Source: Catajapyx aquilonaris
Taxonomy: Eukaryota
Direction of reading: 5' to 3'
Length of the DNA stretch: 64,000 bases
Assembly (NCBI GenBank): GCA_000934665.2
Contig: JYFJ02001961.1
Span: 1 to 64,000 of the forward strand
Positions 1 through 64,000 of the stretch are shown here, piece by piece (the stretch's first letter is position 1; each line of letters starts with the position of its first letter). The notes below the pieces were generated by a model that saw only the letters and a list, made by a program, of their open reading frames with translations, did no database searches and was not told the DNA's origin. Both the position numbers and the translations under genes were made by a program.

Positions 1-253
1 CATAACGAAAATGTTCAACTTACCAGGTGTTCACTGTAGTCAGGTGGATTATTTGACAAGGGGGAAGAAATCTGGTGACACATTCTGCTGTGCAAAAATT
101 TTTTGCAATAAATGACTTAGGTACTTTTACCTGTTCAAATGACAAAATGTAGGTAATTACTACATGAATCCATTTATTTCCAGGCCAAAATACTACATTT
201 CACCATGTTGACTTTACTATATCAAATGGCAACATACAGTCATGCCAGTTGCA

Positions 254-852
254 TCATTGCATACCAATTACCCAATCATTGTTGCATAAAACTGACAGTT
301 CCGGACTTCTGCTGGACAATATATAGGCTAACAGCTGCTTGACAGCATTACTTTTAGTTGGTTTCAAAGGCTTGAAACCCTCCTCTGCCTTCAAACTTTT
401 GTTGTAATTGATAAGACTTGAGAGTCCTACTCCTCGTTTCAATATGACTGCCACATCTGTGTATGGACCAGTCATTGTAGGTCTTGACACTGGCCTTTTA
501 CCCTTGGGGAAATGGATGCTTCTAATTTTCTGCAATCCTGGCATGGTAGGCAATAGTAGGTCATCCAGGACTTCCTTATGATTCTCCACTGAAACCACTG
601 TGTGTGTGTCTTTCTGTAGGTTTGATGTCAGTGGGTGTTTGACATAGCGTTCCTGAAACTTTGAAGGCTTTACATTTACGCCCACTTGATTGGGAAAAAC
701 TGCAATATTTGAGGATTTTGGTTTTTGACTCCCCCGAGGTCAAAAACATATCGAAGACAAAATGAACGGGCATTATGACTGAGTTACGAGGAACACGAAA
801 ATGGCGATGAATTTCCATGGACAGAAAACAAGTTTATTTTTGTTGCATAGTG
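254..852. mobile_element. Decayed DNA-transposon-like fragment
   Basis: 732-852 is similar to 45236-45358 (shared CCCCGAGGTCAAAAACA, GACAAAATGAA, GAGTTACGAG and GTTGCATAGT); a 143-aa minus-strand ORF (254-685) lies next to it and is unassigned. Confidence 0.35.
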
Positions 853-1190
853 TTATTCAAGAGGTTACTTTTGAATAGTTCTACTGTCTAATTTGGTAAA
901 AATTGAGCTTCACTAATATTATCAGGAACAACCTCACTAAAAATTATCGTGATTGGACCCGCCAACGATCTTATACAGGGATCATTTCGAGCTTGACACA
1001 TTACATGCTGGGACCTTTCTGACCGGTTCTGACTCACTGACACTTGAGGTCAGTGGTTTGCCTCATTAGTCCTTCTTGTAATAGTTTTAAAAGATGCACC
1101 AAATCGTCCTAATATTAGCAGCTAATCTTTTGGACAACATCTAATAGTAGCTGTTCAGTCCAAAGTAACGGTTGAAATATAAGTGCGAAA

Positions 1191-1452
1191 AATTGAATGG
1201 GTTAGTGCCATAACGTGCTAAGCCACAAAACCTTCATTCTGAGATATGGGCTTTCAAAAGTTTGGCTTAACATGGCAAATCATACAAAACAAGGAACATT
1301 ATTCGTGATTTTCTCGTGATCTATGGGGAATTTTTCTAACTACGTGATGCCCACTTGTGAAGCACGATGCGATGGTGGGACTTTCAGACACGTGCAAGCT
1401 CAAAAAACACAAAAGTGTGGCTTAGCACGTTATGGCACTAACCCCTTCAATT
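1191..1452. mobile_element. MITE with 37-bp terminal inverted repeats including flanking AATT
   Basis: AATTGAATGGGTTAGTGCCATAACGTGCTAAGCCACA (1191-1227) is the reverse complement of 1416-1452 with one mismatch. Confidence 0.8.
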
Positions 1453-1980
1453 GCTAACTACTATGGACAATTTCGTTGGAACATTCCAGCCAAAACTTAG
1501 GATATTCACGCTGATTCACCTGAATGTTCGAACCCTCGTTTCAACACACTATGTGAAGAAATGTTATTGACAAGGCGTGCAAGGACGAATGAATGGTGGA
1601 ACATGGGGCACCCTGTTGCTTTAACACATGGTATGTGTCACTGTCTTACTGTCCAAGTGGCCATCTTGAACTTGAAAATTGGCCCCTCCTTTTCTGGGAT
1701 TTTTTTCCTGGTGATACACAATACTGGCATAAGTACAGTGATATGTGGAAATTAACAGCATCATCAAATGTTAAGTATTTCAACCATTTCCCAAACAACA
1801 ATAGAGTGATTTACGATTTTCAGCATCTACATGGCATAGTAGGAAACAGGAAACTGCCACAACGAGTTATGGTCGTCTTCTAAACCAGCCATCCCGGCAC
1901 GAAATTGGCGTCCTGACGTTTACGTTTAGCCCAGCAGGAAAGCGTTCTGGCATTTTAAAAAGAGCATTTCGGGGTCTGGC

Positions 1981-2140
1981 CGTCCATTCTGCAGAATGGA
2001 TGGTTCGAAAAGGAGCATCCTGCAGAATGGACGGTTTGACATAGATCATTCTGCAGAAGGCAGACCATTCTGCAGAATGGACGGTTTGACATGGAGCCTT
2101 CTGCAGAAGGCAGACCATTCTGCAGAATGGACGGTTTTTT
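1981..2140. repeat. 50-bp-period minisatellite built from CCATTCTGCAGAATGG palindromes
   Basis: Perfect palindromes at 1984, 2065 and 2115; TGCAGAATGG copies end at 2030, 2080 and 2130. Confidence 0.85.
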
Positions 2141-2654
2141 CGCTCAATGGCCGTTTTCGGGGTTTGAGCCTAACATAACTACACAAACTTGGAGCTAGCT
2201 GCTTTTGCATGAAACAAACCCATTTCATAGCTTGGATTTAGCTGTTTTTGCTTATAGGACACGCATATTTGGAGCCATTTTACACCCATTTTTATGTGGC
2301 TGTGCTACGTGTGCGCTACACCACATACCTACTAGGTAGAGGACATGGAGAATCCAATGCAACTTCAAACTCATTTTTTCCCACTGTCGGAGATAGCTGA
2401 TTTTGCTTAGGAGCTCCTCTTATTTACTGACACTTGCTGATACTGTACTAGTGTTGCGGAACACTACTGCAAAAACCTGGCAAAAACAGTTTTAGCGTGC
2501 TTCCAGGAACCATTATTTCCCCGGTGGGATTAGACCACCATATCGTGACTTTCATCGCCTAATTAAGTTAAGGGTCTGCGGAAAGGCTACAAATAGCATG
2601 TACAGAAAGCGGGTGTATAGGTGAACGCTCGCGTGGTAACATCAAGATCGCGAG

Positions 2655-2660
2655 TCAGTT
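2655..2660 (+). promoter_or_regulatory. Candidate Initiator (TCAGTT) of the IR gene
   Basis: Exact TCAKTY match about 35 nt upstream of the IR ATG; short motif, supported by position only. Confidence 0.3.
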
Positions 2661-2690
2661 TGCAGGCGACTGTTCATCTGGACAGCAGTG

Positions 2691-2850
2691 ATGAGTGGAC
2701 ACGGGTCGTATGTGGGGCTGATCATTCTGATGCTATTCTGTTGCACATCTGCAGTGTCTCAGAATGAGTGCGACAGAGTTACCAAGTTTGTTGTGGACAC
2801 GGTGCAATTTTTCAACCTAAAACATTTGGTACTCATACTTGGAGAGCAAG
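2691..2850 (+). CDS. IR exon 1 (signal peptide)
   Basis: ATG at 2691; hydrophobic VGLIILMLFCCTSAVS; donor AAG|GTATGA, phase 1. Confidence 0.75.
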
Positions 2851-5800
2851 GTATGATGCTATTTACTAGCATATGATGGCGTTGTGTGATATTTGTTGCC
2901 CTTGGCAGAGGAACCGGTGTCTCAGTGCGCTTTGAGAGGATGCATAAGCCGCTACATGGCGTCCAAAATGGTGTATTTAACCTTTTTGAGACGGATGGAG
3001 GACATCGGTCAGCTTCTGAAGACATTATCCATATTTGGAAACAGGATCACTATTCTGTCGTTTCAAAACATCAACCATGTTTTGAGAGTACTTACTGACA
3101 TCGAATCTCCTCTGTACCAGCTGCCGCTCAAGGTAACATTACAATTTTATGTTGCAGCACCTGTTCATGCAAGTTTATAAGTAGATGACGCAGTTGGTTA
3201 CGCACGTCACAATATTGAACTTAGAGTACATTATGAAAACGAACGGTTTTCTACACGCTACTCAATAGTTTTGTAAACAGAGAGGCCAACAAGGATTTCT
3301 ATAGCCTGTAACAGGATCAATTTATTGCCCGTCAAGAAGGAGGTAATACCCTTATTGTACACACTCCCCATCGGTGGCAGTCGTTGACCTGTTTCACTCT
3401 CGTTAAAAGTGTGGTAATTTCTGACATATTTATGCACCCCAATCTAGTTTAGCGGTGGACTGAACAAACACTCAAAGACAAAAGAGTGGGTTAGGCATTT
3501 TCTGCCATCCGCTTCATTAGTGGAAAAGCATATACGTGACCAATATTTTGATCCATTTAATATTTTAGTCGCATTGCCCACATTTCTTTTCGTCCTTTGA
3601 AATCTTCCATGACAACAACGTAACTCGCCTGAAGTTTCTAGCACGCAGACATTTAATATTGAACACTTTTTCCACATCGACAAGATTTATCGCTTATAAA
3701 ATTATTTCCCAGTAAATCTAATTAAAAATGTGTTAAGAAGTTGGACAGCAGGAAACACATTTCTAACGTACAGTACAGTACATACACCAAATACCAAGCA
3801 AATTTCATCAATAAATAATAAATATAAAATGAAGCACGAGAGCGAGTCGTGTTTGCCATTTCCTGCTAGTTTATTATGCTCTCGAGATCCATTGTGTTGA
3901 AGCGCCTAAATTTATAAACGCAATCTACAAGTCGGTATTGCGTGCCGTATACTTCTAAATAATACTGCATGCGCCATTATCTCCATACACTCCACCCATT
4001 GATATTTTCATTTTTGAATTATGAGGATGAGCACCAACATGGTCTGGCACTGGCGAGTTCCAACAGGTGGATTCTGGTTGTTCCTGAAGAAGTGCATTTA
4101 GACCGGAGTCTGGCCGACGGCACTCCTGCATTTGCTGACAGTGATGTTTGCATCGCACGAGTCTCCCAAAGATTTGGACATGTTTTGGTAAACTGGTCCA
4201 TCCATCTCATCTGTCATTCTTTGCTTAGCAGGACAGAATTTTATGGAGTGACCGGGGAGATGGACAAATATTATGATCGGACGATTTGTGCTGACACTAA
4301 ATGACTGAATACTTGTGTTGCAGTTGGAGGATTTGTATAGAGTGTGCGAAACTTGTCCGGCACGTTTTTTCACTTTGGGAAACTGGACAGTGCTCAACGG
4401 ATGGAGTATGCAGGTGTTTGATAAGTACTTGACCAGAAAGAACCTGGAAGGAGCGGTTGTGAAGACGGTGGGGGTTACTGTGAGTACGCATATTTTTAGA
4501 GCAATAGTTTAGTTTCAGGTCTGGAATTTTACCGGATTTTTTTTGAGGATAATCATCGCTTTAGTTCGCCTTGACATAGTGTATGACACAGTGAGACCAG
4601 CATAACACATAGCAATCAGTTATACAACCAAGGATCTCGATGAAAGATACCTATATAGACAGCTATACAGTACTGTAGTTGCATTTTATAGCAAACTAAG
4701 TCACTCTATTTATATTAGACTATGTTATTTATTATTTACTGCACAAACTAATTTTTCTGTCCATTAGGTGACTCCATTTTATGCCTCTTACGAGAAGGAC
4801 CGAATAACTGGAGGCTTATTTGGAAACTTGATGTTGCTACTTAGCCAGGAGCTCAATTTTACGTATGTTTATGCGGCTGTTGTTAATGGCCTCGAGAGTT
4901 ATTCTCGAAGTGTACTATATCGCTCAAAACCATAGAGACGATTTTGCATTTGATTCAAGTGCAGGCTGCACGTGAGTCAAATGCAAAATCGTCTCTATGT
5001 TTTTGAGCGATATAGTACATCTTTATGTAAATGTAGGCCTATGTGAAATGTGTTAAGTTATGTGAAAAATAAATCTTCAAGGTACCAAGCCACTGTTCTG
5101 CAAGGGTATCAGTTTGGAAAGTTTCAAAACGGAAATTGGACTGGAATGATTGGGAAACTGCACCGAGGAGAGGTGGACGTGACTTCTAACGAGCTTTCCG
5201 TCAGCGTAGAAAGAGTTGGAATCGTGGATTACACACAGACCATCCTTTATATCAGGTTGTCGTTAGTTGTAACTGTTTATGTTGAATTTTATAACAATCG
5301 GAGGAATTTAATGATAATTATTGCACCTTATTGAACCTGACTGATGGCCGTTATTTATTTATTGCAGTCGCAGAATGTACTTATCCACCAGAGGTTTATG
5401 GGAAACCAAATGGTGGTACTATGCAGATCCGATGTCACCCATTCTGTTCATGTGCACTATTCTGCTTCTCTTGGCCATAGCTACAGGAATGTGGATGGCC
5501 GACAGGTACTCCCGTATCAGCACCTCACAAGAACAAGACACCCGTCCACTTAATTTGCCTGACAGCTTCTTCAGCATGGTTTCAGCCTTATGTCAAACAG
5601 GTGGGTAGTAACCATCTTTTTTTGTTTCATCTCGTGTCCCACATGTAAACAAGAGGGTATGTTCCGCATAATCCCAGCCAAACTAACTAATCACATCCCA
5701 CACAGGTTCAGCGCTTTTGCCATGTAGCCTACAAGGTCGCTTTGTGTTCTGGCTGGGCGCCTTATCTTTTCTAATCATCTTCACTGGATACTCAGCCACT

Positions 5801-7625
5801 TTGACCTCGCATTTGGCAGTAGCATTGAGACCAGCGTTGCCCTTTTACGACTTGGCCGGTTTGGTGCAAAAGGGTGACTGGAAAGCAGGTCCCATCAAGG
5901 GTGACCTGGCCAACATAGCTATGGAGGTATTACCGGGTACTGACATCACAATGGTATTGAAACTATAACAATTAAAAGCTAATGACGTCAGTACCCAGCA
6001 GTAGGTGACCATCGTGAGAGTTTTGCAGGCAACTCACGGCTCATAAATTCACGTTTCAGAGTGTGTGCCCACATTACCGAGACTCTTCGCAAGAATGCTA
6101 CTGGATGGTGGAGTTGTGGCAGCGTATAGTCAGCAGAGATGAGAGGAACATGGTGGGTTCATATAAAGCGGGAATCGAGAAGTTACTTTTAGACAAGTAC
6201 GTGTTTATGGCGGTGAAAGATGGCGTGCGCTACCACCTGGAGGCACTCCCGGAGGACGACCGATGCGCCGTGGCCGAGTTGGAGCCGGACTATTTGATTG
6301 GAGGATTGGCTTTCGCTACCCGCCGAAATTGGCCGTTGCGAAAGCTCTTCAACACGGCGTAAGTCACTAACTCACTACACTTCCAAAAATGATAGTTAAG
6401 TTAATATAATTTGCAGCTGGAAGTTAGAGTGCATGCTATAGATATAGCACATCATATAAGTAACTTTCAACGTTCAATATTAGCTACACTATTACGCACT
6501 CTATAGTGTACACAAGATGTTTGGAAAATATCGGAAAATATGATGTATACTACGTAATACTGCAGGCGAATGGCGAATGGAAAAGTCACTTAGCATTTTG
6601 TGGGGAAAAAGTACGGCAAAGATTGGGCAAAAAGGTTCTAACGTCTATAAACAGTGAATTCTATGCAGATTCTATGTCCGGTAAAGACGGATAAACCGCT
6701 CACTGCCCCAGTCTGACACATGATTAGGTATCAACATGCTCCATTAGTATACGAATAACTCAGGTGAGACTGTTCACTGCTACTCATTTAGTAGGGTTAC
6801 ATTTTAAAAAGCCCAAACAAAAATCTCGATTATTGCCGTAACAGCGATGTGTGAATTAAGAACGGTGTTCTACACCTGTGGTATCGCGCACGTAGACTCT
6901 AATATTTTAAACACCATGTATATTATTTTGCTTTATTTGCCTGCCTCCCTCACTCCTAAAATATTCACATCTTCTATACCGTACTGGACACTCCAAAAAA
7001 GGTGCTTTACGAATTATGTGCCACCATTGCGTTTGAGAATATTGAGATTGTGCTTATCATGAATAACATGACTATCTACTCCTGGCGCTATTTAAGCTCC
7101 TCTCTCACGCAGAATTCTGAAGATGAGGGAATTAGGACTGGAAAACTACCTCCGACAAAAGTGGCTGCCCAAAGTGCGACCATGCCTAAACCTCAACGGT
7201 ACCGAGATTGTGGCTACATTTGAAGAAGTCCTCTTCCTCGTACTTCTTCTTACGGTCGGAATCATCGGCAGCGTCATCCTGCTTTTCGTGGAAAGAATGG
7301 TACTGTTAACTACCAATGCACATCGAAACCTATCCGTCAGCAACGGCATATTAATTTTGAGCCACCCTGTAAGCTTATATCTTCTTAGGTTATACGATCT
7401 GAGATTCAAAGTGGTTGGGCTGTCGAGGAAATTGACACAGAGTGGTGTAGATGGCACAGAGAACCTGCCAACTGCCGTTTGCATCGACGGAGATCATTTG
7501 TCCCCAGACGTGATGAATGTGTTTATTTCTTGCAGATTCGACAGCCACAGTTCCACCGTCGTCCTGGCCATCACCGACCCGACTTTTTCCACGACAAAAT
7601 TCAAGCCAGGCCCCTCACCAGTTGA
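2691..7625 (+). CDS. Ionotropic receptor (IR / variant iGluR), 11 exons, about 666 aa
   Basis: Exons 2691-2850, 2909-3132, 4026-4187, 4324-4479, 4768-4862, 5082-5255, 5368-5600, 5706-5926, 6060-6358, 7113-7299 and 7536-7625 join through GT-AG introns in consistent phase (sum 2001 nt). Motifs: signal peptide, S1 (GNWTGMIGKLHRGEVD...VERVGIVDYT), M1, pore (ALCQTG), M2 (IIFTGYSATLTSHLA), S2 (GLAFATRRNWPLRKLFN...LKMRELGL...KW) and M3. The exon 3 acceptor and the last exon are less certain. Confidence 0.9.
2909..3132 (+). CDS. IR exon 2
   Basis: CAG acceptor after a 58-nt intron; phase matches exon 1; donor AAG|GTAACA. Confidence 0.7.
4026..4187 (+). CDS. IR exon 3 (5' boundary uncertain)
   Basis: RWILVVPE...DSDVCIARV resembles IR N-terminal regions; donor TTG|GTAAAC; the nearest phase-0 acceptors are GAG (before 4026 or 4032). 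Confidence 0.55.
4324..4479 (+). CDS. IR exon 4
   Basis: TTGCAG acceptor; LEDLYRV...LGNWT...RKNLEGAVVKTVGV; donor ACT|GTGAGT. Confidence 0.85.
4768..4862 (+). CDS. IR exon 5 (start of S1; absent from the ORF track)
   Basis: TAG acceptor; VTPFYASYEKDRITGGLFGNLMLLLSQELNFT; donor AC|GTATGT, phase 2. Confidence 0.85.
4911..5019. repeat. 109-bp palindromic element in IR intron 5
   Basis: 54-bp arms with 3 mismatches and a 1-nt centre; ends GTA|CTAT...ATAG|TAC. Confidence 0.9.
5082..5255 (+). CDS. IR exon 6 (S1 ligand-binding lobe)
   Basis: FGKFQNGNWTGMIGKLHRGEVDV...SVERVGIVDYTQT; phase 2 at both ends. Confidence 0.9.
5368..5600 (+). CDS. IR exon 7 (M1 and pore helix)
   Basis: TTGCAG acceptor (alternative in-phase CAG 6 nt downstream); hydrophobic M1; DSFFSMVSALCQT; donor CAG|GTGGGT. 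Confidence 0.88.
5706..5926 (+). CDS. IR exon 8 (M2, start of S2)
   Basis: GRFVFWLGALSFLIIFTGYSATLTSHLA (YTANLAAFLT-type motif); donor GAG|GTATTA. Confidence 0.9.
6060..6358 (+). CDS. IR exon 9 (S2)
   Basis: TTTCAG acceptor; GIEKLLLDKYVFM...C...GLAFATRRNWPLRKLFN; donor GC|GTAAGT. Confidence 0.9.
7113..7299 (+). CDS. IR exon 10 (end of S2 and M3)
   Basis: CGCAG acceptor, phase 2; ILKMRELGLENYLRQKW...C...FLVLLLTVGIIGSVILLFVE. Confidence 0.88.
7536..7625 (+). CDS. IR probable terminal exon
   Basis: Strong TTTATTTCTTGCAG acceptor; phase 0 gives IRQPQFHRRPGHHRPDFFHDKIQARPLTS*. Confidence 0.6.
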   Translation: MRQPQFHRRPGHHRPDFFHDKIQARPLTS

Positions 7626-9784
7626 AAAATGGTATCACGCGAGAGTGTCATGGACTCTCAGTTTTTGGACAAGTATTTGTGACTGATTGGCTTGTTGTGT
7701 TCGGTAACATTGCTGGGTGTTTACTTTGAAATAGTTGCACATCCGTTTTTCTTCCAGAGTCGGCCATTTATTATCGGATTATATGAGTTCTGTAACCTCT
7801 TGAGGTCAAAAAAGGTGATGCTGACCAATGCTCATCTCTGGTCATCATCTCGTATTGCTTCATTGAACATCAATTTTTTTAGGTCACGGGTGGACACTCG
7901 AAAGGTTGTAGGCTATGACAGGAGCAATGGACAGCAACAATACGAGCTTGATAGCGCTAAAGAAAATTATTGTTATAGAGTTGCACAATTGCAGGATAAA
8001 TAACCATTTAATATACCGTATATTATTAGCTTCTCCAATTTCATCACTGACTATCCTTTTTATATTAAGATAATGTCGTGATGGCTGTAAATATGTGCAT
8101 GTAGAAATTAGCAATTTTGATACATAACTTATAAAATAATATGTTGTTACCTCGGATTTTGCCTATTTTTAGTAGGGAAAAGTCCATTTCTGGTTGTGCG
8201 AGAGGTCTTTTAGAGTTCACCTTGAAATATAGTCCAGAACGTAACATCCTTTTCTAATATGTAGCTGTATAGGAGTGTAAGGGTTTAGTATAATAATTCT
8301 TCTGCAGCCGTCCAGGATAATAACATGTTAGTTATGGTAGCAATTTTTTTCCAAGCATGGATATTGGTACAGGAGAATATTATTTTGCCCGTATTATTAG
8401 AAAAATTACAGTTCTATAGTAACCATATTACGAAGCAGTAGTTATGCTCCCGGATAATAATCCTAATTATCATGAGGAACTAGAAATGTTTTATACGCTC
8501 AAGAATTCCAGAAGTTACTCGTCACAAACACTCCTGTTTATGTACTGTACAATTACAGGTCAGTATATACGGAAGAAACTCGAAAACAATTAGAGGTAAC
8601 TTCCAAGTTCCCCTGTAGGCTACTCAAGGTCTTTTGTTATTCAGCATGGTGCAAAAGACCGGACAATAACTCTTGCCCGGTATTGATATCCTACGTGGAT
8701 ATAGTATCTTGGTATAACCTCATTCCCACGAATTCTCCCCACTTGCACCCTTGATGATATTTTTTAACTGACTAAAACTGGTAGTCACATAGCTCTTTTC
8801 CATTTCACAAGACGGGTGTTCCCAAAATAACCGATTAGGACGGTGACAGATTTGCACAAGTTTTGCATATATGCAAATCAGCAGTATCGGTACAGCTTGC
8901 GAGGATCAACCACCTTCATTCAGTATTCGACCGACATCCTAGGGCAAGGACGAATGAATAAGTGATATCATGTTATCAATCACCAGGGTCCTCATACTGA
9001 TTACACTAGTGGGGGGTGAGGGAGGGGTAGTTTTGCACACAAAAAAAAATCCGCGCTCGTGGCAATGATTCTCGACATCAGAAATGTGAATGAGAATCTA
9101 GAAAAGGTCAAGAGGAAATACGCGGATACTATCTTCGTTGCTTCATTCATATCTTTCCGTGACTTTTCCCCTGTCTGTCTCAGTCCTCCTTGTTGGTGTC
9201 ACCGTGTCCGAGAATAACACAAGATCATGTAATTTTGTTCATTTTCACCTTCAAATTTTTAATTCCGGTTTGGAGTCCAGACCGATACTGTATGCGCATG
9301 GGAACAATCGTGAATGGGAGTGTAGTGCCGGAATATGTTATTCAAAATATTTGTCAATTGATTGCAAATGAGTGTGTAAAAAAGGATTCGCTTTCAATGG
9401 GAATGCTACAATCAGTTAAATAAAGAGTATAAGTCATGTACTTTTTAGTTAAATGGACATAGGGATATTCTCATACTGCGGGGGGTTAAGCTTCCTGCAT
9501 GCGTGGTGTAGAAACATAAGTGCATAATATGGATTCCAGGTGATAACTCAATTACGACCCATTTGAGGGTTATCACCTTCTACTCCCGAACCCTTCAATT
9601 ATGATAGATGTAACAGTGTGTAATGGGTTACGTTATGGTTTTTCTTGCTTTTGGTAATTCTGTGTAGTCAACCAGGTGAAGACTTAGCTCTGGAAATAGT
9701 GTTTGCCGAAACAACGCAATCATAATGCAATCTTAGGTGATTCATCATTGGGTAAGTACTGTAGCCTACCTACCTGTATACCAA

Positions 9785-10220
9785 GGCAGTATAATCTAGT
9801 TTGTTAGTTTGTCATTTGGAAGGTCCAGGTTCGATCCCCCGTGCCGACCATCCTCACTTTGGCATTATTCTTTGTACTCTGCCCAGGGGCGGATCCCGAA
9901 ATTTTGTGTGTGTGTGTGTGTGGGGGGGGGGGGGGGAACAGGGTCACAACCCTTCCTCGCGACCCCAAATTTGGGCAAAAAGGAAAAGAACCCCTAGAAC
10001 AGTGCAATATTATTTTGCACTGTTCTAGAGGGTTTTTGCGAGTTTCCCCCCGTTTTCCCCCCGTTTCTTTTCCTCTGGGGGAGCTCTGGGGGGGGGGGGG
10101 CACGTGCCCCCGTGCCCCCCCCTCCCCCTAAAACCGCCACTGACTCTGCCTATCACCTCTAGGGAGGACAATTCCGGCATATGGCTTACTTCCAAAGGCC
10201 ACAACCGCTTCCTACCCTCA
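9785..10220 (+). mobile_element. Degenerate tRNA-derived SINE interrupted by a hAT-type MITE
   Basis: B-box GGTTCGATCCC near 9828; 3' part AATTCCGG...AGGCCACAACCGCTTCCT matches the SINEs at 11.1 and 20.5 kb. Confidence 0.6.
9884..10142. mobile_element. hAT-type MITE with 8-bp target-site duplication
   Basis: Termini CAGGGGCGG...CCGCCACTG; direct repeat ACTCTGCC at 9876-9883 and 10143-10150. Confidence 0.88.
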
Positions 10221-11058
10221 TCTTAAAATAGATCCAAAATAATGAAATAAAGTGAATAAAAAATCATTGTAAGCTTAGTAGTAGGCCTACTTCTGACATG
10301 GTTCATTTCCCAATAATTGCATTCCCATTATAATGGGATGAAATTTGAAAATATTATTATTGAGTAGGGCGAGTAGTATAAACTCAAATTAAGGAAAAAA
10401 ATATCCGATTGTGCTGTGAATATTGTGAATTAGCTTAAACCTAATTATGCAATCATACTAGCCGGCTGTATCAACTGGAAGATCCCATCTCTGATTATTA
10501 TAACTTGTGAAGACCTAATCAGAGATTTTTTTGTGGTGATACAACTAGTCCTCAGTAACTGGTTTGTTGATTTGGCTATATTACAGATTGGCATAAGAGG
10601 CATCATTAGCACACAATATCCCACAGTGTTGCTCTTTTCAATTGGAGGCACTGCTGCTGGATAAATATATGGTGGTTCAATAAAGTACATTACCTGCATG
10701 GCTCTTTACAAATCACCCAAGAGATAGTTTTATTGACTTTTTTTTGCTTGGCTCTAGGTGAAACTGATACGGGATGTTTTTAATGAACCCGCTGATGGTG
10801 CAATTCACTATCGTCATAGTTATGACTCCCATTAATATTAGCTACTTTTCATGGGCAAATATCGAGAAGGGTACATTATTTTTACTGGATCAAATGGGAA
10901 GTGATGTAACTTTGCCTATACTTGTATTATTTCAATAGGGGGCAATGCAGGGCCGGTGAATTACTGATGGCCACCTTATAATTATACCGTATGTTTTATG
11001 ATATTATAATAATGGATACCCCGTGATAAGCCTCCTTGGGCTTTTTAGGGGATCATAT

Positions 11059-11350
11059 AATAATAATAATTCATACCCCGTTATCAGCCATCGGCTCTTT
11101 AGGAGGGAAGTTTGTTTTGCCTGGAACTCTTTGCTTTTCATTTTACTGTGCTCTTTGGGATAGGATAGGGACGGAAGGAAGCGGCTGTGGCCTATAAATT
11201 ACGGAAGCAACTCCGGAATTTCCCTGGAAGGACCGTGGGAAACCACAGAAAACCACGGTTCCTCTCGAGTGATCGCCGGCCCCGGGATTCGAACCCAGGA
11301 CCTCCCGATTAGCAGTCGGACGCCTTATCCACTATGCCGACCTGCTTCGG
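11059..11350 (-). mobile_element. tRNA-derived SINE with 17-bp TSD and (ATT)n tail
   Basis: Minus-strand head TAGTGGATAAGGCGTCCGACTGCTAATCGGGAGGTCCTGGGTTCGAATCCC; TTTTTAGGGGATCATAT at 11042-11058 and 11351-11367. Confidence 0.9.
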
Positions 11351-11416
11351 TTTTTAGGGGATCATATTTTAATTGACCGACTTCAATCATTGCATTTACT
11401 GTGGTGGATTTTGATA

Positions 11417-11576
11417 GTGAGAGGAAACGGGAAAACCCCGAGAAAATCCACGTGAACACGGAGAGAACCCATCGAAACTCTATCCACATAAGCATCATCT
11501 GTCCGATCCGGGGATCGAACTCGGGACCTTAGAGGTGGAAGGCTGTGGCACTAACTACTACACCACCGTGCCACCC
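11417..11576 (-). mobile_element. V-SINE-like element (tRNA head plus V-domain-like core)
   Basis: Minus strand GGGTGGCACGGTGGTGTAGTAGTTAG...GAGTTCGATCCC followed by GTTCTCTCCGTGTTCACGTGGATTTTCTCGGGGTTTTCCCGTTTCCTCTCAC. Confidence 0.7.
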
Positions 11577-14500
11577 TGTGTTTTATGATATAAATGATCT
11601 ATGATCGTATCGGGGGATGCAGATTATTCTGAGCAACACGGTGGCACTCGCACGTTATATTTCATCGCGGAACCTCTATTTGAAGTGGAATATCGCTGTT
11701 TGTTGTGACACACGTCCGTAATCTAATAACAATAAGTCATCAACATCAAGGGTGATGCACTTCCTAGTTAACGGGGGGAAAGGGAGCGAAGTTACGTGTT
11801 ATCAACCCAAGAAACCAGTTTAAAGATTATCAGCACAAGGGAATGTCACCCAGCTTGTTTTAAAGAATTGAAACAACAACTGATAAAACGGAAGTCCTGA
11901 TTATCAAAACTATAGAATGTTGCAAATAGTTACAGTAAAACGGGCTTTTATTCAGCGGAAACCTGTACATAACAGCATTTTAGTTTGGTCCCAAAATTGG
12001 ATTTTCAATGCATTTCTGCCTATGAATAATTGGGAACCTGTTCAGTACGAAAAGATCGTTTACAACCCCTTCATCTGCCAAAGTTTTTTGGTGGAAATTG
12101 TTCAAATTAATGCCAGATAAATTGAAAGTCATTTTGGTTATGCGAATATCCTCATTTCTAATTCTCCGTTTTGCAATTTTTCCATAATTTTCAAATCACG
12201 ACAAGAGGCCCAAGTAATGTAATGTAGTTTTAGTTTTACCTTATTTTTCAAACAGTAGTTTTTTCGCTATATATTTTTTTTGTATACTCGTACATTCGAC
12301 ATCTCCCGTTGTCAGTGTTCACTTCCTCCTCGGTAGAATATTATGGACATACCCAAGTATTAGACAATTAAATTGTTAATTCTTGTCCCCTTGTGACGTC
12401 ACCTTGCCTTCACTTTCCTTAGAGGCCAATAGCCAAAAAGTCCATAAGACGATAAGGTCATGACTCTGATGCAAGCTAGCCAGCATCAGGTCATCGCTTT
12501 ATGAACCGAGCCCCAAATGGACTTGTCCAGCATTAACCCTCTTTCTCTTATATGATTTTTGGAAGACTTCTGAGTCTGGCAACCACCCCCTCCTTCCCCC
12601 CTCCGTTTTTGGCCTTGGGGCCCGTATCTGATGGAAAATGTTGGGCAAATCCCGTAGAAAAGGCGAACAGATTTATAGAATGAGTCGCTGGCAGGTCCAG
12701 GCTTCCGCTTCCACGTCCACTTTGAATTCCAAATAGCTAATTTCACTAAAGGAGGAAGAAGGGTCGAAGCGAATCGATCCCAACGGGGATTCTCTGCCAT
12801 GCGATGAAAGTGAAATGGCTCGAAAAATATACTCCCATGCAATTTATCGAAAATGATAGATATCAGTTGGATTTAAGAAAATCGCCCTAATACTGGACCT
12901 CCCATACTTTATCGTCCATCCAATAAATTATGAATTGGAGGGAATAAGGATGAAGGGAGGGAAGGAGGGCGGGAGGGGATTCAGAGGGACTTTGAGGTTC
13001 CTTATATTCGGCCACCCCACCCAATCCCCACCCATCCCCCCCTTCCCTAATCCGAGATTGTTAAAGTTCAGGGCCAAAAGCCCACCAGCAGACCTGTCCT
13101 CCCAGTTATTAAAGCGATTTATGGGCCTTGGTCAATTCCAGCTGCAAGGAAGAGAAGCTCTTCCATTTATTCCCCTCTCTGCCTGATCAACTTGGCCCGC
13201 TTCTTCACCATACCCATCCACTCTGCCTCCTTTTTATGTTTACGGCTCTATTTTCCACCCCATTTCGATTCGCCTGCCACCGCCCCGAATCAGCGCCCAA
13301 GGATCATGGGAGAGAAGACCCCATTCACACACCCTACGAATAAGATGCATTCACACTGTTTGTTATTATTGAGAGGACATACACCAAAAAATCCAAGTGC
13401 AATAAACCAAAGATCATAAAAATGGCTCATTATGAATCTTCGGGATAGTATTCCGACAAAAATGGTCCATATGTGAACGAGTTCAGTTCAAGGTTGATTT
13501 CCTTTCCGATGTAATCTTATCTCCTGACTCTGCAATTTAGTAATAAGCGGTACATACTCATGCTCACACGCGCTGACATCGGGGGCTGAGCACTAGCCAA
13601 GAGGGCGTCTTGGCAGTTGGACAAAGTCCACAAAAACATTGTTTAACCCGAGAGCAACTCGAATGCATCTTGATACAGCTTAAGGCGAGTCTAATCACGG
13701 GATCGAAATTAACCGCGAACTCTGAACTCAGTTTGGCGAAACTTGCACGTGTGCGATCTTTCTTGTCACTCTGCCAATATCTTTCCCACGTGCAATGTAA
13801 GTGCAATGCCGCGCTCCAGACATTGTTTCAACCAGCCTGACATATTTATGACCGTTATATGTACTGTGCATAAGGTGTAACCGGTTGTAACTTCGGTGCT
13901 GGACCGTCAAGTGCTCACGTATTAGGTGACCTTCAGTCGAAAATGCTGAGTCGACTGAATGGATAGGGTTGCACAGAAATTAGCTTAGATGGAAAATATG
14001 GCGGATGTGGGGTAGGGCAGGTATGGGGCGAGACAATGCGGAGTTTCATAAAATCATATATATGATCTGCAAAGTATACAGACGACTATGATCTTTGTAC
14101 TATTGCGACAGAAAAATGAGCAGGAAAAGAGCTGTCCTGAAGGGTGATTCTGGGTAGAGGGGGACCGATTCCCTCCACGTTTGCTGCCGAAAGGGAAGAC
14201 AGATCCAGCAGGAGGCCAACAATCAGGAGCGCATTGTTTGAGGAGAAAGAAGTTAGAGGGGGAAAAAGAAAGAAGTCAGGAGGGAGCAATCGCCATGAAT
14301 CATGCACCACTTCCATCAGCAAATCATTCCGCTCGGCAAACCGAGTCGTCCGATTTCCACAGTATACACCATCCTATCCTTTACTTAGCCTCTACCAGGT
14401 ATGAGTTAATGGTTAGAAATTTTGCAAACATTCTATGAAAATTTAGGCCAAAATTGCTATAGGGTTGGCTTCAGGCTGAGGTATTAGGCAGTCAACAAGG

Positions 14501-15766
14501 AGCTCTCCGTTGGTCAAGTTTGCAGAGGGCGACCCTTCTTGATCCTTCAATAAAAAAGAAGGAGCAACGTTGGAAAGAGGGGAAAGCCCCTGGGGCTGGA
14601 TCCTAATGCAATAGTTTTGAAATTCCGGGCAGTGTTGATCGCATTCGGATGCTGTAGAAGTGAAAAGGACCAGGAGTCCAGCTTTTATTTGCTCCGGTGC
14701 TTCTACCCCTAGAATTGTCAAATGGTTCAATCCAACTGAAGTTTGGCTTGACAAACTTGGCTGTGAAAATAATTAGCAAATGCGGTCAAAAATGTCGATT
14801 ACACTAAAGGCGTGTCTGTGATATACACTCTAGATAGGTGATGTGGAGGGTGGGTAGAGAAGGGTAGGGGATTTGAGGAAAGCTGGTTGACAGCAAGCTG
14901 CAGGAAAAGGAGGGGACGTGAGCGAGCGTTGGGCTTGTTAGTTGAGTGCTGACTTGCCCTCGTCATCGTCATCGTCGACAGGCCCAACCCCCCATTTAGC
15001 ACACTTCACTTGTCACAAACTTTGCGCTAATGATCCCGCCAACGCGTCTTCATCGCCCTCAGTCCTAGAGTTTGGGAGGGTGGCAAAGAGCTGGTGCCAT
15101 CCAGATGTACACTCGATTCAAAGCCTATATAATAATATTAATCATAGGCCTATATGACGCCCTGCATCGATTTTCATAACTCACTCCACGATCTTTTGAT
15201 TTATCCGCAATCGATACTGATTCTTAGTGTGCTCCAGTAGACCTGTAGGCTACATGATTGAATTGAACGATAATGCTGTTAGGAAGGCGGGCCTAAGTGG
15301 GAAAAGATGAGTGTGCGTGTATGGCGGATTAGCAAAAAGGCCCGCTTTGATAGTGTGCAAGTGAGGCGCTTTGGGGTGTTAGGGGAACCTGGATGGAGGG
15401 GAACTGATGATCACAGGGTAGGATGGAGGAGTGGGGATCGCTGTTAACCCCATTTGGGTTGTGGCGGGACTCGATTTGTTCTCATCATGTCATGCGCTCC
15501 ATCCATCATCCTCAAGCAGGGAAAGAGCGGCAAGACCCTACCCAACTACACCAGCGGATCCTCTAAACAGTCTAAAGACACCAGCCCCACAGTGTATACA
15601 ACTGCTTTGGGACGTTTACTTACATCAAGGGTTAGGGGGACTCCCGCGACACACTATTCATTACCATGCTTATCAGCAGAGGGTGATACTCATTTTTTGG
15701 AGAGGCCAGAAAATGGTTGTTTTAATATGCGAATTATTATTTGCCAATTATCTGGCTGCCAGTGTA

Positions 15767-15908
15767 CTATGAGGCTCAAATTGTTTCGGCCCCTTTATCC
15801 TGGTCTTGAAGCAACCCTTCCTACAGGCCCCACGGTGAGGAGGTGTATGTGTGTGAATGGTTGCTCCAAGACCAGGATAAAGTGCTCAAAACAATTTGAA
15901 CCCCATAG
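15767..15908. mobile_element. Hairpin MITE family A, copy 1 (about 142 bp, TA-flanked)
   Basis: About 53-bp TIRs CTATG(A/G)GGCTCAAATTGTTT...; similar copies at 21136, 59464 and 60765. Confidence 0.88.
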
Positions 15909-18904
15909 TACACCTCGCACTGATTACTGATTACACCAATGTACATAATTCTGCAAACCAAGATCACGGGCCAAGCTGGACCTGCGTCCGCCTGCGGACT
16001 GTTGGCAGCTTTGTAGGCTGGCTCTACTTCAAGTCCAACTCCACCGGGGAGGGATATGTCCTCCCTCCCTCCATCTCCCCAAGCGTGTCCCCCCCTCATG
16101 TCCACCACCCCCACACAAAAATCCGGACTCCCGACTGGGTTCCGGAACGCGCCTTCGATTCATCACAGCACTTGTGCCGGGGACCTAGGCGAACCAACTC
16201 GGCCAGCAAATATGATTATTGCGGTTTCCTGCCAAGCGTGTTAGGCTGCCCAATCCACCTCTTTCCAATCTGCTGGATGCTGCCAGATATACGCTCCGAT
16301 GAAATACTATAACCATAGGCTGACTATAATATTTTTAAAGGCGTTAGAATTAGATGCGGTGACCATGCTTGAGGTCAACTATATATTTTTTTGGGAGAAT
16401 GGTGACCATGCCACCTGGGCTGGAATAGAAAGTGTGGGAGACGATTCTATCTGGGCGAATCCGGATTTTTTTTTCTTGGTCCGTTCCTTTTCCTGAGAGT
16501 GTGAGTCTGAGGAAGAAGCGGGCGAGAGATAATTCGATAGGAGTTGTGGTGCGGGGAAAAGCAGGCAACTCACGTCCGGCCCAAGGTCCACTCTGACAGC
16601 CGGAGCTCGGGACGCAATTTTTCTAATGCAGCTGATTGTGTTAGAGTGACCACGACACCCATTTGGACGGAAATTCAATCATGTCAACGTCCCACTTTGC
16701 CCACTGCTCCTTCCCCTACCTCCAAAACCCCCCCACACCCAACACTCGCCAATCTACACCCAGTCCCCTTCAATCTGTTCTTCTTGCTATCTCCCCCACG
16801 TAAGATGATCGTCATTGCTATTATTTTGAGACACTCGACGGGGCAGTAACCATACCGCTAGCACGTGCGTGCATGCTTCAAATCGGTATGATAGTGAGGG
16901 GAATTGTTGATAATAGTGCATTGTGCAGGGGGTTAGAAATTGATTAGGGTTGATATTGACATGGATTGCTCACGTTCCTGGCTATGATAGTGCACTATTT
17001 TTTTTGTTTTTGAAGAAATCACTTGTATCATACAGGAGAGTGGTGTCATTGATAAGGGGGGAAAATAATACATTTCCATGCCGTTTTATGCCTGGTTACT
17101 GATCATTCTGTTACATGTTACAATACCTTTTTGTGATCTCTGCTTTGAATACCAATTTGGTCTCCAAGAGTAGTCCCCTTTAGCAAAGAAAAATTCAGTC
17201 TTATAATTTCCTGAGTACAAGATATGCAGAAGATATGTATGAGCAGACCATACCTTTTCCTTACATTCCCTATTTAAGCTATGTTACTGATGACTGTTTT
17301 TAACTGACTGCATGCAGCTAGGTAATTAACTGCACTGACTTTATTACGACATTACGTAGACCTATTCTTTTCATTGTGCTATTTCTCGCCCTCGTCTGAT
17401 TATTGAAAAAGATTATAAGTTATTGCTGCTCTGGAGTTGGCCGATTTGTCCTTATGATAATGCATTTTTGTTACTTGCATAACATCCGCTACATACAGAA
17501 TGTCTTGCAACAAGACGAAATTAGGCTGCAACATGTAGATAAGTGTGAACCCCTGAAAGTCGGAAGCAAATACTATTAAGGTATTATTGAACCATAAGTA
17601 AAATATGAACTCGAATAGAACTGAACTCTGGAACTATCAGAGAGTCACTTGGAATGATTTTCATATCAGTATGAGGATTTTAAACTTGAAGATTGCATTA
17701 TCCCTTAAGATTTTTTCAAATATTTTATATAGGGAACTATCATTGTTCCTGCATAAAACTGACTTGATCACCAGACAGTGCACACTTCGAGTACCGGTAC
17801 TTATTATGCAATACCTAACTCAGTAGGCTGTAGACCAAGATGTGATTCTGATCATGCTGATCAATTATTGTATAAGCTAAGAAATTGTTTCTACACTGAA
17901 GGTCAATCATCAGCCCACGGTTTAACGGATGATATTAATATTGTTGACAGTAATTATAGGTCTATATCATGGCGCAACCATCAGGCCTAAATCGTGCAAT
18001 TTGCTAGCTAAATTCCAGATGAAGATGGAATACGCCATAAGCATGCAATAACTTATCCGGATTGATAAATTTCTTTTGCGATAACTAAAAGGGCTCTAAT
18101 ATACTTGGAACACACGGTATATTGCAAGTCCAGTATACTGCAGGCATACAATGAGGGAAGGCAAGGAGACTCACAAGTCAGTGGTAATGTTCGCATTTAA
18201 GGTTTGCATATATACAGTCCCAACTTCTCGTCTCACATACTGTATGTATAGTAGGAATACTTCTCTGGTGAGATTTCCTCTAGGCCCCTTACTATAGGCT
18301 ACCTATCCGCGGTAACGCATAAAAGATCTTACGTCTATAATATGCACTAGCATCTGAATGTTCCGCCGCCCACGTCGGCGACTCCCTCGATAGTGGACTT
18401 GGCATTATAAATATATAAAAAAATTAACCCCACCAACCATATCAGAATGTCAAAGTTCACACCAGACTTCCCCCAAGATGCATGATGCACTATAGAACTT
18501 TGCTATAGTGTATACACTCACAAGAACAGCAACAACAACAGCTATAGTTAGCAGCAGTTCCTGGGATGATAATAAGTTGTGTATTGCAATAAATTAATGA
18601 CCTGGAATAAACTTTATTCCAGGTGCATGCCCTATACTGTATAGTGGGGACATTAGGAGTGTCAGGTGGACATTTCCGCCGGAAAGGCCCCGGGCAACAT
18701 CGCAACAGCGCGCCAGTGAAAGAGGTCATGAACCTTCCCACCCCATATACCCTCAACACTACACTGGAAAAGCAACATTTTAAAAATATCTGAAAGCGCA
18801 ACTCGATCGTCACCTGATGGAAAATGCGATTCCATACTACTTTTTAAAGATTTAAAAATTATTAAATTCTTTAAAATTATTACAAACTACATTATTTCCA
18901 TATA

Positions 18905-19151
18905 CAGGGTGTTCCAAGTATACCGTACGGGTCGCATTAGTTATAAGTTACAGGAAATTTCGCTAGAAGCTGTTTTTGTGTAGCTAATTGTTGCACCCCA
19001 ATCCAGGTGCCTTATTGTATAGCAAATGCTACATTAGACCACCTGGAAATAATAATTGGGCACCTGGATCGGGGCTCAACATGCTACTTGTACAAAACTT
19101 CTGGCGATATTAGCGATAACTAAAGACGACCCTGATTCTGGGAACACCCTG
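18905..19151. mobile_element. Tc1/mariner-type MITE
   Basis: TA|CAGGGTGTTCC ... GGAACACCCTG|TA. Confidence 0.75.
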
Positions 19152-20299
19152 TATATCATCCTTCTTCCGATGGTACAGGGCTGACCTCTGAATAATATCA
19201 TTAATTCTAAGCCACCATCTGCTCGAAGAGTGGATGAATATGACGCACAGAAATATGATGCATAAAAATCTAACGATATAGTCATTATATCTGTTTTTCC
19301 GGAGGAGATGAGTATGACCAAATAATATTGACTTTAAAATTATACAGTATATAGCACGTTAATAATTAAAACAATTGGATTTAAAAATACTACGAATTGC
19401 GCTCGCGTATTGGAAATGAAGGCATGTTCCATTTCAAAAAGGTGAAAAACAATTAGTAATTTGAACTGCGTCATTCTGGTACAGCCCATAGCTATGCTCT
19501 CCGAGAAGCCAATTCATAAAGCGTGCATGCAGGTACAGTACATTGGAATAGGTGAGCACCCGCGCAGCATCTATCGGGCTACCCCTGTAGAGTTGGTAGT
19601 GGAAGAGAAATCGATAGGTCCGTAGAAGAAATCGGTCAGATCCGCGTATATAAACCCGAGGAGCAATTTGATCCAGCCGGCCTGGTCGGACGGGCGGGGA
19701 GTTAGCCAGCCAGCCAGCCAATGTATAGTTAGAAGAGTATAGTACTACTCCAAGTCGTCGGTCGGTGGGGACCGGGGTTTCAACTTTCCTCGGACTCATT
19801 TGGGCGCAACGGAAAGCAAAGTGGCTCCGGCAGATGTTCCCTTCTATGGCTTCCCTCAGTGATAAACACTTGGCGACGGCTGCCTCCCTCACCATCCAAC
19901 ATTGCTCCCTCGATATATAGCAGGCATTCAACCCACCGTACCTAACGGATATACAATTTATGTCTCTCTCTCTTGTAAGCCTCGTCTCCACTATTGCATC
20001 AGGCAAAGATGTATGTGGTTGAAGTATGTAACTACTTAGATTTGAAAAGATGCGACGATAAAGTATAGATGCCTTGAGCAATAATCTATGTGTATTCTTG
20101 TTTTTAAATTGTATAATGACCGAGCAGATATGGCGGCCCCTTATCTATAGGCCCAGGGCACGTCATGGCCGGGGCACCTCGACGTTGGAAAAAGGAAACG
20201 CTGGAGAATTCATCCTGGGCGTTAGATAACCGGTGTGCCTCTCCTGTTTTACCTACCGCCCTATATAAGGAGCAAAGGATCGGACTGGTCAACCGTGCG

Positions 20300-20300
<1 letters not shown>

Positions 20301-20370
<70 letters not shown>
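20301..20370. repeat. (TAA)n microsatellite
   Basis: About 23 perfect units. Confidence 0.95.
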
Positions 20371-20373
<3 letters not shown>

Positions 20374-20420
20374 GTATAGTGCGTACCTCAGAGAGGTTTT
20401 TCCCGGACTCGCATTGATTA

Positions 20421-20869
20421 AAATAAATTAAATTAGCTACCCCGTGCTGGAGCCATTGGCTCCCTTAAGGGGGTGGAATACCACCATATTTCTTACGAAT
20501 TTTCTTTCGCATTTTTCTCTCGGGTGTAGGGATCAGGATAGGGATTTGTGAGGAGGGGATACTGGTGCAAGTGTGTCTTAATGTTGGGGGTCGTGTGCAG
20601 TCCCCTAGGGGGTCAGGTTGCAAGACAACCCCCTAGGTGCGGGTCAGACACATCCCACCGACACCGCACCTCCCCATAGATGGGTCAAGGATAGGAAAGG
20701 AAGGGGGCGGCTGTGGTCTATTATTTACGGAAGCGACCCCGGAAGTTTCCTGGGGGGACCGTAGGAAACCACAGATAACCACGGTCAGGATCGTCGGCCG
20801 CGGGACTCGAACCCAGGACCTCCCGATTAGCAGTCGGACGCCTTATCCACTCCACCAACCTGCATCGGT
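20421..20869 (-). mobile_element. tRNA-derived SINE (same family as 11059-11350, longer copy) with 15-bp TSD
   Basis: Same head and core; GACT(C/T)GCATTGATTA at 20406-20420 and 20870-20884. Confidence 0.88.
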
Positions 20870-21135
20870 GACTTGCATTGATTATACCGAAGTATAACTT
20901 ACAGCTTACACGTATTGGACCTTTTTGTGAGGTGAGTGGAAGGGGAGGTGCAAAGTGAAAGTGCAATAAATAATAAATAATAATTGTGGGTAGTGCTTCT
21001 GACCCCTTGGGTACAAGCACGGACCTTTATTTTAGCCATTCGTACATAGCGGGACCTTTCGCGAAACGCCCGAGCCCACGGGCAGGGTAACAGGAGGGGA
21101 TGTGCAATGTGCAGTGCAAAGTTTCTAATATGGTA

Positions 21136-21279
21136 GTATCGGGTTCAAATACTTTTGGCCACTTTATCCTGGTCTTGAAGCAACCCTTCGCACAGACCCC
21201 ACGTTAAGGAGGTGTGTGTGTGTGTGAAGGGTTACTTCAAGACCAGGATAAAGTGGCCAAAAGTATTTGAACCCGATAG
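21136..21279. mobile_element. Hairpin MITE family A, copy 2 (variant arms)
   Basis: TATCGGGTTCAAATACTTTTGGCC ... GGCCAAAAGTATTTGAACCCGATAG, TA-flanked. Confidence 0.88.
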
Positions 21280-21289
21280 TACATAGTTT

Positions 21290-21453
21290 GTGAACTCCCC
21301 CGGGTGGATATGTCTAGCGGAAATTCCACCCGAGACGAAGCCAGAGACGACCCAACTCTGCACAAGATGAAGGGGGTGACCCCGGGCTGGGATCGAACCC
21401 GGGACCTTAACATCCATGGGCGCATACGTTACCTCAGCGCCACTCCGTCTCCC
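21290..21453 (-). mobile_element. Third tRNA-derived SINE-like head
   Basis: Minus-strand A-box GTGGCGCTGAGG and B-box GGTTCGATCCC; CCACCCGAGACG...GACCCAACTC is repeated near 21326 and 21512. Confidence 0.55.
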
Positions 21454-24400
21454 TGGTGAAAGTGCAATGTTGTTACTTCCATTTTCCCAAGGTGGTTAGT
21501 CTCCAGAAATCCCACCCGAGACGGACCAGAGATGACCCAACTCACGTTGCCGCAGCTCCATTCCGCTTCTTCCGGTGCCACCTTGAGATGGAGCCAGTCA
21601 TTGTACAATTTTGCTGTCATGAATAGTTCAGTACCGGTATGCGTAGTGTTGTAATGATATCGGGTTGTAGGGGAGAGGTTGGAATAATCTAGAACAAATT
21701 TCCTTCATGAAAGTAGCATGCAGTTTATGCAATCCCGACGACTCTCACAAAAAATGGTCTTGATCAAATAGCTTCAATCAGATATTAACTATTAAATGAT
21801 AATTTTTTCCAGGTTTCTTTTCATGACTCGGAATATATTAGCAGACTAGCAGTAGACTCAACATAATAAGGTTATTTCAATATATGGCAGGATTGAATAG
21901 TTCATGCGGAATTCCTACCCGAGTAAATTCGCGATGCCAAATATGAGGAGCTCGCGTTAAAAAAAAACTCGGGTTTTCCACTAGTACCGATATTGAGTTA
22001 GAGATATATGGAATCACTATTTTATGAATAAGCTCTATATACATCCTGCACTAATCAGGTCTGTTAAAAAAAGCCACGTCTATCTCTTACGTTACAGGCT
22101 GTAGATTTACTATATTGATCACTCAATCCAGCCAGAGGTTGGCCATATATTAATATTGCAAATCGGTTTCAATAAAAATGCTTTTCTGACATAACTTACG
22201 TTCAAACCGAATGCAGTTTGTCCATGACGATGTGACTCATTGTCGCCAAGGTGACAGTGAGAACAGTTTTTTAATATACTTTGGACCATAACACTACTAT
22301 AATATTGGTGTTGCTGTAATTTGTATTGCAAATATCCGCAGTTACATTATCGGTAGCTATTCGGATGTTTTTCGCGTGTAATACTGTAACTTATAATATG
22401 ACTCGAGAAGAACAAAGTGTATTTTTAACGCGAGCTCCACATATCGGTCATATACTGTATATGAATGAGTGTGTGCATTCTTCTTCGTATAGACTACTAC
22501 TATACCAACTATAAAACCTGTTTTATGCAAATATCATGTTTTTATTAATGGCACGAAATAAGCTCAGATCTTATGAAGTGAATTACAACTAAACAAATAA
22601 TCATAATATAATATGAACATCCCTCTCTGTACCATCCAATGGTATTGAGCTACATGCAGTATATATAGCAGCCGTATAGCAACTATAGGAGAGCATTGAT
22701 AGGCGGGCTTGAATGCAGCATCCACCGGCCAGATGAGGCTGATTCCCACTCAACTCCGGCAAAGGCCGAACGAATCCAATTGCATTAATAAGAGCCTGAC
22801 GGCGTAATGTCATTTTTCAGCTCGAACAATTTTTTCCCTCCTCCCACTTTTTCATGGCGGGTGCTCGCCCCCCCCCCCTACCCCACTGATTGTGTCTAAT
22901 TACGTTTTCCGGGACGCGGTAATTGTGAAAAAGGCTCCAGATGCTACCTCCCTTTGATCCCGAAACATTTCGTTAAACGTCTCATTGGGAGCGATCAGTT
23001 GGAAACGACGAGCCGCAACCACGTTACGACACTTTGCCTCTCCTCTGCCTTACCTCACCCCTTTATCATGGGCTACGTAACTCAAGAGTCGGCAGTATAC
23101 AGCGTGTGTCAAGTGTAATTGAACTATATAATTATGCAATAATATCAGCACCAGGTTTAGCATTAGCGGGAAGATTGTTGATGAATCATTCTATAGAAGG
23201 TATAGATAAAACTATTTTATCTTTCAGAAGATTCGCTACCGGGGATACCCACGAGTATGAAAGATATAATAAGAAATCCTTATCTACAGGCAAAAAGGGC
23301 ACGTGCTGCTGTATTGTTCATATACTTTTTATGTCCCGCCATTTCACATTTTGATACTTTGTAAACGAGCACCATACACTGTAGGCATACTGTTTATGCA
23401 CCCAGTATATACTCTCATTCATTTGCTCATCGTTAGCGTGTATGTAGCAAAAAAATAAGGTTATCAGCATTTTCACAAGCATGAAAGGCCTCTTATCTTT
23501 ATGCACTGACCAAAAGTCACCACAATATCTGAAAACTGCACGACACAGAACTTTGCTATTTCTGATTTGAGATGTGTACTTTTCATTCACTCAAATCAGA
23601 TCAGTACTTATATACAGTATAGGAAAAGGTCGGAACAATGTACTATACCTTGTAAACATATCTACAGTATATGCTGGCCTAAGAAATTTGCGATGAAAAA
23701 CAGAAAAATGCAGGTCAAATGAATGGTGCAATAATCTAAATTGTCAGTCACTATGATATAAGTTATATAGGTATAGATTTCTGAAATTATGTAGATTCAA
23801 ATATTGAAAATGCATCTTCGATGGATCAAGATATAAACTACTAATTAAATCAGGCTATCTTAACATTGTTGCCTGCATAATATGGGACCTTATATCGTGG
23901 ACCGCGATACAGGTGACAACAATAAACTTTTTGACAATGACAATATTAGGATGATTCTGATGAATAAAAATGATAGATGACATTATTTTATCAGAATTTT
24001 ATCTCAGAATCGCTAAACACGACACAATGTACGAGAAGCGGTCGTCGGAACCAAAACCGATGATGGCGGAGCAGGAAGAAACGTTAGCCTCCGCTGCAGC
24101 AAGATGGGAAATGGAATAGAATTTAGTGACACTTTCTTCACTTGACAGATTGCCTCTCAGCCTCCATACCAAGTGGCAAAGACAAACGAGTTTCCGTCAG
24201 CGCAACGACCTTTCCACTATACACGACGCCAATAAACATCTCCAAGAGTGTCTCCATCACAAATTATTATGGAGATGACCTTGCCTATTTAATCTATGCA
24301 TTCGCTTCGCCACGAGAAATGAGTCCATGATATACAGAATAGGAGTGGAGCCCATCAGATGGGCGTGTAGATTGAAAATAGAACGCTTTCAGTTTTCTTG

Positions 24401-26641
24401 CACTGACCTTAAGCTGCCAACTAGAGGTGGGCTCGCTCTGAATGAATGAACAGGTGCTTTTTGGCCAGCCATACCTACAGTACGGTCTAATGTGTAGGGC
24501 TGGCACTTTGCCCTTTCCCTTCCTTCTTTCTCATGCTCACCTTTGGCTTGCTTCCACGCTTCTTCGCCACTTTTTTTTTGACTCTTGAAACCCTTCGCGA
24601 GGAAGGTTTCTCCTAACGCTCTGCATGCCTGCTGTCGCACTCTACTGCTTTGCTCATTCAAGATTTGCTCTAAGGCTCCCGCTCAGCATTAAAGCACATC
24701 AGGAACTACTTGCACAATATTGCTGAATGGATGGCGCCGACCTACTTACTCTGGACTATGCGTGTCCTTTTCATTCATGGTGTAAAAGTGCGTAGTCTAT
24801 CATTATACGCTGAGGTAAGGGAGCTGCAGCCAAGGGCACAACACACTTTATGCGCCTTAATCGTGGATTTCAATATTTATTCGAGAATTTATAATCAGCA
24901 TTAGCATAGAATTGTCTATTATACGTAAATTCGCTTTATGAATCGAAACAAAATAGGGTTTACTCCTTTTAAAGTAAAGAATTCTATATACCCAACCAAA
25001 ATAAGAGAAGTTGTTTATTCTCGCATAGCAGTCTCAAGGAAAATACAGGTGCAACTATACGTTCACTTCATTACTATTTATAACTAATATTTTCCCGGAA
25101 ATAACATGTCTCGCATACAGATGCTGCAGCTCTAAACATCCGCAAACACAACTTGTGCGATGCGCATATAATATGTACCGTACTACTTTGTATTAAGACG
25201 ACGCAACTGTTATCGGCCCACTTACATCAGGATTATTTTTCCACACACGGCAACAGACCATATCACTAAATTACGGTCTTCTGATCTCGAAAGTAATTAA
25301 CTGCTTTCCATATAATTTCAGGTAACAAGGATGTATAATTTGATATCTAAACAGGCCACTTTTGCAGCCAGCACTTTAATCGAATGTTCTATCCGTCTTT
25401 CATCACCAGAAGGTTAGAAAGACCATTAATGCATGGTGCTGTCCCCTGCGATGTATGACCTACTATACATGTACCCATGATGGCCTTATATGCTCTGCCT
25501 CCTTCGAATGACCCGCTGTTCCAGAGGCCAGTATGCGGCCCAACAAAGTCCACTTATCTGACACCCACGTGTGACAAGTGATAAGCGGCGGCTCGTGCTG
25601 CCCAAAATAGCCTGTATACTGTAATGACTGTAAACACGTAGGGCTCTGGACCGTATCATTGCCTGTCAAGATGGGTCCAGCAGCTGCACCATGGTTAATG
25701 TCAACCTTCATGTAGCATTAGCCATGGGAGGTATCAAAACAACAATTTGATAGTGTAGCTGTTGTTAAAGGATTAGATATTTCATAGTAACTTGCGCTAA
25801 TGAGCATTGCCAACACCTTTATTGCAACATACGCTGGACCATGCTTGGCCTGTCATTACAGTTAAATTACAATTCAATGATTTCCGGAAAAAGAAGACAT
25901 TCCCATTCATTTTGTGCAAAATATCCATTTTTATTTGATAATTCTACAGCCCTTAATATGAGTATCATTCGAATGGAATTGATCCAACAACTTCGACACT
26001 CCAGTGATTTTTGACTTATTAGAACAGGTCTCTAGTTGTTGTTCCAGCTGGCACAACCTGCATAGCCCGTCCAGAGAGGTAATTGTACCGTCATAGCCCC
26101 GAGTGAAACCAATATCTGGCCAAACAGATGAGTGTAAAAAGAATGGTCCATTGGTATGGTAGAGTATTGAAGGCATGCAGACTTTGACCGCACGTGGTGA
26201 ATCGATAGGTACGTGGGTGGGTGGGTGGGTGGTAGGGTGGGTTGAGGTCGAGGTAGCCAGGGTATTTGGTGAGAAGATGGGCGGAGCAGAAGGTTCTTGG
26301 CAGAGGTGCGCGCGGCTTCGAATCCCGCCCACCGACAAGCCCAAGAGGGCGGGTCTGCATCCAGGCGAGAGAGAGCCAAAGCAGGCAAAAGCGAGCAGGG
26401 GCAGCCGGCGATGGCCATTCCACGCCGATCACACACAGTGCATGCGTCGGACCGCCCCGATACCTCGCTGCTACGATAGGAGTAGGAGAGGAAGTCCCCC
26501 GCAGCAAAGCATCTCTACAGCATCATATTCACCACGTGCGCTCAAGTCTCTTTGGATCTTCGCCTCCAATGTCGCGTCGCCAGTGATTTGGTCAAGAAAG
26601 AGGAAGACGTGAGAGTTAGCGACGGCAGCAGCACGATCAGA

Positions 26642-27619
26642 ATGGAGGGCGAGGAGAACCACTTGGCAGACGATTACGTGAACGACTTTGTGTTGGACCA
26701 TTTGGACGAGGTAGTGAAACGCGAGATGGAGAGCCAGCGTTTGGGTAGGGTGGCGGCACAGCAACAGCAGCCGACTGGTACCACGGCAGCCACCACTTCG
26801 ACAACGTCTTCGGCACCGGCAGCCTCTTCCAACGGGCCCTCGGCTGCTGTGGCTACGGGAGCTAGCGCCAGTGTCAACGCCAGTGCTGGTGGGGGAGGTG
26901 GTGGGCCAGGTGCTGCTAGTGGTGCTGCAGGTGCTGGTGGCGCTCCTGGAGCCGGTTCTGCTGGTGCTGGTGCTGCGCCTTCAAGCGGCACCGGTGTTTC
27001 TAGTGGTGCTGGTGGTGCTAGTTCTGGCGGTGGAGGTGGCGCTCCGACAGTGTCCGTCGGTAGTCCACCAGCACAAGCGCCCCCACCCCCACCTCCTCCT
27101 CCGCCTCCTCCTGCCAGCCTGCCCCTCATGCTGATGACCGAGCAGACCACTCTTCCTGGACCGCCGCCCCTCATCCCTCACCCTACCTTGCACCAGCACC
27201 AGCACTCTCAGCATCTTCATAACCACCACCCTCACCAGCAACACCATCACCACCATCAACATCAACAGCAGCATCCTCAACAGCAGCATCCACAGCAGCA
27301 GCATCCTCAACAGCACCACCACCACCACCACCATCACCAGCATCAACAGCAACAACAACAACAGCATCAGCAGCATCAGCAACACCTGAAGGGGGTCCTG
27401 CCCCTGACCCCCAGCACCCCGGGAACCCCTCCGGATACCCCACCGTTGACCTCCCCCCATAACTGCAGCCTTCCCCCATCCCCCCCATTTGCAACTGTAC
27501 CAAACCCCTCTCACCACGCCCACACCCCTCTCGGGGGCATGGACCACCCCAAGGGCACCGCCCTCATGGACGACATGATCTGGATGGCCTCTGAAGGACT
27601 TCGTTACCGCGGACTACAG
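26642..27619 (+). CDS. tj: Large Maf coding exon 1 (transactivation motif, Gly/Ala, poly-Pro and His/Gln tracts, S/T-P cluster)
   Basis: ATG at 26642 in good context (AGAATGG); [21 protein letters not shown]; donor at 27620. Confidence 0.9.
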
Positions 27620-30600
27620 GTAAAATAATTATGACACCTTCCATGCATCTCGCATTGTCACCACCAGTCTCGACTTCCAAAGGCTTAGTTCTTTACCGGT
27701 ATCCCATACTGCGATTATCCGGTCTGCTTCTTGACAGCTTTCCTGGTTGTGACGCACCGTCCTTCGTAACGTCTGACCTGCTGACCCTTGCTGCAGAAGG
27801 ACGATTAGATACATAGTCTATCAGCTGCACATGCTACAATATTATACAATATATGCAATTGACAAGAGGTAGTTCATGTTTTGAGGGCAAAAGGCAATGG
27901 AGATAGGACGAGCAACTTTGTGCCGATTGAGAAGCGTGTGTCAGTTCGAGAATTACGTCAGGACTGGGAGGTATTACTGAGAGGAAGACGAATAGGGCTA
28001 TTGCAAAAAGGTGTCAAAGGTTACGCATCGAGTAATTAAAACAAGCTAGATTTTGTAATACATTCGTAGGGTACTATTGACAGTCATTTATGAACGGGGT
28101 TTTATCTATGAAGTGTTAAACATTATGTGCGAGTATCTTCTAACGTCTGCGCGGCTAATCTAACACTTCTATCAAATTAATGAGGGCTTATGATTGCATA
28201 ATTATTATCGCTCTTGCGTTGCATTATCGACTGGAGTGTGTGTGGGATTGCGGGGAAGAGATGGGTGATAAGTATATAACAATGTTTCGTCGGTGGGCGA
28301 TAATAATTCCGTAAGGTAAAGGGACTCGTTATTGATCAACTTATTATGAAATTTCCACCTGTTGTATACAGTATAGAATATAGATATTGGGGAGGGTTGA
28401 ACTCAATTTTAACTTAATCATATTCTCTAATCATGACGAGAGAAGGTTATTGTGGGGTTATTACGCACATTTCCGTATAAACACCTCGGCATTTCACATT
28501 CTTTATAATAACAAATAATGACATACCTGCGCCACATTTTGCAATATGGCAGCTCGAATCATCGGAGCGCATCGGAGAAAATCTGTGTACAACAGTTCGC
28601 ATCAAGTAAGGATCGCAAGTTACGATAACAATGATAAAAAAGTGGTGTCATATGAACATTTTTTTAAAAATCGGACTATACAGTATAATGTGCATTTGCA
28701 TCTGCTGCCGCTGCTAATCGAGAGTATAATACTGTATACTGGCAAACCTGGAAGGAGGCAATCTCGTGCTCGGCTGTTATCGATAATATAAGCAGCGATT
28801 GCTATAGTTAATATTCCGAGCCTTTGTAACGGTGATCGCGCCAAAGCACTAATAATATTAACTTACAAATAATAAAAATGGACAGGGAAATAAATGCAAT
28901 GATTTATATTGCCCTTTACCGCATAATGTATGAGTATATAGAATTATACGCAATCGATTATTAAATGTATAGTCACGTTTTAGGCGTTAGACACATTGTC
29001 TTATACAGTATTGGCGTGGTCATTCGCCTATTTTAACTGGTATACGTCGTGAGTATATCAGCGCACATTAATATTCGGAATTGTTTTATGGTTTTCATGA
29101 TGCTGATTTACAAGGAACACTAAACAAATTCGGCATTAATATAGGTTGAGTATAAGGTTCAGTGCAAGTGTTTTTTTCTTCTACATGAGCAGCAGTTTGT
29201 GACACTTGATTCATTTCAACACGAGCCCAGTGATCTGTTTGAACAATTTTTGTATCAATTTACTTTCTAAATATTCACACTGTTCAAATTATTCCTGGTC
29301 CAATACATCGTATTATATAGCTATCAGAGATGTACGTTGACTGCAGATATTACTGAATCCTAAATAATTATCATTATATAGCTGAAGCGCGTAAACCACA
29401 AAATGTCAGTTACTGTATATAACTTTGAATGTTTTAAAAAAACAACAGGAAAAAGCAGCAGGATAAGGAGCAAAACTAAATATTTATGCGTAATTTTATA
29501 CGTCCATTGCTTGTATGTTACACTCTTAATCATGCCGGCTGCATCACATCGATCGTATAAACACAGCGGTGAAGGCTAAACAGTTTTAAGTGGACTATTA
29601 GATTAAATCGCGCGAGTCAAGGACCAATACACCTATTTAGCCTCATCTTTAAATTGATGGTTCTTTCGGCGGTTTTTTTATTTAAATATTAAAATATCTA
29701 CAAATTAAACGGAACTCCAGTGTGTTTTGAATTAAAAACCTATAAATTGTCCATGAAAGTACATATTCGTAAAATACGGATTCATGTGTTTGTAATATGA
29801 TACCGGTATACAATAACTGTACTGTACGTGTACATCACGGTCAGTTTATCACATTTTTAGTATAGGTTCTTATGCATAAAGTCATTGCTCTTTGAGCAAG
29901 CATCAAAATGCAAGTTTTACGTCAGATTACAACAGGTCGTGTTACACCACAATCAAGAGGTGAACGAATTAGTCGTCGTGAAGACTTTTTATGGAAGCAA
30001 CGACCAGATTGAGTCGTAAAAAGGTCATTATTCCCTCCATCTCAATAATTTCACGTGTCCAATGACTTTGATGCAGGACTTTCCTCCTCTTGGATATACT
30101 GATAGCGCATTGTGCGGATAAAATTACCTGCATGTAAAAAGTCGTCATCAACAGTTCCGAACAGTAATCTACTTGTACTGTATTATATACAGGGTTGTTT
30201 CCTGGCGGCATGGTAGAACGTATGTGCTATACGAGCCAAAGTCACGGTGATGTCATACATAAGATTGGTGATGAATATGTCGAGGAGTCAACATGTACTA
30301 ATTTTCTAGTGCATATTAAAAAATAACTTTTGTTCCATTATGATGAGCCGGTACCCCGACGTATGAATCGTGATTAGAGAAACGGCATCTTCCTATTATA
30401 TGAAGCAGATCTTGCTAACAAGATTTGACCGAAATTATTATAGAGAGGGATAAGGAAGGCTTGGCTTAGCTGGTGACAGCCAATAAAAATGGAGCAATGT
30501 AATTGCAAAATCGGGCTGATAATTTTATTGAACTTACGGCAAATGGGAACCGACTGAGATCTTTATGGAGGCAAAACGGCTTTAGAGTTACCGTAGTTTT

Positions 30601-33600
30601 TTTTGGCGTGCATAAACGACACAGCCTGATAATCTGCTGACATGGTAAATACTAGCCTGTACTGTAATGCGCGTTAAGGTTCATTAATTGACATGTACTA
30701 TTGTTCAGAACAAGTTATAGTTCATACTGTATGACTTTTTGAGTTTTATGGTGCTTTTATTTATGTGCAGCATAATATCTTTAAATTGCAGTACTAAGCG
30801 TGCCTTAAGAGAAGTATTAATAAGTATTTAATTAGTAATTAAATTATATACAGAATAAGGCACTAATGCAGGCATGTAGCATTAAACCTTGGGTTTGGCA
30901 TTGTTATTATTTCTTGTCGGCAATTAACCGAATAATTTTATTAGAAACAAGAGCAAACCCAGTGTTGAGGCTAAAACTTCAGTGGCGCAACCAAACCATA
31001 TATAGGGGCGGTTGTATGAACGCAAATGAAGGAAATAACCGCGATTTTGTATAACATCCATAATGCATAATCACACAAATTCCCTTAATTTGTGCTCCTA
31101 CAATACAGTATATTTTTGGTCGAGAGAAATTTTCGCGCATTATATTTTTACACCCTCTGTAATGAGGAATCAAACTAACAAGGAAAGTTTGAAACCAAAG
31201 AAAAACCACACTGCATATAAAACCCTCGACCAGAGGCCAGCATGTCTTGGGAATAGAACGCTGAATCTGTAGAAATCGGTCACAGTAATTATACAATACG
31301 TCAAACTCTCGGTATGAGGATCATTATAAAAAGACTGTGCATGAATGTAGCCCCATACAATATGGTTTATAGATGTAGGTATTGTTGACCTGCTATTTGC
31401 AATTATTGGTGCTTATCTTTATTTATTTACGTTTGTATATGGGACTGATGAGTGCAGCTACAGAGTAAGCTTCTCGCATTGCCGATGTTGTGACATGTAC
31501 ACCGCTGCGCTGTAGGATGAAACATACGTATATAAACTTGCACATTATGTTCCATCCTACTGCTGTAGGCTTTTGGATATATGCATTTTGAATTTATCAG
31601 ACAGGTATAGACTTATTTTCTATCATGCTTTTGAGAGATAAATTATTTCAGACCTGCAAGAATTCAATGCAATATAATATAACAAATTAAAAGACGTGAA
31701 ATTGGGGACCACAAGAGATTTTGATCGAAATTGAGAGGTAAACTTTACGGTATAGGTCATGATGTGTATATGTTCTGACAGCGATGCCAGTTTTGGATAT
31801 ACAAAAGCGCAATTCCAGCTCTTATGGTAAACGTTTCAAAATATGGTCGCCCCATATGAGAAAATGGGGAGTTTAAACCCTCATACCCCAAAATAATCGA
31901 ATGCCAAAATGCAACAAGGTCAATCTGTCAATTTTTACGGAAATGCTTTTATGACATATTGTACTTCCACTGGCGGATGTCCATCAGTATAAAATGCAAG
32001 AAGAGCCGAAATGTCACTTAGTAATGCCTGAAAAAGGCCTCTAACCATCGACGGACCAAAACGCGATATCTCGATAGCAGTGACAAACGTGATTGTCACT
32101 TTAAAAGCGCGATTTGAATACACTATAAGTGAACCGCGATTTGAAAATAGCGCTGATTTTAAAGCGCGACGTGATTTTTGTATAAGCGCTACTTCTAAAG
32201 GAGATGCGTTACTTTACGATTAGAGCGTACCCCTCTGAGGAGCAGTGCTAAACCTATAGTGGAAAATAAAGTAGACTTGTGGCTCTACATGTCACCAAAA
32301 TAACTTTGACCTACGCCCTCGGGAAGTGGTCAAAAATGGCCGCTACTTCATAAGGTAGACCTAGGTGGCACGGGAGGCCAAAAAAACATTAAATGTAATT
32401 AAATATAATGTGTAATTACTCTTAGGCGAATACTATGTCTCCTGTATATCATAAATCATTCATTCATTTTATCCGTAGACGGTTTATTCTCTATATTGCC
32501 AAAGGAACGATACAATGCAAGAAGGGCCCAATTGTGAGTAGCATTAGAAGTGTTTAAATAAAATATAAATTACATGGATATTTCAAGGAAAGTGCTGTCA
32601 GGTATTCATGTTGTACATATCTGTCATTAGGTTTAGAGCACAATTGCCTACCATGAACAGAAACAGAAATAAATAGTTTATTTTTCGATTCCTTGACATT
32701 TTCTATTTTCACAATTGGGCCCTTATTGAATTGTGGTCTTAAATTGTGATACAAAGCATTGTGACTATATGATCGTTCTGTATTTTAAGTCTTCAAATGT
32801 ATTTATTAGACCAGCAACCATTGTGTATTTAGATCACAAGACAGTAAAATGCTGTTTGATGCAAGAACTAACAATAAACTCTCAAGAAGTTCAGCCTCAA
32901 GTAATTCGCAGGATCATAGTGACTTATTGCCAATGCAAACCAATGTTACGATTGTCTTATGGCGCAGGGATATATTTCAGAAGATAACGTACAACTGGTC
33001 TCGACTCGCGGGATTCATATTTGCAGACTGCAATATTGAATGCAAATAAGCTGATGGTCGCTGTTTAAATTATTACCTAGTCGGACTTAGTGCCTCATCA
33101 GTGCAGCTTGTAGTGCATGTAAGGGTCAGAAACACGGAATTACACTGAAAAGCGCATGTATATACGTTCTCAGGAATAGACGTGTCCACGAAAAAGTTGC
33201 ATTCAGAAACACGGAATTTTAAGCTATTTTTTCCCGTAGATATAGAGCGGAATATGATATGGGATAAATGGTAATTTCACTCAGAATCCTAAACAGCGCC
33301 TCGTGAGCGCCTCTGTAGCCAACTGGTGACAGCAATACTTATATTCAACACTTTAATTTACAAATTAACTTATCTAGCCTCTTTAAATATTTATTTGCCA
33401 GTATCATTACTGATTTATCCCATTCTAATACACTTTTAATGTCGCGTTATAATATTCCTGCTGACATTTCGGTGTTGCCATGTTATGCTCAGGAATCGGG
33501 AGAAATACTTGGGGTGTGTTTCTGAATGAGATTTTAGATCGACTCTCTTATTCCTCCCTAATACTCCGGGAATAGTGGGAAATAGCGACATGTTTCTGAA

Positions 33601-36600
33601 TATGACCCTTATAGTTAAATTCATGGCATCATAGTATAATGTATTTTGTGCCCTCAATTTGAAGAAGGGGATAAGGGGAAAAGTTATGGTTTGTTTATTC
33701 CAGGAACCAGATCATCAGTTAAAGAGCAGCAACAATCACGACAAATCGGTGTTGCCCTGATTGGTGCTTCCAATGAGTCTCCTGCTTTCAAACTGGTCGC
33801 TGGGGTAAACAATTCCTAACTCCGTCCCTTACCCCTTCATTACCTCTGGACTTGGGCATTGCACTACTCTGTGTACGTAATTACACACTTTAGTATGATG
33901 TATCTTCACTTACTGAAAATTAAACACGAGGGAGAGAAGTCAACTGAAAACTGCCACAATATTGAAAATATATAATGACATAAGAAATTTTTCTTTGCTC
34001 AAATTTGTGTAATTGGAATGTGACAAGGTGATTCAAAACGAACGCGTGCCACATTCTTTCTGGAATATCTCAATATCTGTACATGAAGAAAAAGCAAAAG
34101 TGATTATGGACTGATAAAGAACACATCTCATTTAAAAATTGTAGCCTAACCTCTTGATCGAGATTATCTTAATTTAGAGTGGTGTCATTTCAGTTACATT
34201 TGACCGCAATGTAATTTCCTAGTTCACTGCGGAAAATCCAAAATCTTCATTATTATAAAACTTCAAACTGTATCAGAGCTGCTGAATTATTTTGGACATT
34301 TGCCTGAAATAATATTTATTGGCTGCGTTCATTAGCTGCACGTGTCATCTCGTGAAACAATGCATAACAGTGAGAGCGACGCAATGCATTTCTTATCGTC
34401 TTTAGATAGCTGCTTATTATCGACGGTTTTTAATGCGCTGCAATCGGGCAATATAAGAGCACTACGTGAAGTTCAAGTACGACATGAGCAAAAAATATTG
34501 ACTATCGGCAACTATAATTAGCCTGATAATTATTGGCTGGATAACAAAATATACAGGGTGGTCCAGAGTCATTGTCTGCTTCTGTTGATAGTCCGGTTTT
34601 TAAAAGCATTTATTATCTAACAGACACTGTTAGAGCATATCAATATGCGCAACCTTTCTGTGCGCAGAATTGATTCAACCTTCGACCTCAGATGCCAACA
34701 GGTCACTCGCAGTATGTTATGCTAGGAAATTCCTTACACCTCGGGGCCTGAATGAATGCTTCAATTCAACCCAATATTTTGACAGCTCCTGTGGAATGTT
34801 CTTGCTTAAAAATTAACATCTTAGTATCTAAAATAATATCTCGAACCGAAACGGACAATGCGTTTCAACCACCCTGTAAGTATACCGGTATACTTGTCAA
34901 ATTTTTCCCCTTCCCTGTCCTTTTTTTTGACTGTCCTGCTCTTTTGACTCAATTTGGGCTGTCCTAGTGATTAGTCGCAAGCAAGAGCTTATGGCGCAAG
35001 TTATAATTACTGCGAAGCTGATTCTGCACGTAACTCCTGCGTTCCTGTCATTCAGAGTGTGACGGTTGTTCTGCATGTAGCACGTGGCTACAAGCTCTTC
35101 TTTTAGAGGCCCGTTAAATGCAGAGGGTGTGGAAGACCTTCGTTATAACGCGTTACATGGCGCTTGTAACACACTCCAGCAATTTTGTGTGATTGATTTG
35201 GATTAGGCCTAGAACCACAAGACGATATTTTAGGGGAGTTACTTGATAGTATGTTTTACCAGCTATAGCCATGAAAATGAAAGTATACCGACGTGTATAA
35301 TTATGATTACTAATCGGTTGTGCCACCAACTAACCTAGCCGTAATCATACATACCGTACTATTAATTGTATACGGTTCTTGGGGCATTTACAACAAGGTT
35401 TAAGGCAAAACCTGCAATGGTGCAAACGGACCTGAGCGTGACAGGGAATATCTTGCTGATTATATTACATTGCTGCACCCAGTGGTAGTCGAATGCGCAC
35501 AGCATCGTTTCTGCCAATTATAGGGAAGATGGGCCTAATGACAATCCAGTATAAATATAAGGCATAAAACATTTCCCCAACATTCTGCTCTGAAATATAA
35601 GAGCAAATCCACGAGGAATGAGTCGGTTTGACCATATAATTTCGCCTCATACCGAGGTCTTGAATGAAAGAATGCAAGGTCTTTTAGTGAACATTATTTA
35701 TACAAATCGTAGTTTGGTTATATTTTCTGTGATAGTAAGTTTTCTCATAAGTGCTATTCTCATGTTGCAATATAGTTTGTATAGGAATCAGAAAAAGGTA
35801 TTACTAAAAAGAAGGTTCAGAGACTGGAGGTGCTAGGTATATCGTTCTTTCAAGTCTTCCTCTATACGATTGTGATTAATTTTTTATATTTCGAATTTTC
35901 TGTTGCTTTATGTTTACCCTGCTACCGCAAGATTGACGTCATATGTAAGTTATTAGGGTATATTCTCTGAGAGTCGCGCTTGGCTGTTTGTTTCGCTTGG
36001 CTGTAGGATTGACAATATTGTTACCGCGGCGAATAGTTGTCATGCAAAGTACTTCAGCCTGCTTTGCAAACTACACGGAATGTCAGGTTTAAGATTAAAA
36101 TGTCACAAAATGTGCTCCATGTGGTGACCTGACAAAGTCAGGCACAGGTCAATGTTGACACCAGTCTTGACCGATGGGAATGGGTGCTGGATCACCTTGA
36201 CCAGGATTACTTTGGTGTTGATGTCCTCTTCTCCGACGAGGCCAACTGTCACATCAACGCAACAGTGAGGTTAGCCGCCATCGTGTGATACCGACATATT
36301 GTAATGTGTGTGTCGAGACTGGCAGCAATACGAGTACAGTGACCTGTACCTGAGTTCGGAAGGCCGCCGCGCCCCATTGAGCACATTTTCTGGCATTTCT
36401 ATTTGAACTGACATTCCCTATATGTATATGGGGACTTTTGCGACACCATGATGTATAATTCACCAATTCTGCGTGTCCCATACCGTCATAGCGTAGAGAA
36501 TCATTTATGGGAGCCTAGGACCATAAAAATAAATATATGTATACAGAATTGTGTATTTCGGACATATACTTTCGGGCTGCACTAATCTAACCTGCCAAAA

Positions 36601-38280
36601 TGTAAACTTTGAGGAACATGTACACATAGTAAAATGAATGTTAATTTGGTCACGGAATAAATTATGCGTAAATGTGAGATCATACAGCTTTCAGGTCAAA
36701 ACGACATAACAAGTTTTGCTATCCTTTTGATAATCCTATACATGGCATGAAACGGGACACATTAAACTACATAATATGTAGGCCCCTTATATTATACCTT
36801 CATGCTGATCTTCTGGTATAGTTGACTCACCCCGTACTCTCAATAATATGTAAAATAGGCCCATGGCAATAATTAATCAATGCTGTCAGCTGTAGCCATC
36901 ATTACGAGATCCTGGGCCTATACAGCAAGCATGAAATAATGTTGCGTATGCAAGATGCATTTTCTGCAGCGTTGTATTATACTTAAGTACTATACAACTA
37001 CAAAATAATATTTGCAAAGGACAATACACTAAAAATGAGCTTGCTGAGAAAAAGTAATTTTATTCACATTTTGCTTGCTCAGCTATTTACGCGATGTGGA
37101 ACTAGGAAAAATCTTTGGTACAGAAGAACCCCGATTATCCGACCGTCCCGATTCAGCAATAAATCTATGTTTTCTCATCAAATACTGTAATGCAGGCCTA
37201 CTACCCAATAGTTTTGTATTGCCTTAGTTAAATTTATTGTAAATATAGTACAGCAGAGTGTGTATGTAAAATACAAATACTTGACTATTTCTTACGAAAA
37301 CTATAATATTGTACATTATTTCATGTTTTTATATTTTTGTTGCGTTTCATTCAAGCTTTCTTTGCTCCTCGGATTATCCGACCTTTTCGGTTATCCGACG
37401 ATGCTCCAGTCCCTTGAATGACGGATAATAGGAGTTCTACTGTATTCGGAGTCAGTGTCAAAACAAGAACTTCTTCCAGTGAAAGAGACAGTATTGTGAG
37501 GAGTAACATAAAATGAAGCAGTATACTAAAGCAGGGCTTTGCAGAGTGAAGAGAGAAGTGAGATTCCTGTCCAAAAATGGAGTCAGAGGTGGCGCTGATA
37601 CTGTTCAGGATTGAGTTTGGATTCTAGTCTAAGCTATGACGTGGATTGCATGCTTTCAGGAACCGCTGGATCTCCGGCCCCAGTGTGGAGAGCCCCCGTT
37701 GGACGCCGTCTGGCTGACTCCTCGCGGACCACCTCAGGGGCCACCACAAGGACCTCCGCAGGGTCCTCCTCAAGGCCCACCCCAGGGCCCACCCCATGTC
37801 CAAGGCCAAGTGCATTCGCCGCAACAGCAGCAACAACAACAGGTGCACAGCCAACACAACATGGATCTGAACAGCCCCGCGTCGATTCGCTGCAGCAGCG
37901 GTGGCGACATCCTGGACGACGACCAGCTGATCTCCCTCTCCGTTCGCGAGCTGAACAAGAAGCTTCATGGGTTCCCTCGCGAGGAAGTGGTCCGCCTGAA
38001 GCAGAAGCGTCGTACTCTGAAGAACCGGGGGTACGCGCAGAACTGCCGCAGCAAGCGTCTGCAGCAGCGCCACGAGCTGGAGAGCCAGAACCGCAGCCTG
38101 CAGGTGGAGATGCAACGTCTACGACAGGAGCTGTCGCGTGTCTCGCAGGAGCGGGACATGTACAAGCAGAGGTACGACGTGCTACGCGGTACCGGCGGCA
38201 GGGACACCTCACGAGAGGTGGCCTCCGACGTATCCAGCTCCACGCCCAGCAATCCCAGCTCGCCCGAGTTTTACCTGTGA
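26642..38280 (+). CDS. tj: Large Maf bZIP transcription factor (traffic jam / MafA-like), 2 coding exons, 532 aa
   Basis: N-terminal large-Maf motif [21 protein letters not shown]; extended homology region plus b[21 protein letters not shown]...[22 protein letters not shown]-terminus SPEFYL; phase-0 intron CAG|GTAAAA ... TTTCAG|GAA (27620-37659). Confidence 0.93.
32522..32724. mobile_element. Probable MITE (16-bp inverted repeats)
   Basis: AAGGGCCCAATTGTGA (32522-32537) and TCACAATTGGGCCCTT (32709-32724). Confidence 0.55.
33123..33608. mobile_element. PIF/Harbinger-like MITE
   Basis: TAA|GGGTCAGAAACACG ... ATGTTTCTGAATATGACCC|TTA with internal CAGAAACAC repeats in both orientations. Confidence 0.5.
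34554..34876. mobile_element. Tc1/mariner-type MITE in the Maf intron
   Basis: TA|CAGGGTGGTCCAGAGTCATTGTC ... GACAATGCGTTTCAACCACCCTG|TA. Confidence 0.65.
37121..37442. mobile_element. pogo/Tigger-like MITE in the Maf intron
   Basis: TA|CAGAAGAACCCCGATTATCCG ... CGGATAATAGGAGTTCTACTG|TA with internal TTATCCGAC repeats. Confidence 0.8.
37660..38280 (+). CDS. tj: Large Maf coding exon 2 (PLDLR motif, GPPQ repeats, EHR-bZIP)
   Basis: Maf basic region NRGYAQNCR and leucine zipper; stop TGA at 38278-38280. Confidence 0.95.
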
Positions 38281-38391
38281 CGCCAGAACCCACGCCTCAA
38301 TCCGCGCCTCAACCTGCGTCTACAAACGCGTCCGAACCACCACCGCCCTCGCCCAAACCATCCGCTTCCTCACTATCCTCCGGAGCTTTAA
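38281..38391 (+). other. Putative stop-codon readthrough extension of the Maf protein (36 aa)
   Basis: TGA-C context; in-frame RQNPRLNPRLNLRLQTRPNHHRPRPNHPLPHYPPEL then TAA; synonymous variation among the NPRL repeats. Confidence 0.6.
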
Positions 38392-40561
38392 AGTCAACCC
38401 TCCCATGTATAGGTCGGGACGCTCACGTTCAGACATAACCAAAACTCTCTTCCATCACCGGGACACTCGTGTCACGACTGCCTTCCTGTCTGCCGCTCTA
38501 GGTTTCAGCTGGAGCGAGCGGGAACATTGCGAGACATTGCTCGCACGGGACGAAATTGCTCGTTCGTGATAAAATTGCCAAGTTGGAAGCAGCAGGTGTC
38601 GCTTGACACTTGAAGCCGCGGAGTCCGATATCAAAGTGTAGGTAAAGTACAGCTGGCAGTCGTGACATGACATGGCATGGAGTGGGGGAGAGTATGTTGG
38701 ATCCCTGGGACGAAGGTTGAAAGGAGGGGGCCGAAAAGGCAGATTAATCCGGGAGTTTTTAGCCGCACTTCTTGGCAGGAATGGAGGAAGCGGCCAGTGC
38801 TGCTAGCACCAACGTCAGTCGCTGGGGCCGCCTTGCTGCAGCAGCTGGCACCCTTCCAGCATGCCTCCAGCATGCCGCACCAGACCTGACACTGCTCTGA
38901 GACCCAACCCGCTACCGCACTCGACTGTACATAAACATTACGGGGGAAAGAAAAAGTGACCCCCATTCCTGAACATGTAATCTCAATTGCGCGGACGAAT
39001 CTTGGACCTGCCGGACGTGTTGTGCATTTTCATCTCTAAAGGACACCTGTGTTGAACTGTGAGACTTTATTGCTGAGTCAAAGTGCTCTCTACCGACTAT
39101 CAGTGGTTTGCATAGGCTCATTATGATGCTCCGTAGGCGTTGCTGTGGCTAGACATACAGTCTGCAATTTGTAAAACTCACCTAATCATCCCCAGTCCAA
39201 ATTATTCAGTACCCCCTCAATTACTATTTCTTAGCTGATTAGATGATGATGATAATAATATTATTAATAATAACAACAATAATAATAGTAAGTAATCATA
39301 ATGCATTTTGAAGACCTTATTATGTAAGTACCTGGCTTGAAAAGTATTGTCTGTTTCTGTCGACACAAGACGTTTACTCTAACGTACAAAACAAACGAAA
39401 TTAGTGATTGGGGAAAACGCTATGGACGAAACCTATATGAAAAAATTTTATTAACTGGTTCTATGTCATGCGTATGAATTCGGAGCAATTGAGAATATTC
39501 TAGTGGTGTGTGTTCCACTTTTAGCATTTAGGCCTCTTTGTGATAGGTCCTTGTTATCGATGTCAAGTGCTTACGGCGGCTCAAGTAGCCCTCCACTTTT
39601 TGTTTACTTTTTTCTACGTTTTGCCCTTTCTGAACAGAGAAAGGTATTTTTTTTAAATATCCAGTAGCTGAACAATATGATTCATCCAGACATGTCCCCT
39701 GTCCCATTCACTGCCTCAAATACACGGATCATATTTGTTGGTTTATACGGTAACAAAACTGTTCAGTTTTTTTCCCATATTTTGTGTGTATAATTAATGA
39801 TAATTGATTACCCGCGCGGATCTGGCTATTAAAACACACTCATACTATAGCTATACCTGAGGAGTTATATGCGACTTTTATATCCACACACAATTGGGGT
39901 ACCATCTCCAGTGGACATATAGTCTCTTCACACCTTTTGTTTTGTTTACTTGCATTAAAATAGGAGCCTGCCAAGCAACGATTATTGTACATAGCAAAGG
40001 GTATTTTCAAGAGCATTGTTTCCAGAAAAATCATGTTATAGGTGGTGTGAACTACATGTTATTCATAGTTGTCTGAAGTAGCATTCCAGAGAATGTAACT
40101 TTGTTAGACTGCCCTGTTTTATCTCTCTCTCTCTCTCACTCACTCTCTCTCTCTCTCCTTCTCCAACCCCCACCCTTTCCCCCACCCAATCTCTCTTTTT
40201 CCTCAAAAAAACGTCCGCAATGAAGAAAGTTGGTTCAGTTTCCGATTGGCTCACAGGGTTTTCCAGAACTGAAAAAAAAGACAGCTAGGGAGAGAGGGAG
40301 AGACGTTGCGATGAGAAAAAGTTGTCCCCTCGGTGGGTCACTGCTGCTCACTTGTAGATGACTCGTAAAACAGCGCTTATTTGTTTGCCCCTTCCGCGCA
40401 CAACTGCCTGCAGATAGAGCCGAATCAAAGGTGGCCATGGCAGATTGCTCATTCAGTGCGGCGGACTTTTCAGCGTTTGCATTCCAACTGGCAGTCTATT
40501 ATTATTAATCTTCATGTATAACCCAGAAGACACGCCCTCATATGTTATTGTCGCCTGTGCC

Positions 40562-40738
40562 AATAAAGCGCAACCCTTTGTTATTCGTTTGTTCAAGGTG
40601 ACAGGGCAGAACATGATCTATAGCACTCAAAGATTTTTTGGTTTTTTTTGCCAACTTGTTAACTATTATCATACAGATGTAATTTCACCCCCAACCCCCC
40701 CTCCACGCTTTCACGTTAGTAGAAAATGCAGAAATAAA
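40562..40738 (+). terminator. Candidate polyadenylation signals of the Maf gene
   Basis: AATAAA at 40562 and 40733, the second followed by T/GT-rich sequence; would imply a 3' UTR of about 2.3-2.5 kb. Confidence 0.35.
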
Positions 40739-43582
40739 GCACTGCCCCATTGTTATCTGGTATTGTTCTTTCTTCAATTTGATGCCTTGCTCTGGGATTC
40801 GATTGGTTTATTGGGAAGGGTTGCAAAATGGGGAGTTTATTTTTAGGATGAGGGGAACAAAACAACAACTTCGAGGACATCGACGCTGTGTGTGAGCAGG
40901 AGTTCAGGTAAGGCAAAGAGTTATTAATTGCGCAGAATTGAGACTTGGCCGGACCTAAATGCAGTATTTTTGGTAAAGGTTGTGACAGATGTGTTGGCAG
41001 AAAAGGATATTAGCTCTACTGACAAGGGCACTTTGTGAGAGTAGAGAATTAGCTTATCATAAATAAGTTATCGCCAATCTGGGAAAACTATTATTTTAAT
41101 TAGTGTTGTGAACACCAATTGAATTCAACTATCAAATCACGTGATATCATGTTGATTTCCTATTATTAATTGGATTCGCCTGCTAGGATTTCCATTCAAT
41201 ATACGAATAATATTGTATGAGGCATTTTCTGTCGTCTCCAAAAATGAATGGGGGAGCCAAGTGTAGTTGCAGGCCCATATTACTCGTAGAAGTGTGCTAG
41301 GAAAAGGCAACGTTCAGATTTACATCCTACTATACACTAAACGGACAATGCCCTTTATGATCACCATAAGCAGCATTTCCAATTCCAAACTGTCGCAATT
41401 TACTCGTACCAAAAATCAACACCATTTTGGCCCGGACTGTACGCTGTAAGTGGTCCGGAAGTAATGACGATTACTAATGGTTATTCATTGATGAGCGTAG
41501 AATTCTGCAATCACAACCAAATTCTCACCGCATTGCATCCATGCAAATCACATTAGTGTCAATTGCATGCACCACAGCAAACAGCACAGGCTGGCGAAAT
41601 TTTGCCCACCAAAATTCTACCCCCAACTTTTTGGTACCTCCCAGAAGAATCTGTAATAAAATCACCACGACCCATTCTGTTCCAGCCGAGGAACGTACCC
41701 TGGTGGCTGGGCAATAGACTACGTGCCTAGATCTATGCGCCAGTAAATGAGCAATAATTTATTATCAGGGATGGTCTCGTTGCAGAGGGCAAAGAGTGTC
41801 CAAAATGGAGGCATCCACAAGTCCAGTAAAGTCCAAAGCGCTATCATCATTGTAGGACGATTAAAATGCTGTTGGACACATGCCCACGGACAAGCTTATT
41901 TCGGAAGGCTTATTAATAGGGGCGGCTGGCAAAAAGCGTAGGCTAAGAATAGGAAAGAGTGGTTTAAAAATGGTGGGCCTAGTTGGCAAATGGCGATGAA
42001 GCCTGCTGCTGCTTGTAGGACGCCAAAAAACCCTCCTTGTAGCTAGGCCACCACTAAATGTTTATGGTCCACCGAATGGGCCTGCGTGGGTTGAATGATG
42101 CCAAACACACGTGTTTCAGTGACCACCATCAATTTAGGAGCGTCCCTGGAGCATCCTGAGCAGATAACGGCAGCAATTGTGTCGAGAGAGTGCCGTAGGG
42201 GACGCCATGTAGATGGAGTGATATGACACGAACAGTGCCCATGTTTTAAAAAAGAACACGATTTGAACACTTGTTGCCCTTATTCATTTGTTGTGTAGAT
42301 GTATGCTTTAAAATGTTGCTATGAAATACTAGACAAGTTGGTTACTGTCTTTGTCCTCGTGTGAGGCATGCCTTTGCAGATAAGTGACAGAGGATAAGAC
42401 TAAATATAGAGTCCGGGATGGCGGGCACAGTATCGTTACATTGAAGGTCAAGTTGGGATGTTCAAAGTCAGGAGCGTGCAGGAAATTGCATACTGACCCG
42501 ATTTTTTTTTGCATTTCCTTGACATTACGTACAGTAGACTACTAGATCTTCAGTTAGATTCGGGATTGCTATTGGGAATGTGGAGACTTTTCTTGAAAGT
42601 TTACAGACTGCTTTGTATGTAACAATACATGCTATTATTCCTGTTGGCAGATTTACTGATGTGGTTTTGTAATCGGCAGATCAGTGAATGTTGCAAACAA
42701 GTGCCGGCAAAGTCTGATCGATCCATTCACATTTTCTTGCTGTTTATTCGGTATCGAATAATTTATTTTAAAAAATCTCATCAGCACATTGCTAATAAAC
42801 CTCCTGATCAAACAACGACGGAAGTTCCAGCAATAACTGTTACACAGGTAGTTTAAAAAAAGCACATTTAGGAATAAAACCCTCACATTCCAATCTGGGA
42901 TCCCGGTTCTAATCCCGGAGCTGGCAGTGTTTCTCACCGTCAGTAAGGCCAAATTTTTTGCCAGGTATTCAGGTACCGCTCCTTGGGTAAGGCCCATCCC
43001 ACATGCGTTCAAAACAGTGTCTTTTTTAACCTTGATATATGGATACACTGTTATAACCCCCCCAGTGTTTCGGATGTGAGGAGCACAATTTGCCAAAGGC
43101 TATCAGAGCTATATGCAGGGCACCAGGAAACCCGATAAAGAGTCTGACGCCAAGTAATCATCACGATCATCTATTGCACGGTGGGGCATTCGAGACGAAA
43201 GGAAGGGTGGAATAGCAGTCAATGCAGACAGCGAGTCGTGATTTCGAATTTTGAAAACCCGCATATATACGGTATGGTGTGATCGGTTCCCAGAAAACTC
43301 TATGGGAAGACAAGGCGCATAGGATAAAAGGGTTCGTATCTCTCCTCCTGGCATATTATATATGTGACACGATCTGAACAAAGGGAAGGAGACAGGAGGG
43401 AACGCCCTCGTCCTATTTGTTCCCTTTGGCTCCCACTCTTGCGCTTTCCCCAAACCGTCATTATGTGGCCCGATTGATAGAAAAGGCGCGGCATCACAGC
43501 CAGACTTCCCCACCAAAAAATGCCAACGATTCTGACGATAACTGTTATTTACGGTCGGACCAAAAAAGAACCGCGATTTTTC

Positions 43583-43596
43583 TGCTGACTTCAGCA
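43583..43596. promoter_or_regulatory. Near-perfect palindromic Maf recognition element (CRE-type MARE)
   Basis: TGCTGACTTCAGCA matches TGCTGACGTCAGCA at 13 of 14 positions, with a T-rich 5' flank. Confidence 0.4.
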
Positions 43597-45235
43597 CCAG
43601 ACACTACATTTTGGGATATGCAAGGAAACGACACATATGAATTGGCACTGCAGATTTGCTACAAATTATACACAGTTTTAGTTAGTTGTCAATTTTTTCG
43701 TACTAATATTTGCACATGTGTGTCCGTATAGTGAGCTGGCGTACACGGCAGACTGTGCGTCCACACTCTTTAAAAAAAAGCAAACATGCCGTGTATTTAG
43801 TGGTGGCGGTTGGCCTGAGAGCAAACTTGGCATTCAGCTCAATACATGCCCCTAGCAAAAATGCACTATAAACCACGTTGTATATTAAGTCCGGCGCAGG
43901 AAGGTTGGTTACATGTTTGCCAAGTCCATTTGATCTGGTTTGTATTATTAGTTATTTCCGGTGTGTAGCAGGCCAAATGAAGGTGGTTTGAACAGTATGT
44001 GGTGCAGTAGTGATCTGTGGTAGGGAATGGAGGGGAATCTGGGGGAGGGATTTGTTTGAAGTGCGAAGGAGGATGCAGAGGTTGCAAGAGCCTTGTCCAT
44101 TCATCTCACACGCACCCGGCAAATCAGGCCGAAAAGGGAGGGTTCATTCATTCACTTTGGATCACAAAGGAAAGTGAGGGGATGGAGTGTGGTGGTGGCT
44201 GCCCTCATGCGGGTTCATCTCACTGTCTCAAATCGCATCTTCTTCTGCCGAGAGAGCTGCCATGTCATGCTTCACAAACCTCCCCTCCCCTTTCCACCGA
44301 TTTGTACCTTTCTTGAACTTTCAATTACCACTGTCTCCTCCTTCGGCAATTGAAACGACTTCTCGGTAAAGCACAACCTTGTTTTGAAAAACATCTATGA
44401 CATAACCCTAAGTGTCAAGTTTCAGCCATATTGCGCAATACCGTGGGAAGAAATAAACTGCGAAATTTTGGAAGGGGCTGAAAATTAGACATTTTTTGGA
44501 TTATTTTTTCCAGTTAGTGGAAGTGGTCAAACCCCAATACACACATATCAAATGAAAAATAAAGACAAGGAGAATGCGCCTGTGGAATGAATTTGTTTTC
44601 CTCTAAAATGTAACCAGAAAAATGTGCGCGGCATTCCACTGGTCACATGCTAAGTGGCATGTCTAAATATTGTGACCCCAACAATTATTAGTGATGTATT
44701 TGAGTAACATCAGTCATATTTTGGTGACAGAAGTTGTGATCCCCACAAGATTTAATATGTTCAGTTTTAAGTCTGGTTCATGCATGGCCCGCGAGAAAAT
44801 CATGTTTCGCATATTTAACTTATCCACTAATTTTCGCGGGCCCACATTCTTGGACATGTGACCGATGGTATGCCACGCACGTTTTTCTGGCTACATTTTA
44901 AAGGAAAAAGGCACATTCTCCTCGTCTTTCTCTTTCATATGATATACTTACATGTTTATTGGATTTTAACCACTTCCACGAACCGAAAAAAAATCTCCAA
45001 AAGGGCCTCATTTTCGGTCCTTTCCAAACATTCCCAATATTTTCCATCCTCACGGTATTGCACAATATTGTTGAAACTTGATATTTAGCAAGATGAAATA
45101 GGCTGGTATACAGTTAGGTGTGTAGGCCTACAGCTGTGATTTCCCCCCCACCAAAATCCGAGATGGTCTCGCAGCATTTCGGCCCATTTGATTCGGAATG
45201 ACACCAATATTTCGAGCACCTTGGCTTCTTGAATG

Positions 45236-45358
45236 CCCCGAGGTCAAAAACAAAGGTCAGACAAAATGAAATGCCATTAACTTATGTGAGTTACGAGTGA
45301 CCTAAGGAACAGCAGCAATGAAGTCCCATGGAAAAATATAATGTCGTGTTGCATAGTA
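45236..45358. mobile_element. End of a DNA-transposon-like repeat shared with 732-852
   Basis: Colinear similarity ending in GTTGCATAGT; the element probably extends upstream toward about 44.4 kb. Confidence 0.5.
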
Positions 45359-45367
45359 TTAGGGGCG

Positions 45368-45372
<5 letters not shown>

Positions 45373-45428
<56 letters not shown>
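45373..45428. repeat. (CT)n microsatellite
   Basis: About 28 perfect units. Confidence 0.95.
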
Positions 45429-45432
<4 letters not shown>

Positions 45433-48400
45433 TCAGCACAAATACAGTATTGACAGTATAAAGTCTAAGTCGCTAAGACAACCGATCACTGAAATGAACT
45501 TATTGTGAAAATGACGTAACTAAAAAGCAGTACGGTATCCAGTTTGAAGGGACTCAATCACTTAAATTGATCATAAAACAACTCACAATATTTTAGAGCA
45601 AAATGATATGCAGACAAGCTGTAAACTTTGCTGGTTAGCTAAGAGCGTTTAAGTTCCAGTTGTTTGCGACACGGCTTATAACGTGTGTAATGTGCGTTGG
45701 CGGATGTTAAAAAAAATAGGGCAGTTAAGATGTCGAGGGAAGTGCTACACGTGCACCGTTACATCATTATAAATTTTTATTGACATCGGCCTTCAAGGAA
45801 CTATGTGTGTAATCCTCTATACGGCTTCTTGCACTGTGTATACCTATACTGAATAGATGGAGTCACTCGAACCAAAATGACACAATTTATAACCTACGCA
45901 CTTAGAGCACTACTGTGACACCCTACCAGTTGGGAAAAATGTGTTTCACTACTTTGGATCTAACTTATCTACCTTCTTCAGCCTCGAGGGGTATCCAATC
46001 AGGCTTGGAGGGGGTTGGGTGGGGTTTAGAATTGTTGGTGATAATTGTTGGTCTTCACTTGTCTGTCTCACAGAAATGGGAAGGTCCCGGAAGGTCCGAT
46101 GTCATACGATGCCTTTTAAAATATTTTGCATATAGATACATTGTGTCATCCCCTTCATAATTATGGTGTTGTCCAGCAGGATGGATGTCATGGTGTGTGC
46201 ATGCTGCACAAGTGCACAACAAGTATTGTTCGTAAAAATCTGGACCGACTGAGATTATCCGGACCTCGAGTTTCGCCTAGTCATCGATTCTCGCGTCACA
46301 AATAAGGCTACACTTGCTCGGACAATTCGCTTGCTTACCAAAAGGTCAGGCCTACTCAGAGTCAAAATATCCCTTGGTTCCAGACTAACCATGGCAACCG
46401 ACACCACAAGTCTTCCTTATGGCCTTGCAGTTTGTTCTGCACTTGAGGTGTGCTACAGGTTACACTGGAAATGTACGCAGACTTAAATATAAACATAAGT
46501 GTAAACCTCGTATAAAATTGTCTTCCTATTAAGAATAATATTAGGTCAGGGCCCAGCTACATTATAGTCTAGGCAGATGCACTCTATACGTGGTCACTGT
46601 GACCCATGAAGGACACAGGATCTGCATAAATTAACGTAAAAGCGAAACGATGTTGATTGTTAATAATATATTTATGTAAGTAGCTTGCACACATCTGTAT
46701 AGGCCTACAGAAAAATCCACTACTACAAATTGAACACGCTTTTTGTGCAATATCAGTTCTAAAAATGCATTTAAATTGCCATTTTGATGGCAATCAAATG
46801 CGGGTGGGTAGGGAAGAGACATTGGAAATCTCAGGATTTGTCAACTTATGCTTAGAGTCATGTGCACGTGGAATGACTCACTTTCATGTGAATCACTCTT
46901 GTTTAGTATAATATTACTTGCTTGCATTCATGTCCAATGTGTAGGCTACTGTACATAACAGTCTGTTGAAGATACTCGACATATTTATTTAATTTATCCT
47001 TGTTCACCCCGTGCCGAGGCCGGAGGCTTGTTTTGGAGTCAGATACTCAACATCCTTGGCACTTGTTTTTTCCAAGCCTTCACTCAATCTCTGATTTTAA
47101 TAAGAAGTAATTATTAATACACGTAGATTTCCCAATTATATTGACATTGTTAGAAAGAGACGCCAATTTCTAACCAATTACAGTGTAATGTTCTGCATCA
47201 CCCAGACTGCTTGTTGCTTCCTGTTCAGAAGAGAGGCAAGGATATTACTCAACTCCAACAAGTATATGGTTAGCCCGCGGCAGGTCGTGACAATGAGGCC
47301 TACACATGCATTTATCTGGAAAGGCGTTAGTGTGCCCTGCCTTAGGCTCAAGTTACATGAATGTTTATGTAGTAAGCGGGATATGAAGGGATCATGTAAC
47401 ATAGGAGTCACTGACTGAGTCAACTCGGGTCAGCTTCACTATAACCATCATTCTGCCATCCCTTCCGTATAATAAATACTGTCTTGTAGTTCTTACTGGA
47501 TGAAATAACTGATAAGATGCAACATTTCTGAACGGCTCATCTGAATACAATCCCTGTTCTATTCTGTCGAATCAATTACTTGTTGAGTTTAATTCGAAAG
47601 TAGCCGATCCCGTGTTGAGGTCAGGACTTGTTTCTTATCTGCATGGTTTTTTATGTTTATGTTCATAGTTTATGCAACGGACAGCGAACGTGTCAGTGAT
47701 AATACCGTTCGAATTTGGGGGGCTTGCAGTGTAGTCAACATGTATCTGCCCACCCCCCACCCCGGGAGGTGGCAAATTTGCTCTGCATCACACTAGACTA
47801 TGTGACTTAATGAGAAGCAGGCACGTGAAGGCCTTCCTTTATGGCCACTCATTGTCAGTCTAGCTTCTAATAGGTCCTGTAACACTGGAGTTCATTCATA
47901 ATAAATTAAACCTTCTTTTGAAACAGGCCTCTATGATAGACACTTGTGCATACAGTCATGTCATAAAAGAAGAGCCGAATTGTATCAACTCAAATTAAGA
48001 GAAAATGTCTCTTTATGAATGGTGAATAATTCATAATTTTATCTTAATTTTGTGTTCATGTAACTGCTGACAGTAAGTAGCCTACAAAGCCAGCTCTCGG
48101 TGCTTTGAGCATAAGCACGGTCAGTCCCTGCAAATGTCTTTTAATAAAGGCCAAGGCCAAGGCCAAATTCTTGAGGGGACACAGCTCCAAAACATATCGA
48201 GATAATAAGTGGAGTACGTGTCCGTTTGATCCAAAACGTTACAAACAACTGGCAAAAAATGAAACCAAAACCACGTGACTAAGATGTTTCGAAAATAATA
48301 AGGCAGATATCCCAATTTAAAGTATTGGACGAAGATAAATATTTTTTGCAGGTGTTGCTTTATTTACATGACTAGAGTGAACTTGCACGGTTGCGTTACC

Positions 48401-51400
48401 CACCATTGTGTATCACCCATTCATCTTCTCGTTAATTGGGTAGATATCATAACAGGCCTAAAAGAATGGCGTGTATATGATCAATCACTGTAATCAACTT
48501 AAATGTGTCATCGCAAAGTGGGCGTAGTAACCATAATCATGCCAATGTTATCGGCCTATTTACTCATGCAAAAACAAAAAGCCACGCCACCCTGTCTGCA
48601 GGGCAACAAGAACTGCACAAAGCAGTCATACATACCTCATCCTAAGTACTGGTGCAGACAACATTAACTTTGTCTGAACATCCAGAACTGAATTATCCCA
48701 CGTCCAAAGTCGTAAAAAAGCTATCAATCTAGATCATACTAGCTGTCAACAATGCCACCTGGATTGGACTTGGATCCTTGTAGGGCATACCGAAGACGAG
48801 CTGCGCAAGAAGTGTGCAAATAGTTTATACCCAGAGGATGTAACGCAACCAGAGACCATTTCCTGTAGACTCAGCTGACCTGACCATTTTGCATTGCCTT
48901 CCGCATTTGAGCCGCGTGCATCAAATTAACTTCAATAATCTTTGTACAAGACTGAGACACGATGACCACGCAATATTACAAGGTAATACTATACAAACAT
49001 ACACGATCGAATTACACTTTAGTTGCTAGGTACTATATCCCGAAAAAGTTTGGACAATATCAACACGGAAAGTACCCATGTGTCCGCAATTTCTTTTGAC
49101 AGTACGTAACAGCGATGAGGTCTGGTCGTTGCTGAAGACTACAGAGGGTCGCAAATGAGTGTAATGTATGGGCAGCCCCTAAGCAGAGCCAAAGGGGCTA
49201 GATGAGCTTTATTTAGCGGCCTAGATGAGGGTGGGTGGATGGGAGTGAGGAACGCTCGAAGCAGATTTATCCGGGGGCCAACTCATTTACGAGGGACAAA
49301 AGATTCGCGTCCGACTTGGTGACAATTGAGCCAAGTGAAAGATGGAGTGGACGTTCGGAGAGGTCAACAAGTTCGGAGAAGCATATTCATCACGCCCAAC
49401 TTTTCCCCTCCAGCCAACTTTGTCCGCGCGCCATCAGGAAAAAAACGGAAAGAGAAAAAAAACACAGACTTTTTTTTTATGTGTGTCCAGGGTCTTTTTT
49501 TCCTCCTCCACCCCAGCCCCTGTGGCTTGCCAACCCAGCCACCAAACATGCCCCTTCGCCAAATTATACGCTGCTAGTCGATCGCTACTCTCTATACAGT
49601 ACAGGGTTAGTCATAACGTACGTGAAATTTCAAAGAACCGACTTCAACCTAACAATTGGCTGATAGAAAGCTTCTGGTGTGCCATATGGAACATCTTGGC
49701 TCCCAATGTATGGTCATAATTGTTATATCTGCTTATAGAGGGTGATGGCCACACTATCAGTTGGCCTTGGCCTTCATATTTGCGGTGCATGTTTTGTTGT
49801 TCAGCACTTGTCTTAAATTGGATTTGTGTAGTAGGTGATGACATCATCGGTCTGTGCCCAGCTGTCTTGAAGGTCTGACCCGGTAACCTGCATTTTCTGC
49901 GGAGTTTGACTGATAATATTTTGGATGTCAGGGTCGCAGAATGGGCCACGGCTCATTGGTTAAATTCTAAATTTTGTAGACAAATCTCATCTAAAAATAT
50001 GAAATGTTATCTTTAAAATGCACTATTTATTGATGTGGTTTGTTATTGACGGCACCAGTTATGTTTAGGACTGACGTGATCCATTGCCATTGACCTTTCA
50101 CACTCTCACCTTCGATCCTACAGTACATACCAGAGACTTGGTACAGGATGCTCCATTGTCAAGAAATGATCTAATAACCTCTGTGTGTTGCAGAATTCTC
50201 TCAGGCCCTTATCATACAACTCAAAAAATGACCCGGTCGGCCTTACTGGACGCCCAAGAATGCTCACGCGTTGTGTTGTGAACACTCTTTTACACAATAA
50301 TAACAATAAATATATTTTAACCTTGATGGTAGGCAGGAGGCAATTCAAATGTCCTCATAGCAACAAGCAAGGGCACGAGGCGTACAAAAGACTCCTTGTC
50401 AGCATAAAGGTTGCGAAATCATTCCAGTCCCTACCTGAAAGGAATAAAAACAATCCCTTGGACCCAACTGCGTATTACTTGTCTCTATAGACGGAGTACG
50501 AGTACGTGAGGATATTCATATTATGAATGCCTCATTTAACCACGTGCGGCTATTGCGACATGCTCTATTCAAATAAGCTATAAAGTACATACGGAAAAGC
50601 TTGTCGCTTGACAGGTAAACCATGTTAGTCACGGTAATTTCGGAAACCGCCAGTAGTAATCCTTGACTTGTATCACGTGACTATACCCATGGCCAGCAGC
50701 TAGTTTCTCTCACAATCCATGAAACATGAGTCCTTTTTTTCCCCCAACTGAATGTCCCCCATAATAATGAGCGACGTGGGGGAAAAGTAGACAAAAGAAA
50801 GCTCCTATAGACAAAGCGAGAAAAGTTTGGCTAAGTCTCCGTATCGGAGGGACATAACCCTCCCATTGGCTGATTTATCTTTCTACATATGCGACAAGGC
50901 CTTTCATAAGTGCAAGCCAGACAGCCCAGAGATTCTCTCTAGCCCTCTCTTTCTCTCTTCTCTTTTTCTCTAGCTGACCGGCGGCTGCCCCAATCGTTAT
51001 TCCCAAGTGTTTCCTCTCACCCTCCCCACTCCGCCACCCCCCACCCGCTGACTTTTCATAAGTTGACCAGCAATGGAATGGGCAGTCTAACACACCGGTC
51101 AACGGTCCACCCTTTCCACTTTTAGCCACAAGGTCCACAATCTGGACTCAGACTTAAATCCTTTCTGGCTCAGAATGTGTTTTAGAAAACATGGTTTTTT
51201 ACTCTTGTGTGTAGTGTATGGTATTGGTTCTAGGGCCAACTCACAAGTATGAATAAATGGCGGCTGGTGGTGGGGTAAAATGGTGGAATGAGATGGATGT
51301 CGGAAGAGTAGGAATCTGCGACACTCCGTTTGTTGGTCAGCCTATATTTATTTAGATGGGGACCTGGGCACAGGCAGATGGCTTTTACGATCACCTTTAT

Positions 51401-53622
51401 GCCGGGCCATAAGCGGAAGATGGAACGTTTTTGGGGGCCCAGATTCATTTGGTTGGGCCATTTCCACCAAACCTCATAACTCATTTCTGACCCACTTTAC
51501 TGCTCCTCCTTCTCCCTCTCTCCCTTCCTTTCCCCCTCATTCTTCCCCCCCATTCCCTCACCCGCGCACATTTCCATCCAGACTCTTCCTGATTTGGACT
51601 GCACCGTGTATTTTACTCCGAAGGTGACCCACACTTTTTCAGGTTATTAGTTTTTTTTGTTTTTGAATTTTTTTGTATTGTTCAAATGGTATTAAAATAT
51701 CAAATGGATCAAAATGACAGATTAATAAATTAGCCATCATTTTAATGAGCCCCAGTAATATAATATACTACATTCAACAGGACAAACGGTGTCTCTGTGT
51801 CTTTTTAAAATATTTGAAACCATGTAACAACGGACAGCCTACAAAAAATTGTAAACAGTAAAAATAATTCTGTAACAATATAATGGTCTCTGCTACAAAA
51901 TAATAGGGCCTTCGGTCTAACAAGGCAATTCTTGTATAAGCAGCACGCCCGATTTGAACTGGTATGCGCAACTATTTTCAGGTTTTTATGACAGACCGTA
52001 CTGTACGTCCAGCCCCAAGTTCAACGAAGTTAGTGTCATCAATCCCGTGTGAGTGACCTTGCTGCTACTCCTTCGTTGTCTAGGTTGGTTGTTGCCATCC
52101 GGATGTGACAGTTTTTTTTTGTCTTGCGGAAGTGTCTGCATGCGTCACTATGGTTGCAGGTATTTCTTCTACCTGGTCAGGTGATTATTTGAGGAGGTTG
52201 TAACAATATGCCAACAAACTTTTGGAGTGATCGTTAACAAGATAATCACTTTATGTAAGGGGGTTATTGTTTGGTCAATGCATCCTAGTTATTCCCGACA
52301 CATGATAAATATAGCCAACTACAAGTACTTCGGTAACAGGGCTGCAGAGACCAATATATAATGACACCTCTGGGCCATAGAAGTTTGTTGGTGTTATCGT
52401 TATGGAAAACGCTGTATAAAATTATTGCGTTTTTTGCCATTCAGAAGAGCTAACTAATTAATTCCCCATGTGTTGTATTACGTTTAAATTTTGCACCTCT
52501 TGCGTCATGTACAGTACATTAAATGTACGGGTACTGATTTTTCCGATATTGCGTACGGTAAATATTGCATGTTGACATGTTTTCATTCACACTAATGCAT
52601 TTCAATGACTAATGGGAAAGCTGATTATAAAATCTACTGCAAAAACCAGAATTTTCACTATCGTCCAATAACAATGTAACTTATTTCAAAGAAGCTTGAC
52701 ATTCAGTTATGGATGTGATAATTCATGCAGTATACCAACTGCGGAATTAAATGCAATTAGTCTGGAACAAGAGCATCTTTACCCAGCTAATTTCTAACAT
52801 AAGGTGACGTAAAACATTTTAAAGTTACTTCTTGACCTTGGTAAATTAAATAAATTAACTTTAATCGTTGTTAATGATTTAATTTACATTTTCAAAACCC
52901 TGTCCAATAGTTACTGTATACAGGGTAATTCTTCATTGAGAGCATAATATTTAAAGATTTTTGGCGTGGTAATTCGAATAAATGTCTGGTGTACACAAGA
53001 TTTAAAATGATACTGCCACTATATCTATACGGTATTATAATTACCCATTCCATTTTTTTATTCGTCTCTGACCATGCCCTCGACATTATCGAGGTCAACG
53101 TGCCCATGCTGTCGAGATGACAAATCTTCCATCTGCTGAAGGAAGGAGGAACTAGAAGAGCCAGCTCAGGTGGATGCTCGAGATATAAAACCCTTCACCA
53201 TCTTGATTCCCGTCATATTTCCAATGCAAGTACTTGTAGTTAGTACCGTACAAAGCATGGAATTTTTGCTAGTATTTTGCACTTTTTTTCAGTTAGCAGG
53301 TTATTTTACGGAGCTCGTGATGGCACATGGATGAGGGTGAGTAGAACAGTTTCTTATCTTCGAACAACAATAAAACGGTCAGTTCCCTTTATAAATGGAG
53401 GTTCACAGGTCAACGTTTGTTTATCACATCTTAATGACACAGCATAAAAATGGAAAGAGGTGTCCACTTTCTCACGGTGATTGCAAACTATAGCTCAGGG
53501 TTCCAATTGCATGAAAATAATTTTGCAGGTCATGGCAGTACAAAGTGCAGGGGTCACCGGGCATGGGATGGCAATAACCTCATTCTCTCTACATCCAAGC
53601 GGTAATCCAAGTCTGCTGTTAA

Positions 53623-54098
53623 GGCATTCACATACACGCGAATAAACACATTCTAGCGATTTTCACGGTTTGCTATTTCGTTTCTCCTACGTGACGAATC
53701 TAGCGGGATGCGAATTTTTCGTAACTCGCAGACAGATTTCCAGGGCATTCACGTACTTGTATTAGCGATACGACGAAGCGAATTTCAGCCCTGCCGCAAG
53801 GCCCGATGGGAGAACAAGACGGTCGGAATGCGGCCCTCCCAGCCCCCCATTGGCCGCACACGGTCACGTGGTCTCCAAGCAGTTATTCGCATCATAAAAA
53901 TCGCATACAAAAATTCGCTTCTATCTAGCTCTGACAGACGGGCGCGATTTTGTGTTTAGACGAGCGAATAACCAAAATTCGCTCGCGTCCTCAGGAAAAC
54001 GCCTATATGTGAATGCCTTTGGTCAGAAGCGAATTCGCTGAAAGCTGAAATTCGCTCGCTTTTGATGCTTTTTCGCATACCGTATATGTGAACGCACC
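53623..54098. mobile_element. PIF/Harbinger-like MITE
   Basis: TAA|GGCATTCACATA with complementary ends TATGTGAATGCCTT (about 54006) and TATGTGAACGCACC|TTA; internal GCGAAT/ATTCGC repeats. Confidence 0.6.
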
Positions 54099-54109
54099 TT
54101 ATGTCTATG

Positions 54110-54652
54110 AGGCACGTTACACGGCAGGTTTGTATCGCTTTTCAGGAGCCGCTTCGTGTAGAGCGCTTCATCACTGTCGTGTAACTTGTGCTAAAGCGCT
54201 TCAAAACTCGAAGCGACGTTCGCTAGCGCATTAAGATAAACTACCTTGTTTGTACAATCGCTTCAAGGGATTAGAAGCGGGTTAAGCCTGCCGTGTAACT
54301 GGACGACCCTTCAAGTGTCTTTGCAGCTATTGGGAAAACTACATAACCACTAAATAGGCAACGCTGCTCCCAATAGCTCACAACTCCAGAAGGGGTGGGA
54401 ATTGGAAGGAGGTGGGGGAGGTGGGCTAAGGTGCTCCAAGACCTCTAGGGTAACTCCCTACTGAAATCGCTCAGAATTAATGCGGTTTAAGGGGAAGCGA
54501 TACCAATCTGACGTGTAACGTGCCTCTAGGTAGTTTATCATAAAGCGCTAGCGAGTTTTGAAGCGCTTTAGCACAAGTTACACGACAGCGATGGATCGCT
54601 CTAGGCGAAGCGGCTCCCTGACAAGCGATACAAAACTGCCGTGTAACGTCCC
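54110..54652. mobile_element. Foldback-like MITE cluster with about 130-bp inverted arms
   Basis: 54110-54246 is complementary to 54528-54652; extra right-end motifs CTG(C/A)CGTGTAAC near 54288 and 54508. Confidence 0.75.
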
Positions 54653-55301
54653 TCCTGGTGATTATCTTGAACTGTGGGCACATTGAAGGTCACTGGTTTT
54701 CTTTCTGAATTGGGCCTTGCCCCTTATGCCCTACCACACGCAGGTCAAGCGTGGCACATGGGATGCCGTCGATCTAGGATAACTTAAACTGCCTAAGGCG
54801 TTGCCATCTCGATGCCTACTTCTGTGTGCATGGACATTCCCAAGAAAATGCTAGCAGAAAGACAGCTCCAGCTTCTTCTTTAGCTGCGAATATTGGGAGA
54901 CGGAAAAGGGATGGCGTCATCAAGGTCTCCCTTTTCCTCCTACCCTCCTTTCCCTCTTCCATGGCGACTTTCAAATTTTCCCCCAAACCTCCGGATTGGA
55001 AAACCTTTCTCATGTTAGGTAATCGCTTAAATCAATCCTGTGAGCTGTGGAATGGGGTATCGAACATCCACAGCAGGCCCCGGATTTCCCCTCTCTATCT
55101 CTTTCTCCATCCAAAGCCCGCAGCCTCTTTCAACCGCCACCATTCATCCCGGGATTATTCTCAATACTTTCTTACCATGTCCGCATCCCAATCATCATGC
55201 AAGGAAGGACCACCAGTTTTCAAACAAATGGCCGACAATAGTTTAATTGCTCACTTATCACCCCCCAACAATGTAGTGTGATTATAATATGTGTGGAGTT
55301 T

Positions 55302-55359
55302 GTACTGCATTCTTACATACAAACCACCTATAGGTGGTTTGTATGTAAGAATGCAGTAC
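55302..55359. repeat. Perfect 58-bp spacerless palindrome
   Basis: GTACTGCATTCTTACATACAAACCACCTA|TAGGTGGTTTGTATGTAAGAATGCAGTAC. Confidence 0.95.
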
Positions 55360-56756
55360 TTCCTTCTCCACCTTCCCCACCATCTCTCCCTATAAACGTC
55401 AGGATCAGAGGCTGGGAGCGGATGGAGACCTAAGGGTCCGGCGCCCGGATTCCGCCGCAAGTGGCCGGACCCTATTACGCGACCCACCCACCCCCTATTT
55501 TAAGACATTATGCTATCGATTGCCCATTGATTTTTTTTTCATTTTCTCCCTCCGCACATAGCTCCACAGCTCCTATTCTGAACCAGGAGGGTAAGGGGAG
55601 GACGGACATCCAGCGGGATCTCCGGGCCTTTGCTCCCGGATTTTTTTTTTCTCGTTCCCCTCGTTTTTTTTTTGTTCAGACGCCAAGTTCATTTCTATAC
55701 CCTTATGCAACCGAACGTGGTACAGGTCATCCAGCTCCATCGCCCTAAAAACCTGATTAGGGCCCGGAATCAGTAGTAATGTGAGGGACTATTAGGATCA
55801 TTAGCAGGCTTTGATTGACGTTAAGCACCCATCTGAGAATTGGTCTCTGGCCCCTTGCTGGATGGGGACTCGCGGACGGCCAATTCTTCTTTTGGTCGCG
55901 GCACTGATGTATAGTCCAGGACGAGTCATCCCTGCATGGGCGACGATGCCGTTTGTTGTGCATTGAAGGCGGATGCCGCATGATGGATCTGCCGTAGTTC
56001 CTGGCGACGCATGTCTACACCTCATTAAGCATGGGTTTCCCTCCAGAAAAACCAGGCTCAGATTCAAATCGGCTGCGGAAGCTATTGGTAGCTATCGGTA
56101 GTATCGGCTGTAGACAACATTGGGCGTGCTGCAGTGGTCGTCTTGTAGGTGTGGGTGTGTGTGTGTGTGTGTGTGTGGAGGGGGTTAGGAGGGGAAGAAT
56201 GAGAGAGGAGGTAGTCAGGGTGTGGGGGTGGAAGGGAATATGGGCTGTCGCATCAGCAACTTCTCGAGCGGTGGTGACAGGGGCGGTGGGTCCCCAGAGG
56301 TCCATCTTGCCCCGGGCTTACGGCACCGTCGGCCCGGAAGCGTCCCCTCGGGGGCCTGTTTCGTCATCCTCCCACTGACCACTCGATTAGGCCTCCATTT
56401 CCCCGGGATTTGCCCGGATGACCGCCAGCATAAAAACCCGCGCTCGGGGCCAGCCGTAAAATGATAAGCGTGACTGGGAACTCGCCAAGGGGAGGGAGGA
56501 AGGGAGAAAAAGGGAGTGAGAGAAGGACCCAGAGGGAAGGAGGGGGCAGAGAAAAGCATCAAAAAAGAGGGGTCTGAAACACGTACCATACACTAGATTG
56601 GGTGTTCCTAAACTGAATTGGCCGAATTACCGACGATAATAAATCGGGCATTGTAGCCTCAAAGGCCTGACCAAAAAAAAACAACATTTGCCATATTGGA
56701 TTTGTAGCAATAACCAAATATTTTTATGGAAGCTGTCACTCCACGAAGAACTGTCT

Positions 56757-56928
56757 ATGTTTGTCACTGAAGGTTCCTAAATGTCCAACATATTAGGGTG
56801 TCCAACTTCACATGTTTCACTGTATATGCAAGATATCTGACCAAAGTATCCGGCATGTTGGACACTGAAGGTTACAAAAATGTCCAATATATTAGGGTGT
56901 CCAACTTCACATATATGCAAGTATCTGG
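56757..56928. repeat. Imperfect tandem duplication, period about 100 bp
   Basis: CACTGAAGGTT...AAATGTCCAA.ATATTAGGGTGTCCAACTTCACAT...TATGCAAG occurs twice. Confidence 0.8.
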
Positions 56929-58373
56929 CAGACTTGAAATGCGGCATTCTATAGCCACAGATAGCCAAAATTCAGAAAAGTCTAGTTGGGCAGACTATAG
57001 TATAAAGAACGTGGCAGTTCTGGCGATTCCGAAAGAAAGCCATTGAGAAACAAGGAGGGCAGTTAATGGGGGTAAAGATGACAAATCAGAGGAATGGAGC
57101 CGGGAAAGGGAGGGAAATGGACAAAGAGGGGACGGATCGATAGCCTTAATCTAATGCAGTCGATACTGTATGATAAGCAGAGGGGAAGGAAGGAAGAGCG
57201 TGTTTGCGCCATTTCTTTGTGGCACTCCCTTATTTATATGCAGCCAGGTCACTTCCTGCGTCCCTATAAACCACTGCCTGCCAATACTAGCTTGCTCTCA
57301 TAATTTTCCTAATCTTGTCCAGTATTCCAGCCAGCGTCTATATAGAGAGGGGACATGGTGCGTTAAAAGTGCGTCTTTCAGGCAGGTATGGAGGAAGCGG
57401 ATGGGGCTGTCGGAGGAAAGCTGGTTATAGGCCTAGACTGTCCCAATTTATGACCGGCGCTGGGGTAGCCTATCAAGGAAGGAAGGCAGCCAAGAAGAGA
57501 TTGCCGCGAATATGTCAGGGGTTTGAAGCGCAAGTGAATCCTAGATGATGGAAAGGGGCCTCCCTCGTCGCATAAAGGCCCCACTGGCATCCTTCACCCA
57601 TCCAGCTCTTGCCATGGAAAGAGGGAAGGAGGGAGGGAACAAGAAAGTAATAATAAAAAATAAGAGAGCGAAGGAGATAGAAAAGAGAGAAGGAGAGGAG
57701 CAAGATCTAATGGGAAGGGCCCATTTGGTATTCCGGGCGCCTCATCCCAGAAGCCCTACCACCCGCCTGGAAGATTTTTTCACAAGCCCTTCAAAGGCGC
57801 CTGACTGGATTTCTTTTCTCCGGATGGCATCTTACAGATGCTTCGCTTTTGATCTCCTTCAATTTCCTGATCGCACACCGGCCTGCCAACCACTTCGTGT
57901 CACTCACCATCACGCACCTTCAGCACCCTCCTTGCACTGGCTATCATGCGGTCCTTGGGTTTGTAATTGCCTTCGACTACATCGGATGTTGCACTCAATT
58001 GCTTTAATTGTCGAGATTTAAGTCACTGATGCATGTAGCAGGTTCGTTAAACTATTGCGGGTAGGTCTCAATTAGGGTTATTTATTTTTCTTGGATAGCA
58101 TACTGTGTAACATCATATTTTTTGTGCAAAAAATTCTCGTGGAGTGGAGTCATTCAGCTGGAGCGTGAAGTTCAGGGTATGGAAATATCTGTGATTGAAC
58201 TATTAAGAAATATATCGTATCTGCCACCAGAAGTTTTACACGTTTATAAGGTTCAAAAAGCAAACAGATAGAATTAATTCAATATATAATTATAATATAA
58301 TTAATCACATAAATTTTAAAACCTGTTTTTGCTTCGGCACAGTCGCTTCGGCGGTACATACATATATATATAT

Positions 58374-59260
58374 TAGGGTGGAGTGAAAAAAGTCAAATTT
58401 TTTTTTTCGGAAACGGGTACCCTTCAATGACTGTGTATGAGACCTAGTAACAATTCTGTAAAATTTTGAATTTTTACAACGTCATCTTGAGTCTGCACAT
58501 TTGGCTTAAAGTTTGAAAATTTTTGAAATTTTTTATATTCTTACAAAAAAAATTAAGTTCTTGAAACAAAAAAAACCCTCCCGGGTATAGTCACTAAATA
58601 GTTGAACAAGGCCTGAAATATAGACATGATTTTTTAAAACACTTTTAGGTGGTGGTTTCAGTCTGCACATGAGGCTTAAACTTATCCAAATATTCGTAAA
58701 TGTCTGATATTTTTAACGTCTTATAACACAGCGCAACAAAAAAAACTTTCGGCGTATTACTCGGAAATCACTATGTAGATCATGTTAGTAGGACCCAAAG
58801 TAGCTGGGAAACGCCCGGGATTTCTGTCCCAAAATGTGCAGGGGGTCAGGGTGACCAAAAATCCGAAAAATTCAAAATATTGACGTTTTTTGGCCTATTT
58901 CCAGGTCTGGCAACCACTGTAAGTTTCGGATTTTATTTTTGCTGGAATTAGGTGTTACCTGGGTCTAGTCTGAAGCCACTATGGTGTTTAAAGTCAATCT
59001 TTTATAGAAACTGTGGTTTTCCAGGGTCCTTTTTATGGAAAAAAAATCCGTTTTTTGGTACTTTTACGTCAATTTTTGGGGAACAGTGTATGGACTTTTA
59101 TTTTTTAAAAAAAGTGTAGCGTAATGGGCTCTTTAGAGACCCTACAATCAAGGTATAATGGTAGAACTTTCCTATGCAACCCTAGTACGCATGTGCAAAA
59201 GCCTAATCTTGGGTAAAATCGCGCTTTTTCGCATTTTTGGTGATTTGACTTTTTTCAACA
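58374..59260. mobile_element. Probable non-autonomous DNA transposon (about 0.9 kb)
   Basis: TGAAAAAAGTCAAA near 58384 is complementary to TTTGACTTTTTTCA near 59244; interior rich in A/T tracts; (TA)n on the left flank. Confidence 0.4.
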
Positions 59261-59463
59261 TTTAAAACCAAATATTCCTCGGCCTTAAAATAAATGAATT
59301 CTTCTTAGTCTAGCAAACTGTCAGGGATCCCCATAGTATGGAAAAAGACTACGATTTCCATAAGCAACCCATGTACGCGTGTATTTTTTTTGTACGCGTA
59401 CGCGTACATGGGTTGCTTATGGTGAGTATAATTATGATGAGTGTATATATTGTACGTACAGTA

Positions 59464-59610
59464 CTATGGGGCTCAATTGTTTTGGCCACTTTATCCTGGC
59501 CTTGAAGCAACCCTTCACACACACACCCACACCTGCTCACCGTGCTGGGGCCTTTACGAAGGCTTGCTTCTAGACCAGGATAATGTGGCCAAAACAATTT
59601 GAGCCCCATA
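59464..59610. mobile_element. Hairpin MITE family A, copy 3 (opposite orientation)
   Basis: Same TIRs; CA-rich spacer. Confidence 0.85.
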
Positions 59611-59728
59611 TACGTACCTAGGTTTATTCTGCAAAAAGGACATGTAAATGCTTTATTGACACTTATTTTGAACATGCATAAGTCGCCCTTACTTTTACGG
59701 CAGTGAACATCGAAAGTTCCTTTATATA

Positions 59729-59831
59729 CCGTATTTACGCGCATATAAGACGCACACGCGTATAAGACGCACCCTACTTTTTGAGCTATAAAAATCGGAA
59801 AAAGGTGCGTCTTATATGCGCGTAAATACGG
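59729..59831. mobile_element. 103-bp pogo-like MITE
   Basis: TA|CCGTATTTACGCGCATATAAGACGCAC ... GTGCGTCTTATATGCGCGTAAATACGG|TA, perfect 27-bp TIR. Confidence 0.88.
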
Positions 59832-60001
59832 TATTTAAAAATGTTCCGACGTGCCCCACTTCATTTTATACAGTACCGTATCAAAAACGTGGCATGCCTC
59901 CCGTTTAATTAATACAGTTATTGTACTGGTAATCTAAATTTGACATCTTTAGGCAGGAAAGACATCCTAGCAATCATATATGTTATACTGTTATAGTAAT
60001 C

Positions 60002-60002
<1 letters not shown>

Positions 60003-60036
<34 letters not shown>
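60003..60036. repeat. (ATT)n microsatellite
   Basis: About 11 units. Confidence 0.9.
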
Positions 60037-60764
60037 GAGATTGCATGTTTCCAACACTAATCTATAACAAGCCCCTTACTGACAGGTCCCCTCTTGGACA
60101 CACCCCATATTGTACTAACACAGCATCCCGTGTATCATGTTCATACATACCAATTACGCTGCCCACTCGAGATGTCCATGGCTTTAAAGCCATCGTGCAC
60201 GCAATGCTAATGAAGTCCAGACACTTTTGGCCTAGCCTACATTTCGATCCCCTCTTTTCTCTCCCCCTATACCCTCCCTTCGTGTGGTCGAGAAGGGGCA
60301 GGAAGAGGGGGATGATAGAATGAATATCCCGAGAAAATTCCTTAGTTGCACTCCACCCCTAACGCTATGCCACCCTTATCTGCTCAGCGTACAGATCGCC
60401 TTGTTTGTTCAACAGCACATGGCATGTTTAATGGCATCGCCTGTTTGCACTGTCTAAAGTCTCTTTTTGGTCTTTCCAGCTTCAACCCGGAATCATTACA
60501 GCGGATGAAGCCTCATTTGCATTCTTTACATTGCCTTTCTGGAGCTATACATCAAGTAAGTGGACATTGCGGTTCATGTAAGCTGGACCTATAACTAGCC
60601 AGATTGGTCGATACCATGTTATTAAGATATCATGCAGCATTTTTATAGGACGAACAAAGGTTAGTGAGATTGTAATAGAGAAAGTGGGTATTGTACTTCA
60701 ATGCGCGGAGCTGACATGACGCGGCGTTTCTGTCGTTCTGTATGCTGTGTACATTCCGAATGTA

Positions 60765-60906
60765 CTATGGGGCTCAAATTGTTTTGGCCACTTTATCCTG
60801 GTCTTGAAGCAACCCTTGACACACACACACCTGCTCAACGTGGAGCCTGTGCGAAGGGTAGCTTCAAGACCAGGATAAAGTGGCCAAAACAATTTGAGCC
60901 CCATAG
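60765..60906. mobile_element. Hairpin MITE family A, copy 4
   Basis: 53-bp TIRs with one mismatch, TA-flanked. Confidence 0.9.
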
Positions 60907-63900
60907 TACGTAGCATAGAACGATATAGTCAGAAGCAACAGTCTTGATAAGTGAATGTGAATGTTGCTTACTGACATGAATCTGCATGTATAGTCCGTGC
61001 ATTCCAGATCTTTAATCTGATTCTTTGCGGGGCCAGCCAAGTGCGGATGATCTGCAGAAATCAGACATTGGTCTGGTGCATCCAGTTCCCCCACCTAACC
61101 CCGCCACCCCCGCCACCCACATCCTTCCTTTGACCGAGAAAAATGCGAGAGTCTATCTGTGTGTCCCCCTCTCTTCGGCCTTACTGCGGTTTATCGGGAG
61201 AATTGGGGATGCTGACCGCTCTCTTTGTTGAAAAGGCAACAGAGCAGAAGGAACAGAAGACTGCTGTCAGACGTGTTACCAAGTCAACAAGATCTCATTC
61301 CGCCTTTCCCCTTGGATTCCCCCCCACCCGCCCCTCCTATCCCTCCTCGCCCTTCTACACTCCAACTTTGTCCAGTTCCAGCTTCAAGTCTGCTTCCAGA
61401 GAAGGGGAAGAGGAAGGAAACATTTCATTGGAAAATGCGAAACATGCCAGAAGTGCATCATGGTTCTTGTACTGCTGACTTTTTTCTGATAAATCCACCT
61501 CTGATACTTGTTGTATGTTGGACAGTCAGTCAATTGTCCTGCAGGTTGCGACTCAGGCCATATTGAGGACACGTCGTGTATATAGTGTGGGCAGATGACA
61601 TGGGGGGGGGGGGNGGGGAAGCCGGGTAGGGGAAGAGTGGAAAGGCGGACGCAGCGGCAACATTGATGTGCAGCAATCTGTTTAATCGCTCCATTGGCCA
61701 AACGCAAAAGGGAAAGCAATCTCGGGCCGGCTCTTATCCGGCAGCCTGATCGGGCCCTTTGCACATCGATTAGCCCTCATTAGCATACAAGGCCATTAAC
61801 AGGCTCGTTTCAACCCGCCCCTGAATCGGATTTTCCTCCTGTTTCCCCCCACCCCTTCCGACTTCTAAGCCTCATCCCACAAATTAATAATGTCACCAAT
61901 CGCACTCTGCAAGGCGCTTTCATTGCGTGTCCTAACCGCCGACTCAAAAAGCAATCGGTCGTTGAGGTTGAGGATCATATTGTCCCTAGGAAGAGATGCA
62001 AGTGACCAGTTGGTGAGTTGTGGTTTCTTATGGGGAGTTGGAAAAGGTGATTAGGCTGGTTGCCAGAAGAAGGAAGACTGGTCTTCTCCCATCCCCTCCA
62101 TCCCCCTACTGCTATCCTATTCTAAGTAGGTGGCAGGCCGGTACATCGATCGGGGGCGGCCAGTGGCCAAAGTCGACCCACTGGGTGGCCAGTCGCCTCC
62201 GCCGACAGATTAAGACCCATAAAAGCTGGCTGAAGAAGGCAGTGGTTACCATTCACGCTGTGTCAACTTATGCCAACCAGATTAATACAGTGCGGATATT
62301 ATCTGGAACGTTAATGAAAATAATTTCCGTTGTCAAAATCTCTCCAAATGTAAACTGGTATGACCCATGGCAATTCCTTTGTTGCTCTGATTGCTTCAAT
62401 CGCCTCAAATCTTGGCAAACGTTGGAGTACCGACTATAGGCCTTGAAAAAACTATGTTCCACAAATTGCTATGTCAGCTATACACTAGCCCAATAAAGCA
62501 CATTCAATGCTGTTCATTATAGGACCATATCGGACTGGCCTCTGTTTAGCCTTTATGAGGAGGTAGCTGGTCATTTGGTGGCCCTTCATTTCCGACCCTA
62601 ATCACTCCACATAATCTACGACTTTTTTGGAGGGGTGGACCGGGAGGGTTCTTCCTTCCTTCCTTCCTTTCCTGCCTTCCTTCTTTTCTATTCAGCCGGT
62701 ACCAATTACTCATCCCCACCATCACTTGTCATCTAGCTCCCCCAAGAGGAACGTTGCTCCAAATTGCTGTCTCACACTCTCTCGCTCGCTCTTTCATTCT
62801 ACAACCACCCCGCAACTTCTATAAAATAATCATATGTGCGATTTTTTTTTCTCGGATTTTGTGAACAACAGGAGCCTTCCAAAAAAAGATAATTGAATTG
62901 CTAGGAGAAAAGGCGGAGAAAGAATTAAGCGAGAGGCTGAGAAGAAGTGGGTTTGGAACGGCTCATTTGGCCAGACAGCCTCCAAATTGGATGCAGCCGA
63001 GCATCCCATCCCATTACTTAGCGCCACCCACCCACCTATCCACCCGTACCTAACCTGACTACACTCCTGTGCACCTGCGTGGCTGGACTGCTAGACTATC
63101 ATGATTCAGTATGGACTAATCAAAAACGGGATTTTTGGCGATTATTTTTGGTACCCTACATAGCGACGTAGAGAATCCTTACAATACAATGCAATATATA
63201 AAATGCGTCCTTGCTTATCTCCCTCCGGTATGAAAACAGGCTGGTCAAAGCTATTCCGATTCATGTCCATGTTGTTGTCGGAGTGATCAGAAGTGCATTG
63301 GTCGGTCATCCGCGGGGAAGCCTTCTGCCCATCAAGTTAGAGGTGCATGTACAGGGTGTACTATCCTGTTCATATTGTCATTCTTTTTACTATTTACATA
63401 CAGACGCTGCCATCCTACGAGACGATCGTCTGCCTGCCCCTTGCCCCATCGGACAACTAACACCGCTGGAAAGTAAGGTAGTGACCACGGGTAGTGACAG
63501 ACACGAGAAACGCCCCACTCGGACCCAACAATGGTCCAACAGAAAACACGTTCATATTCACACACACTCGTCTTGTGAAGGGTTTGGTTCGGGGCATCAG
63601 TGAGTTGCGTTGATGCATAAAACGTCTCTCTTCACACGTGCTGTGTGTGAATATTAATTTCACGTTTCCAGGTTTGTACCAATCGGCCAAGTCTTGCGGA
63701 CAATAATATTATTGGTAGATAGGTTAGGAACAATTGTCCGTGCGATAGGCCTATTTGGCTTAAAGGCAGGTAGCTTCAATCAGGATCATGCACACGGCGG
63801 CTATACACCGAGGGGGGGGGGGGGGNGGGGGGTGAATAAGCGCACACTTCCACCTGGAAAGTACTCGGGTCAAATGTCGGAGGATCGGTTTTGGTTTCCT

Positions 63901-64000
63901 CTCTAGTAGGCTACGACCGTCTGGTGAGATTGCTATTAATACCACTACGAGAAAAACGTATCGGCCAGTCTAATTGGAAATAGCATTCACTGTATTTTGT

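Follow-up and report, generated by a model that had tools for sequence, protein, structure and literature searches.

A candidate stop-codon readthrough extension in a traffic jam orthologue of Catajapyx aquilonaris, and the UGA-C stop of its pancrustacean-like relatives

A transcription factor gene in the 64,000-nt stretch of Catajapyx aquilonaris DNA analysed here (contig JYFJ02001961.1; 'the window') ends at a UGA codon followed by C, and its frame then stays open as far as a second stop. The locus thus raises the question of whether some ribosomes pass the first stop and, if they do, how old this behaviour might be.

The gene is a large-Maf bZIP factor, the orthologue of Drosophila traffic jam (tj), and has two exons. 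A tblastn search with five orthologues matched 26642–26770, corresponding to their N-termini, and 37567–38277. Coding exon 1 was placed at 26642–27619 on the + strand (326 codons from the Met) on the basis of these N-terminal matches, an ORF at 26486–27628 and the Met and donor context, with a GT donor following at 27620 (+). The intron of ∼10 kb (GT...CAG, 27620–37659, +), delimited by donor and acceptor context and by an X5 contig match beginning at 37657 (contig position 88), carries high-copy repeats at ∼31648–33009 and 37096–37549 (depth 1000–2600 versus ∼30 in run X1). Coding exon 2 (37660–38277, +, 206 codons) was defined by the tails of the orthologues and by the bZIP_Maf domain (Pfam PF03131, E = 1.9e-30, profile positions 1–91 of 92; ∼37912–38184, +), which combines the extended homology region, the basic region and the leucine zipper. 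This exon also contains a (GPPQ)n repeat, seen by Tandem Repeats Finder with period 12/24 at 37726–37793. The EPLDLRP block and the N-terminal activation region common to arthropod large Mafs are present as invariant alignment columns, and the protein ends, directly before the stop, in the NPSSPEFYL common to named arthropod proteins; the canonical ...SSPEFYL tail was found in 117 of 193 retrieved relatives. The closest protein relatives are ∼70% identical. The window gene appears to group with branchiopod crustaceans. Of the 50 ORFs of 110 aa or more, 15 overlap the two Maf exons; a Pfam scan of the other 35 brought up no other informative gene. A lone below-threshold, low-complexity Pfam match lies on Maf exon 1.

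The first stop, TGA at 38278–38280 (+) with C at +4 (38281), is followed by the codons CGC CAG. As the earlier note on this DNA had described, ...SPEFYL and TGA-C are continued, in the bZIP_Maf frame, by 36 sense codons (RQNPRLNPRLNLRLQTRPNHHRPRPNHPLPHYPPEL) that run to a TAA at 38389–38391 (+, TAA-A). The candidate extension (38281–38388, +) is 48% C and rich in Arg, Pro, Asn, His and Leu. It includes three 12-nt units encoding NPRL, NPRL and NLRL (38287–38322, +), and the account given of these also held: two synonymous third-position differences separate units 1 and 2, and a further two synonymous changes and one P>L mark unit 3. For the unspliced form, the 3′ UTR would run from 38392 to a probable end at ∼40590 (+), with an AATAAA at 40562–40567 (+); X5 record 14 has 790 letters past 39800.

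The open frame alone says little, a caution already voiced with the original proposal. Dinucleotide shuffles reached at least 36 open codons in 34% of trials with a 420-nt context and in 51% with a 150-nt context, so that the in-frame second ORF is not longer than expected by chance (P 0.34–0.51); from the same start point, the remaining + frames continue for 95 and 51 codons without a stop. A codon model using the gene's own codon usage scored the extension at −8.1 in frame 0 and at −31.2 and −18.9 in the other frames. Frame 0 is thus the best of the three and the frame order is that of the CDS, but the score is below the CDS mean of 9.7 (sd 7.5), and ∼14% of 36-codon windows in the gene's 3′ UTR (38392–39100, any frame) score as well. 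GC content by codon position is 0.81/0.47/0.61 in the extension and 0.71/0.45/0.74 in the CDS, whilst it is flat in the UTR; the codon usage of the extension is intermediate between CDS and UTR. The lag-12 autocorrelation gives P 0.0003 with the lag preset to 12 and P 0.09 if any lag of 6–24 is allowed. Of the five columns that vary among the units, four fall at third codon positions (P 0.01, in a test picked post hoc). Neither Tandem Repeats Finder nor a repeat search reported the 12-nt repeat, which is too short for both. The earlier claim of codon-level evidence in the extension therefore comes down to 36 nt of repeat, to a P of 0.01 obtained post hoc and to codon usage between that of CDS and UTR, and the coding evidence from the window's own tail is weak.

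Protein comparisons did not reach beyond the stop. When the readthrough product, with the TGA entered as X, was searched against a collection of 5.8 billion proteins, none of the 120 matches listed passed the stop or covered >85% of the query. A 79-aa query of tail and extension (table 4) had no match at E ≤ 0.001 among 1.84 billion representatives; gene callers normally end a protein at TGA, so this null result carries no information. Aligned with the extensions of other lineages, the window extension is similar over its first two residues and codons (CGN CAR), and the similarity ends there.

The relatives give a clearer picture of the stop itself. We surveyed 69 metagenome loci, which were assigned by a weakly supported bZIP tree together with best named matches, the taxon labels being inferred from similarity. 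TGA-C is the first in-frame stop in 20 of the 69. It occurs in 15/15 pancrustacean-like loci with a terminal stop versus 1/29 other Maf-like loci (Fisher 7e-11, with loci that are phylogenetically non-independent), a contrast that is hard to account for without selection on the stop context. The 15 loci are Blattodea-like L001–5, hemipteran-like L006, chironomid-like L007, mayfly-like L008, ant-like L036, L013, L024, L027, and springtail-like L022, L026, L029. Two cladoceran-like loci (L014 and L015) lack the terminal exon, and two chelicerate-like loci are without TGA-C. The similarity extends slightly past the stop, CGN CAR forming the first two extension codons in the window and in L007, L022, L026 and L027. 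Some viral and cellular readthrough contexts are of the UGA-CGG or UGA-CUA type; they resemble the tj loci in having UGA and then C, with CGG or CGC following UGA in several of these loci and CGC CAG in the window. Extension length was dropped as a line of evidence: it ranges from 4 to 110 codons across the TGA-C loci and is no greater than that of the other frames.

In three other lineages, the sequence after the stop itself is under coding constraint, as judged from pairwise comparisons. The springtail-like loci L022 and L026 have 25 extension codons that specify an identical protein; the 11 nucleotides by which they differ all occupy third positions. Compared without gaps, the two loci agree at 23/75 positions ahead of the first stop and at 21/75 past the second. 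L013 and L024 have their first two residues, their last ten residues and a TAG in common, despite an in-frame length difference of 88 codons; the last ten codons contain six nucleotide differences, all silent, five at third positions and one at a first position (CGC/AGA). The extension of the chironomid-like L007 matches that of P0094 at 13 of ∼17 residues, the whole proteins being 64% identical. The tails themselves vary with lineage, having 6–17 residues in insect-like loci (three of which end in Trp-Ser), 25 conserved residues in the springtail-like loci, a repeat-expanded 110 residues in L013 and, in the window, 36 residues dominated by Arg, Pro and Asn. Support for the age of any such readthrough comes from the stops and extensions of relatives, not from the window's own sequence. 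The proposal that it may be an old arthropod feature gains from the 15/15 TGA-C stops and the three lineages, and loses from the chelicerate-like loci; since these are without TGA-C, 'pancrustacean' suits the data better than 'arthropod'.

A contig that the earlier note had missed may add a further way around the stop. X5 record 14 (1951 nt, from a second sample) matches 38033–38169 and then, unbroken, 38777–39800. A 2-nt ambiguity at the junction permits an intron with GT at 38172 and AG at 38777–78, joining 38171 to 38779. This alternative intron (38172–38778, +, 607 nt, GT..AG) takes out the last 35 codons, the TGA stop and the entire extension. The spliced form would end in NGGSGQCC, its alternative C-terminal end (38779–38806, +) consisting of the third base of a split Arg codon, eight codons at 38780–38803 and a TAG at 38804–38806. 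The junction is seen in one contig, which gives no isoform ratios, and it may also reflect a 607-bp deletion allele. That no listed X5 contig lies over 38170–38776 or the introns was not counted as evidence.

RNA structure was considered in the same region. The earlier note had pointed to 38278–38700 as the place to seek a stimulatory 3′ structure. No stimulatory stem-loop was found just 3′ of the stop (38278–38400, z = −0.94, with 35 of 200 shuffles folding equally well), whilst the longer stretch folds somewhat better than its shuffles (z = −2.09). A 16-nt inverted repeat, 38467–82 / 38655–70, lies inside the alternative intron. A 3′ structure of the hdc and dfr type is not needed for tj-type readthrough, according to the accessible text of PMC9226519.

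How, then, is the stop most plausibly used? On balance we lean, slightly, towards a probable orthologue in this species of the known tj readthrough event. Under ordinary termination, by comparison, the 36 codons would be a C-rich 3′ UTR left open by chance, and the TGA-C would be an inherited context whose leakage is at background level and inconsequential here. Chance-level openness in all three frames, an extension score within the range of the gene's own UTR, similarity to other extensions that stops at two codons and a protein search in which none of the listed matches reached the extension are all what such a UTR would give; a UGA-C tetranucleotide by itself is also no guarantee of leakage, since in Drosophila a tubulin cassette provided with this context showed no readthrough (PMC9226519, accessible text). 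However, the near-exclusive TGA-C of the pancrustacean-like loci and the constraint after the stop in three other lineages are difficult to fit to inherited, inconsequential leakage, and in the window the frame 0 preference and CDS-like GC periodicity also point the other way. We consider ordinary termination unlikely, though a serious competitor.

We regard it as improbable that the stretch acts mainly as RNA, as an alternative intron (38172–38778) or a regulatory 3′ UTR, with the isoform set by splicing and not by the ribosome. The junction in record 14, which runs to a position that fits the AATAAA at 40562–67, the inverted repeat within the intron, the folding of the longer stretch and the different endings, soon after the zipper, of some annotated arthropod Mafs (P0014, P0028 and P0030) are in keeping with such a role. 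As part of the same reading, and equally improbable in our view, the repeat and the period-3 appearance would be by-products of a 12-nt duplication. Yet splicing is compatible with readthrough and does not exclude it, the contig could derive from a deletion allele, and the unspliced mRNA must be translated, because the 35 codons removed end in the deeply conserved ...NPSSPEFYL. Decoding of the UGA as selenocysteine, which would explain a UGA stop with a continuing frame and draws on nothing else, can for practical purposes be set aside: no SECIS element or other Rfam family reached threshold in 37600–41200, the single listed Rfam match was to a miRNA model (20 bits, where the gathering score is 82), and nothing conserved among the orthologue extensions would suit a Sec-dependent domain.

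If the stop is read through, the unspliced mRNA would present an ORF ending at UGA-C, a weak termination signal common to all sampled pancrustacean-like orthologues. In a minority of terminations, a near-cognate tRNA would decode the UGA in place of eRF1, and the ribosome would go on in frame for 36 codons to the UAA-A at 38389–91. The resulting Maf isoform would carry, immediately behind ...NPSSPEFYL, a basic tail rich in Pro, Arg, Asn and His that is probably disordered, and the spliced form, having neither stop nor tail, would supply a third C-terminus. Readthrough in this species, its level, its tissue control and the function of the tail are all matters that we infer from sequence.

A wider reading, which we offer tentatively and at somewhat less than even confidence, is that tj readthrough predates the split of springtails, insects and branchiopod-like crustaceans, the UGA-C (often UGA-CGN-CAR) being held by selection and the peptide being replaced lineage by lineage; in this species it would operate alongside a splice around the stop, so that one factor would have three C-termini. 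Should the leaky stop prove to be conserved across flies, springtails and crustacean-like lineages, tj readthrough would be hundreds of millions of years old, and selection would keep the signal and not the peptide. tj, one of a small number of genes with a readthrough isoform of demonstrated function in vivo, would then lend itself well to the question of what such a tail does if its sequence can vary freely. The window on its own would add modestly, as one more candidate extension.

The nearest known system is Drosophila tj itself, which the earlier note had cited as a validated UGA-C readthrough gene and which the accessible text of PMC9226519 upholds as such. There, tj is an intronless gene with a UGA-C stop and a 44-codon extension described as disordered; S2 reporters gave ∼7–11% readthrough, which was lost when the stop was UAA-A; in vivo, use of the Tj-TR isoform (Karki et al., NAR) is neural-specific, and the isoform has a role in the neuronal integrity and gonad function of flies (PMC9226519). 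In the portion available of a 2026 preprint, tj is ranked tier 1 with a score of 14 of 15 (PMC13278127). The window gene is alike in being an orthologous large Maf that ends in ...SPEFYL, with UGA-C at the same position and a short extension, a few dozen residues in length. It differs in its 10-kb intron, its 36 codons and the contig-supported alternative intron that removes the stop; translation is demonstrated in Drosophila whereas the window extension is a candidate known from sequence.

Catalogues of readthrough genes offer a second comparison. In the parts consulted of Jungreis et al. 2016 (PMC5100048), old readthrough genes are enriched for a TGA first stop and +4 C, and their extensions diverge quickly and change length whilst the stop stays. 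The tj loci here resemble these 'Ancient' genes in their persisting stop and fast-changing extensions. However, Supplemental Data S1 of that study places tj-RB in the 'Comparison' class and not in 'Ancient', and lists the Anopheles tj orthologue as not stop-orthologous and not flagged as readthrough; ancient tj readthrough is thus not the published view, and the catalogue is without the deep tj conservation found here in metagenome loci. A literature search that covered the Jungreis supplement in part found no published claim of tj readthrough conserved outside Drosophila. A survey of lineage-restricted neuronal readthrough (bioRxiv 10.64898/2026.07.13.738141) describes, in its accessible sections, a conserved core with extension similarity only in shallow clades, 82 of 87 genes showing it only within Diptera. 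That survey, whose accessible sections do not report tj, took in only extensions of >50 residues; the shallow-clade similarity that it describes is the same as that seen across the tj loci here.

The window holds a two-exon large-Maf/traffic jam (tj) gene on the + strand. Exon 1 encodes the N-terminal region (CDS 26642–27619, inside ORF 26486–27628, GT donor at 27620); it carries long low-complexity runs of Gln, His, Pro, Gly and Ala, and was matched at 26642–26770 in tblastn searches with five orthologues as queries. Exon 2 starts at 37660, directly after ...tttcag, and contains an in-frame 12/24-nt tandem repeat encoding (GPPQ)n at 37726–37793, a bZIP_Maf domain (PF03131, E 1.9e-30) and the C-terminus ...NPSSPEFYL. 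The first stop, TGA at 38278–38280, is followed by C, and 36 further sense codons (38281–38388) lead to TAA at 38389–38391. On rereading, the earlier note's account of this sequence, with three 12-nt repeat units at 38287–38322 (NPRL/NPRL/NLRL), was accurate. GC content is 0.52–0.62 in the exon and UTR versus 0.33–0.40 in the flanks. Within the 10-kb intron lie high-copy repeats (~31648–33009 and 37096–37549), where contig depth in sequencing run X1 is 1000–2600 compared with ~30 elsewhere. No further Pfam domain was found in the 35 ORFs scanned of the window's 50 of at least 110 aa, the 15 omitted being those that overlap the two Maf exons.

An open frame of 36 codons is not beyond chance, since at least 36 open codons occurred in 34% (420 nt) or 51% (150 nt) of shuffles of the local sequence with dinucleotides preserved. 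The remaining two frames are open for 95 and 51 codons. The 12-nt repeat gives mixed results. It was missed by Tandem Repeats Finder and by a second repeat search; its lag-12 self-match of 18/24 was reached in 0.03% of shuffles with the lag fixed at 12, and in 9% if any lag from 6 to 24 was allowed. Third codon positions account for four of the repeat's five variable columns (P 0.01, post hoc). With a codon model built from the gene's own 532 codons, the extension scored −8.1 in frame 0, and the two alternative frames −31.2 and −18.9 (exon 2, same order: 9.7, −28.2 and −13.4); 36-codon windows of the 3′ UTR (38392–39100, any frame) averaged −21.5 (sd 11.0), with ~14% reaching −8.1. Across the three codon positions, GC runs 0.81/0.47/0.61 for the extension and 0.71/0.45/0.74 for exon 2; in the UTR it is flat. 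The scores and positional GC therefore make the window's own coding signal suggestive, intermediate and not decisive. As codon-level evidence for the extension, the short repeat with its post hoc P and the intermediate codon usage are weak.

Comparison with relatives yields the stronger result, and the newer one: the tj stop context is conserved well beyond Drosophila, as is a coding extension in several lineages. The closest proteins to the window's gene are only ~70% identical, over the conserved half, and the gene groups with branchiopod crustaceans in a bZIP tree (SH-like support 0.84). In 69 Maf-encoding metagenome loci, assigned by best named match and the bZIP tree, the stop met first in frame beyond the match was TGA-C in 20, with that of L015 probably an intronic stop. 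TGA-C was present in 15/15 pancrustacean-like loci with a terminal stop: Blattodea-like (L001–L005), hemipteran-like (L006), chironomid-like (L007), mayfly-like (L008), ant-like (L036), near Artemia with weak support (L013, L024, L027) and springtail-like (L022, L026, L029; best named matches Folsomia 51%, Allacma 48%, Orchesella 40%). Only 1/29 other Maf-like loci had it (Fisher 7e-11, the loci being non-independent and the taxon labels inferred). Omitted from this count were L014, L015, L048 and L060, whose frame is cut before the zipper end, and 21 others that lack the core basic-region motif, unplaceable on the tree, three of them with TGA-C (L051, L058, L059). Because two of the 29, chelicerate-clade loci L009 and L011 (clade support 0.96), end in TGA-T and TAA-T, there is a hint from this pair that the context may be pancrustacean rather than pan-arthropod.

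Coding constraint after the stop was seen in three comparisons. The springtail-like loci L022 (~2004–2084) and L026 (~1951–2031) share TGA-C and the same 25-codon post-stop peptide, with 11 nucleotide differences, all at third positions (by chance (1/3)^11, ~6e-6). Their ungapped identity is 23/75 upstream of the first stop and 21/75 downstream of the second, which is TAA in one and TGA in the other. Such a pattern after TGA-C, with low similarity on either side, is the textbook signature of readthrough. The extensions of L013 (110 codons, from 558) and L024 (22 codons, from 1294) have their first two residues, last ten residues and TAG in common, the 88-codon surplus being made up of a Tyr/Asn/Glu/Pro/Lys-rich unit repeated in tandem and in frame; the last ten codons differ at six nucleotides, all silent, five third-position and one first-position (CGC/AGA). 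P0094, a database protein apparently called with TGA as Trp, runs beyond ...SPEFYL and matches the 17-residue extension of L007 at 13 positions; Trp stands for two TGA codons in it, the second at the same place as in L007, and the whole proteins are 64% identical. A chironomid-like tj extension is thus retained in P0094, and readthrough extensions can be drawn from proteins miscalled in this way.

Across the TGA-C loci, extension lengths (4–110 codons) do not exceed the open stretches of other frames. CGN CAR (Arg-Gln) opens the extension in the window, L007, L022, L026 and L027, beyond which the window's extension has nothing in common with those of the other loci. L001, L006 and L027 have extensions of only 6–9 codons with an in-frame end Trp-Ser-stop, written TGG AGY TRA in three distinct lineages (L001–L005, L006, L027) and followed by GCC G in L001–L005 and L006 and by GCG C in L027. 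An insect-type extension of ancestral origin may lie behind these, or else a conserved motif of the RNA.

Run X5, whose kind is not on record, comes from a second sample; its contigs were compared with 26200–39800. One 1951-nt contig (record 14) joins 38033–38169 directly to 38777–39800; allowing for two ambiguous letters at the 38169/38777 joint, this gives an alternative 607-nt GT..AG intron at 38172–38778 (+), the removal of which takes out 35 codons at the end of the ORF, the TGA stop and the entire extension, and leaves an end of eight codons (38780–38803) and TAG (38804–38806). The joint comes from one contig, provides no isoform ratio and could also stem from a deletion allele. A further 790 letters of the contig beyond 39800 would place its end near 40590, just downstream of AATAAA at 40562–40567, which fits an mRNA 3′ end and implies a 3′ UTR of ~2.3 kb for the unspliced form. 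In a second X5 contig, the match begins at the exon 2 acceptor. The intron also contains a 16-nt inverted repeat (38467–38482/38655–38670, 94% complementary, 172 nt apart), and 38278–38700, the stretch earlier proposed for folding, has a fold z of −2.09.

On balance, and with modest confidence, we read the window gene as an orthologue of a known readthrough event, with a weak UGA-C stop and a 36-residue basic, probably disordered tail. That the stretch acts mainly at the RNA or splicing level, as the X5 joint could suggest, seems improbable, and would be compatible with readthrough; since the codons removed include the deeply conserved ...NPSSPEFYL as their end, use must also be made of the unspliced mRNA that contains the stop. 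Ordinary termination, with a C-rich UTR open by chance, is unlikely but deserves more weight: the shuffles show such openness to be common, though the constraint seen in other lineages speaks against it. Decoding of UGA as selenocysteine is scarcely credible, as a SECIS was looked for in the gene's 3′ region and none was found. Under readthrough, a fraction of ribosomes would continue past the conserved weak stop and append the tail, and the window's extension would then be translated. There is no stimulatory stem-loop 3′ of the stop (z −0.94) and no SECIS, so that, if fly tj is a guide, the stop context would itself act as the signal.

In the entries and passages covered by a literature search, no published claim of tj readthrough outside Drosophila was found. 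Readthrough-extension similarity is mostly confined to shallow clades (bioRxiv 10.64898/2026.07.13.738141), and extensive readthrough is said to have arisen after the split from centipedes (PMC13278127, introduction), where tj is ranked tier 1, score 14/15. Supplemental Data S1 of PMC5100048 lists tj-RB with 44 codons, TGA-C and class 'Comparison', and marks the Anopheles orthologue AGAP010030 as not stop-orthologous. As described in PMC9226519, Drosophila tj is intronless, with UGA-C and a 44-codon extension; a tubulin cassette with UGA-C gave no readthrough, tj reporters gave ~7–11%, abolished by UAA-A, and the readthrough isoform is neural-specific, with phenotypic consequences when readthrough is altered.
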